Translations under genes and position numbers: made by a program
Source of the DNA: Felis catus
Lineage: Eukaryota
DNA length: 64,000 bases
Direction of reading: 5' to 3'
Assembly: GCF_018350175.1 (NCBI RefSeq)
Contig: NC_058368.1
Location: 36,706,001-36,770,000 of the forward strand
Part shown: positions 1 through 64,000 of the stretch, one piece after another
How the letters are laid out: each line of letters begins with the position of its first letter
Numbering within the stretch: the stretch's first letter is position 1
The notes under the pieces: model-generated
Told to the model about the DNA's origin: nothing
Seen by the model: the letters and a program-made list of their open reading frames with translations, nothing else
The model's database searches: none

Positions 1-112
1 TGCAACTTTCCTAGCTAGCCTTCCTAAGCATAGAAGCCAATTGCTTGCCATCAATCTCTTAATATATATCTCCTACTGGTTCTATTTCTCTGGTTTAACC
101 CTGACTGATATA
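1..112 (+). mobile_element. 3' end of an ERV-L class (MLT2-like) LTR, truncated by the window edge
   Basis: Ends in tctcctactggttctatttctctggtttaaccctgactgatata, close to the MLT2/ERVL LTR terminus (tcctattggttctgtttctctggagaaccctgactaataca). Confidence 0.75.
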
Positions 113-3100
113 GCAACTGATGTAATGAATGCTTTTTCATTGTATGTTTTTTTTTTCAACATTTATTTATTTTTGGGACAGAGAGAGACAGAGCATGAAC
201 GGGGGAGGGGCAGAGAGAGAGGGAGACACAGAATCTGAAACAGGCTCCAGGCTCTGAGCCATCAGCCCAGAGCCCGACGCGGGGCTCGAACTCACGGACC
301 GCGAGATCGTGACCTGGCTGAAGTCGGACGCTTAACCGACTGCGCCACCCAGGCGCCCCTCATTGTATGTTTTAATAAATATTATCAGAAGCAGTTTGCT
401 TTCAATACACGAAGTCATCAATACTCCTTCAGTGTACTACCTCTGGATTAAAAATCTCCAATTTTCTGGTATAATCTTGTCCATGGGGACCTTGATTTCT
501 TTGTTATTCCATAAGACACCATGCTGCTCCACTAATTTGATGATATCATGCTAATTGGACTAGTGAGCAAAAAGTAGCAACACCTCTAGACATCTTGGTA
601 AAACACACGCAAAACAGGGTAGGAAATAACTGCCCCCAAATTTAGACGGCCTTCTACTTTGTGAGAGTTCTAGGCATCTCATGGTACGTTGACATATCCC
701 TTCTAAATTGAAGGGTAAGTTGCTGCTTGTAACCCCTTCCTACAACAATGATAGTGGCATAGCACCGAATGCATCCCTTTGGATTTTTGAAGGCAACATA
801 CACTCATTTGGGCCTGATGCTCAGACCCATTGATCAAATAACTTGAAGAGCTGTCAGTTTTGAGGAGCTTCAGACAAGAGAAACTCGGCAGCTGGTTGAA
901 AGTGCCAAACTGCTCTGCCACTTAGGCTCTATGACCCAGTAGGTCCCTTTGATGGTACATGAAGTGAATGTGGCAGAGAGGGATGTTTTGTGGAGCCTTT
1001 GACGGGACACCATAGGTGACCGACAAAACAGACCTTTCGAATTTTAGATGAAAGCAATGCCACCTTCTGCAGATAACTATTCTTCTTTTGAGAAACAACT
1101 TCTGGCTTCCTGCCGGGCTCTACACTTGAAAATGGACCACGAAGTAACCATCATAAACTGCTTGTTACCTGACTCAATAAGATATAATGTTTAGCAGCAT
1201 TCCATCATCAAGTATAGGTGATATATGTGAGATCAGGCTCGAGCATATCTTGAAGGCTCAAGAAAGTTGCATGGGTGAGTGGCCCAGTTGCCCATGGTCT
1301 TCACTCCTGACACATTGCTGCATCCCCCTCATGGGAAGCTCCCCATTAACTGATGACTGAGGAAGAAAAATCAAGGCCTAATTTACAGATGGTTCTGCAC
1401 AGTATGATGGTATCATGTGGGAGTAGACAGTAACAGCACTCAAAATCCTCTCTGGGATGTCTTTGAAGAATAGTGGTGAAGGGAATCCCCCCCACCCCCA
1501 CCACCAAGGCAGAATTTTGAGTACAACCCCTGTCTTTTTTTCCTTTTTCTTGGGAGATGAGATGGTCAGAGGTAGGTATTGATCTACATTATTTTAGGCA
1601 AGTGGCTAACAATTTGGCTTGGTGGTCAGAGGCTTGGAAGGAACATGATTAGAAAGTAGGTAGCTAGGAGATCTGGGAAGAGATTTGTGGAAATACTCTC
1701 TCCAAAACAGTACAAGGAGTTTTATGTTCCATATGAGTGCTCATTAAAAAAAAACCTGAGTAGAGAAGGATTTTATTTGTCAGGTGGAAAAATGGCCTGT
1801 TTTGTGGATGTTAGACCATTTTCCCAGACACCCCCATTCTTTCTCATGAGCTCATGAACAAATGGCTATGGTGGCTGGGATGGAGGTTATGCATGGGCTC
1901 AGCAACATGGACTTCTACTTACTAAGACTTATTTTTCTACAGCCACTGCTAAATGTCCAATATGCCAACAGAAAACATCAACCCTGAGCCACTGATTTGT
2001 CACCAGTTTCTTGGGGGAACCAGGCAGCCACTTGGTGACAGGTTGATTATACTGGACCACATCCATCTTGGAAAAGACAGCATTTTGTTCTCATTGAAAT
2101 AGACACCCTGCATGTGGATTTGCCTTCTCTGCTTATAATGCATCTGACAAATCTACCATCCATGGATTTGCAGAATGCCTTATTCATGTCATGATATTCT
2201 ACAAACCATTGCTTCTGACAAAGCAACTCATTTTAAAGGAAATGGGCTTGTGCTCATGGAATTCGCTGGTCTTACCACCATCTCTCTCACCCTATAGGAG
2301 CTTATATGATGGGTTGGTGAAATGTCCTTTTGAAGACTCAATTATACCACTCTGAGGGTAATAAAACTTTGTGAGTATGGGGTTATGTTCTCCAGAATAT
2401 GGAGTATTCTCTGAATTACTGACCTACATATAGTGCTGCTTCTCTTATTTAACATTAAAAGAAAGTTTGTTCATCAGCAGTCACCTGGCAACTTAGTGTT
2501 TCTCACACTAGTGAAACAATAGGCAATAAATGAATACATACATACATAAAGAGAAAAAAAAAAGAAAGAAAAGAAAAAAAGAAAAAAAGAAGTGGTTACT
2601 ATATTGGGGTAATTTATACCATCCAGAAAATAACTATTACACAATTGGCCAGAGAAGTGTACATATGGAATGCTGAAGATTCACAGGGCCACCTTTTAGT
2701 ACTCCCATGTTCTGTGATAGAAACCATGAGAAACTGCCCCAAACTGACAGAGCCTCTTGAAATAAAAGTCTCTGTCACTCCACAGGCAAGGAACCATGAC
2801 CAGCAGGCATTCTTGGGGAGGACAAAATCAACATAGAATAGGTAGTAGAAGGACAGCAAATACCAGTATAACTATGGGACCAGTTATAGAATTTGTAGAG
2901 GTATGTGTTTTTCTTACTTGTTTTTATATAAATATATTTGTATATGCAATTAACCAATGAAAACATTTCTTTTTCCCTCTTCCCTTCTCTTTCTTGGTGA
3001 CAGGTTGATTACTGCAACAACTTCTTCTTCCACTAACTAATATACGGTTAATAGTGGTTAATTTTATATCTCAGGATTTAAGTTATAAGATATCAAAGTG

Positions 3101-3305
3101 AGCATGTGACTCAGGTAGAAGAGGAATAAATTTACCTAGAGATGGATTAAATATATGTATTCTCTTTTAGAGAGAGGGTTAGCAGTTTTTGATCGTGTGA
3201 CATTTGCATTATATTAAGTAGAAACATATTTTTGCCTTTGCCATCTTTATCTGAAAGTTAAGTATGCCTGAAAGAGTTGTATGTGGATGCTAAGTTGAAA
3301 GGGCT
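113..3305 (+). pseudogene. pol: Decayed ERV-L internal region: pol (RT, RNase H, integrase) plus dUTPase relic
   Basis: Manual translation gives ERV-L motifs with stops and frameshifts: ATDVMNAF then QKQFAF (RT), LLH*FDDIMLIG at 524-559 (YIDD motif), FTDGSA at 1382-1399 (RNase H), CPICQQ at 1954-1971 (HHCC), W*QVDYTGP at 2033-2059 and IASDKATHF at 2208-2234 (integrase core), and EVYIWN...GHLLVLPCSVI in ORF 2645-2836 (dUTPase after IN, the ERV-L order). Confidence 0.93.
151..359 (-). mobile_element. Young SINEC_Fc (Can-SINE) inserted in ERV-L RT
   Basis: Full tRNA-derived head, (CT)n and A tail on the minus strand; TSD tcattgtatgtttt at 137-150 and 360-373. Confidence 0.97.
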
Positions 3306-3309
3306 GAAA

Positions 3310-4128
3310 AGTCCTGGATTGTGCTATTGTCAATTTAGGAACTACGTTTTCTAGAATCCCTTGAATGGCTAGATTAGAAGTGCCCCAAAGGGCAACTTGC
3401 ACAAGATTTAGGAGGTAGAAGTGAATCAGTGGTCATTGCTTTTGGAAGGTTGTAGTGCTCAGATACTGTGACCATCGGATGTGAAGGTGTCTAGTGGGTC
3501 TCAGCTGGTCTTCACTCTGTTCCATGTCTAGCTCATCTTCCTAACTGTTGGCCTTGCTGACCACCAGTGGCCCCAGGCCAACCACCAGATGCTTGGATGT
3601 GAACCCACACAGGTGGTAGCTGCACAGAAACAACAACTTCCATAGATCCCTCCGTGAGCTCCTCCTTTGTGGTCCTAATTTGGCAGCTAGAAATGTTGGA
3701 TTTTTGGATTTTTCCACAAGCTCCAAACTACCAACCCACACTACCTAGGCAGGCTGACTAGTAACTCTTGCTCTGACCCTACAAATTTTACTTCCTCAGC
3801 ATCTCTTACAGAAGCATAAATTCTAATTTCCATAATATATTTCTTTTAAACATTTTTTTATTTACTTATTTTGAGAGAAAGAGAGAGAGAGAGCACCAGT
3901 GGGGGAGGGACAGAAAGAGAAAGGAAGAGAGAATCCCAAGCAAGCTCTGCTGACAGCACAGAGCTTGACATGGGGCTTGATCCCACAAACTGTGAGATCA
4001 TGACCTGAGCCTAAATCAAGAGCTGATGCCTAACCAACTGAGCCACACAGGCGCCCCTCTATAATACATTTCTTCTTCCCATATTAGTCATCATGTCTCT
4101 TCTTGAGTGACTGATTTCTGAATGATTA
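3310..4128 (+). mobile_element. 3' LTR of the ERV-L element (subfamily uncertain), interrupted by a SINE
   Basis: Follows a purine-tract-like gctaagttgaaaggg; contains ERVL-LTR-like ggaactacgttttctagaatccc and a degenerate LTR 3' end near 4100-4128. Confidence 0.55.
3846..4057 (-). mobile_element. Older SINEC_Fc
   Basis: Diverged Can-SINE body; imperfect TSD ataatatatttctt / ataatacatttctt. Confidence 0.93.
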
Positions 4129-4466
4129 TCTTCCTCAAGGACATTGATATTACAATTGTCTCCTCTCTCTTCTGCATCATAAATGATCTCCTCTTGAGTA
4201 GATCACTCCCACAGGTGAACAAATATAGTTTTATTCCATTTCAACAACAAACAATTACCCTTAATGCTACATCCCTTTTCAGCCACCACCATATTTATTT
4301 GCTTCCAGTTATAGCAAAGTTCTTTAAGACATTTATCTATCATCAATGTGTCCAACTCCTATCCTTTGTTTTCTCTTCTGAAATTCATTTCAATCGGGTT
4401 TCCCCCAGCACTTTCAACTGAAATTGATTTCTCAAGTTCCCCAGCGGCTCTCCCAATGCTAATTTC

Positions 4467-4695
4467 CGGTTGTTTTTTTTTTTTAATGTTTATTTATTTT
4501 GAAAGAGAGAAAGAGATAGAGAGTGAGCAAGATGAACAGGGGAGGGGCAGAGAGAGAGGGAGACACAGAATCCAAAGCAGGCTCCAGCCCGTGAGCTGTC
4601 AGCACAGAGCCTGACACGGGGCTCGAACACATGAACTGTGAGACCATGACCTGAGCCAAAGTCAGACACCAACCAACTGAGCCACCAGGCGCCCC
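4467..4695 (-). mobile_element. SINEC_Fc
   Basis: Can-SINE; TSD ctcccaa(t/c)gctaatttc at 4450-4466 and 4695-4711. Confidence 0.95.
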
Positions 4696-5764
4696 TCCCA
4701 ACGCTAATTTCAACAGGCCATTCTAATCCCTCACATCGCTTCACCTGTCAATTGATCATTTTTTCCTTCTTGCAACCCTTTCTTCACTTGGCCAAGGTCT
4801 CTGTCTCTGTCTCTGTCTTTCTCTTTCTGTAGAACAGATTGTTTCTTTTCAATCTCTTCTTCTGTTTATTCCTTACTTTTCCAAACTTTATTGGTGGAGT
4901 GTCCCAGAGGTCGATTGTTGAACTTTTTTCTTCTTTTTTTACTCTCACCTCTTAGGTGAGTACATTTACTCCCATGGCCTTATTTAATTTCCTGTGTGCT
5001 GATGATGCCAAAATTTAAACAGGTCTCAATCCTGGTCTTCAGGATTCTATCTTCATTTGGATGTCTACCAAGAACTTAATAGGTCCAAAACCAAATTCCT
5101 AACCTTCTTAACCATCCCCAGTTCTGTTCCTTCCACAGCTTTCCCTCTTCAGTAAATGACCACTTCAGACTTTCAGATGCTTAGACAAAAAACCTGGAGC
5201 CATCTTGACTTCTCTGTTTCACAGCCCAGCTTAGAGGCATCAGCAAATCCTGCCAGCTCTCCCTTCAAAATACATCTAGAATCCAATCTCTTCTCACCAC
5301 TGCTGCCACGGTGGTCTAAAGTGCCATCATATCTTGCCCGAATAATTGCCATCAACTCATAATTATTCTTCCTGGTTCTGCCTTTTCTCTCCTCCTGATC
5401 TATTCTCAGGGTAGCAGTTAGAGCCTGTTAACATGAAAGAATCATCACGCCATTCTGCTGTGGAGTTTTCAGTGGCTTCTCATCTCATTTAGAGTAAGAT
5501 CTCAAATCCTTACAAAATCCTTTAATTACTGGAACAATCTACTTTTATCTTCTTCTCTGTCCTAAAATCTCTGGCTCATTCCATTCTAGTAACACTGGAC
5601 TTTGTGACATTTTTGAACACGTTAACATACTTTTGCCTCAGAGACTTCATACTTAGGTCCTTCTTGGAATGCTATTTCCCAGGTATCAACAGTGCTTGGG
5701 TTTCTGTGCAAATGTCCCTTAATCAATGAGGCCTTTCATAATCACTTTATTTAATGACCAACTT

Positions 5765-5997
5765 ATTTATTTATTTATTTGTTTTTTTTTTTTTAACGTT
5801 TATTTATTTTTGAGACAGAGAGAGACAGAGCATGAACAGGGGAGGGGCAGAGAGAGAGGGAGACACAGAATCTGAAACAGGCTCTAGGCTCTGAGCTGTC
5901 AGCACAGAGCCCGATGCAGGGCTGGAACTCACAGACCGTGAGATCATGACCTGAGCCGAAGTCGGACGCTTAACCGACCGAGCCACCCAGGCGCCCC
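5765..5997 (-). mobile_element. SINEC_Fc (younger, nested in the tail of the next SINE)
   Basis: Near-consensus Can-SINE ending gcgcccc at 5997. Confidence 0.95.
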
Positions 5998-6199
5998 TAT
6001 TTCTGTTTATTTTTGAAAGACAGAGCATGCGCTTGCACACCTGAGCAGAGGAGGGGCAGAGAGAGAGGGGAACAAAGGATCTGAAGTGGGCTCTGTGCTG
6101 ACAGCAGAGAGCCCAAAGAGAGGCTCAAATTCATGAACCATGAGATCATGACCAAGCCGAAGTCTGACACTTAATCAACTGAGCCACCCAGGGGCCCCC
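5998..6199 (-). mobile_element. Older SINEC_Fc
   Basis: Diverged Can-SINE; outer TSD aatgacca(a/c)ctt at 5753-5764 and 6200-6211. Confidence 0.9.
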
Positions 6200-6280
6200 A
6201 ATGACCACCTTTTTCAAAGAACAAGCTCATACTCTGTGCATTTCCTAACCCCTGTCTGACTGTATTTTTCCTCCATAGAA

Positions 6281-6387
6281 TGTGTGTGTGTGTGTGTGTG
6301 TGTATAAAATATCCAATATATACAAAGGAAATCATATACCCAATATTATCCAATATCCAATAATATATCCAATATTGTATCCATTAT
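6281..6387. repeat. (TG)n microsatellite followed by an ATATCCA-like low-complexity repeat
   Basis: TG run at 6281-6304, then repeated atccaata units. Confidence 0.8.
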
Positions 6388-6661
6388 TTTTAATCCTAGA
6401 ACATGGGAGTAGTAAAATGTGCATTCTGAAGATCTCCTGCATTCCACACATACTCTTCTCTGACCCAGTTGTGTAATATTTATTCTCTTGATAGTCCAGT
6501 ACAGAAACAACTTCCCCTCCTCTCCTTCTTTTTGCCTTTCAGTTCATTGGCAGTCAGATGATTTGTCTTTGTTTATAATTTGTTTTTCTTTTGGAATGTG
6601 AGTCCCCCCACCCCAGAACGTATGCAGCTCCCCTTTTCTCCCAAAGGACATAGTTTTTACA

Positions 6662-7465
6662 AAATAGACTTTATTTTGTAGAGCAGTTTTAGGTTCACAG
6701 CAACGTTGTGAGGGAGATCCAAAGATTTCCCGTATACCCCTTGCCCCCACACATGCAGAGCCTCCTCCATTATCAACATCCCCCACCAGAGTGGACATTT
6801 GTTATACATGATGAACCCATATCGACACATCATTATCATCCAAAATCCCTAGTTTACATTAGGCTTCACTCTTGGTGTTTTATGGTCTATAGGTTTTGAC
6901 AAATGTATGATGACATATAACGACCACTGTAGTATCATAGACAGTAGTGTCACTGCCCTAAAAATCCTGTGCACTCCATGTATTTGTCCCTCCTTCCCTC
7001 CAAACTCCTGGCAACCACTGGTCTTTTTACTGTCTCCATATTTTGGCTTTTTCAGAATGTTATATAATTGGAATTATACAGCATGTAGCCATTTCAGATT
7101 GGCCTTTTTCACTTATTAACATATATTTAAGGTTCTTCCATGTCTCTTCATAGCTTGATAGCTCATTTTTTTAAAACTATTTTTTTAATGTTTATTTTTG
7201 AGAGAGAGCGAGAGAGAGAGCACGCAAGTGGGGGAGGGGCAGGGAGAGGGAAACACAGAATCCGAAGCAGGCTCCAGGCTCTGAGCTGTCAGCACAGAGT
7301 CCAATGCAAGGCTCAAACTCACAAACCATGAGATTGTGACCGGAACCTAAATCAGATGCTTAACCGACGGAGCCACCCAGGTGCCCCAGTAGCTCATTTC
7401 TTTTTAGTGCTGAATAATATTACATTGTCTGGATATACCAGTTTATCATTTGCCCACTGAAGGAG
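6662..7465 (-). mobile_element. L1MC-type LINE-1 3' end, interrupted by a SINE
   Basis: aatagactttattttgtagagcagttttaggttcacagc and ccccaccagagtggacatttgtt match the reverse complement of the L1MC 3' UTR. Confidence 0.8.
7169..7387 (-). mobile_element. SINEC_Fc
   Basis: Can-SINE; TSD tagctcattt at 7159-7168 and 7390-7399. Confidence 0.93.
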
Positions 7466-8520
7466 AAGTGTTGTTCAGCCTAGTGATGCTAGCTCCTAAA
7501 ACACCACCCGGCGCATGGTAGGTGTTCAGTACATATTCCTTATCCTCATCATGCAATTATTCTCTCCGTGAATAGCATCACCTTCTGGTAGGTTGTCCAA
7601 TCTCAGAAGATAAATGTGTACCGAATTTCCAGGGATTTGAGATTCTCCCACCTGTTCTTTTACTTCCACCTCTTGACTGTCTCTTGAATTCATCCTTTCC
7701 TCTTCATCCCCAATGTCAATGATAAACTCACTCTTCATCAACTTCTCCCAAAATAGCACATTATCCTCTTGAATTTTCTTTCTGAATTTTATGCATAATC
7801 TGTGCTCCTAAAGCACATACCTTATTATGGTGATCTCTTGCTCAAAGTATCCAGCAGATTAAAGTTTAAGCTCATTTGCATATGTTCCCAATTTCTCAAG
7901 ATCTGATCCTTACAATGGGCGGAGACTTTTGTTCGGCTTCTCTTTTCCTAAACTTCCACCATCTACTCCATGGAGAACTCAAAGCAACTTGTGGCTGTTT
8001 TTGAAATAATCAATTTAATCCATTATCAATTCCATATTTAGGAAATGAATTCCACAGGAATCATGGAGGAAAATGGGGTGCTTTTGAAACCAGGGATTGA
8101 TGGTGTTGGCTTTGGTACTTCTGTGGATAGCAGCTGAATGGTTATTTCATTAGGTCATATGCTAGAACATAAAATCTCTATAAACTCATGGAAGCTTTGT
8201 GGTCGTACAGAACTGTGCACAGAAGGATTCTAGAGTCTGCAGAGGAATAGCAGCAAACATGTAGAAACTGGGCTAAACAGTCCTTTAAGGGTCTCTGCTT
8301 TAAAGTGTACGTATTGTTCACCTTCCATTTTTACAATACCCATTATCCTTATGTCAGATTTTTATTTTTGTTTGAGTGAAGCAGAAAAAAAAAGATTTTT
8401 GAAAAAAAGTATTTAAAATGGCAGGAGGGGAATTCCTTCTGTAAAAAGAAGAGTGAGTTTTTCAGATTCTGTGAGCACCCACTTTGCTTTGAATATTGTG
8501 CATATTCTCTCCCTCCCTTT

Positions 8521-8541
8521 CTCTCTCTCTCTCTCTCTCAC

Positions 8542-8581
<40 letters not shown>
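8521..8581. repeat. (CT)n(CA)n compound microsatellite
   Basis: Direct reading of the sequence. Confidence 0.95.
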
Positions 8582-8583
<2 letters not shown>

Positions 8584-9346
8584 ATGCACATGCACACACA
8601 TCTATCATTAAATCTAGGAAGGTGTGGGATAATGTTACGAACCACGTGTATGAGGTAATGCACAGTGAACGGAAGAATGTCAGTCTACCTTCTGAACAGA
8701 CAGGGAGTTTTTTTTTTTTAATAATAGTTGCAAAGACTAGTAACTAAAGGATCTGATGTAATGAGATACAGCTGGGCTTTGGGAAATTTCATCAACCATT
8801 TGATTTCAAGTGATTTCATTCTGTCCTTAACTCGCAGCATTGGGCTTTGATATTGAAATAGGAATAGAACATTGAATCGGATAGTTTTCCTTCTAGTACT
8901 TGCCATTTCAAAGAACTTTGCATTATTATTGCATCCCCAGGAAGCAGGTAGGATTAATATCCTTATAAAGTGCTTTGGTTTTCTATTGTTAGAGTATGAG
9001 AAATCCTAAAATGATAAATTACTTGGATGTTAGCATAGAGCAAATCCGGGCCAGAACAGTGTTTAACAGTCAGATTTATTAGTTTCCAGGATTATAGTCA
9101 CTCAACTGATCTATTTTCCTCTTCAGTTTCCTGGGGTATTACACTTTGGGTTCTGTCTGGTTGAAGTTAAAGTCTGCTGAGGCTATTTTACCCAGAGTGA
9201 GAAATTTCAAGTTCTAATCCCCATTGTAACTCTTTATAATAACACTAACATTTCTGGAATTCACTTCGTAATCTGTAAAATGAAATAATTAAAATTAATT
9301 TGACTAAAGTTAGGGGACTGTTTCAGGTGACTTCTCAACCTTAGGT

Positions 9347-9560
9347 TAAAAAAATTTTTTTTAATGTTTATTTTTTAGAGCAGAATGTGAGTGGGGGACA
9401 GGCAGAGAGAGAGAGAAGGGGGGGAGACACAAAATCCTAAGCAGGCTCCAGGCTCTGAGCTGTCAGCACAGCGTCCAACATAGGGCTCGAACTCACACAC
9501 AGTGAGACCATGACCCGAACTGAAGTCAGATGCTTCACTGACTGAGCCACCCAGCATCCC
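9347..9560 (-). mobile_element. SINEC_Fc
   Basis: Can-SINE; TSD aaccttagg on both sides. Confidence 0.93.
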
Positions 9561-10004
9561 TAACCTTAGGGTTTTTTAATCAATGTTGCTTATTCAGGTA
9601 GAAAAGAACATGCTCCAGATATGGCACCTCCCAGAGACGTGAAATTGACAAAGTGTTGATGTTCATATTCTTCTCAACAGCACCTTTTTTACTTAAATAG
9701 GCAAAGCAATGAATCCCTTTTACAAACAGGACACAAAGCCACTGAATGAATCCCCTATTCCTATATTCCTACTCCTCTGGTACCATAGCTCCTTAATTCC
9801 CTTCTTAATTCCTTCCTTCATGAAAATGCTGGGACACTATTCATTTTTTAGTTTATTAATAGTATTGCTCAAGCATTTAACTTTGTTATTTTTATGCTTT
9901 ACATACAAGACTATGTACCTAATTTTAGATTGGAACTATAAATTCCAAATGAAAACATCTTTATAGAGTTAATGACAACAAAACAATCATACTCACAATA
10001 TTAA

Positions 10005-10185
10005 CTAATTCATCAAACACTTAGTGCTGTAGGTGGAACTTATATCAGCTTATTTAATCCTCCTAACAGCTTTATGAGGTAGAATCCACAATAATCTCCT
10101 CTCCTTGGGCAAAGCAACAAAAGTATACTGATTTTAGTAACTTGCCTATAGTCACAAAACTAGTTATGGTCAGAGCTAGGATATG
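10005..10185 (-). mobile_element. MIR
   Basis: ttaatcctcctaacagctttatgaggtag and gtaacttgcctatagtcacaaaactagt match the reverse-complement MIR core. Confidence 0.7.
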
Positions 10186-10194
10186 AAAAACTTT

Positions 10195-10215
10195 TTAAAA
10201 CTTTTTAAAAAATAT

Positions 10216-10290
<75 letters not shown>

Positions 10291-10451
10291 CGCATGAGCA
10301 GAGGAGGGGGGGGAGGGAGAATGAATCTTAAACAGGCTCAATGCTCTCAGTACGGGGCCCAGCACAGGGCTCCATCCTGTGACTCTGGGATCATGACGTG
10401 AGCAGAAATCAAGAGTTGGATGCTCAACCAACTAAGCTACCCAGGCACTCC
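10195..10451 (-). mobile_element. Older SINEC_Fc with a (TTTA)n tail
   Basis: Can-SINE body with (GA)n and (TTTA)n. Confidence 0.9.
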
Positions 10452-10893
10452 TGGAAAACTGGTTTTAAAACCCAAGTTCTTGGTCACTATACTAAATTGT
10501 CAAGCTATACATCCTAAATACCACAAACATTCTAAGCCATGTTCATATGGACATATAACTTACACAAAGGAATAGAAATACAGGATGTAGGCATATGCTT
10601 TAGAAGCATATTTTATAAATGTGCAGAAGGAAATTATATTTAGGGCCAATGCATATCAAGGGTGGGATTTCCTATGGTTTGGGCTTCACAGTGAGAGTTG
10701 ATAAGAGTTTTATGTTCTTTCCTGATTGATTAAAGAAGGTTGAAATTCCAAGAATTGTACAGTCAGAATTTGCCCCATTTTCTTCAAGAGCCAACTGCTT
10801 TACATACATCAGATTCCAACTGAATAGAAAAGCAACATCTACTTTTGACAGCTGTCCTCTGTGAAAAGCAAAGTAGAATCAATCCAACTATAG

Positions 10894-10932
10894 CTTTTTT
10901 TTTTTTTTTTTTTTGGAGGAGAGAGGAGGAGG

Positions 10933-10988
<56 letters not shown>

Positions 10989-11114
10989 ATCTTAAGCAGG
11001 CTCCACATACAGCAGCATGGAGCCCAGTGTGGGGCTAGATCTCATGACTGAGATCATGACCTGAGCCGAAATCAAGAGTTGGACACTTAATTGACTGAGC
11101 CATGCAGGTACCCC
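10894..11114 (-). mobile_element. Older SINEC_Fc with a long (GA)n
   Basis: Can-SINE body; ccaactat repeated on both flanks. Confidence 0.9.
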
Positions 11115-11144
11115 AACTATTGTTCTTTAGGAATCATTTCCTTG

Positions 11145-11376
11145 GGAAAGCCTTCCAGGATTCTTCTAGTCTGAGGTAGATGTCCCTCCCATGGCCTCAT
11201 ATGCTGACTTCTGCTGGACTCAGAACACTGTTCAGCAATTGTCTGTGAGCTTGTCTGTTTCCTTAACTGGTCTAACAGACCTTTGAGAGCAGGAGTTGTG
11301 TCTTCATGTTTGCAGCCATCTGCTTTGCAGATGCTTTGTCCATAACAGGCATTTAATAAATGTTTATTAAAATGAA
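11145..11376 (+). mobile_element. L2 3' end
   Basis: ttgagagcaggagttgtgtctt...caggcatttaataaatgtttattaaaatgaa matches the L2 terminal motif. Confidence 0.65.
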
Positions 11377-11602
11377 ATAAAGGTGTGCTGAAATTCGTTT
11401 GGAAACTCCTGGAGTTCCAAGAACTCCTGTTATTTCTGTACTCTAGCCATGTCTAATTTTCAATGTTTCTATGGAGTATCTACTTTATGCAGGATAGTAT
11501 CTGTTATCTACCTAGCATATTTGTATATTGTAGATATTTAGTATGTGTTGTCAATTGAATTATATTGGAATAGGTTTTTCAAATGTATTGGAGAATTGGA
11601 AA

Positions 11603-11960
11603 TCAGTTATTTTAGGCTAGGCTATGTTGTAGTAACAAACATGCCTTTAAATGTTAGTGACTTATCACATAAAAATTTATTTCTCAGTCATGCATAATGC
11701 ACCACAGATCTGGTAATTCTACAGAGCAGCTCCTTTTCAAATGGTGACTCCAAGGTCCAAGCCTATAATATCCCGTAGCTCTGCCATCTAAAACAGGAGG
11801 CTTCCAAGTCCCCATAGTAGGAAAAGAGAGCCATGCACTGGTTCCCAAATACTTTGGTTTAGAACTGACACACCTTACTTCTGCTCACAGCCCTTTGGCC
11901 AAATCTAGTGATTTGCAAGAGGACAGGGAAATGTGGAAGAAAACAGCAGGAAATGACTCT
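11603..11960 (-). mobile_element. MaLR LTR (MLT1J/K-like)
   Basis: aggctaggctatgttgtagtaacaaac and tttatttctc...cacagccctttggcc match the reverse-complement MLT1 end. Confidence 0.7.
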
Positions 11961-12230
11961 GCCATACAGGGAGAAAGAGCAAAGTAGGATCCAATGATCA
12001 ATATTTACGTTTAGTTTTCCGTCTGATGTGTTCATTAAAAAAACGGGAATTCGTGACCTAAAGATCTTGAATACCTGCCCCCACCTCCCCGCCCTCTTTT
12101 TTTTTTTTTTTTCAGGAAGGCAAACAGGGTGCAGTTGGGTCCCACAGTGTGGGCTATGGAACTTAGGAGGTGTAGGGGGAGTAAGTGCAGGTCCCCATGG
12201 AAGGCCAATGTACTGGAGCAGGCTGATCAT

Positions 12231-12742
12231 CAGCGGCCGTTCAGACATAGGCAGAATCAGGCTGGAGGCAAACTGACCTGGCCGGGCGTACACGTCCTAA
12301 CCTATTCTCGCGGGATCTCAGGAGTTCCCGCCGGAAATTAGCAGGAGCGAGCTGGGATGAGAAAAACCTGGGCGCCCAGGGGGCTGGCGGGCTCTCCTCC
12401 GAGACTCAATCCAAAGGAATCTGGCTCATTCCATTTCTCACACAAAACCCAATCCTCGTGGCCTCGCTCCCTCAACCCAGAGTCACAATGCAGCGGTGCC
12501 TCGCCTCAGAGCCCCGGAAAGGTGCATGCGAACGGGGTGTGGCCCAAAAGCCGAGGAACGGAGGCATGACTGAGGCCTGAACTGGGGAGTGAATTGCGCA
12601 TGCCTGGGCCGCAAAGCCTTGCGAATCCGGAAAGGCCCTGGCAGCTCTGTGGGCGCCGGTTGCCGAGTCTCGGACAGCAGCAGCCCCGAAGTGCCGCCCC
12701 ATCGCACATCCCTGGTGCCAGTTATTCCACCAGGCAGCTGCG
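12231..12742. promoter_or_regulatory. CpG-rich island / candidate promoter
   Basis: About 34 CpGs in ~510 bp by hand count, in an otherwise CpG-poor window. Motifs: TCTCGCGGGA (12306-12315), TTCCCGCC (12325-12332), three CCGGAA (12331, 12514, 12627), TGCGCATGCC (12595-12604). Confidence 0.65.
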
Positions 12743-12994
12743 AGGTGTCTAAAATTCATCCCAGGAAACCATTGCTGCCTGTTCCTTGAAGCTTTCCCCT
12801 GAATAGCATGCCTCAGAGCATTCTTCTCTCTTTCTGACCCAGCACATCTATCAGCACACTGTGATGGGGAAGATGGCTTTTTCACCCAACCCCTTCACGA
12901 GGGGATTGAACAATGCAGTTGTCAGTGAGAGGCGGCCCTCTGCAGTATAAAAACGGGTATGGCTTATTCATTTTATAACTGGAAATTCGGAAAG

Positions 12995-13232
12995 TCGTGG
13001 GTATGTAACGTACAGCATGGTGACTGAAGTTAATAATACTGTATTGCATATTTGAAAGTACTTGGGGGAGTGGGTCTTGAAAGTTTTCATCACAAGGAAA
13101 AAAACATTGTAACTATGTATGGCGATGGATGTTAACTGGATTTGCGGTGCTCGTTTAGCAATATATACAAATAGGGAATCATTGCATTATACCCCTGAAA
13201 CTAATGTTATGTCAATTCTACCTCATTAAAAA
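12995..13232 (+). mobile_element. L1MA/carnivore L1 3' end (5'-truncated)
   Basis: tacagcatggtgact...aataatactgtattgcatatttgaaag...cctgaaactaatgttatgtcaatt matches the L1MA 3' UTR. Confidence 0.85.
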
Positions 13233-14159
13233 GGGTATTGTATTTTATAATTGACAAATATCTAATTCATTAATTGTCATTTAATCATTAATTAATATTC
13301 CTTTAATCGATAGCATCCAGATTAATAGTTTTTTGAATGAGTTAGCAAATGAAAGAGACAAATACCAGTTAGAAAGATTTTCAGCTCAAAAGCTGTTCTT
13401 TAATGATAAATATCAGGAAATCAGTAACTGTTACTCTTATTAGTTCTGAGCCCCTGATGAGGTCTCCGTCCAAGCAGCGATGTGTGACCTCTCTTCTGTT
13501 TTCGAATTCTGGGGAGATTTGGGCAAAAAGAGGCTGGTGATGGACAAGTCTGGTGATGGACCATAGCTTGGTCACTGCTTCTCATCTCAAGAAAAGTGAC
13601 CTGCCTTCCTTTTATGTACTCGAGAATATTGCTAGTGAAAGCATCTGATCACAGATTTAACTTTCTCATTTGGAGTGCTGAGAGGTGAACTTCTGCAGTT
13701 CTTGGGTAGAGATATTAAAACAGAAAGCACACAACAAAGCTCTTATGATAGAGTGTAAGATACAAGAACACTTAAGCTCTAGTTATTTTTATTTGTTGTA
13801 TCTTATATCAGTTATCTGATAGACCTGGCATAGCCTAGGGCTTCATACATCATGCTTTTGTAGAGACAGGTTCCTCAATCTGTATGTTCACAGCTAAAGG
13901 AAACATTGTAGCATAGCAAATGGCCAAGAAAGTAACCTTATCCTGTGTCTTTTGTATTGTCGGAGTTTCCCCAGAGGTCATGGGGAAGTAAGGGCATTCA
14001 TCAAGACATTTAATTACCAAGCACACAGGGCTGAGCTCCATTTCTCAGGTTCTCATTGGGGTCGTGCCCCTGAAATGGGAGCAGCAATGGCAGTTAGGAA
14101 AGGGTGTGCCTGTTTCTCCTTTCGGTGCTGCGGTAAGGGAAGGGGTTGGTAGATGAGAC

Positions 14160-14322
14160 AGTCTGGATTCTTGAGTTACCTTGTGGAGGAGCTGCAGGCA
14201 GTTGAATCTCCAGGTCTCTGTCAGACTCTGGTGTTGATGAGAAATAAACTTCCGCTGTGTTAAGACTCTGAGGTTTCAGGGCTAATTGATCACAGCATAG
14301 TACAGGCTAGCCTGCTGATTCA
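14160..14322 (+). mobile_element. MaLR LTR 3' fragment (MLT1)
   Basis: gagaaataaacttccgctgtgttaagactctgaggtttcaggg matches the MLT1 3' end. Confidence 0.6.
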
Positions 14323-14519
14323 GACATGATCTATGCATATCGGACATGCAGATGCACAAAGTTTAAGAGATGTAAGAGTCCTGACAGTCTCCTTTGCCAG
14401 AGGCAACCACTGTTTCTGGTTTCTTACCTATCTTTCAGAGATAAGTTATGTGCTAATAACAAAAAAAGTAATAACTGTGGTAATGGCAGCAAACATTTAG
14501 TAAGAGCTTGCTGTGACAA

Positions 14520-14878
14520 TTGACCCTAAAAGTTATTCTTCAACCCCAATGGAAAGTAATCTAGGTGAGCAGTATGTGTGTGTGGTGAAGGGAGTTCTTT
14601 GTTCCAGTGAGTCATTAAAGGACCCCAACTAAAAGAGGCTTTGCAGTCTTTCATGTGTGTCATTGAGACTGACCTGGCCATTAATATCTGCCTGGCAAAA
14701 GGGCAAAGAGCATAAAGGATAGCATGTGAGAGGCTTTTATAGGCCAGGTCTGCCAATCATTGACTAGAGTTCAGTCGTGTCCCCACACCTTAGTGCAAAA
14801 GAGGCTGGCAGATATGGTTTATTGTGCCCACAGATGAAGAGGAACTGTGTTTGGCCATCAGCGAGCCGTCTTTGCCTT
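14520..14878 (-). mobile_element. MaLR LTR (MLT1J/K-like) inserted in a MIR
   Basis: cattgactagagttcagtcgtgtccccacaccttagtgcaaaagaggctgg; MIR-like pieces on both flanks (14470-14520 and 14885-15020). Confidence 0.55.
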
Positions 14879-15029
14879 ACTAATGTGTTCATCCAACAGT
14901 TCTATGAACTAGGGGCTACTATTATGCCCACTTCACAGATTCATAAACTATTATGCCTATGGCTAGTAAGTGGCAGAGCCTAGAAATGTCTGACACTAGA
15001 GCTGGGCTTAGCCACTGTACTTATCCTTT

Positions 15030-15540
15030 CTTTATACAGAGTAGTATATTATGCACACAGTTTTCTATTTGTAATTGTTTTTTCCCCTTAAGGATATTTA
15101 GTTGAGATTATTTAATGCTAGTATATATAAGGCTGTTTATTTATTTATTTATTTTTTGATAGCTGTATACTGTATACATAAATGAGTCATGATTTAAGTA
15201 CAGTTATGATGAAGATTGTTTCCATTTTTCCCCATTTCAAGCAGTGTTGCAGTGAATATGCTCAAAAGTTCATGTTTGCACACATGTGCATGTATATGGA
15301 GAAGAATACTTCCTAGAAGTAAAATTGCTCATCTAGAATGGTATATGTATATTTACTTTTACAGATGTTTTCAAATTTCCCTGTGGTTGGAATATTTTTT
15401 ATATAAAAAGAATACAGTTTACATTTCCATCAACAAAGTATGAAAATATATATTTCTCCATAGTTATACCACACGAATTTTTCTGCTTTTTGCTATTTGC
15501 TAAATTATAAGTAAAAATGGTATTTGATACTAGCTTTTCT
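15030..15540 (-). mobile_element. Ancient L1ME fragment
   Basis: ttgtttccattttt...tgttgcagtgaatat...cctagaagtaaaattgct...tttacatttccatcaaca matches the reverse-complement L1 ORF2 end. Confidence 0.6.
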
Positions 15541-16451
15541 TCTATCTCATAACTTTTATTGCTTTGTAATATTTAAGAATACAATGGAAGAAAATGGACA
15601 GATTCTTTAGATTGAGGATCCACAGAATACTCTTCTAGGGAAAAAATTGGTATTAAGTGTTATCATTTAGCCAACTCTCATTTATTTTGCAGTAATTGTA
15701 ACAACATCTCATTTTTCAAGAAAACAATCTTAAGAGAAATGTCAGTAATTTTTCTATGAAAATGGTAAAACCAAACCATAATTTAAAATTGTCTGTCACT
15801 TTGGGGATGGCAGCATCCCCTAGTGCCGTAAGAACTTTTCAGAAGGCAGATTGCTCTAAGCACATTTCCATTATGCACAAAATGCACTTCTTCTTTGCTG
15901 TGTTGCCTGAGCTGAACACAGGTAGAATTGTATTTCTAATGTGCAGTGAGTTATACTGAAGCCACCGCAGTATTCCCTGCTGCATAGGTCCTGGGGTGTG
16001 GTGAGATTGAGGAGTGCCTCTTCCTGTTCCAGTACTTTTTTATTTTTTTTAATTTTGTAATGAACAGCAGTATTTATTGAGCTTTACCGTGTGAAGCTTG
16101 TGCTTGGTTCTTAGCCATGCAACACAGTGTGATAAATACCACAAAAAAATGCAAAGATGTATAAGCAGCATATAAATTAGCAACATTTCTTTGTTATGAG
16201 TGTATTTTTCTGATTGTTTGTCATTTGTTTGCTTTTGAAGGAATCCCAGCATTAAAAAGCCTTTTGTAATAGTACAAAAAAAATTCAACATTAATTTTTG
16301 GCAAAGAGATCATTGGAATTTCACTTTAGAATGGAAATAATGACATCTGAAAACCTTAAGTTTTTAATGATGTTTTGATTTCTTAATCAGATATCAAAAA
16401 AAGGATCATTTAATTAGATAATCTTTAGATTTTATATATGCATATATTTAA

Positions 16452-17078
16452 TTTTTTATTGAAGTATCATTGACATGCAACGTCCTATTAGTTTCAGATG
16501 TACATCATGGCAATTTGATATTTTTATAGATATGAAATGATCCCCACAATAAGTGTAGTTACTGTATGTCACTATACAAAGTTATGACAATATTATTGAC
16601 TATATTCCCTATGCTGTATATTACATCTCCATGAATTATATTTTATACCTGAAAGTTTGTGCCTCTTAATCCTCTTCTATTTTTCCCATTCCCATGAGTG
16701 CTTCTAGCTCTGGTAACCAGCAGTTTGTTTCCTGTATCTATGAGCCTCTTTCTGTTTTGTTTGTTCATTTGTTTTTTAGAGTCTACATGTGAGTGAAGTC
16801 ATTATATTTGTCTTTGTCTGTCTGATTTATTTCACCTAGCATAATACCCTCTAGGCCCATCCACGTTGCTAAATGGGAAGATTTCATTGTTTGTTTGTTT
16901 TTTTTTACAGCTGAATAATATTCCATTGTATGTATGTATGTGTGTGTTTATAAATATACATATATGTATATGTATTGTTTATCCATTTATGTATGGATGG
17001 ATACATGGACACTTAAGTTGCTTGCATATCTTGACTGTGTATATAATACTGTGATGAACATAGGGGTGTATATATCTC
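16452..17078 (-). mobile_element. L1MA9-like 3' end
   Basis: ttttttattgaagtatcattgacat...attagtttcagatgtaca...atattattgactatattccctatgctgta...cctagcataataccctctagg. Confidence 0.85.
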
Positions 17079-17301
17079 TTTGTTTTTTGTTTTATACATG
17101 TTTATTTGTTTTGAGAGGGAGAGTGTGTGTATGTGCATGTGCACGAGCAGGGCACGAGCAGAGAGAGGGAGAGAGAGAATCCAAAGCAGGGTCTGCACCA
17201 TCAGCACAGAGCCCTAGGTGTGGTTCGACCTCCTGTGAGATCATGACCTGAGTGGAAACCAAGAGTGAAATGCTTAACTGACTGAGCTAGCCAGGTGCCC
17301 C
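17079..17301 (-). mobile_element. Older SINEC_Fc
   Basis: Diverged Can-SINE ending ccaggtgcccc. Confidence 0.9.
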
Positions 17302-17447
17302 TTGAGTAGTTCTTAATAAAGAAGCCTATTGTTATTGTTGTAGAGATCATGTATTAATACAGAATTAATATCTATCCACCCAAGAATAGGTTATATCTTT
17401 TAATTTATTAAGTGTCTCTAGTTTCTTCAGTTGCATTTTATTTTATT

Positions 17448-17644
17448 AAAAATTTTTTTAATGTTTATTATTTTGTTTTTGAGGGGGGGAAGGGGCAGAG
17501 AGAGAGGGAGACAGAGATCAGAGGCAGGCTCCAGGCTCTGAGCTGTTAGAACAGAGCCTGACATGGGGCTCAAACTCAGGAACTGCGAGATCATGACCTG
17601 AGCCGAAGTCGGATGCTTAACCGACTGAGCCACCCAGGTGCCCC
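17448..17644 (-). mobile_element. SINEC_Fc nested in the tail of the adjacent SINE
   Basis: Inner TSD cattttattttatt at 17434-17447 and 17647-17660. Confidence 0.92.
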
Positions 17645-17660
17645 TACATTTTATTTTATT

Positions 17661-17865
17661 TTTCTAATGTTTATTTATTTTTGAGAGAGAGAGACAGAGC
17701 ACGAACAGGGGAGGGGGAGAGAGAGCAGAGACACAGAATCTGAAGCAGGCTTCAGGTTCTGAACTGTCAGCACAAAGCCCACCGGAGGGCTCGAACCCAC
17801 AAACTATGAGATCATGACCTGAGCCAAAGTCGGATGCTGAACCAATTGAGCTACCCAGGCACCCC
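17661..17865 (-). mobile_element. SINEC_Fc
   Basis: Outer TSD tctt(c/t)agttgcatttta at 17424-17440 and 17866-17882. Confidence 0.92.
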
Positions 17866-20446
17866 TCTTTAGTTGCATTTTAATGTTTTCTTCATCTAAA
17901 CTTCTTTTGAAGCATGTTAGATATCTTTTCTCTTTGTTTTGTTATTTTTCCATTATATTTTTGATTGGTTATTATTTTTACACAGAAAGCTACTTACTTT
18001 TGTATATAAGTTTTGTCCCAGCCATGTAAGAATGATTATTATTAAGAGGCCGTGAATGTAATGTAAGATTACATGGGTCAGTGCCAGATGAATCCCAGCT
18101 CTATCACTTACTGGCTGTTATTGTGAGGATTGCAGATAATCTATGAAAAATGCTTAGAATAGTGCTTCATCAGTTTAACCACTTTTCTTAATCAGATATT
18201 GGTATAGAAGTTAGCTTGCTTCTCGCTTGCTTTGGATGCTTTCTTGTTTCTATACTTGGGAAAAATTTTAAGATGAATAGGACACATTTTCTTCCATGGT
18301 GGGGAACTCTACTTTCATTGGTCAATTCGTTTGGTACTCCAAATCTCCTTTGATAGAATAATGATTATACTAATTTCATAAATGTTATATTCTACTCAGA
18401 GTGGTTAAAAAGGTGTCTGAACCAAAATTTAAATCCAGACTTCCCTACTCTAAAGCCAAAGTCAAGATTTAAACATGGCAATATAGTAAAAGATTTATTT
18501 GAAAATATATGCCTTTTTAATCACAAAATTTATTCTTACACTTCCACATTCATTTACTTGTGGAATGTTTTTCTATAACATGCTTTAATATAAAATGTGC
18601 TTTAATTACACAAGTTTGGTTTATGGGAAGGTCTTAACTGTGGCTCCAAAGGGAGAAAAAAATGAGTAAAAATAGGACTACTGATTTTGACACTTCAAAA
18701 AAAATCTTTTCCTCTTTTGTATCTTTCCCATCCTCTATCCCTATTACTATTCATTGTAGCCCATATAATAATACCTGACCTGGGTTACTACAACAGCCTA
18801 TAAAATGGTCTCTTCATCTCTAATCTTATCTTCCTTAAAGCATTCTCTGCACTGTCGCTGCAGCCATATATTACCAGTATTAACCACATTTCCCCCTTTA
18901 GCCAAGTTAGAGCTCATTAGGGCAGCTTGAAGGCTCTCCTCACCTACGTCTCTTACCTCTCCAGCCAAGAATCTCACTAGAATGCTCAAGCAATACCAAA
19001 TGCTCCAAGTTCTCTTGAGCACACAAAAGTGCTTTTTCATCTTTGTGAATGTGACCCTCATTGCCCTCCTACCTTCTTCTTCCCCAGTAATGAGCACTGT
19101 GCTTCATAGACCCGAAGTTCTCAGTAGATGTGTTTCCTGAAAGAATAAACAAATGTTTCTGCTCTTCTTTTTCACAGATCTTTCAGGAAAGAAGTTTTTA
19201 TTGTGGAAAAGCTTGAGAAGTTTAGTTACACACCAGGAGTCCTGGCTTTTACCAGGATTCTGTCTTTTGACCCACTGTTGGACTCTGGACATGTATCTGT
19301 GGGTTTGGGCATACAAGTGTCCAAGCAGATTTTGGGACTGAGACAACTCACTGTTGGGGTAAAATTAGGAGAGCACTGAATAGGCAGGAAAGCTTTACAT
19401 AATATTTTATTCAAGTCTTACCACCTCCTACAGAGTGGGAATTAATATTTGTATAATACCAATGGAGAACAGTGACACAAATAAATGATATCCAAGGGGA
19501 AGGAGAAAAATGCTTCTTATGCAGGGGCCTGAGGAAGGAGGAGGAGAAAAGCCAAAAGTCAGAGTGTCTTCATTCCTGAACCTCTCCCCACACCCCCTCC
19601 ACAATCAAATCTTTGGGAAGGAGGCAAAGGGTAGGGAAAGCCAGAGAGATTTGGAGTGTCTGGAACAAGGAAGCTTCCTTGTTTCTCATGGCATAGCCTG
19701 GAGAAACTGCAACTCTCTTAAGGAAGTCAAACCTTCAGTATATTCAGCATGCATAGCTGCCAGCTGTGGTTGCTTTGAAATGTCTGAAGAAGAGGTCTAG
19801 GCAAATCAGCCTGTGCTAGCAGGTTCCTGTGGCTTGTGTGTGTCATCTGGGGAGTGGACCTTTCTCATAGTGCTTGTGGGGTGTGCATAAATGCTAAGAG
19901 GACTGCAAGAGCCATAGAGTCAGGACAAGGAGGCTGCCACATGTGGGGACCGACCGTGTGGCTGGAGTCTGGAGGAGGGCCTATCCCTTTCAACACTGGG
20001 TGCAAGTTGGAAATGTACGGGACCAATCTCACATTAGCAGGATGATGAGCCAGTTGGGACAAGCTAGACCAGAGCACATTATTGCCAAAACGTCCCTGCC
20101 TCAAGTCTGCAAGAACTTAGAAAGTCCCTGGCTAAGAGGTCATCAGAAGGAAGGAGGAAAAAAGATGTAATTTACTGAGATTAAATCCTGAAGTGACTGA
20201 GATAATAGCTGAAAAGTAGATAATAGCTGAAAACTGAGAGAGACTCAGTTCTGATCATTGATGAGTTGAAGATGGTTATTACTGTTCAGTGGGCTCAAAA
20301 GCAAGATGAGATTTGTTGTTGAAAGTAGTTCCTTTTTTTTTTTTTGCACATTTGAATGGTGGCATGTGTCATCAACCACACTATATTTTTTAATCATTCA
20401 GTCATTCAACAACTATTTATTGGTCACCTACTACATATAGTCATGC

Positions 20447-20614
20447 TTTTTTAAAAAAATATTTTTCAGAGAGAGTGCAAGCGGGGGAGGGCTAGCGAGG
20501 GGGTGACAGAGGATCTGAAGTGGGTTCCGTGGTGACAGGCTAATAGCAGTGAGCCCGATGTGGGGCTTGAACTTACGAACAGCGAGATCATGACCTGAGC
20601 CTCCCAGGTGCCCC
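20447..20614 (-). mobile_element. SINEC with an internal deletion
   Basis: Can-SINE in which gacctgagc joins directly to ctcccaggtgcccc. Confidence 0.85.
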
Positions 20615-21169
20615 AACTATATTCTGTAATTCTGCTCATAACTCTTGCTGATGTTTCAAAGCCCTTTTTGAAACAACTCTTTCTGTGACCGTATGCTTTC
20701 TTGGAGACTCACGTAGGCCTCCTAAGGGCCAGCTCCTGAAACCCAGCCCTACTTTTCCTTACATCAGAGGTTTCTTATTCTTCATGATTCCCCATTTAGT
20801 GTTGTTTTCCTGGGGATTTCCATTATTATTTTTCAAGTAATGGTCTTACACATACCACAGGAGATGTGGTATGCCTATGTATGTAAATATCTGTGATATA
20901 AATCTGAAATTTTTATTAAGTCATAAACACTGATTCTCCTTGCATTAGCTCTGTGGCAATCCTGCCTTTTTTCCTGGATGTTAAGTTTGATGCAGTGGAT
21001 GGAGGTTTTTGATAGTATAACTGAAAGCTGGCAAAGGAAAAGCTTCTGCTTCAGCAGAATAAGGTTGAAGAGGTATGCTGGCAGTAGGTTATTTCTCCCG
21101 CTACAGGATGGCTTGGTTGTTTTTTGGATATCCTATTTGAAGGTCACACCACCATGGGGAATTCGAAGC

Positions 21170-21790
21170 ATCCTTTATGCCTAAGCAGTGAGAGAGCCAG
21201 AGAGAGAAGGGACTGATTGAAATCCCTCTCTGGAGGCCAACTAGAAGAGAACAAAGGGGTAGGATTGGGGTGTGGGGGTGTAGGGTTAAAAGGAGGGAAT
21301 GGCAGTGAGGAGCAGGAGGGAGTTCCTGGAGGGCTCTGACGGAGAGTCTCTTCTGGTCGGAGAGGGCTTGCATGCTATCCTCCAAGAGACCAGTTGGACT
21401 ATGACTCCTTTGCAGGAAACCTCCTAGATCTCTGCCCCCGGTGTAGACTAAATTGTTTGAACCGACAGTAAATAACTAACTGGACGCTTTTTAAGAATCC
21501 AGCTATGGGCACCTGGGTCGCTCAGTTGGTTAAGTATCTGACTTTGGCTCAGGTCACAATCTTGTGGTTCATGAGTTCGAGCCTGGCGTTGGGCTCTGTG
21601 CTGACAGCTTAGAGCCTGGAGCTTACTTTGGATTCTATGTCTCCCTCTCTCTGCCCCTCCCCTGCTCTCTCTCTCTGTCTCTATCTCTCTCTCAAAAATA
21701 AATAAACATTAAAAAAATTTAAAAAATAAAAAGATTCCGCATATGTGCTTCATGGACTAAATAGGTTGTAAGATGGTCTTTCCTTCCCTC
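21170..21790. mobile_element. Possible ancient LTR (MamGypLTR-like), interrupted by a SINE
   Basis: Purine-rich gagagagccagagagagaag and ctgcccccggtgtagactaaattgtttgaaccgacagtaaataactaactggac resemble old Gypsy-class mammalian LTRs (from memory). Confidence 0.35.
21507..21730 (+). mobile_element. SINEC_Fc
   Basis: gggcacctgggtcgctcagttggttaag head, (CT)n and aataaa tail; degenerate TSD aaga(a/t)tcc. Confidence 0.95.
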
Positions 21791-22654
21791 TCCCTAGCTG
21801 ATGCCCTGACTCCTTCAGGGTAGAAGGCAGTATGGTGAAAAGTCCTCCGTGGGGCCCCATAACATGGTAGTAGAAATGACATTTTGTTTGCTGAATGTGC
21901 TACTCTTCCCTTCCACAGTAAGGGAGTTTGCATCCAGGTAATGCTGTGGGGAGCAGAAGAGTAACAACCACAGCATGGTTTTAAATTCAGTTCAAGAAAT
22001 TGGCTTCCTCCTCACCCATCTTCCCCTGTCTTATGTTAAGCGTTTGTAGTTGCTTCAGGCTTCAGAATTGTCATTTCATCAAATTATACTTTCATATATT
22101 ATTATACAATACATAACAATATATTGCCATGCCAAAACTATTTTATTGTTACAGACGTTATGGATATAGAAAGAAAAAAAAACAATAGAATAAAATAAAA
22201 TCATCTGAAACATTTCAATTCCAACTTCTTGTTTTTTACATGAGATGATGGAACATTGAGGCAAATTCTTTTCTTGTCAGTATGAAGTATAAGTTTCCTA
22301 GGACAGTTTTTCTATTTCTTGATTGTGGGATCTATAGTGAGTGTTGTAACCTAGTCCTGCAAAAATACTGTGACAAAAAAAAATCTGAACACACAGATAT
22401 TTGGGGGGAAACAGGGTACTTTCTACTAAAGACCTGCTATTGGCCTCTGCTTTAATATTCTTTAAGGTTTCATTGGAGGTGGAAGGTGGGTGTTTGAGAA
22501 TCTTAATTCAGTCTTTTTCTGATTGCATAGACAGAAATTCATGCATAGCCCCTACCGTCTTCCCACAGCCACAAGTCTCCTGTTGCTTTCCCCCCCCCCT
22601 TTTTCCCCTTTCATATCTCCTTTTATTAATACTTCTTGATAGTGAATTATTTTA

Positions 22655-22871
22655 TTTTATTTTAATATTATTTTAAAATATTTATTTTTGAGAGAGAGAC
22701 AGAGCACGAGTGGGGGAGGGGCAGAGAGAGAGGGAGACACAGAATCCAAAGCAGGTTACAGACTCTGAGCTGTCAGCGCAGAGCCCAGTGTGGGGCTCAG
22801 ACTCATGAACCACAAGATCATGACCTGAACTGAAGTTGGCCGCTTAACCTACTGAGCCACCCAAGCGCCCC
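22655..22871 (-). mobile_element. SINEC_Fc
   Basis: 17-bp TSD gatagtgaattatttta at 22638-22654 and 22872-22888. Confidence 0.96.
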
Positions 22872-22889
22872 GATAGTGAATTATTTTAA

Positions 22890-24420
22890 AATAGTCACTG
22901 TGGTAACTGTCATCCAAACCAAAAGACAGAACCATGCCTGCCATCCCAGAAACCCTTTGGTGAGGCCCTTCACAGTTACAAACACTCCCTTCTGTCATAT
23001 TAACTATTATCTTGACTTTTATAGTAATTATGTCCTTGTATATATACATTTTTTACCAACAGTGCATCTTTATACATTGTATCGTAGTCTTTTGCATTAA
23101 AAAATGATGTCTTTAGATTCTCTTTTAATCTACAGTTTTTCTCCCCACCCCTGTCTCATCCCTTTCTTTTCCTTAAAATTTTCTTGTTAAAGGACCTAGA
23201 TAATCTGAACTGTCAAGTTTCCTATTGTCTAGATTTTGTTAACTATATATACTTGGCTAAGTTAACATGTTCTATTCTCCTCTCTATTTTCTGAAAATGT
23301 GCCACAGGCTTCAGAGGGTTGGTCATACTCATGTTTAACATTTTAGCAAGTCAGTAGAACGTACATATGTCTGATTGTCTCTTTTTGTTATCAGGCATTG
23401 AATGGGGGGTGGTTGCAAATGAAGATAATCCATCATTTAAAAAATTGTAATCTGAAATATTTTATAAATAGACACTTGCTCTCATCTGTTATTTGTTTAT
23501 CCAGTGGTCTAGTCATGTAGGAAAGGCAGAATAAATGTTTCTTTCTTTCTCTTTATTTACATCCTTTGAAGATGATCATTTAATTTTTAATTTAAATATA
23601 AATGAATGGATTTATGCATATTTGCTGATTTCAATCCATGGGAATTATTTCCCTTATTGAAGCCAAATTGTCCCATCTTTGACCAGTGGAAACCTCATAA
23701 AGTTGTCTACTGAGTCCTTTTAACAGGTCTGGTAGTCTTTGCTTCTTTTTGACAAGGTATTTCAGGATTGTTTTGTACATAGCCTGCCCCGGACATGAAA
23801 TCAACTATTTGTCCAAGAAGCATTGGCTCCTCTTCATAGGAAAAGACAACTCAAAACCATAGTCTTACTGTTAATAATGCTTTCTAACTTCGGATTTCTT
23901 CTTCCATTACTGTTGAGTAGTGTTCAAAAGCTGGTGGCTTGCTTTCTGAGATTTCCTGCATCTGTTTCCTTTTTCATTTCATCTCTGTCTTCCTTGTTCT
24001 GTGAAATTTTGATTCACTTCCCACCCGTTTCTTTTCAGCATGTGGGTCTCTTTGAGAAGAGAAGCCTGTCTGGTCAGTTTTATAGGGTCTAGTCTACTCT
24101 GTTTCCTTCAGTCCTTGATGCCATTTCCTTGTACTCTCCCACCGTTAGATTGGGCAAAATCCCTCCAGTTTCAGGTGCATTTCTTGTCCTCAGGATCATC
24201 AGATACTGTATTGTTTCTCTTTGTTTTCTTCTGCACAAACACTGATACCTTGCAGATCTTGTGGTTGTTAGTGATTTGTTGTCACTGTCTTGAAATTTAG
24301 GGTTTGTGGGGGATGTCTTGTCACTTAGCTTGATAGAAATGCTGTCCCTAAATTGTTTTTCTGCTCTGTGTTTATGTGAAGATTTAAGAAGTTTCAAGAA
24401 CTATGTGGCCACCATATTCC
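22890..24420 (-). mobile_element. Ancient L1M (L1MC/L1ME) fragments
   Basis: aaattgtcccatctttgaccagtggaaacctc...ctgagtcctttt...ccaagaagcattggctcc (L1MC/ME 3' region, reverse complement); L1M 5'-like end near 24405-24420. Confidence 0.55.
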
Positions 24421-24431
24421 TGGAATATTTC

Positions 24432-24790
24432 TTTTCTTTAAATTTAAATTTAAATTTTAGTTAACATACAGTGCAATATTGGTTTCAGGGGTAGAATTCA
24501 GTGATTTATTTATGAGCACCCAGTGCTCATCACAAAAAGTGCTCTCCTTAGTACCCATCACCCATGTAGCCCCTCTCCCACCTATCTCCCTCAACCCATA
24601 GGTTGTTCTCTATCGTTAAGAGTTTCTTGTGGTTTGTTTCCCTCCCTTCTCTTCCCCCTCCTTCCCATATGTTCATCTGTTTTGTTTATTAAATTCCACA
24701 TATGAGTGAAATCATATGGTATTTGCCTTTCTCTAGTTTCATCCACATCATTGCAAATGGCAAGATTCTATTCTTTTTGATGGCCAAGAA
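24432..24790 (-). mobile_element. Carnivore L1 3' end (truncated)
   Basis: tagttaacatacagtgcaatattggtttcaggggtagaattcagtg...cacccagtgctcatcaca...ccacatatgagtgaaatcatatgg; gaatatt on both flanks. Confidence 0.88.
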
Positions 24791-25717
24791 ACCAGAATAT
24801 TCTTTTTCTGATGGAGTGAGAATAGTATGAGAAATAGTGCCATTATTTTGCTTCTTTACATCCAGACATTTAGATCTTTTACTTGAGTTCAGTAGTTTTA
24901 TGACTAGTATAACTAGTGTTCAGTTGGTGTATAATCATAGAATGAATGAAAAGATGATTACTGGAAAATAAGGTTTTAAAATCATGGGATCACCATAAGC
25001 CATATTATTGCTATATGTCGTCCTTTTCTTTCATTTTCCCTTTCTATATTCTTTCTCTTTCTCTAGATAATTCCCTCCTGCTTTCAGGATGGTATATACA
25101 TCTTTCAATGCTTTATAGCTTTCTTGGAGTAGCTTATAAAGAACCAGTGATGTTCTTCTTGTGCTTTGTCTTAATTCAACCCAAACATGTCTTCAGATAG
25201 ATAGGTTAGATGCCTCATGGAATCAAATAGTGACTTTATTTGATTAGTCTCATCAAAGATAATTAGGCAAAATTAGTTTGGGTTATAAATATAAATAGCA
25301 GTTTGTTTTTGTTTCTCCCCCAGTTTAACTTAAGTTTAGCTATTAAATATTCGGGCCCAGGTTGGAGAATTATGGCAAGAGGAAATATCTGAGAAGGCTG
25401 TTTCTCTTGGTCCCTGTAAATAACCTGACAAAGAGACTTGTTGCTTAACCAATGCCTAATGTGTTCATTTGGAATGCTCTGATGCTCAATTTTATTAGGC
25501 ATTTACAAAACAAAGGCTGTTTTCCCCCTGCATTGTAATTAGCGTAATTAGAGTTTATGTGTGAAGTATCATATATCTACTGTGGAGGTATTTCAGGGTA
25601 ACAAGGATACTGAATTATCTCACTAAGATTGTTGGTTTAAGTAATTTATTTATGTAGCATATTTAATAATACTTCACATTACAAAATTAAAGTTCCTCCA
25701 GTCAAAATAGCATTGAG

Positions 25718-25903
25718 CTGCGGAATGAATAATCACGGGAATAAAAGGCACAACATAAGGAATAACAGTCAATGATATTGTAATAGTGATGTAGGGGGGA
25801 CAGCATCATGTATAAACTTGTTGAATCATTGTGTTGTACACCTGAAACTAAGTAACAATGTGTGTCAATGATTCTCAGCCCTTCTCCCAAAGCCCCCAAA
25901 CCC
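25718..25903 (+). mobile_element. 5'-truncated carnivore/L1MA 3' end
   Basis: gttgaatcattgtgttgtacacctgaaactaa is the L1 terminus; perfect 15-bp TSD caaaatagcattgag at 25703-25717 and 25904-25918. Confidence 0.88.
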
Positions 25904-27984
25904 CAAAATAGCATTGAGTGATTTGGAACAAAAATCTTGCTTGTGCTCTTCCTGCTATTCAGGGCTAACTGAGTCTAATATTTATATATGAAATGGGAAA
26001 CAGACTATAGCAAGATTATAGAATGATTTTTTTTCCCTGAGAGGCTAACAAGAATAAGCAAAGTGTCATGCCATGCTAAGGTAGAGAACAAATTGTAAAT
26101 ATAGAGAGTGGAAACAGGTTTCTGATTTATATTGCTGCTATCTTTTGGGGATCAGCTTCCATTGTTACCATAATGAGTTATGTTGAAAAGGGCAGATAAG
26201 GTTGCTGAGTGGCTGATTGGAGAGCCCCCAAGAGAATACCCAAGAAACTGAGTTGCAGCACATGTTGGAGCAGCCTCTCAAGTGAAAATAAATCCACAGC
26301 ATGTGGTTTTCTGCCAGAGAGTACTTGCCATTCACTGCATAGTTCATCTGGATAGGTACAAGTGTATTTCTCTTTCAAATCACAAAATGCAAAATGGGAA
26401 ATGTTATACATTGTGTAGACCAGCACTGGGTCTGCAGTTTTCTAGATCTCATGTAAAAGTGGAATCTAGGCAGTAGCCAGGCATTATATTGGCCTTTTAA
26501 AAAATCACATTTTTTTAAAATGCAGTTGAAGTTCATCCGAAGTGGCTCCTGTTATTTCAGACCAATTTTTAATTGATATGCGCAGTCTATTTTCTCTTTA
26601 CTCCCAAACGCCACTATTGATCAAAAGTTAAATTGGACCAAGTTGCTATGCATAACATATTGTCAGCTCTAACACACTTTTCACCCCCGCCCCGCCCCCC
26701 CCCCCCCAGTCTTGGTGCCCTTAATTATACTTAACCACATCAGTGTTCAATTAAATTCACATCAGAGTTAGAGTGCATATGTAAATTTGTTGCTGTTGTG
26801 AATTTCAGAGAGAGAACTACTTTGCAAGGACATGCGTACAATTCAGGGCAATAGGTAGAAAATATTGCAGAGGCAGTTGGTGATGTGTGTTGTATGGAGA
26901 AGTGGGAGGTTTCCTGTATCCTTTCATTCTGTCTCAAATGGGCGAGATGTTGTGCAACATGTAAAGAAGGCTCAGTGATTATAACTTTTCACCTCTTTCT
27001 AGAAATTTTAAATCTCAGTTATTTTTATCATTTACCATGGCAAATATCTTACCCCTGATTGCCACTCTTGCAAATTACTTTGTTCTCCAATTTTGTTCAG
27101 TAGCAGAAAGAGCTGCATAGTATTCATTTTTTTTTCCAGATGATTTTCATGAGATGTAGACTGAATTATTTATAACTTCTTCTTGGAAGATTATGACCTA
27201 GTGCTCTACTCAATTTTTTTTTGATATAGCTCAGGCAATAATGATTTCTAACTAGTGCACTTTCTATGGATTACTAGCCACTTGAAAGAGTTCAATGTTT
27301 CATTAGATTTATTCAATCCTCTTAGAATTGCCAGTAAAAAGACGAGGGCCAGAGGCAGAGGTTGATGTCATTAAAAAGTTTCAAAAATACCTTTGCGAAA
27401 CTCTTCATATCTGACTGCTAGAACTACAAGTTTCTGCTGAAATTATGGTCAGATTTCCTTTGGTAGAAAATGAATAGGTCATGTTTACAGCATACAACTC
27501 TTTTGTATGAGATATGTGAGTGTATTAAAGACCATTACAGACTATATTAAAGATCCACTTCTTCACTGATTTAAACTGGAAATGCCATGGATATCACATA
27601 TTCTACTACTAGAGATAAAAGTTGATTTCTACTACCCTTTCTTAGTTTCCTATGCATCAAAATTAGTAGTTGCATGGAATAGGAAAACTGTATTGAGATA
27701 TGAATTGTAACACTTGATAGCTTGTGGATGTCACAAATAACATTTATTTTCAAAATCACTTAACACATGAAAAAAATCAGTAGTCATCTTGAGTCTCTTC
27801 ATGCTTTTTTTTTTTTCTTTCCCCCAACATGTATCTCAAAGGTAACTTACAGGTAAACTGAGGTTGACAGTATCAGGCAGTAGCCAACCAGGCTTGGTCC
27901 CAAGCTGCTTTAGAGCGCATGTCTCTGATGAGGACACATGTATGATAGAAACATGGAACATGGAACTTTCAAGCAAAATATTTT

Positions 27985-28418
27985 GCTGTCCCTCAGCCCT
28001 TCAGCTTACATGTTATGGAGCTGTTGGTGAGAAGTGGCTGTTCTGCTGGGGACCACATTTTCCAAGACCCTCTTGTTAGATTTAGCCGCTGATTGGGTTT
28101 AGTAAATGGAAAGGGACTGCAAGTGATGCCCGTGACTTTCAAGCCCGACACGTACTCTTCTGTCCTACTCTTTTCCAGGCTCTTCTTTCCCTCTAGCCAG
28201 TTGGGAAGGTGATAACTCCCAGGATGAACTTACAAGCTTTCTGGTAAAGATGGCAGAATTTATGTAATCCTGAGTTCCTATGGCTTCATTGAAGGGCTAT
28301 TCCTTCTGTTTTCCTGTTCAGTATTATTAGGTGAGAAATCAAGAAATTTTAATTATGTTGGGTCTCTGAAACTTTTGGTTTTATTTGTTACAGCAGCTAG
28401 GGCTTCTCTAACTAAAAA
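27985..28418 (+). mobile_element. MaLR LTR (MLT1I/J-like)
   Basis: gaccacattttccaagaccctcttg...aagatggcagaa...tttgttacagcagctag...ctaactaa. Confidence 0.65.
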
Positions 28419-29677
28419 AGCATGTGAATTCATCCATGCATATATAGGCAAAACCCAAGAAATGAATTAAAGGCAGGGGGAGGGTTGGCAGAGAGGGAGA
28501 GAGAAAGAGGTTTTATTTTGGGTCCTAAGTTGTTGAAGATAACCATGGAAGAAAGGTAGGTTTAATCCATTTCAATTTTAAGGCAAGAAAAGCTATTGTA
28601 AACTAGTTTTAGAGTTGGGGGTCAATGTAAGATTCAAGTATAGTCCCTAAAAAAAAAGAGACCAAAAAATTTCAGGCTATCTCCAAACCCCTACTGCTTC
28701 TACTCATTAATTCTTGTTTTGTGTTTGGTAAATGAGGGAAATTATAGCATCTTCAGTCACAGGTGTCATATAAGTCAGTCAAATCGCACTGTTGTTTGCT
28801 CTTATAATTTCAGTTCGTTATGAATGCAAAGTAGTTTTAGTTAGGGTCCTTCTAAAGGGGAAGTGAGTACTATACATGAGTTTCTTTGGTGCTTTTTCCT
28901 GGTCCTAGCTTCCTTGGCCCCAGGTTTTGACAGCGGAATAAATGGGCTGTGCATGAGGCTGTGAAATAAGTGCTGTTAAAATGTGCAGTGTTCAACGTTG
29001 AAGAGGAACTGCATTTCAATACATGATAAAATTTCCAGATTACCTTGAAAATTGGGCCTGCTACTGTCCGTTACATTGAAAGAATTCCAGCACACTAAAT
29101 TACCTGACAAGTTGTGGTGTCTTATGTGCTATATTGATATTGGAGTATTTGTTTTGCTTCAATGGGCACTTAATTATTTGTTTCTTTCTGACAGGGTACC
29201 AGAATTAATTTGTAGCATTATGAAGTTTCATTAAACATCCCCTTGAAAGCAAGGGCTGGATCTTGTAACCCTGGTGCATCATCTGAATGTTTAGCCCACA
29301 GTTTAAATATATTAAATTAGAGTTATGAGTTACTTTTAAAAGAGAAGAAATGACAGCTTTTCCATCCTCATGGAGATTTCAGGGATGCAAGCTGAAAGGA
29401 CCGCAACTGTAGGAAATGGAGGTAGTTGTCAGAATCCGGGTTATGATGGGCTCATGGGGACATGGCTTTCAGTAGACACTGGTACCGCTCAGAGGTACAC
29501 TTTCTGCCTTTTAGCAATTACAAATTATTTTTATGTAAACAAAGCACAAGTTCTGGCAAAAGGTCCTTTTTTGAAAAACAAAAGACGGAATGAGTTGATT
29601 CAAAGGTTTTGTACATCCTTGGTGTGTCAAGTTTTCATTAGTAATAATCTATGGGATAGATGTGAATTAATATACGA

Positions 29678-29728
29678 ATATATCATATATATGATATGAT
29701 ATATGATATGATATGATATATTCATATA
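29678..29728. repeat. (ATATG)n simple repeat
   Basis: Direct reading of the sequence. Confidence 0.85.
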
Positions 29729-31750
29729 TTAATAATTATGAGCTCTGTAGCAAGAAGAAAAAAAGCCCTAGAAAGTTAAATGTTTTTTATTTAGTGCTGA
29801 AATACCAAAAATTTTGGTTTTGCTTCTATCTGAAAGGTAATTGAGAATATCAGAAAGGTAAAATAATTTCCTTTAGATATTCATGAGAGTGCTTTTTTTT
29901 CTCTGAAGAAGATGTAGTTGTACATATAAGAAAAACTTACTTTCACTTCCAGAGATACAGTCCTTTACTGGGTAAGCAGTATTTTCTAATCAAAATGACA
30001 CTAATGGGTCAGATTTAATGGTCAGAAATTTGAAAGCCTAAATGAAGGACTGTTCTTTCATAGAATTGTGTGAGCAATTTTGAAAGATAATGTTGGTGGC
30101 GTTTCTAATTTATTTTGTGATGAACTCCTAAAATGCATTTAGATGTGATTCTAATAATGATACTCTCCTGTTACTAAGGATCTCCGAAGAAGCTGGTTTT
30201 ATGGGAAAATGCCTGTATGAATAAGTCATCCTGTGATCTTCTGAAGTGGGTATTCAGGAGACACGGAAAGGAAAGAAAAGGAAAGAAAAAATACTCCTAC
30301 ATTCATATGGGGAGTAAGTGTTTTTTCCCTATTATAATATCAGAAACAAGCTAGTTATAGATCAAGAAGAATAATGGAGAAAAATGTTACAAAATTGAAG
30401 CCAAAATTCAGCCTTTTCTTTGTGCCCTTAGTGGTGCTAGCATGCTATATACTTTATGATGACAACAATAGTCATGACAATAATTATACATGGAGTTGTG
30501 ATCCAAGATTCCCCACGTGTGCTCCATTTGTCCAGCTTGTTCATTTTGTGAAGTTGGTTTGGACAAAATATTGACAGTATTGAAACCTATCCCCTGCTGT
30601 GTTTAGAGGAAGTAGTTTTATATTAGTTCCATAGTTTTATGTGTAGTTGAAAAAGAACGTCTTCTGAAAATGGAGAGCCCATTAAGAATTGTGGTACCTC
30701 TATCTGTTCTCCAAGAAGAGCTAACTGATGCCAATTTTGGAAGGAAGAAAAAGGAAGCACATAGTCAGGATATTTGAATCCACACCTCAAATTCATGGTA
30801 CTTAGATGTTCTTTTCAAAGTTCAGGCGTTCTTATTGTGGGAAATAAACAAGAAACTTTGTCAAATAATATTGTATTAAAATACTGAAGAGTAGCACTAA
30901 AATGAAACTAATGGGCATTTTAGACAAAGCGAGACCAGTTACATTTTGCTTACAGTGGGTGTTAATTTTTTAAATGTTTGGATAAAAGCTGGAGATTTTT
31001 GTTTATTTCTCACTGGTACATTTGAGATGAAAAACAGAAATCTCTTCTAATATTTCGTAGAAATTAGTGAATGGGATTTTAGTAAGTGGAATAAGTAGTT
31101 CTTTATGATAAATTTTGAAGAAACTATTTCAGGTGTTCTTTCAGTTTCAGATACTGTAGGAAAATAAATAAAAGAAATATGGTGTAAAAATAACTATGTG
31201 AGTCACTTCTTATACTATTCTACCTGACAGTCGCTATAGGACTATTTTCAGAAGAATTGTTAATATACTACAATCATTTGTAATATGCCCCATTCATGTA
31301 TACTGAGGCTGTGTTTAAGAGAAAATAAGAATATATCATTGTTCTCTACATAGTAAGTTCTGCAATACAATCTTTTGTATTAATAAGCAATAGTCTATAA
31401 CAAGCAGCATTTTACTGTTTTGGAGATTATTTTTTGGAAATTTCTTTTGGTTACGGACCTCTGTAAAGAATATTATGAAATCATAGCAAAGCACCTTTGT
31501 TCATTTATGAGGTGGAATTAGGGTGGGTATATGAGTATATTTCTTTTATTACACTTACATTTCTCTAGCATTGCTGTACTTTTTCTGTAGATTATTTTCT
31601 TAGCTGTATAAAAAGCTGGACAGTGAAAAATACGTGAGTAATAACATGGGAAGCATTCTTACATAATTCTTGTATCAAAATTGTCTATTGGCAAAAAGGG
31701 AGAAGCTTTTTACTATAAGAAGAAGGTTTTATTAAAAGAGTAAAAATCTG

Positions 31751-31972
31751 GGGGCGCCTGGGTGGCTCAGTCTGTTGGGCGGCCGACTTTGGCTCAGGTC
31801 ATGATCTCGCAGTCTGTGAGTTTGAGCCCCACGTCGGGCTCTGGGCTGACAGCTCAGAGCCTGGAGCCTGTTTCGGATTCTGTATCTCCCTCTCTCTCTG
31901 ACCCTCCCCTGCTTATGCTCTGTCTCTCTCTGTCTCAAAAATAAATAAATGTTAAAAAAAAAAAAGTTCATA
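31751..31972 (+). mobile_element. SINEC_Fc
   Basis: 20-bp TSD attaaaagagtaaaaatctg at 31731-31750 and 31973-31992. Confidence 0.97.
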
Positions 31973-33088
31973 ATTAAAAGAGTAAAAATCTGTAATAAGC
32001 AAATTATTGTACTATCTTAATATCCTGTAATAGCTCTGTTTCTTAACATCCACCAGGAAATTTTCTCCTGTGATAAAGTCTGTGTTGGACAAACTTTTCA
32101 CACTGAAGGTCTTGACTTACTCTTTAGTGTAATCTGGTCTCTTACTGGTTTCTGTGGCCATTTGTCCTTTTGCCCTGTCTCCACCCGATTACACCGAGCA
32201 TCAACTCTGATTGGCAGCAAACACACAGAGATGGAATAATCATTTTTTGTCTGAGTTATCTTTCCAAAGTGCATGTTGGATCATGTCACTCTTCAGTTTA
32301 TAATCATTCAGAGGTTTCCTCATTGTCCTAAGCTTGAATTCTCAAAGCTCTGCTGGGTTTGCTGTCCTATCAAGTCTTCAAATGATCCTCATCGCCTATG
32401 GAATAGAATTTGAGTAGGAAATTCAGCTTGGAGCCAGAGTGCCTTGTTGCCAAATCAAAGATTTTATTTCATCCAGCATGTTTTCACATGAGCTCCAGCC
32501 AAAATGAATTCATTGTCATTTCCCCCAAAATGTCAGATCTTTTCTGCTTTCATGATTTTGCTCCTGGTAGTCTGTTCCAATGGATTACCTGGGTAAAAAA
32601 GATCTGTGCATATTCAAATTAATTAGATATTGTTAAATTACTCTTCAAAGTGTACCAATTTATGCTCAATAATATGAGCCAGTCAAGGCCACCAAGCAGT
32701 GTGTTTTGGCACCAATACTGGGTAAGAGTTCCTATTACTCCATATTCTTCTCAACAGTTGGTAATATTAGATGGGTGTGAAATGTTAACTTGTTTTCATT
32801 TTCTTATGCATTTCCCTGATTTCTTGTGAAGATGAGCATCTTTTTATATATTTAATGGTCACTTGAATTTTCTCTTCCATGATTAACTTTAAATAGCATG
32901 CTCATGTTTTTCTCTTGGCTTGCTTGTGCTGGATACTGATCCCTTCTAGGTTAAACTGGGTACAGTGTCTTCACCTTGTCTTTTGACATGACATCGTTCC
33001 TTTTAATATTGCCATTTGATATGCAGAAATTTCCTAATTTTAATATGGTCTAACTTATTAGTCTTTTCCTTTATGATTATTTTTTGGT

Positions 33089-33279
33089 CTTTTTTTAATG
33101 TTTGTTTATTTTTGAGAGAGAAAGAGCACAAGCAGGGGAGGGGCAGAGAGAGAGGGAGACCCAGGATCTGAAGTAGGCTCCAACACAGAGCCCCATATGA
33201 GGCTTGAACCCACAAACCATGAGATTATGACCTGAGCCAAAGTCAGAAACTTAACCAGCTGAGCCACACAGGTGCCCCC
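33089..33279 (-). mobile_element. SINEC_Fc
   Basis: Can-SINE body. Confidence 0.9.
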
Positions 33280-33459
33280 TTTGTTTGTTTTTTAAAAAAG
33301 CAATATTCCTCTCAATGTTCTAAAATTGTGTTGTCTGTATTTAAGTCTTTAACTACTTATAGAGTTTATTTTTGTTTGTGGGCTGAGGCAGGGAATCCAA
33401 TTTTTTTTTCCATGTGTCTACTTGTATGAGCACCATTTATTGAATTGTCCCTATTTTCT

Positions 33460-33664
33460 CAACGTTTTTATTTATTTTTGGGACAGAGAGAGACAGAGCA
33501 TGAACGGGGGAGGGGCAGAGAGAGAGGGAGACACAGAATCGGAAACAGGCTCCAGGCTCCGAGCCATCAGCCCAGAGCCTGACGCGGGGCTCGAACTCAC
33601 GGACCGCGAGATCGTGACCTGGCTGAAGTCGGACGCTTAACCGACTGCGCCACCCAGGCGCCCC
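33460..33664 (-). mobile_element. Young SINEC_Fc
   Basis: CpG-intact body; perfect 19-bp TSD tgaattgtccctattttct at 33441-33459 and 33665-33683. Confidence 0.97.
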
Positions 33665-35697
33665 TGAATTGTCCCTATTTTCTTGGCTGATCTGCAGTGA
33701 TACTTCTCTCCTGTATGAAGTTACCAGATATGCACAGGTCTGTTTCTGGGCTCTCTCATCCCTTCTGTTGGTTTAGTCATCTATCTCTGCTTCAATATTG
33801 TACTGTCTTAAATAATATAGTTTATAATAAGACTTGATGTATGACAGAGTGACTTCCCTATTCTTCTCATACTTCAAATAGTTTTTTGCTCTTTTAATAC
33901 AAATTTTAGAATCAGTTTGTCAAGATCCAAAGCGAGACAAGTCCATTGGGATTCTGTTTGAAATTGTATTGAATGTATAGATTTCTCTTTTCAAACTGCA
34001 GAAAAAAATGGGTCTGATTGCACTTTATTTCCTACCTACCATCCTAGAAATACTTTTGCATCTTGCATTCAAAGAGTCCTACATCTACTCTCTGGAGGCA
34101 GCCTTCAGTACATCAAAGGGTATCTGCTCCATTAGGATGACCAATGGGGACTTTCCAGCACTTCCTCTCTAACTAGCTCAAAGGAGGAAAACCAAGCAAG
34201 TTTATTCTCTGGTGAGGCACCCCATTAGGAGATCAAATGAAGACTGAGAAAAAGAACAAGTCAGCACAAATCAGTGCAGTTGGGACAGAGGTTGAGATTT
34301 CATTTACATTCTTTGCAAGCCTCCTTACTTCCTATCTTTGCCACCATGTAATATCCTTTACCATAGGAAGGGGAAGATAGAGTTAAGAGAAATGGGGAAT
34401 CATGTTAAGATGGGGAGGGGTGAAGTATGAAATTGATTTATGGAAGATTATATTTCATTGTAATTTTAAAGATTGATCTAATCTATTCATTTTATAATAA
34501 ATGGTCATACCATTTATAATAAATGGTCAAATGGTGGCTGAGAGAATTTAAGTGGCTTGTTTAAAGTGGCCTAACTAGTAAATAGAAGAGCCTTGATTGT
34601 CAAATTATCTGGCCCATTGACCAATGCTCTTCAAATTCAAACATTTAAAAGACTATAAAAGTAATTAATTATTATAATTACTATTATTATTGTATTTTAA
34701 TTAGAAGAATCTCTGCTCATCACCGTCTCTACTCATTGTACCATTATTTCTGATACTTTCATGTTTTATGAACTTTGAATCTCTCATAGTATAAAACAAT
34801 GCACTGATAGCTGGCTGGTGCACCTACTGTCTCTCTCTCTCCTCTCCTCTCTCATCATCTATCCAATCTGTCATGGCATAAATAATATAGAAACAACTAC
34901 TACTTATTTCATGTATGTGGGTATGTACCTGTGTATCTTTTTCTGATTCACCTTAAATATGCTGCTGTTAGGAAAGTATTCATAGGCATTTTTATTTGTT
35001 AAATATAGGTTACCTAATGTGAGGTTTGTTTCCATAAGTGTTTTAGTAAATGATCATTTCTACCTGCTTGTCTGTTTTCTGGTAAAATCTGAAACATATC
35101 TTCTCTTTTTTATTACTGTTACTAGTTCTTCAGACATAATATTTAACCTATTTACAACAGAAAAATCATGTTTATCTCAATTTCAAAATGATAATATATT
35201 TTATTTAAGTGTGCTTTAAAACTTATGTTAGGGTAAAATGGAATTATAATGAAGTCATTTGGTCTAGGAAGGTTGAGTAAGATGGGAATTTGGAGCACAT
35301 GCTCAGTAGAAGAAATGAAATAGGGAAAGAAATTTCACTTTTGAGGAACAAATGACACAGAGAGGGCAAGACTGCTTTTTTAGGGTAGAATCTTGGGTAA
35401 GGTTCCTTTTAAACCATTTTTTTTTAAGGTTGTGGCAGATCCATTAACTTCTCCAGGTTCATGTATTAATAATCTAGTCCCACTTGTCTAACTTAAAAGT
35501 TTCTTCCCAGAGTCAGAAACCTACATAGGGAAGGTGACAGGCATTTTTGTCTTTCCCGACTCACTGCTGTCTGAGGCTTTCCGGGTCAGAGAGAAGGATG
35601 AGCCAGAACTGGAGGAGAAGGGCTTATCTGATTGGCAGTGGTGTGGTCTGTCATGTGTGCTCTCTGTGAGACGATGCCCTATAGCTGAGCCCTTCTC

Positions 35698-35750
35698 TTC
35701 TGGGGCACTTCTGGGTTCTAGGCACTTCTGGGTTCTGGGGCGCTTCTGGG
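35698..35750. repeat. Three tandem copies of a 17-18-bp unit
   Basis: ttctggggcacttctggg / ttctaggcacttctggg / ttctggggcgcttctggg. Confidence 0.9.
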
Positions 35751-36582
35751 TTTTGACTTCTTTCAATGCTGGATACTATAATAACCCAGGAAAACATCTT
35801 GGCATGTGTAACAGTATACTAAATGGAATATTTCCTGTTGTCTCAAAGCTTTAGAGAAAGCCGTAAAGGTAAAGACAAACATAGTAAAGTATAATACTCC
35901 AAAAAGATATGCCAAAATACCTATATGGAAACACCTATGTATGACTTGCGAAGAACTGGCCCGAAGCTAGTTAGGCAACCTTGAACTCATTCCCCAACAG
36001 GAGATGGATGGAAAGGGCCACCAGGAGATGGATGAGTAAAGACCGTTGAGTCAAGAATACTTTACGGTGAGGTATAGAAGTGCTGTATGTTGGAAAGTTT
36101 CTGCTACTCCCACTGCTACCTCAAGCCAAGTGGTTCCCCCAAGAGAACTGTTTAGAGAGTTTGACATATAACTCTAGTATTTTAAAGGCACAGGGGCTAG
36201 TGCCTGAAAAAGTCCAAAATAAGCAGGTAACCAGAGTAGAGTGAAGAGAGAGGGGGATGCACTGGAAATGGTCTGCATTTCCAGCATTTGAAGGAGTTTG
36301 GGGGTCGCATTTACCCCATGAGCTAAATGCTGTAAAGGGTGGCCAGAAATGAGTCATCTTGAATGATTTTGACAAGGAAATCTACCTGGCAGGTGCAAGG
36401 TACCCACTGCAAGAGTCTGGGTAGGGTTCACATCAGGAAGTCAGGTTGAGATAGGTGAATCAGGGAACAATGTAGTGTTATCAGTTCTAAGGTATCAGGA
36501 AATGTTCCGTTTAGTTTACTGTTAAACATGCTAAGATGTTTTCCTGGGTTATTATAATATCTAGCATTGAAAGAAGTCAAAA
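35751..36582. repeat. Long inverted repeat: 87-bp arms at 35751-35837 and 36496-36582, 658-bp spacer
   Basis: Manual alignment of arm 1 with the reverse complement of arm 2: 80/87 identical, no gaps. Confidence 0.95.
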
Positions 36583-36720
36583 TTTGTTCCTTGGATCAAA
36601 GTAGAGCCACCATTGCATAGACAGCATTTTGATGTTTAGAGTTTGCAGCCCTGGGGTTGTGGGTTTTTTGTGTGTATGTGTGTTGTGAGGGATGCATGTA
36701 TGGTGTAGGGAGAACAGTAA

Positions 36721-37153
36721 TATATTTGTCAGGATTCTCCAGAGAATTGGCTTCTTGTAATTGTTAGGGAAGGGGGAAATTGGTTCATGTAACCATGGGA
36801 GTTGTTAAGTCCAAAATCCTTAAGGCGAGTTCAGTAGGCCAGAAATTCAGGTAAGAGTTGATGTTGCAGTCTTAAGTATGAAATCTGAAGGGAAGGCAAG
36901 CAGGCTGGAAACAGGCAGGATTTCTGTGTTGCAGTTTGAGGGCAGGATTTCTTAGCTGGGAGATCCTAGTCTTTACTCCTAAGGCCTTCAACTGATTTCA
37001 CCCATCTGAGACAATCTGCTTTACTTAAAGTCCACTGATTGTAAATGTTAATCACATGTAAAAAATACCTTCACAGCAACATCTAGACTAGTGTTTGACC
37101 AAACAGCTGGGCACCAAAGCCTACCAAATTGACATAGAGGATTAACCATCACA
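36721..37153 (-). mobile_element. MLT2 (ERV-L) solo LTR, MLT2D-like
   Basis: Starts gtcaggattctccagagaa and ends aaataccttcacagcaacatctagactagtgtttgaccaaac...attaaccatcaca, the reverse complement of MLT2. Confidence 0.88.
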
Positions 37154-38689
37154 GGTATATAACAATATTAGTTCCTCTTTCCTTCTTTATTCTGCTTCTC
37201 AATGATGATTGAGGCCAAGGTGTGTCATAATATCCCGAACACCCATTTCCTCTTTTTTTCATGGACAGAGTGACATCATATTACAGCCTGAAACTATAAA
37301 CTTAATGTGGCTCTGTGATTAACATCTGTCTTCCCTACCAGACTATGGGATGCTTAAGAGCAGATAATGGGTCTGCTTTTAGTTGCTGTTGTATCTCCAG
37401 TGCCAAAAGTTATTGTTCTTGGAGAATCAATGAGTAGTTGGAATTGTTTACCCATTTCACTGGGGTTGGAAAGCAGATGGGCAGAGACCTAGGAAGAGAC
37501 CAAGAATAGGTATTTGGTATAGAGTTCCCCATGTTTCATTTACCAACACCAACCAAGCAAAGCAGCTGGCAGTGAGATGGGATCAAGATTTGCATGGTGA
37601 GGAGACCTTTAACAAACACCTTGCTCTAGGACATTGTTTTTCTTTGCCTTGTCACTATATTTTAAAAGAAGCAAAGAGAAATTATGATGAACAAGCAAGG
37701 GATTATACCCCTATAATTTATTAACTGAGGATTAAAGGCAAAGTGGAGAAATGTTTCAAAGAACTTTTGAAGCTAAGCTGTTTTGAAACTGAGAAGTCAA
37801 GGAACTAAGAAACATGGAGAAAGCATTGTGTATATACCCTAAAGGGATGATGGAATGATCTGAAGGCTATCATGTGTGTTGTGGTCATCGCATGAGGGGA
37901 AGTCATGGCATTATAGGAGACAAATCACAGACTTTTCTTCCCTTTTTGTTTTCATATTTTAATTTCTTGAGTTCTTTTACATTATTCTCCTTTAAATACC
38001 CTCTTGCTGCCACCTACCAGAGAAACAATAATAATCAATGTAGGATAGAACAAAAATGACAAAATAGATGGGGTTGAGTTTTCTGAAATCAGTATTTTAG
38101 GGCCATGAACTTAGCCCAGGACACTCTCCTTTCCCTTCCTCCAACTGCCTTCCGGGGGAAGGGTGTGTGCAAGAGGATGGGTGCAGTGTGGATACCATCA
38201 TGCCCATAGTGGAGTTCAGAGAGCGGTGGTGGAGGGAAGGTCACACTTACGCATTGCCTGTTGGGTGAAGACACTACAGTAGGTGCTCCATTGTGCAGTA
38301 TCTCACTTAATCCATGGAAATCAGGCATTAGCACTTATTTGAGAAAACAGGTTCAGGAAAGTTTAGTGGTTTTTGAAGATTCTCAGTTAGAAAGTGGTGG
38401 ATTCAGCATTGAAACCTATTTGATCTGATTTCAAAGCCTAGTTTTTTCTTGCTCCTCTAACCAGGACACGAGACAATATAGATTCCTTCTTAAATAAGGA
38501 ATACTGTCGCTCATTCCAAAGGACAAAGTTCCAAGTCTCAAATTGCTGTACTGTGTCTCCCAGGACAAGACAATCCATTCTTTGATATAACAAGAAAGTT
38601 ACATTTTTCACTTTAATTTATTGCTAGAAGATGAAATTACTCTTAAACATATATATACACCCATGGTACACACTTCCACCCCTGCCATA

Positions 38690-38900
38690 TCATTTATTGA
38701 GTGTGCTAAGCACTTTATATACTTTGCATGTATTGTCACCCATAATCTTGCCAGCAGTTCTGTACGGTAGGTAATATTCCTATTTTTGAAGAAGAAAGGG
38801 AGACTTAGAAAGGTTATTTGTCTTAGGTCATACAAGTAGTTGAGCTGAGATGGATACCCACATATTTTTGGCTCTGAAGCTAATGCTCTAAACCACTGTA
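38690..38900 (-). mobile_element. MIR
   Basis: catttattgagtgtgctaagcactttat...aggttatttgtcttaggtcatacaagtagt...gctctaaaccactg. Confidence 0.75.
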
Positions 38901-38902
38901 TT

Positions 38903-39380
38903 GCATTCATTCATTTATTCATTCATTCATACAAGAAATATTTATTGAGTGCCTTCCCTGTGCCTGCACTATGCCAGGTAATGGATACAATAATGAAAAC
39001 CACCAACTTCAGTCCTAAAGAAGTTCATTCAGGTGAGGGAAACAGACACATAAATAGGCAATGGTGACGACATTTAGTAAGGCACTGATGGGTATATATT
39101 CAGGGCCATCATATGCAGATATGTGTAGGACCTATACATATTTTCATCATGTTAGCTTAATGAAAAGACATCTAATTTGGCCTTTTTTTTGAGGAGAGCA
39201 GATGATAAAAATTACATCAGGTTGGGAGGTATCTGGGAGGAGATGACTCTATATGAATCTTAATCAGTGAGTAAGAGCTTACCAGCTACAGTTAGCTAAA
39301 AGAGAGCACTACACATAGGGAGAATTATGTGATGAAAACCACAGAAGAGAGACGAAGTGTAATACATGGGGAAGTGGGGT
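38903..39380 (-). mobile_element. L2 3' end
   Basis: (ATTC)n followed by aaatatttattgagtgccttccctgtgcc, the reverse-complement L2 terminus. Confidence 0.7.
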
Positions 39381-39668
39381 GGTTGATGGTTGACTTCTTT
39401 CAAAGAATAGTTTTTTGTGTGTTAATTTAATGGAGGTTCTTTAGGCATCTCTAATTTTCCTCCACCTATTTTGGAAGCCATTCTGAGTCATGAATTAGTA
39501 TCTGAGAGAAGAATGAAGAAGGTAGAACGAAAGGCACCACCATTTTTCTCTGGTGCTACTACCAAGTACTTGTGAAATTTTATCTCCTTGAGTTCTCATA
39601 ACGTATCTTCAAAGCAGAATCCTTCAAAAGAAAGGAAATTGAAGTAAAGCTCAAAGTCTTTGTCTAGT

Positions 39669-39891
39669 GGGGCGCCTGGGTGGCTCAGTCGGTTGAGCAT
39701 CTGACATTGGCTCAGGGCATGATCTCAGGGTTTATGGTTCGAGCCCCATGTCAGGCTCTGTGCTGACAGCTTGGAGCCTGGAGCCTGGAGCCTGCTTCAG
39801 ATTCTGTGTCTCCCTCTCTCTCTGCTCCTCCCTTGCTCATGCTCTGTCTCTTTCTCTATATATATAAAAAATAAGTAAACATGAAAAAAAA
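39669..39891 (+). mobile_element. SINEC_Fc
   Basis: ggggcgcctgggtggctcagtcgg head; extra tggagcc unit; A tail. Confidence 0.95.
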
Positions 39892-41793
39892 ACCACAAAA
39901 ACTTGTCCAATTTAGCAAATTGAAGGAAGAGCTGAGGATGTGAACTCAATATAATCTTTTACTGAAGCCCCATATCTTATTCATTCTCTAATGAGAAGAA
40001 TATGATTGTTTATATGACATTTTCCTCAACTTTTTCTTACCTAAGTAAGGTGCTTGCCAGAGAAAACCTCAGAATCATTACCACTAAATTCCTGGGTAGG
40101 AAAACAGTTTTGTACTTTAATTGTCTGTCCTCTGCATTTGGAGTTTTATTTACTGTATAAGTTTTACGTAAGTTCATAAAAGTCAATAAACTCAATATTC
40201 CAGAAATCACTTACAATTTAACATCTAGATAATGAGGGTAACAAAAAGGAAGTTAATTCAGTGTGGGTTTATGATGGTGATTAACTTAGTCCCATTTCTT
40301 TCCCTGAAGAGAGGAAGAGTTCAGAAATAAAGCAATGCGAGTCTGCTGCATCCAAGGAGATAGACGCAAGAACAAAAGATTTGTTATGAAACCCTTAAAA
40401 TCACAGTGCCCTTTTAGCTAATTATGGTAGCTTAATTAAAGTTATTTTAAAGTAATAGTTAATTATGCTTAATTAAGGTAATTATGGAATTAGCCAGGGG
40501 AATTTGAATGAACCACAGTGCAGACATGTTTGGCCTCTCAGGATCAAGTATACTAGTTTGCATGGATCCAAAACATCTCCTTGTGTGCATATAGGAGAAA
40601 ATAGAAAATAAAGCCTAGATTATAGTTTTTACTACACAAAGCCACTACTAACAATACATAAAGTTATACGCATGTTGTTGCAGAGTATACTAGTGTATTT
40701 TCAAAAAGTGTAATGTGAGATTGTATTGGATTTGATTTCTTTTAATGTAGGTTTACTTTTGGGAGGCAAAGGAGGATTAAATGTCTAACAGTCAATGGTG
40801 TTTATGTTTTGAAAGTCTACATAATCCTTCTCTGTCCATACATTATTCAAATTTACCAGATGCTTTTGGGACTGTGGCTGACTTTAGGAAAGATCTAGCA
40901 CTTTTTACTTGGAGGTATAATTTGGACTGAAATATCTAGGTCTGGCATTGTTGCCATTCTGTTCTTGATTCGATAAAGGCACAAGATACAGAGACAAAGG
41001 TTTAATCTTCCCTGTGCATTGGTAATGTTTGTTAAAAATCTCTCCAGTGCCTTCTTGGCTTTGCTGTGGCTGGAATATATGATTCCGTTTGTTGGGAGAA
41101 ATCCCAGTGAATATTTTTTATCAGGTCAGTGGTTCTTAAAGTACAGTATTCCAGAATCTTCCAAGTGGTGTGCCTATAGTCTAATTTTAGTCTCTTCAGG
41201 GTAATTATTTTTCCCTAGATTAACCTTCCCCATTAGGTTTGTGCTGATTCAAATTTCCACCTAGATTTTCAGGCTCCCTAAACGTCTTACCAGGTTTTCT
41301 GCTGAGGAATTATTACTCCTTCCTTTAACAAGGAATATTACAAAAAAGTCAGTGATCTCTGCTTATAACTGAATGTTAAGTAGAGAGTGAAAGCGTACTT
41401 TTTATTTATTTTTTCTCTTGAGGGTAGATTACACTGGGATGGAGGAGAGGAACGGAGGCCTCATAGAATCAAGCAATGAGTCCTAATGGGGTGCTTAGGT
41501 GTCAGGCTCAGTTCTGCTACAAGTGCTGACATTCACTATTACCTCTCAGTGACTGCATTGGAGGTGGCTGCATTGGGAGTTCCCTAGAAGATCACAGCAA
41601 CAGAGACTCCTAATAGGGTTTCTTACCTTGTCTAAGACCATGAAACAGTTCATGAGATTCTGTGAGCCCCTCTAGATATGAAGTGCGAAGGATTTATAGG
41701 CTTTCATAATGAACATTTTTATCATTGAAAATGTAATATTTATTTTATTCAATTGCCACTTAATAAAAACATATTTTAAGAGTAATACATGTT

Positions 41794-42000
41794 GGGGTGC
41801 CTGGGTGGCTCAGTCGGTTAAGCGGCCGACTTCGGCTCAGGTCATGATCTCGCGGTCCGTGAGTTCTAGCCCCGCGTCGGGCTCTGTGCTGACAGCTCAG
41901 AGCCTGGAGCCTGCTTCAGATACTATGTCTCCCTCTCTCTGACCCTCCCCTGTTCATGCTCTGTCTCTCCCTGTCTCAAAAATAAATAAACGTTAAAAAA
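41794..42000 (+). mobile_element. SINEC_Fc
   Basis: 15-bp TSD aagagtaatacatgt at 41778-41792 and 42001-42015. Confidence 0.97.
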
Positions 42001-42279
42001 AAGAGTAATACATGTAAAAGATGAGGAAAACACAACAAAGCAGCACAAGTAGAAATAATCTAACAGATCAGACTGTCCCATGGGCTATTGAGATTGGCTC
42101 AGTGATGGTCCTCTGTAGGGTAGGAGCTGAACAGAATCATTTACTGAATTCCTATATGGGTATCCAGCAATGGAAATGCCTTTATTCACAGGGTTGCTAG
42201 TTTGACAGGGTATGGCTCGAGAGCTCTTGGTCAGTCTTATTCCAATCCATGTGGACAGAAACTGTACAGAACAAAACAC

Positions 42280-42470
42280 ACACAAAGAGAGAAGCAGAGT
42301 TGAGAGGAGTGAGAAAGATTTAATGGTGTTATTTGAGCCCAAAGATTTGACAGTTTCTGAACAAATCCATGATCGGCCTTCACAGTTATGTGAGCCAATA
42401 AATACCTTTTTTACTTAAGCTTGTTTTGGCTGGGTTTATGTAGCTTGTAGTTGAAAGAGTTCAGACAGTA
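42280..42470 (+). mobile_element. MaLR LTR 3' fragment (MLT1K-like)
   Basis: tgtgagccaataaatacc...cttaagcttgttttggctgggttt...tgaaagagt. Confidence 0.6.
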
Positions 42471-42559
42471 CTTGCTTGTCTCTGTTTCATTGTGAGGTAT
42501 CCGAGCCTTACATGAAACCCCACTGACCTGAGGAATGACTGTTGTGAGGTTATGGTTGA

Positions 42560-43243
42560 GCCTAAATGTAAAATGTACACGGAAATGCAGGTGAAACAGA
42601 GGGAATTTCTAATATGAGAGAGAAAAAAAATAAGGGAGAGTCAAACTAAATATTTATTAAATACAGAAGGGAAAATGATAATTTTTCAGTGGACAAACCT
42701 GGGTGACACCATCTTAACCAAGGATCAAGGTTAGCATTACCATTTAGGACCTGTCAATGTCATGTACTTCTCAATATGAGGCACTGAGAAGGGCTTGCCA
42801 TCTCTGGTGTCATTTCCAGGAGTGCACAGCTGTGACCTAATTATGAGAAAACATCAGACTAACCCAAATTGGGAGGCGTACTATGAAAATAACGGACTGG
42901 TACTCTTTAAAAGTGTTAAGGTGATGAAACACAAGGAAAGACAAGAAAACTGAGGAGACATGACAACTAAATGTAATATAAATTGCAATGTCAATCATCT
43001 AATTTAATGAATTCAGTGCAATATCAATTAGATCCTTAAGCAGAAAGAGGACATTAATAGTAAAACTGGTGAAAAGTAAATAAAGTCTGTAGTGTAGTTA
43101 ATGATATTGTATCAACATTAATTTCTTAGTTTTGATATTTATATTGTGTAAGATACTAATTTAGGGGAAGCTGGTTGGATGTGGAATTCTCCGTCGTATG
43201 TAACTCTTTGTAGATCTGGAATTATTTGAAGATAAAAAGTTAA
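42560..43243 (+). mobile_element. L1MC/L1ME 3' end
   Basis: cagtggacaaacctgg...caccatcttaaccaag...gagacatgacaactaaatg...aataaagtctgtagt...ggggaagctgg...taaaaagtt. Confidence 0.8.
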
Positions 43244-43635
43244 GACACACATTGCACATTGAGAGAAAAAGAGTGGGGGGTTTGACGAGGGTCCTGGAAG
43301 TGGCAGAGAAATGATACTGGCCAACCTAGAAAGCTCCGGCACGGGCATTTCCTTAGCTTTTGCAGAGAGGAGCTTCCCAGTGGGGGTTGCTGAATGGAGT
43401 CTGTTCCTCTACCTCTGTCACTTCTTTAGGGTCCTGCTTTCTGCCTCATGACTTCATCATGGATTTGGCTAATGTCTGGTAGATCACTGGTCAATATTTC
43501 AATATTCTTAGTTTTTAGAACTGTTGAAACTCTAAATTTCTCTTTGTCTCTGTGTTAGTATTTAAATGGAAAGTTGTGAGACGGAAGGCCAGACATCCAT
43601 ATTTTCCCATTTTCTTCATTTGATAAGAATATTTT

Positions 43636-44273
43636 CTTTTTCTTTTAGTTTTTATTTAAATTCCGGTTAGTTAACATACAGTATACTATTAGTTTCAGAT
43701 GTACAATTTAGCGATTCAACACTTCTCATCATGAGTGGCCTCCTTAATCTCCATTACCAATTTCACCCATTCCCCTGCCCACCTCCCCTCTGGTAACCAT
43801 TAGTTTGTTCTCTGTAGTTAAAGCTCCTGTTTCTTGGTTTGTCTTTCTCCCTCTCTTTTTTCCCTTTGCTCATTTGTTTTGTTTCTTAAATTCCACATAT
43901 GAGTGAGATCATAGGGTATTTGTCTTTCTATGACTGACTTATTTCAGTTAGCATGATACTCTCTAGGTCTATCCATGTCATTGCAGATGTCAAGATTTCA
44001 TTCTTTTTATGGCTGAGTAATATTCCATTACACATACATACCACAGTTTCTTTACCATTCATCAGTGGAAGGACATTTGGGCTCTTTCCATAATTTGGCT
44101 ATTGCACATAACACTGCTATAAAATCGGGGTGCTTTTGTCCCTTTGAATGGGTATTTTTGTATCCTTTGGGTAAATACCTAGTAGTGCAATTGCTGGATC
44201 GTGGGGTAGTTCTATTTTTAACTTTACGAGGAAACTCCATGCTGTTTTCCAGAGTGGCTGCACCAGTTTGCAG
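43636..44273 (-). mobile_element. Carnivore L1 3' end with the ORF2 C-terminus
   Basis: ORF 44052-44393 contains [11 protein letters not shown] and IAKLWKEPKCPSTDEW (L1 ORF2p C-terminus); TSD ta(a/g)gaatatttt. Confidence 0.92.
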
Positions 44274-44499
44274 GTAGGAATATTTTAAGTATAAATCAAA
44301 AAGCTCTTTATATAATGATTTCATTGGACACAAGAAACTTTCATTATTCTTTATAGTTCCCATGATTAAAATAGCACTTGGAGCACAGTACATTGTCAGT
44401 AATTATCTGTGAATGTCACTAAAATATTTTTTGATGTCAGCTGTACATTTTAAATCTGACTAAATAATTATAAAGATGTAGTGAAGTTTATAATGTATA

Positions 44500-44720
44500 T
44501 CATTTTATTGAGCATGTAATATGTGCCAGCCACTGTGCTAAATGGTTTATATGCATCCTTCTTTAGTCCTCACAACACCAGCAGGGCACATGTTATTTTT
44601 ATCATTTTGAAAGATGAGGAAAATGAGGCCCAAAGAAGTTAAGTGACTTGCATCAGCTCAGAAAGTTACTTAATTGCAAGTCTAGGATTCTAACCCTTCA
44701 TGTCTGACGATGACACTCTG
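44500..44720 (-). mobile_element. MIR
   Basis: ttattgagc...atgtgccagccactgtgctaa...cctcacaac...agatgaggaaaatgaggcccaaagaagttaagtgacttg. Confidence 0.85.
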
Positions 44721-47700
44721 CTTGGTCTCTGAAATTATGTGATGCATTTTATAAGTTTATAAGTGTTATAGGATTTATATGTTAAACATTATGTATTAAA
44801 ATGAATAATTGTATGATTTTTGTTTGAAAATATACATGGGAGATTATCACATCATAATTTTTTAATTATTAGCAATCTATCAATTTGCTCTGCTGCTCTT
44901 ATATTTGCTTAAGTTCATTGGAACAAAGTATCCCTTATGTACAATATATTCAGAATAAAGAGACACAGGTAAAGTATATATCCTGTTCAGTCTTGGGTAT
45001 GGTGCTAAGATTCTTAGGTCTATAAACACACATGTATACACACAGCACTAAATCAGGTATAGTCAGGTTTTCTGTAATATGCAACTATATTTAAGTCAAT
45101 TTTTGAATGCTCTTAAACACTATTGGAAAACACAAAGTATAGAGTTAAGGAAAATTGCTATAAAACTCAAAAAGCAGATTAAAATATCTTAGGGCTTTGT
45201 CTTGATTGTTTTTTTTTATTTTGGTATGCCCATTTTTGTATGTGTCATAAATAAGCACTTAAGGAACTATGTAGGGGTCCTTTTCCTTGCAGTACGTTAT
45301 TTCCTCCCTAATTGGTCAATGTAGGACAAACACATCATTAAACACACAGAAGCCTCACTATAGCGTAAAATTTCATGTAAGGCAGATCCATTGCAAGCAG
45401 TGAGAGCAGTTTGTTCCTTTAAGTGCCAGAAGGACCTTGTTATAGCTTCCCTTCACTTATAACAGAGCCCTTAGCAAGGGTAGCCTTATGGGACCTTTTC
45501 AGGATGCCATTTGGTGAAAATGATGATGAGAATTTCTTCTACTTTTAGTAGTCTTGTGTTACTGCTGAAGAATTAGATTTTCTGTTGCTGCAGTGGGCTA
45601 GTGTCCAGTTAAAGGATTCTGTGGTCATTCTGAAATGAGAAATGAATTGTTTTATTCAGGATATCCCCCTTGAGAAGCCAAGGTGCTTTGGTGCCATTGG
45701 TGTCATTGGATCTCTGGACTCCTCTTGCTTGATGTAAGGTTACAACCACCTGAGCAGGGCTCAAAGGCATCTTCTGCAGCTTGGGACCCATCCAGTGAAT
45801 CAGAATGGCAAACGAGCGGGAATAGCTGAAATGGAAAACAGCCAGCTGCTGGCCCAACACGATGAGGCTCAGAGTTAATTTGCAGAAAATGAATTATTTC
45901 TTTTCAATGTGTGACTCTCTCTGTGAATGGAACATCATGACAGGAAGTGAAAAGGAAATGCTTTATCAGGACTTGGCTGAGTGAGTTATGGGGCAGGTGT
46001 GCATGCTTGGAAAACCTGGGACGGATGGATTGGAATAAAATATGATCACTGGTCCAAGCTGGTTCACAGAGCCACAGAGCCATCTGTTAGGGCTCAACCT
46101 AGCATGACTGTCAGTCTCCTGTAGGAAGAGACTTAGTATAGGAGTGCAAAGCTGTAGGTATATAGAGAGAGTTCAGGAAAAATGCCCACTTTCAAAAAAA
46201 GAAAAACATTAACCACAAAATTAACCAGGGCTAACCATTGGTTTTTAAAGTTAATAGTAACACATGGTCATCCACAAAAGGACAGGTCAGCAATTTTTCA
46301 CAACTAGACATTTTTTTTTTTCCAAAGAGGAAAATGACTTGGTTAGAATTATGTCTTCTATTATTTTCTGTTACCTTACAGTGTGGACATTTGTGGAAAG
46401 GATGACCAAAGTTTTTTCAGGTCAAATTAGGTTCTCAGATTTATTAAGACCAGACGTTTAACCTGTGTAGGTTGGATCAGAGAGAGCCTGGGGCTCCATG
46501 TGGCTTAGCCCTAGTCCCTGGAATATGGAGAAAGGACTCTCACAGGCAAGTGTATGTTTAGGGATGCCATGACAGATAAGGTTTAAGCCTATCTAGAATA
46601 CTCAGTACTGGAGTATTCCAAATTATCTCTGAGGAACTTTCTAAGTATGAAAATGTTAACACCCATCTTTCTCTCTCAGCCACCTCATTAATTCTCTTGT
46701 AGTCAAAGATTCCTTGGGATATTACTTGCACTGTACCCCTCTCTCCCCCCCCCCCCCACTGCAATCAGAGGACACAACTCTCTGTTCAGCATGAAGCTCA
46801 ATAAACAGTTGAATTTGTGAAAGAAAAGCACAAACCTTGTGACTCTATTGAGAAGAGGACGGGCATTTGAGTAAAGCTGACCACTCTTAACACTGCGCTC
46901 TTCCTCTGCTGCTACATAGTCCTTTGCAACATATATTATAATTCAATTAATCCTCTAATTCCCACTTAAAAAATTCTCTGAGGTACAGCCTCTTCAGAGG
47001 ATAAATTACTTTTGTTAGGATTCAGTATTCCTTTGTGGGTGTTGGTGGACCCTACCATTAATGGTCCCTGGAGAGGAGATGAAGAGTTGGGGAGAGCTGG
47101 AGATGAACTGGGAGTTTGGAGCAGACGAGATGGACTGTGGTCACGTACAGAACCAATAGTCAGGTTCACAGACATGCAGACACCGATCATGGCAGTGCTT
47201 GAGTTAGGGCGCGATGCAGGAGAAACTCAGAATGTTCAAGTGAGTCATGTTGAGAATGTGGTAGGCTCCAGCATGCCTTCATGGACCCAAATCAGTAGTT
47301 TGTAACTACTTCAGTTCTCCATCTCTCACCCCTGAGTTGGACTATTCAGCACTCTCACTCAGGGCTTGAGAGACCTCCACTTACGTGATACATGTATTAA
47401 AAAGGGGAAAAAAAGATGCATATGCCATCTGCTACCCTTCTGCTTCCATTTCTTTCATTGGAGTGGGATAGTCTCATGGGTATAGGTATATGTACCCTTG
47501 GGATGGAAGAGGCTTTATGGGAGATGTGCTTAGCTGCACAGGTGTTTCACATCATAGGTAGGGCTAGAGGAGTAGAGTTAGGATTCAGGGCTGGGATGAA
47601 CAATCGTCCTGTTTTTCCCAAGACTGAGGGGCTTTCTAGGATGTGGGATTTTAGCATTATAATTGAGACAGTGGTGGAAAAATTGTCCTGCTTTGTCCTA

Positions 47701-48498
47701 GGCTGATGAGCTTGGGGGTCAACTGACCAGACTGGTGTGGACCCTACTAAACAGAGATAGGGCATTGTGTAGACATTATACAAAATCTCCCCACTTGACT
47801 TTTGTGCATCAGACAGATCAGATTCTCTCTAATCCCTGAGGCTGTTCTGTTGAACCGCGTGGGGCTTATTCAGTACTCAGACAGTGACAGAGGAAGCAGG
47901 ATCTATACTACTGGCTTAACCACTTCATTTTATGTAGGGAAGTAACATTAATACATTAGGACACACATCCGACTGGGTTTCATTCGCCAGTACAAAATTA
48001 CTTTTTGATTCATGATGCATTTTGATCTGAAACACACCCACTATCAAAATTTTGGTCAGTACTGTGGTCTCAGTCTGAATCGCTCAACAAAAGGAGAGAA
48101 TATACGTGTGGAGGAAGACTCCCACACATCTGCTTCACCTTTCTCATCCCAAATGCAAGTTTAGACAATCCCCAATAGAACTTTCAGAAATATCCTCTAT
48201 GATTGTTGTGCAAACGGGTGAATTCAGAGTCAGTAATAAAGGTGAGGGAAGATGGAAAGTGGCGCTCCGAGCAAACCTGAGCTGCCCACAGATTCTGCTG
48301 GGCATTGCTGCCTGCATGCCATAGTTTCCCACTGTAGTTTATTCCATTTTTCTCCACGAGTGGCTCTAATGCTCCTGAAGAGCCTGCTGTGTGCAGAGTG
48401 GCTTTGTAGAAGGGCTGGATATTTTCTCGTAGAATAGAATTCTGGCTACCTTGGATTTCATGTTAAAGTTCTTTTGTGTACATTCTAAAATACTGTTT

Positions 48499-48726
48499 GT
48501 TTGTTTTTTTTTAATTTTTTTTTCAACGTTTATTTATTTTTGGGACAGAGAGAGACAGAGCATGAACGGGGGAGGGGCAGAGAGAGAGGGAGACACAGAA
48601 TCGGAAACAGGCTCCAGGCTCTGAGCCATCAGCCCAGAGCCCGAGGCGGGGCTCAAACTCATGGACCGCGAGATCGTGACCTGGCTGAAGTCAGACGCTT
48701 AACCGACTGCGCCACCCAGGCGCCCC
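48499..48726 (-). mobile_element. Young SINEC_Fc
   Basis: TSD taaaatactgttt at 48486-48498 and 48727-48739. Confidence 0.97.
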
Positions 48727-49048
48727 TAAAATACTGTTTTGACAGAGATTTTCAGTCATCAGTAGCAGTAGGGAGAATAATTGGAAGGTGGACATTTCTC
48801 GATTACAGTTTGAGGCTATTACCTAATTTCTGCCCTTAGAATTTATTCAATCATGTGACGTTAGTGATGAAGTCAATCTTTGAAAAATAGTTGGAAAATG
48901 TTTTGTTTTTAGTTCATCACCTTTTCAGATTACCTTCAGAGGACGTGGTGGGGCAAAGGCCTTCTTCTGGACTTAGGTATCACAATGTGGCTATGAGCTC
49001 CAGAGAGAATTTACCGGAATTTTTTTGTGTGCTAACTATGCAGTACTT

Positions 49049-49217
49049 CAGTACTTACTGCTCAAAGTGTGCCTGAGGGAGGCAGCATCAGCATCACCTG
49101 AGAGTCTGTTAGAACTGCAGCCTCAGGCCCAGCCTCAGACCTACTGAATCAGAATTTGCACGTTAACACAATTCCCAGGTAATTAGTAAGCACATTAAAG
49201 TTTGAAAAATAGTACTG
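49049..49217. mobile_element. MER5A-type hAT MITE
   Basis: ctcaaagtgt...cagcatcagcatcacctg...cagacctactgaatcagaa...aaagtttgaaaa. Confidence 0.8.
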
Positions 49218-49859
49218 TAGAGAATTGGGAGGAAAATGATGGGTTGGCTCTAGCAATGATATATGAATCCAAGCAATCTGTCCTGTAATTCTAAGGTCCC
49301 TCGTCCTCAGAATATCTGCCCAAGACTCGATGTATTTGCAGTAGAACACAAATCCTGTTTTAGAAGAGAATTCCTCCAAGCATCAATGTCTGCTGTTTTA
49401 TGAACATTGGTGCCACTTTTACTGTTCTTGCAAACACATTACTACATTTGGAAGTTGACTTTTGGTCTACTCGAGCAAAATGACAGCTGCAATCCATTTT
49501 CCAAGCCATCAGTGCTTTGGGTAAAGTGCTTGTTTTGTTATGTTTGGAAGAGACAAGTCATAAAGGAGCAGAATTTGGAAGGGGTGCGGGCTGCAGTTTC
49601 CTCAGGGGAGGGTCTCAATAAACCTCCAGGAAGGAAATAGTAATCATTAGGTAGGTAATTAGGACCTACAAGCACTTAGCAGCAAAAGATGCAATGCCTT
49701 GGTATCATACTGTTAGGTAATCAATAAGGCAATGGCGACGCTGTAGTTTGAGGTTGTGGACGGCAGAATTGGAGATGAGACAAAGGCTAGCTCCTTTTAT
49801 TTTCATGGAAAGCTTTCCTTTTGATCCATGCCAGAATAAGTTTTTTCTAAGATATATTA

Positions 49860-50475
49860 TTATTTTAAATTGAGATACAATTGACAAATTGAATTAGTTT
49901 TAGGGGTGCAACATAATGATGTGATAGTTGTATACATTGCAAATGATTACAATAAGTCTAGTTATCACCTATCACCGCATGTAGCTACAGTTTTTTTTTC
50001 TGGTGATGAGAACCTTTAAGATCTATTCTTTTAGCAGCTTTCAAGTATACAATACAGTATTGTTAACTAGAGTTGCTGTATTGTACATTACATCCCCAGG
50101 ACTCACTTATTATATAACTGGAAGTCAGTACCTTTTGACTCACTTCACCCATTCTGCCCACCCTCCCCCCCTCACAGCTTCTGGCAACCACCAATTTGCT
50201 CTCTGTTCCATGATCTTGTTGTTGTTATTGTTTTTTGGTCTGTTTGTTTTTGTTGTTGTTGTTTTAGATTCCACATATAAGTGAGAAAAGACATTCTTTT
50301 CTGACTTATTTTACTAAACATTATACCCTCTAGGTCCATTTATATTGTCACAAATGGCAAGATTTCCTTTTTTATGGCTGAATAATGTTCCACTGTGTGT
50401 GTGTATCTATCTATATCATCTCTATCACTCTCTCTCTCTCTCTCTCTAATCGGTATCCATATCTATCTATCTATG

Positions 50476-50513
<38 letters not shown>

Positions 50514-50752
50514 CACACCACATTTTCTGGATCCATTCATATTTGTATGGACACTTGGGTTTAGGTTGCTTTCATATCTTGGCTTTTGTGAACAATGCAG
50601 GGAGCATGGGGGTACATATACGTTTTTGAATTAGTGTTTCTTTTGGAGGAATACCCAGAAGTAGGATTACTGGATCCTAGGGTAGTCTGTTTCTAATTTC
50701 TTGAGGAACCTCTATACTGTTTTCCATAGTGGCTGCACCAATTGACATTCCC
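49860..50752 (-). mobile_element. L1MA9/10-like 3' end containing a (TCTA)n microsatellite (~50460-50513)
   Basis: taaattgagatacaattgaca...tttaagatctattcttttagcagctttcaagtatacaatacagtattgttaact...tttccatagtggctgcaccaatt. Confidence 0.88.
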
Positions 50753-50830
50753 TGGTGGTAAATTTTTGAAATTACAAAGGCTAAAAACTTGAAGGCATCA
50801 GCAAATTTTTCCCTGTTGACTTTGTGTATC

Positions 50831-50945
50831 CAGGGCCTTTGCGTACCTTTAGAGCTGCTATGTCACATAACTCCAGGGAGTTCCCATTCATCACTATAGC
50901 TTATGTGAATGAGGCCTCCAGAGTTACGCAGTACCGCAATTCTGT
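50831..50945. mobile_element. MER91-like palindromic hAT MITE
   Basis: aactccagggagttcccattca...tgtgaatgaggcctccagagtt is an imperfect hairpin resembling MER91. Confidence 0.55.
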
Positions 50946-51024
50946 TTACATTTCTCAATGTGGGCAGTAGGTAAAAAGGATAATCAGAGCTATTTCTTTC
51001 ATGTAACATCTTTTTAATATAATT

Positions 51025-51145
51025 GTTCTCAACTCTTGCTGTATATCACAATCATTCTGAGAGCTGTCTGGGGCCTATCGAGTAGGACCTGGAAATCTGT
51101 ATTTTTATGAAACTCTGGGTAATTCTGATGTGTTGTCAACTCTAT
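51025..51145. mobile_element. MER5-like fragment
   Basis: gttctcaactcttgctg...atctgtattttt...ggtaattctgatgtg. Confidence 0.5.
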
Positions 51146-51183
51146 GTTTAGTGCCAAGGCACATATTTAAAAAATTAGGACAA

Positions 51184-51403
51184 GGGGCGCCTGGGTGGCG
51201 CAGTCGGTTAAGCATCCGACTTCAGCCAGGTCACGATCTCGCGGTCCGTGAGTTCGAGCCCCGCGTCGGGCTCTGGGCTGTTGGCTCGGAGCCTGGAGCC
51301 TGTTTTTGATTCTGTGTCTCCCTCTCTCTCTGCCCCTCCCCCGTTCATGCTCTGTCTCTCTCTGTCCCAAAAATAAATAAAAAACATTGAAAAAAAATTA
51401 AAA
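51184..51403 (+). mobile_element. Young SINEC_Fc
   Basis: TSD aaaaaattaggacaag at 51169-51184 and 51404-51419. Confidence 0.97.
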
Positions 51404-52534
51404 AAAAAATTAGGACAAGCCTATGCCATCAAGGCATCTGTAGTTTTGTGGGAGAGATGTGAATGTAAATCACACTAATATTTTAGGGCTGTGATAGGGG
51501 CAAGTTCCAAGAGCCCTGGAATGATGTGGTAGAGAATGGAGCTGAACTGTTATCTGGGCAGAGCTTTGTGTGTTTGTATGTATGTGCATCTTTAAGCGAA
51601 ACTGAGACCTCTGTGATCATCTGGGTTAGCTTTCTGTTCTGTGTCCTTCACTGACCTGTTGAGCTCTGACCTCATCCCACCCCTACAGCTGTATGGAATC
51701 CTCTGGTCTTCCTCTTTAAACCCTGTTGTTAAGAAATGAGCTACCTGCTCACCCTGAGATATATATAATTGATGATCCTTTGTGTTTTCATGGAGGTTTT
51801 TCATTTTAGCAGACAGACCGCAGTGGGACTTGGGGAGTGGCAGCCTGGGTTGGGGAGGTATGTATAGGTGTGTGTAAATGGGAGTGGGAGCCCCCAGAGC
51901 TCCTTGTTATCCCACCAGGTGGCTACCTTTTATTACTACATGAGAGTCTGGCTGCAAAATTTAGGAATTTAAGGTAGGAACTGAGGGGTGAGAGAGGAGT
52001 ATCAGCTGCTGCTAATAGCTTACAGTGGTCATTAGTTGGAAATGAAACACTAATTCAGAGAAGTGCTGAGTAAGAGGAGAAGAGGAAAATTAAGGGAAAT
52101 GAAACTCCAATGAACAGTTGATCATGTCGTAATTAGCAGTGGAAATCGATGAGGTGAAAATGTCAGCTTGCTCCAAAAGAGGTTTTCCTGGTTTTTAAAA
52201 TAACCAGTAGGGTCCCATATTCATCCTCCATTTTAGTAATGATTAACATATTCATATTTTTTTGTTTCTTCATCATCACAGGGGCTTTCAAATTACTATT
52301 TTCTTGAATGCCTAAAGATGACATTGCCTTATTTTTATGTTACATATGAATAAATGAAGTTTTATGTTTTATATGAATGCCATATATGAGGAATGATCAT
52401 TGCTCCAAGGCAAACTAGATTCTTGACCTCGATCAAGTTCAGTTCATGGTTTTATGGGTAGTAAAGCCAGGACCTCCATATTTTGGTCTCACAGCTATAC
52501 AATATGGGCAAGCTGTAGTGACGGAAGAGTTATT

Positions 52535-52757
52535 TTTTTTTTTAATTTTTTTTTTCAACGTTTATTTATTTTTGGGACAGAGAGAGACAGAGCATGAACG
52601 GGGGAGGGGCAGAGAGAGAGGGAGACACAGAATCGGAAACAGCTCCAGGCTCTGAGCCATCAGCCCAGAGCCCGACACGGGGCTCGAACTCACGGACCGC
52701 GAGATCGTGACCTGGCTGAAGTCGGACGCTTAACCGACTGCGCCACCCAGGCGCCCC
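52535..52757 (-). mobile_element. Young SINEC_Fc
   Basis: TSD tga(c/t)ggaagagttatt at 52519-52534 and 52758-52773. Confidence 0.97.
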
Positions 52758-52903
52758 TGATGGAAGAGTTATTAATACGATTCTCAGGCAAGCTTCTCTG
52801 AAAGTAAATAGAGACACAGCCATGGGGAGTTCAGCTCTTCTGTATGTGCTGTGACAAGTTAAAGAGTCAAAGATCCTTTCACTTTTAGATTTATGTTCAT
52901 TTT

Positions 52904-53012
52904 TTAAATAAGTTTATTTTTTGAGTAATCTCTCCACCCAACATGGGGCTTGAACTCACGACCCCGAGATCAAGAGTTGCGTGCTCTTCCAACTGAGCCA
53001 GTCAGGCACCCC
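52904..53012 (-). mobile_element. Short Can-SINE lacking the (CT)n tract
   Basis: tRNA-like head only; 17-bp TSD agatttatgttcatttt at 52887-52903 and 53013-53029. Confidence 0.9.
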
Positions 53013-54401
53013 AGATTTATGTTCATTTTGGTAGATTATTCATCCTGTGCCTTACCTATAGATTTAGAAAGTGAAGCTAAAGAAGCTTGGAACTTTTCCT
53101 CTGAGGCCTCCCTCCCCCGGAAGTAACTGTTGATGGGATGCTGAGGAAGTTCACAGCTGACCTCTTGTGTTGCCTTAGCCTCACCACACCAAGCCACGAA
53201 TGGCCATGGGTTTCCAGGCTTAAAGTTTTGCTGATAAGGTTGGACAAGTACATGCAAGTATTCCAAAACACTTCAAAATGTATTAATGTCTGGTAGGAGA
53301 TGAACATGTTGCCTGTCCTGAGATTTGACTTGCAATGATTTCCATGCTTTCCTTTCTTGGAGATGGCATCACAGCAGATGAGAAATACAAAACAAATTTC
53401 ATGAGCAAGAAGCACTCATGCTCTGAATTATCTGTTTGAGTTCTTTCAGATTTGAAATCAAGGAACCCATATAAGGACGTTGGTAGGTCAGCTAACCTGT
53501 GTTGTTTTACTATCAGGAAGGTCAACTGCAGTTTAAACATAAGCCTGACGTATCCCGCTGTTTAAAAGCTATGGGGAAAACACCGCATGACCTTCTGATT
53601 TGTTTGTCAAACTTGTCTGAGATGACGTGCATCTCTGCCTGCTTTTATGTGAGAGAGTAGAACACAGCTGGAATTCAAAACACTAAGAAAAATACTCAGG
53701 TGAAATATTTGTTGATAGATTTCCCCCTCTCTTTTTACTTTGAAATGAACAAAGCCATCGCTTTACAGCACTGTCAAGATTTGAAAACCCACAGAAAGTA
53801 AGATAGAGGTGGTAGTGGGGCATGCTTAGGTACTAAATGAATCATCCATTTAGCAGCAGCTAATTCATCTGTAGAACACTTTATAGGAAACACAAGAAGT
53901 CTGGATCTCTTTTGCCATCTTTCAGAGTTAGGGCAGGTCTTCAAAGCAAAAACTTTAATTGCATGGCAAGGTTTGGGATTATACAAATCTAGGCTTCATG
54001 AAGATAAGACCACCATAGTAGGAAAATAAAAGAAGTCAATCATCGAACAATATAAATAACATACAAGTGTTTTGAAATCTATCAATAAAAACTAATTAAG
54101 TATACATCAGTGCTTATCTCAGGGAATTGGAGCATTGATTATCCATAGTGTATGCAACAGAACTTGGTAAGAGCACTGAAAAGCGACCTCTTTGCCATTT
54201 CCCAAAGACCTGTATAATTAAGCAAATGACATTCTTTGATTTCCCATGTGCTGGCCTGGAACACTGAATTTCATAGTTCATTAGAACGCGTTGTTCATGC
54301 ATTGTTAGAAATTGCAGGTTCCAGCCATGGTGGTGGCTGAAACAGACAGACTCAGGGAGAAGAAGGTAGATTATGAAACCATGTATTTTGGAGTGTTTTT
54401 A

Positions 54402-54633
54402 TTTTTTTTTATTATTTTATTATTTTTTTTAACGTTTATTTATTTTTGAGACAGAGAGAGACAGAGCATGAACAGGGGAGGGGCAGAGAGAGAGGGAGAC
54501 ACAGAATCTGAAACAGGCTCCAGGCTCTGAGCTGTCAGCACAGAGCCCGACGCGGGGCTTGAACTCACGGACCGTGAGATCATGACCTGAGCCGAAGTCC
54601 GACGCTTAACCGACCAAGCCACCCAGGCGCCCC
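54402..54633 (-). mobile_element. SINEC_Fc
   Basis: TSD tggagtgttttta at 54389-54401 and 54634-54646. Confidence 0.96.
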
Positions 54634-55179
54634 TGGAGTGTTTTTAAAGTAAAAGTAATAAAGAATCTATAATATGCCTTGATTTGCTTATGCCCTTGTT
54701 AATAAAATTTCTAGAGTAACAAGAAGATGTTTCAGTATACTTTATGATAAAGATTTTTTTTAGTGCTAATTCCATCTGTATAATTGCCTAACAATCAGGG
54801 GCCACTTTAATTCCATGCTAAGGTTTGATGTATGGGGGAAAATCTCTCTGTCCTACAACAGGTCAAAATTAACAGTTAGTTGTCAGTTTCTATTTTATAG
54901 GAAGATTATAATGGGGTAATTGTCGGTGAGGTGTTTGTCTTAATCCTTTCTCTTGACCATTTTAAGATCTCTTTGGTGAAGGAAGCCAACTCAGGAATCA
55001 GTAAAAATGGAGTAAGAATTAGACAAAACTGAAATAGTTGTGGAAAGAAAAGATTTAAAACTGTATTCTGCATTGACTATTCACTGTTACCATTTTAGTT
55101 TTGGAAAAGGCTGATAATATCCATCCATAATCTCTTTGTAGTCACAGGAAGCTTCTTTCTTATTAATTCTGCTTCAGTA

Positions 55180-55410
55180 ACAATAGTAACTATAATTTAT
55201 ACAGCATCTACTTTGTGCCAGACACTATGCTAAATTTTTCATTCACATTACTCTCTGATATTGAAATCAAACCTTTGAGGTGTATATTGTAATTCTCACT
55301 TTACTAAGGAGAATAGTTGACTACACAGTTTGTCCAAAGTCATTGCTAATAAGCAGTAGAGGACTTTTAAGCCCATGTAAGCTTGACTTCAGAGCCCATG
55401 CCATTCCAAC
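55180..55410 (-). mobile_element. MIR
   Basis: ctactttgtgccagacactatgctaa...ttgtccaaagtcattgctaataagcagtagagg...tgacttcagagcccatgc. Confidence 0.7.
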
Positions 55411-55511
55411 TGCCATCCATTCCTCCCCACCCACTAAGTTACCCAAGTTTAGGAACAAGCAGAATGAGTAGGTATATTTCTCCTGAGCCCATCTTAGTAC
55501 ATAGAAGTTTG

Positions 55512-55512
<1 letters not shown>

Positions 55513-55554
<42 letters not shown>
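55513..55554. repeat. (TG)21 microsatellite
   Basis: Direct reading of the sequence. Confidence 0.95.
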
Positions 55555-55556
<2 letters not shown>

Positions 55557-55789
55557 AGATAAAAAAAAATGCCTGCCTTTCTCTTTAAAATTCAATGTCA
55601 TGCATTATTATTAGTTCTTAGAATAGATGACTCACTTATTTTACTACTTTAAAACAGCCAGGGATACAAATGGCAGGACAAATGGTTGCTGCTCATACAG
55701 TTTTTCTTAATTTGTGTGAGGATATTTTACTATACTAGTTGTATTTATAGATACAAGAGAAAATACAAGACTAGATGTGATCAGTCTGA

Positions 55790-56060
55790 GATATGCTAAT
55801 TATTTATTCTGTGAATATGCATCCACACTATACATAGTAACATTAAAGGAACCTTCACCACACAATCCATCAATATGTAGCTGTCAATCTGTCAGTTAAT
55901 TACAATTAATGCAGCTGGCAAGGTGGAACTCCAATGCATATTAACAATAGTTTGCATCCTTCAGTCATGGCATTTGAGCCATCATAGACTATGTGATGAA
56001 TACACATTAAAAATAATGCATCCTTTTCAGCTAAATAATTTTGACACAGTGATGACATGT
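55790..56060. promoter_or_regulatory. Candidate developmental enhancer (PBX-HOX plus MEIS/PREP plus homeodomain motifs)
   Basis: TGATGGATTG on the minus strand (55863-55872), CTGTCA at 55881 and 55889, TAATTA/AATTAAT at 55897-55910, CAGCTG at 55912. Confidence 0.45.
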
Positions 56061-57896
56061 TTTTCCCTCTTTTTCTAAAGTGCTTATATCATTTCTCTCC
56101 TCACTCAGCAAAACAAAAAAGAAAAAACTTTCAAAAGGACTAAGAAACTTCCGACTTAATTTCCATGTGCTGCATTGAATGGTGTCCTAAAAGCAGCTTG
56201 GGAAAAGTTTCTTGCTGTCTCTGCCCTGATTTCATTTTATTTTTGTCTATAATAGGCTGAAGTGCTTATTATAAGGAAGAGAATTTTGGCAGAACCTTAA
56301 GACAGAAATGGTTAAAAAGAAATGCTGTATATTGACAAATGTTTGCCTCTAAAAGACTTTTTCCTTTTAGTAATTGTATTCACCTAGGCACATGGAACTT
56401 TTTTTTGCCTAGTTACATGACATCTGAATGCATAGCCTATGTATGTGCAAGCTGGTATGGACATAGGCAAATGAGATTGTGAGAGCCTGTATTTGAGAAG
56501 TCCCACAAACTCCCACAGATGGCCTCAGAGCCTCCCTTACTTCAGTGATGCAAAGACCCTCACGGGCTTCTTTCGGTCCTTTGCACAATGGACTGAACCA
56601 CGTCTTGGAGTGTCTCACGTGTCCTCAGTGCCTCCAAATGGAGCAGCTACCTGCTCCATCCTCAAGAAACCTTCGCTTTCACTTCCCAACATCTCAGCTG
56701 CTTGAGTGGCTCCAGAAACCATGGCCAGATGCTATTCAAACCACCCCATCCTTTCTAACTTCTCCCTCATCTTTTTTGTTTGTTTGTTTGTTTCTGATTT
56801 GGATCAAAAAAAAATGTCTCTTGGAAGTTATGAGAGGCAGATTTAGTCTGATCCATTTACACTCTGAGAACTACATATTCCATGGGTACCTAACATCCTC
56901 ATCTAGGCTCATGTGCTTTTCTGCTCCTGCTCGGGGCAGTCAGCAGCTGATTGTCAGTGAGCTGAAGGTCATTATGTAGAAGTGCCGCTGCTGTGTAATT
57001 GCTGGCTTGAGTTTCCTGGCAGCTTGCAGCCATTGGATCTTGTGCCACCCAGAAGCCATTATTAGGAGGTGTACCCAATGCCATCGAGCTCTCACTATCT
57101 TAGTCACCTCCTAAGGAGTATGGCAGGGCTCCTCCAAGTATGCTCCAATTCTCTCCTTGGATACGGGGCAGAACTGACCGTGACAGTAATGTTCTTTCCG
57201 GAAAAGGCTCAGCTTGCCAAAACACTTAGTTCCTATGCTCTTCTCTGTTTTCACTGTCTTCACTCATTACATTTCAGTAATAGGTTAAACATGAACAAAA
57301 AATAAGATAAATTTAGGACTAATGATTAAAACACTGTAAAACCTCCACTCGTGGAAAAAAAAAATTGCATGTTTGATCAGTCTAGTCCAATGATTAAGTC
57401 TTTTTTGGGGGATTATTTATAGCAATGTACTCATAAGAATTATTTTCTTTCTTTTTTCATGTTAACGCGTTTACAGTTAAACCCATTGCATTCCATCAAG
57501 ATTCCTTGTTAAAGGCTGTAACTTACTGTTCTGTCCTAGTCATAGCATGTATCAGTAACCTTCTTGACAATAAATGAATTTTATTTTGATGCTTGCTGTC
57601 AGATGCTTTTGAAAGGGCGCATATATGATAAAGATTATTGTGATTCCTCATTGTTAAAAGTGAAAATATAATAGAAGAAAATATTTTCCATTTTTTTATA
57701 GTAACTAAGTTGTGGGAAAAGCTTGGTTTTCCCAAACAAAGAAAAATACTATTAAATATCACCTATCTCCTAAAAATTATATTGAGACTCTAATAAAACG
57801 GCCATCTAGTAACTATTTATATCCCCTTCAACCATGATCCATGAAAATTGTTCTTTTCATTAATGATCATTTGTTATTGTCTGAATGGAAAGAACA

Positions 57897-58098
57897 GGGG
57901 CTCCTGGGTAGCTCAGTTGGTTAAGCATCCGACTTCTGCTCAGGTCATGATCTCTCAGCTTGTCAGCCGCACATGGGACTCTGTATTGACAGCTTGGAGC
58001 CTGGAGCCTGCTTCACATTCTGTGTCTCCCTCTCTCTTTGCCCCTTCCCCACTTGCGTGCTGTCTCTCTCTTTCTGAAATATAAATATTTTAAAAATT
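57897..58098 (+). mobile_element. SINEC_Fc
   Basis: 16-bp TSD tgaatggaaagaacag at 57882-57897 and 58099-58114. Confidence 0.95.
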
Positions 58099-58353
58099 TG
58101 AATGGAAAGAACAGTATTTTGGGACATAGTTCTTGCAAAGTGACCCTTATGTGTTTAATTCAAAGCATGCTATCTTTCCTTCAGTTGTGATTTATCTATG
58201 CCTTGTAATATAGAACAAAGGATAAGTTTTGAATTACACAGCATGAATTATGGTGATCCTCTGGAACACATTACAACCAGAAAGAGCATAATTATTCATA
58301 CAGGATACTCATTTGCTTAATTTCTGCCTCAATTATTTATTTTTACCTTTGAC

Positions 58354-58355
<2 letters not shown>

Positions 58356-58395
<40 letters not shown>

Positions 58396-58412
58396 AGAGA
58401 GAGAAAGAGAGA
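58356..58412. repeat. (TG)n(GA)n microsatellite
   Basis: Direct reading of the sequence. Confidence 0.9.
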
Positions 58413-59889
58413 ATAAAATAAAAACATTCAGCTTCAGAACTTAATATTTTGATCTAGAACTATTTAGAAATTTGCAAACTGTTAGATCACTAATCTCAAA
58501 AACCTCATGAATTTCCTCCATTTTAGTAGCAGTGGGAATAAGAAAACCAGTTCAGTCATGGACAGTTTGGCATTTTTCAAATAGGTAAAAAAAAAAAAAA
58601 AAAAAAAAAGAAAACTAACTGCCTCAATGCTGATATCTATGTCAAGTCTGTATTTTCTTCCCATCATTTTTTTCTATAATAATCATCTGGAATGAAAAGA
58701 AAAAAAGAAACATCTTGTAGTTTGGAAAGTACTTACTTTAAACTCAGTGTACAACTACTTGCACAAAACAGGCCCTATAGTCTAAGACTAGGGAGTCCTA
58801 ACCTCATCATGCTTCCAGTGCCTTTGAGAGTTTGGAGAGGGCTCAGGTTCTTTGTACCTGGAAGCAAATAATTTTTCTTTAAGGTTTTTAAAGCAAATTG
58901 TTCTTTGTTCATTTCGGTAGAGTGTTTTGAAACCCTAAATCTGACCAGAAGATGAGGGAGGTAGGGGGAGGCTCTGTAGTCACCATGAAAAATCCTTCAA
59001 GAAGATTTCATCAGTTTGGAAGATGGATTTTTTTGTTGACATTTTTCCTTTCATTTGACTGAATTATGTCTGGAGAAAAAAAGGAAGAGTGAGAAGGCAT
59101 GGGGGAGAGGGAGAGAAAGAGAACGAAAGAAAAAAACAAGGTTTCTATAGAAGTTTATCTACATAGACTAGAAATGTATAGAATAAAAGGTTAGCCAGTT
59201 TATTAACTTTGGGCATTTTGTGGTTGAGAATGATGATTGCTGATGGATCCAATCCATTGAGCAGACGGAATGTACTATGGGTTCATCTTGTACAGGTAGA
59301 TATGGCCAAAGTCCATTGGCTTCTTGGAATAATGCAAATGAAAATTAGAGGTGGCATGAAATCTGGATATATGAAAAAAGCATTTTACTTCAGAGCTTTA
59401 ACTGAAATCACTAGCTGGTATGGTATTACTTTTCAACAATTATTTAATTTTTATTTTTTATTTTTTATTTATTTTTTTTTTTTGCTTGCTGTGGGAATCG
59501 TGGTGACACTGTATCAACTTACAGTATTTACTTAGAACACTTCACTCCCTCAAACAAACCTCCTGCAGGTTAGTTCTGAGAAGCTTAACATCATCTTCAT
59601 CACTCTAATTCACTGGAGGAGAATTAAACATGACTGGACCTTGGAAAAGTGACTATAACTTTGTGCTATGATATTAAAAAAACAACCCAGAAAGTCACTG
59701 CAATTACCTTATAGGCATACACAAGTAGAGGCAGCTGCCAAATGTATGTGATGTCTGACTGAGCTATAAATCAGCAAAGCATGACAGGCAGTTCCCATTA
59801 TCAGGGACCTCATGAGACATCACAGTTTCATTGTAGTGGAATTTTGTTATTTTCAGAACCTTGCTCAAATTGTCCAGTTTTCAAGACTA

Positions 59890-60445
59890 CAAATGACATA
59901 CGTGGCACCCAGTTTCTCCAGAGATAACAAGGCAGTAGAAAAGACCTGCCTTCTTAGAAGTAATAAAAGAGTACAGCCAGATTGTTGGGTACAAGATCAG
60001 CATATAAAAATCAATTGCTTGCCTATATCCTGGCAATTACCCATTAGAAAATGGAGTTGCAAAAAGGATCTATTCAAAATTGCAAGAAAACCTATCTAGT
60101 ATCTGGAAATAAACCTTACAAAGAGTGCAAGTGCTTTAAGGAGAAACATTCAATGAAAAGCAAACTGTAAATATTACATTCACCATGAGATATTTACATT
60201 CAACATCACCCACAGAATATACTATTATATTTCAATGTATTTATGTAAAAGAATAAAAATGGACTAGGAGGATATACACCAAATTCATAGTGTCTAGAAA
60301 ATGAGGATTGCGGGTAGTATTGGATTGATGGTCAAAGGAGACTGTAGTTTTATTTTTGTACTAAAAATAAGACATTTAGTTTTATTTGGGATTTTCACAT
60401 TCTCTTGCAGAGAATTTATTCATATATTACTTGTGTATTAAAAGT
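59890..60445 (+). mobile_element. Ancient L1ME fragments
   Basis: tgggtacaagatcagcatataaaaatcaattgc...tatctggaaataaacctt (L1 ORF2 RT region) and a 3'-end-like aggatatacaccaaa...tcatatattacttgtgta. Confidence 0.6.
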
Positions 60446-61254
60446 TTATATATGGAGAAAGTATTAGAATAATAGAAACAAATAGATCATAACACTGATT
60501 TTGTATGCTAAAAATATGGATGATTCTTATTTTCTTTTTACTTTCTTTTTGTGTTTTCCAAATTTTATTTCCCATTGTCTCAGAAAAATACCTGCTAAAA
60601 TTTAGTTCGAGAATATTAAGGGCTAAAAATAGAAGGCCAGGCAGAGGAGAAAAGAGCCAGGGGCATGATAACATGCTAGGAAAAAGCAAACCGGAACAAT
60701 TTGGACACATTGGGCCAAGGTTGAAATTCAATGTTATCACTCTGGAAATTGAGTCAAAATTTTGGTGAGGTTTCCCCAACTTAGTAACTGGACGTAATGA
60801 TAGATAATTGAAAGGATTAAGGGTAATGAGTTTAAAGAACCTTCTATAGCACCTGCTACATATGAGATTTTTTAAAAGGTGGGAATCTGAGGATGAGAAT
60901 CTAAAAAAAGAGATGTGAAAAATTTAGCAGTCTTAATCAAGTTATCAGCCTAGGGGAAGCTGAATATCTAGGAAAAATGTATCTTATAACTAGATTTAGG
61001 ACCATAGACATGAAGAATTAACTAAAAGTGAGTCATATCAAGATACATTAAGTGGTATTAGGATTATTCCAGTAGGAGAAGTAGAGCAAGTTGGAATTCC
61101 AACCAGAGGCTGATGGCCAATTAATAAAGACTCTCAGATTCTCTGCTCCATTAGGAACAGCCTATTATTTTGACAGGTGAATAATACCAGCCTCATGATG
61201 GTGGTGGTGACATTCTGTATACATACAGATGTATATAAAATATATATGATGGAT

Positions 61255-61420
61255 CGCACTTATTGAATAACCTATTGTACGTCAGCCACTGGTTTAAGAA
61301 CTTTGCATTCTTAGAGCTTTGCATTAATACCTCACAACAATCTTATATTTATAGATGAGAAAATAGGCCCAGAGAGGTGTAGTAACATGTCAAGGTCACA
61401 GAGCTAATGAATGACATCTG
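61255..61420 (-). mobile_element. MIR
   Basis: cacttattgaatacctat...cctcacaacaa...agatgagaaaataggcccagagagg...caaggtcacagagcta. Confidence 0.8.
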
Positions 61421-64000
61421 CCCATTATTGAGGTGATTCTGAGCCAGTGTGGGAACCTTTATTAGATGGCTTACTCCTAGAGATGATCTACTTTATTTCC
61501 TCAACATGGTTAATGATGATTATTATGCCTCCCTTTTCCACTGGTGTACCATTTCTTATTTCTGGTAACTGTCAGATGGAAAACCTGTCCCCTCTAAAAC
61601 CTCCCCCCTTCCTTCCAACCAGTTAGTACATTATCTGACATCAAGTTTAGTTGCTTTTCTAGGTTAAATAATTATGGATAAAAACCTTTGGTTCCATTGA
61701 TTAATGAGTAACCAGTACCTAGCTGGGCTGCTTTTTCAAGTAGAATTCCATTTCTTTGTACCTGATGGAAAGCAGCATTATTATCCAGAGAATACCGAGA
61801 CCATGAATGACCCAGCACTGGGAAGGCAAAAATAGAGGGAGGGAGGGGGAAAAGAAACACTGTAATTCACTTGAGAAATGGTAGCAGGAGAGCATAACTG
61901 TGACTGGGCAACCTTGAAAAGTACAATATGTTAAAGGAAGTTAGCAGTAATACTTTTTTTATTGGACAGCTTTATGTAGGCACTGAAGTGATTGGAATCT
62001 GGGGAAGGCAGAGACGAAGCCGAAATGCCCAGGGTTGCAAAGTCCTTTATCGAGTTAAGTCAAAATATTAATGGAACTGTTTATGGCTCTGTAGCAAAAG
62101 TGGGGTTCATTTCCCTGATGCACGGTGTCCCCTGGGTTTGTCCCGTCACCTCCCACTTCTGCCAGCATCCCTGTCTCTGGTGTGCATCATGAGTAACTGA
62201 GTCTTAAGCTTTTCCTTTGCTCTGGCTCCCATGCTCTGCACTCAGGCAGAGCCCTGGAAATCTTATCATACCTTCTACAAGTTGCAATTCCCAGCTAGTT
62301 TTAACTGTTCAACCTAGAGTGGAGGCTGAATGTATTTAAAGAGGGATATCAGGGGCTCAGCTATTTTGCAATCAATCAAAATCTTTCATGATCACATTGT
62401 AGATTACTTCAGTTAGAAAGAAACCATGGCTGTGACAAGTAGGGGTTATGGCAAGTCCTGCATCCCTCATCTTCTCCTGTCTGGATGCATTTTAAATATG
62501 GGATAGATGAATCCTTTCCATAAAGCACGGACATAAAAAAATCAATAATCAATTTACTTTTACCTATGCTGCACAAATAATAAAGCCAAAGAATTTCAGT
62601 ATTCTTCATAAGAGTTTTCCTTTTCCCCAAATGCAAACTTTTATTCCAAAACTTTTCTTTTAGTGCTATAGCAAAAAGTTAGCTTCAAATAGATGCTAGT
62701 ATGGTGTTAATTCCCACTGATCTCCTTTTAACAAGTGGGGCTGGTTTGAGGAGCAGTGTTATAGCCACTAACCTGGAGCACAAGGCCAGGGTCCAGGGCT
62801 GCGCCACCTTTTTAAGGACACAAATGTCTTATAAGAAGTTTAGGTAAAAATCTTTTCACTTTGTAGTCCTTTAAAATTGAATCCATTGAGTACTGTTTAG
62901 CATTTTCTTGACATCCAAGATTCATCTTGGAAATTTCATGTATTGCATTATGCTGAAATGCAATGATTTTTCTCTGGGTGTTTGTCTAAAGTGGTTTACA
63001 TCTGTACTCAGTGATGCTGGATGGCTATGTCCGAGGTCTGCTGCTCCTCCCCCCCCCCCCATTTCTTCTCTTTTGTCAAATTGTAGTGTTATATTTACTC
63101 TCCTTAGTGTGTTCTCCCTTCTGATTTTTTTAAGTATAATTTTGCATAGAATGAGAAACCAGATGACAGAGCATATTAGAAGTAGAAAATAAGAGTAAAG
63201 GTAAATGGTGACCGAGGAACTCTATTGAGTAACTTTCATGAACTTTCACTGAATATGTATTGTGTGTTTTGTCTTCCACCTTTTAGTCCTAACAACCAAA
63301 CTTCTAGAGAAATGACCTGCATTTCCTATCTCTTAGACAATTTCTCATACTCTTCAATACATGGATTGTTTCCCTTTCCTTTAGAAATGAGACTACCTTT
63401 ACTTTAAAATTATAAATAAAATTAAATTTTCTCTTTTGGTGATTTTTTTTCCCATTCCCTTTGGGGCCTCTTCTTTCTCCCTCCTCTTATGGAACATTTT
63501 GCTTTGTCCTCATTTCTGCACACTGTCTTGGTGAGCCATCCGAGGGTGATTGCGTAAGGTCTCTTGGGCATAACATGGGAAAGGAGGATGGCTAGATGTA
63601 GCTTTCATGGGCATAAGGGAGAGCCAGAGCTCAAAAGGACTGGTGGTGGAGCAAGCTGTGACCTTGGGGGAGAGAGTGGGTGGCCTGGTCGAGTAGTAAC
63701 AGGGCAGTAGATGGAAGCTTATCCAAGCACATGCAGATGCTAGAGCTGGACTCAGTTCCCAGATGTAGGCACTGGATGTAATAGAGCAGGGAGAAGGTGC
63801 CCAGCAGCTGGCACAGTGGGGGTACTGAGCATACACTTACTACTCCTGCATGGGTCTTCACAAGCTACTTATGATGTGAAGGTGGAGATAATACAATCAC
63901 TTACTCACATTCAAGGCTGGAGCAGTGACTGGTACACAACTCTGCTAGCCCTCTGGGTGGGCTACCCTCTCTCACTTTATTGATATTTGAGATTGGATCA

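What the first reader, a model, noticed from the sequence alone, without database searches (positions are those of the whole stretch)
35751..36582. Unassigned 87-bp inverted repeat enclosing ~660 bp: inversion scar, fold-back element or long dsRNA stem
Seen directly: 35751-35837 matches the reverse complement of 36496-36582 at 80/87 positions without gaps. The outer boundary is sharp, and weak pairing continues ~10 bp inward. The arms are not SINE, L1 or MIR and match no TIR I recognise; I see no target-site duplication outside them. Four of the 7 mismatches would be G-U wobbles in a + strand transcript, so a ~90-bp RNA stem is feasible (a potential ADAR, Dicer or endo-siRNA substrate). Inferred alternatives: (a) a staggered-break inversion, A-R-B-C to A-R-B'-R'-C, which leaves exactly this kind of inverted duplication; (b) a non-autonomous DNA transposon with long TIRs carrying captured sequence; (c) arms kept similar by gene conversion or selection on RNA structure. 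The ~8% arm divergence looks lower than that of the ancient repeats nearby.
Basis: partly seen in the sequence, partly recalled or inferred. Interest (0 to 1): 0.7.

Follow-up and report, generated by a model that had tools for sequence, protein, structure and literature searches.

The report
Old copy-and-flip scar in cat DNA
An 87-base stretch of ordinary non-coding cat DNA was once copied backwards about 660 bases away, probably while the DNA in between was flipped, and this looks like a known kind of copying or repair scar with no sign of a function.

Summary
The inverted repeat is real: 80 of 87 positions match. Independent cat-family contigs show the same arrangement across all four arm ends. 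It has no target-site duplication, no poly-A tail and no third copy in the window, so a DNA transposon or 5'-inverted retrocopy is unlikely. One homologue, about 16% diverged and seen only as a chance reading frame (P0002), runs from the arm straight into the spacer for about 410 bases. Its two outermost residues weakly favour the right flank (4-8 to 1), and the T/A skew flips at the arms. Both point to the mirror event, A-B-R'-C to A-R-B'-R'-C, an 'inverted repeat with inverted spacer' template switch. The G/C skew does not flip, and a plain inverted copy without inversion remains open. A 13-base imperfect extension inside the arms may have primed the switch. Two contig sets show no editing in the arms, and transcription was not shown. 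Verdict: a neutral rearrangement scar of a known kind (about 0.8 for the class, 0.5 for this exact route); interest is low.

The parts
35751..35837 (+). Left arm (R), 87 bp, 33% G+C
36496..36582 (-). Right arm (R'), reverse complement of R at 80 of 87 positions; carries 4 of the 5 differences that P0002 can polarise
35838..36495 (.). Spacer, 658 bp. T/A skew is opposite to both flanks; G/C skew is not. The first ~325 bases follow the arm in the homologue P0002. Probably inverted relative to the ancestor (inferred)
35838..35850 (+). Inner 13-bp imperfect extension of the left arm; its left half agrees with P0002
36483..36495 (-). Inner 13-bp imperfect extension of the right arm; 7 matches plus 3 possible G-T pairs; candidate priming site of the template switch (inferred)
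35698..35752 (+). Tandem repeat, 17-18 bp unit, 3.1 copies, ending at the outer end of the left arm; may be slippage at or after the junction
36583..36720 (.). Right flank (C). Its first bases are the better match to the two outermost residues of P0002 (4-8 to 1)

Best explanation
A single local copying or repair accident in a cat-lineage ancestor. The ancestral order was A-B-R'-C. Synthesis left the template at the end of A, copied R' and B backwards from the opposite strand, then rejoined at the start of R', giving A-R-B'-R'-C: the 658-bp spacer flipped and the 87-bp arm duplicated. [quoted passage not shown] A 13-base imperfect inverted match at the spacer ends may have helped the return switch. 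The arms have drifted neutrally since. SHOWN: the repeat, its presence in other cat-family samples, no TSD, and arm-to-spacer continuity in a diverged homologue. INFERRED: that P0002 is the orthologue, that it has one arm only, that the spacer flipped, the priming role of the 13 bases, and neutrality. For the wider class (neutral local duplication scar, this or rival 1) I put about 0.8.
For: P0002 aligns to 35746-36111 in one frame (tblastn E 2e-25 against a 2.5-kb piece) and to 36111-36161 after a frame shift, so arm and spacer were contiguous in a lineage about 16% diverged (10-22% not rejected). Its two residues outside the arm fit the right flank better than the left, 3.8-8.2 to 1 across assumed divergences. 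The cumulative T-minus-A curve turns at 35763 and 36470, at the arms, and the T/A contrast is matched by at most 1% of control positions for all 7 flank settings (0 of 2488 overlapping positions). Arm divergence (8%, 95% interval 3-16%) is lower than the homologue's distance (p 0.06). No TSD or poly-A, no third copy in the window. The pattern is a recognised class: 0.26 of great-ape short-range template switches (PMC7954356, S1 Table).
Against: The outer-flank evidence is six bases read through a translation, from one cluster of three identical-core proteins of an unnamed organism; orthology is not shown, and P0002 does not reach the right junction. The G/C skew of the spacer (+0.20) has the same sign as both flanks, and the full-composition orientation test favours a flip only with 100-base flanks (1 of 7 settings). 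The T/A statistic was chosen after seeing the data. Plain inverted copies are commoner: 0.49 against 0.26, and 27 of 166 long-read rearrangements against one inversion with deletion and duplication (PMC5829575 passages). The 5 transitions in the inner 13 bases look more like common descent than chance priming homology, which hints at an older repeat. The p of 0.06 does not exclude a repeat as old as the split.
Confidence: 0.5

Rival explanations
1. Inverted displaced copy without inversion. The ancestor was A-R-spacer-C. The nascent strand folded back through the 13-base imperfect match (632-nt loop), copied the 87 bases of R backwards, and resumed at C (event 3-2-1-4). The spacer never flipped.
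For: Fits the arm-to-spacer continuity of P0002 equally well. It is the commonest template-switch product (0.49), and opposite-strand non-tandem duplication is common at this scale (21+6 of 166). The left arm and its inner extension are closer to P0002 (12 against 15 minimum changes; 4 of 5 polarised sites). The G/C skew does not flip.
Against: Outer residues of P0002 favour the right flank 4-8 to 1. T/A skew reverses at the arms. The 4:1 asymmetry is not significant (p about 0.4, by hand) and is not expected to differ between the models.
Confidence: 0.27
2. An older inverted repeat of 100 bp or more, present before the split from the P0002 lineage, whose outer 87 bp were later made alike by gene conversion or quasi-palindrome correction. 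The spacer may have flipped between lineages.
For: The inner 13 bases differ by 5 transitions and 1 transversion, the pattern of an older shared ancestry (p 0.004). Arm divergence is only marginally below the outgroup distance (p 0.06). A flipped spacer in the other lineage would also give right flank-arm-spacer in P0002. One X19 contig has G>A at 36509, which makes the arms match there.
Against: Needs an extra event. The 36509 change is at a CpG, so recurrent mutation explains it, and it rests on one contig of depth 3.4. No joint or flipped spacer in the two contig sets laid. Conversion between 90-bp diverged arms is expected to be rare (recalled).
Confidence: 0.13
3. A non-autonomous DNA transposon with 87-bp terminal inverted repeats around captured sequence.
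For: The shape (long inverted ends, sharp outer boundary) fits in form.
Against: No TSD. No other copy in 64 kb. One homologous cluster only among 1.84 billion representatives and 5.8 billion proteins. No match for arm patterns in viral, prokaryote or metagenome contigs, though those collections hold little mammal DNA. No Pfam family in six frames. Genome-wide copy number was not testable.
Confidence: 0.04
4. An RNA stem kept by selection (ADAR, Dicer or endo-siRNA substrate).
For: Both strands fold the stem (z -8.5 and -10.1 against 20 shuffles), which any inverted repeat would do. Contigs from RNA-labelled libraries hold the stretch. X17 has 0 differences in the 174 arm bases against 11 in about 1,150 other bases. 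About 8% of human intergenic inverted duplicates are expressed (PMC5398296 abstract).
Against: The RNA-library contigs may be DNA. No read in 1-2% samples of two raw RNA runs (no test by the tool's own note). No A>G or T>C in the arms. 0 against about 1.7 expected differences is not significant. G-U share is at chance. No Rfam family. No Pfam hit at threshold in 80 candidate exons and ORFs, so no host gene was identified.
Confidence: 0.04
5. A 5'-inverted (twin-primed) retrocopy with a duplicated inversion junction, my own first guess.
For: A T9 run at 35417-35425 and an A-rich minus strand in the left flank; twin priming explains about 85% of human inversions under 2 kb (10.1101/2021.12.20.472354, abstract start in the listing).
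Against: The minus-strand version needs the arm to continue into the reverse-complemented spacer, which P0002 contradicts. The plus-strand version needs a poly-A and TSD to the right: none found to 46,000. No parent protein. The 7-base match near the T run is at chance level (3 seen, about 2.5 expected, by hand).
Confidence: 0.04

Closest known systems
Template-switch event 'inverted repeat with inverted spacer' (four-point types 3-1-2-4 / 1-3-4-2; Walker et al. 2021, PMC7954356; passages and S1 Table read)
   Same: Same product: a formerly single segment duplicated in reverse around a flipped spacer, no TSD.
   Different: Those events are short-range (tens to hundreds of bases) with the ancestral state known; here about 745 bases were copied and the ancestral state rests on one partial, translated homologue.
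Inversion with inverted duplication at one breakpoint by staggered breaks (Ranz et al. 2007, PMC1885836; passages read)
   Same: Non-repetitive sequence duplicated in reverse at an inversion end; 12 of their inversions have the duplication from one breakpoint only; mean duplicate identity about 88%.
   Different: Those are chromosome-scale Drosophila inversions; this one is under 1 kb in a mammal, and the two mechanisms cannot be told apart from the product.
Non-tandem opposite-strand duplication (Frith and Khan 2018, PMC5829575; passages incl. Table 2 read; author names recalled)
   Same: A short local segment copied nearby in reverse; 21 of 166 events, plus 6 with deletion.
   Different: No inversion of the spacer; this is rival 1.
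Intergenic inverted duplicates of mammals (Chen et al. 2017, PMC5398296; abstract, passages and section 12 read)
   Same: Arms 10-10,000 nt, spacer up to 1,000 nt; this one falls in their longest arm class (36 nt or more); millions per genome in all classes together.
   Different: Cat was not among their 21 genomes; expression of this element was not shown.

Membership tests
Template-switch / staggered-break inversion with duplicated end | Inverted copy of a locally unique segment | tested here: met
   Two copies only in 64 kb; genome-wide uniqueness not testable
Template-switch / staggered-break inversion with duplicated end | Single arm in the outgroup | tested here: inconclusive
   P0002 covers one arm and ~325 bases of spacer only; no further homologue found
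Template-switch / staggered-break inversion with duplicated end | Spacer in opposite orientation to the flanks in the outgroup | tested here: inconclusive
   Outer residues 4-8 to 1 for a flip; T/A skew for, G/C skew against
Template-switch / staggered-break inversion with duplicated end | Short homology at a switch point | tested here: inconclusive
   7 matches plus 3 G-T pairs in 13 bases next to the inner arm end; none visible at the outer end
Non-autonomous DNA transposon (MITE) | Terminal inverted repeats | tested here: met
   In form only
Non-autonomous DNA transposon (MITE) | Target-site duplication | tested here: not met
Non-autonomous DNA transposon (MITE) | Dispersed copies in the genome; ends matching a known superfamily | not testable with these tools
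5'-inverted (twin-primed) retrocopy | Poly-A tail and TSD bracketing the insert | tested here: not met
5'-inverted (twin-primed) retrocopy | Identifiable parent transcript or L1 body | tested here: not met
   a non-coding parent would be missed
Hairpin RNA / endo-siRNA / ADAR substrate | Transcription across both arms | tested here: inconclusive
   0 reads in 1-2% of two raw RNA runs; contigs from RNA libraries may be DNA
Hairpin RNA / endo-siRNA / ADAR substrate | A-to-G editing in the stem | tested here: inconclusive
   None in the arms in X17 (both arms) or X19 (right arm); contigs drop minority variants
Hairpin RNA / endo-siRNA / ADAR substrate | 21-23-nt reads; compensatory changes across species | not testable with these tools
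   No small-RNA run laid; no orthologous DNA obtained
Two opposite copies of a known repeat (repeat-mediated inversion) | Arms match a catalogued repeat | not testable with these tools
   No match to the window's SINEs or other repeats; no repeat library available

The most novel reading that the evidence does not exclude
The repeat is older than it looks: a 100-bp unique-sequence inverted repeat shared across mammalian orders, whose arms are re-homogenised within lineages and whose 660-bp spacer has toggled orientation between them (right flank-arm-spacer in the P0002 lineage, left flank-arm-spacer in cats), possibly kept because it folds a long RNA stem. That would be recurrent inversion and concerted evolution driven by arms far shorter than usually thought necessary.
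Probability: 0.08. Interest if true: 0.55.

Novelty: new member of a known kind. Interest (0 to 1): 0.2.

Why it matters
If the best reading holds, it matters little: one more fixed sub-kilobase template-switch or staggered-break scar, usable as a clean phylogenetic marker for feliforms and as an example, larger than most catalogued short-range switches, with a candidate priming site still visible. It would matter more only if outgroups hold both arms, which would show concerted evolution or spacer toggling on 90-bp arms.

Tried and rejected
Whole-genome copy count: no genome held. Rfam at gathering scores: nothing at the repeat. Coding origin: Pfam in six frames, one sub-threshold hit of E 0.17; PDB none; two longer-protein searches none of 178 and 104 candidates; ESM Atlas no usable hit for the flank ORF or P0002. 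Arm patterns: 0 matches in viral, prokaryote-genome and metagenome contigs. More outgroups: only P0001 among 131 candidates; none of 590 and 353 pattern matches confirmed; three viral loci L001-L003 at 29% identity over a low-complexity part were taken as chance and not read. Host gene: 2 of 80 candidate exons and ORFs had Pfam matches, both below the curated cut-off; the whole window was not scanned in six frames, so exons may be missed. Earlier notes of the scan: nothing near, by sequence or in relatives. Twin-primed retrocopy, my first guess, was dropped on P0002 and the lack of a TSD. Two of the right arm's derived changes are TGG>TAG, which recalls APOBEC3 damage (recalled), but two events show nothing. 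Four literature searches were on mechanism; none was for this locus, so I make no claim that it is absent from print.

Full report
OBSERVATION. The repeat is as described. 35751-35837 matches the reverse complement of 36496-36582 at 80 of 87 positions without gaps, E 2e-30. The differences are 5 transitions and 2 transversions; divergence is 8% (95% interval 3-16%). A gapped alignment adds only 13 inner bases, of which 7 match and 5 differ by transitions (empirical p 0.004). A 17-18-bp unit repeated 3.1 times ends at the outer edge of the left arm. Neither arm, spacer nor right flank has another copy in the window under relaxed BLAST; the left flank has one weak 36-base match, E 0.009.

NOT AN ARTEFACT. 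Of 24 listed runs, 14 (5 studies, one organism label) hold all 147 sampled words of 35300-36700; one may be the assembly's source. I laid 4 of the 24. In X17, one contig spans 35510-36115 and another 36060-36657, bridging both ends of both arms in the window's order, with 11 substitutions in about 1,320 bases and none in the arms. In X19 one contig spans the right arm. No joints were seen. Contigs drop rare variants, so a rare flipped allele is not excluded. The organism is taken to be a cat from its SINEs (recalled) and the scan's notes (unchecked).

WHAT IT IS NOT. No target-site duplication was found, nor a poly-A with a matching duplication in either orientation. No protein family, structure or parent gene was found, and no Rfam family. 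No repeat library was available, so membership of a catalogued old repeat is untested.

THE OUTGROUP CLUE. A search of 1.84 billion protein representatives with one frame of 35830-36582 gave a single hit, P0001 (E 5e-6), in a cluster of three unnamed Logan proteins with the same core. These look like chance reading frames on homologous non-coding DNA: the match crosses cat stop codons and changes frame, and the Atlas does not recognise it. The longest, P0002, aligns to 35746-36161. Over the first 47 ungapped codons 32 residues are identical and at least 18 of 141 bases differ, which simulation puts at about 16% DNA divergence, 10-22% not rejected. Three things follow. First, arm and spacer start are contiguous in that lineage in the order seen at the left arm. 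Second, the two residues outside the arm fit the right flank better than the left, by 3.8-8.2 to 1. This is six bases and ignores indels. Third, of the 7 arm differences 4 side with the left arm, 1 with the right and 2 are silent. Whether P0002 is the orthologue, and whether its genome has a second arm, is not known; I found no more homologues.

COMPOSITION. T exceeds A in both flanks (+0.23, +0.26) and A exceeds T in the spacer (-0.16). The cumulative curve turns at 35763 and 36470, and the contrast is reached by at most 1% of control positions in all 7 flank settings. Against this, the G/C skew keeps its sign across the spacer, the full-composition test favours a flip in only 1 of 7 settings, control positions overlap, and I chose the T/A statistic after seeing the data. 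I count it as mild support.

MECHANISM. Two one-step routes fit. In the mirror inversion (A-B-R'-C to A-R-B'-R'-C), synthesis leaves after A, copies R' and B backwards, and rejoins at the start of R'. In the plain inverted copy (A-R-spacer-C), the nascent strand folds back and copies R only. In both, the 13 inner bases, which could form 7 Watson-Crick and 3 G-T pairs next to the arm end, would be the priming site; that is inference. Published frequencies favour the plain copy: 0.49 against 0.26 among short-range ape events (PMC7954356 S1 Table), and more strongly at larger scale (PMC5829575 Table 2). The outer residues and the T/A skew favour the inversion. I put the inversion at 0.5 and the plain copy at 0.27. 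An inversion with one staggered break (PMC1885836 passages) gives the same product as the first route. An older repeat later homogenised (0.13) explains the transition-rich inner 13 bases best and is not excluded (p 0.06).

RNA READING. The fold is strong on both strands but follows from the repeat itself. Four of five transitions being G-U on the + strand is within chance. No editing-type change lay in the arms in two contig sets, and two raw RNA runs sampled at 1-2% gave no reads, which is no test. No host gene was identified (80 candidates only). Inverted duplicates number in the millions per mammalian genome and a minority are expressed (PMC5398296 abstract and section 12). Selection on an RNA stem is unsupported, not disproved.

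AGE. The arms are about as diverged as pairs of the younger SINEs in the window (87-98% identical) and about half as diverged as cat from the P0002 lineage, which suggests an event in the feliform or early felid line (inferred; no dated calibration).

PAPERS SEEN. PMC7954356: passages and supplement 1. PMC5829575, PMC1885836: passages. PMC5398296: abstract, passages, section 12. PMC8755829: abstract only (microinversions flanked by inverted repeats). 10.1101/2021.12.20.472354: search listing only; its supplements are closed and were not seen.

VERDICT. A real, fixed, sub-kilobase inverted-duplication scar of a known kind, most likely with a flipped spacer in the mirror orientation to the one first proposed. 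Interest 0.2.

Noticed in passing
window 35400-36720: The whole block around the repeat is richer in G+C (43-48%, arms excepted) than 34500-35400 (32%), and would be A-rich on the minus strand throughout if the spacer is turned round; it may be one old unannotated element or retrocopy ending at the T9 run at 35417-35425.
   Followed up: partly
window 36721-37153: LTR on the minus strand that resembles MLT2 (ERVL family; name recalled, no library test), 138 bases outside the right arm.
   Followed up: no
window 35998-36010 and 36022-36034: Perfect 13-bp direct repeat inside the spacer; P0002 has unrelated, Phe/Tyr/Leu-rich residues in this stretch, so one lineage gained or lost sequence here.
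   Followed up: no
window 12250-12750: CpG-rich, promoter-like patch with NRF1-like and ETS-like motifs (names recalled); no Pfam match in five overlapping frames tested. Could be the start of an unannotated transcript running towards the repeat.
   Followed up: partly
window about 1000-2450: Broken remnant resembling ERVL pol/integrase (recalled resemblance, seen in the translations printed); many stops and frame shifts.
   Followed up: no
window 52935-53007: Rfam tRNA match (34 bits), probably the tRNA-derived head of a carnivore SINE.
   Followed up: no
window about 24800-31700: About 7 kb, A+T-rich, with no match to the window's other repeats in the self-comparison; no Pfam match at threshold in the ORFs tested.
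   Followed up: partly
window 35417, 36308, 36657: Both laid contig sets differ from the window at these three places (two substitutions, one inserted G), so the window may carry minor alleles or errors there.
   Followed up: no
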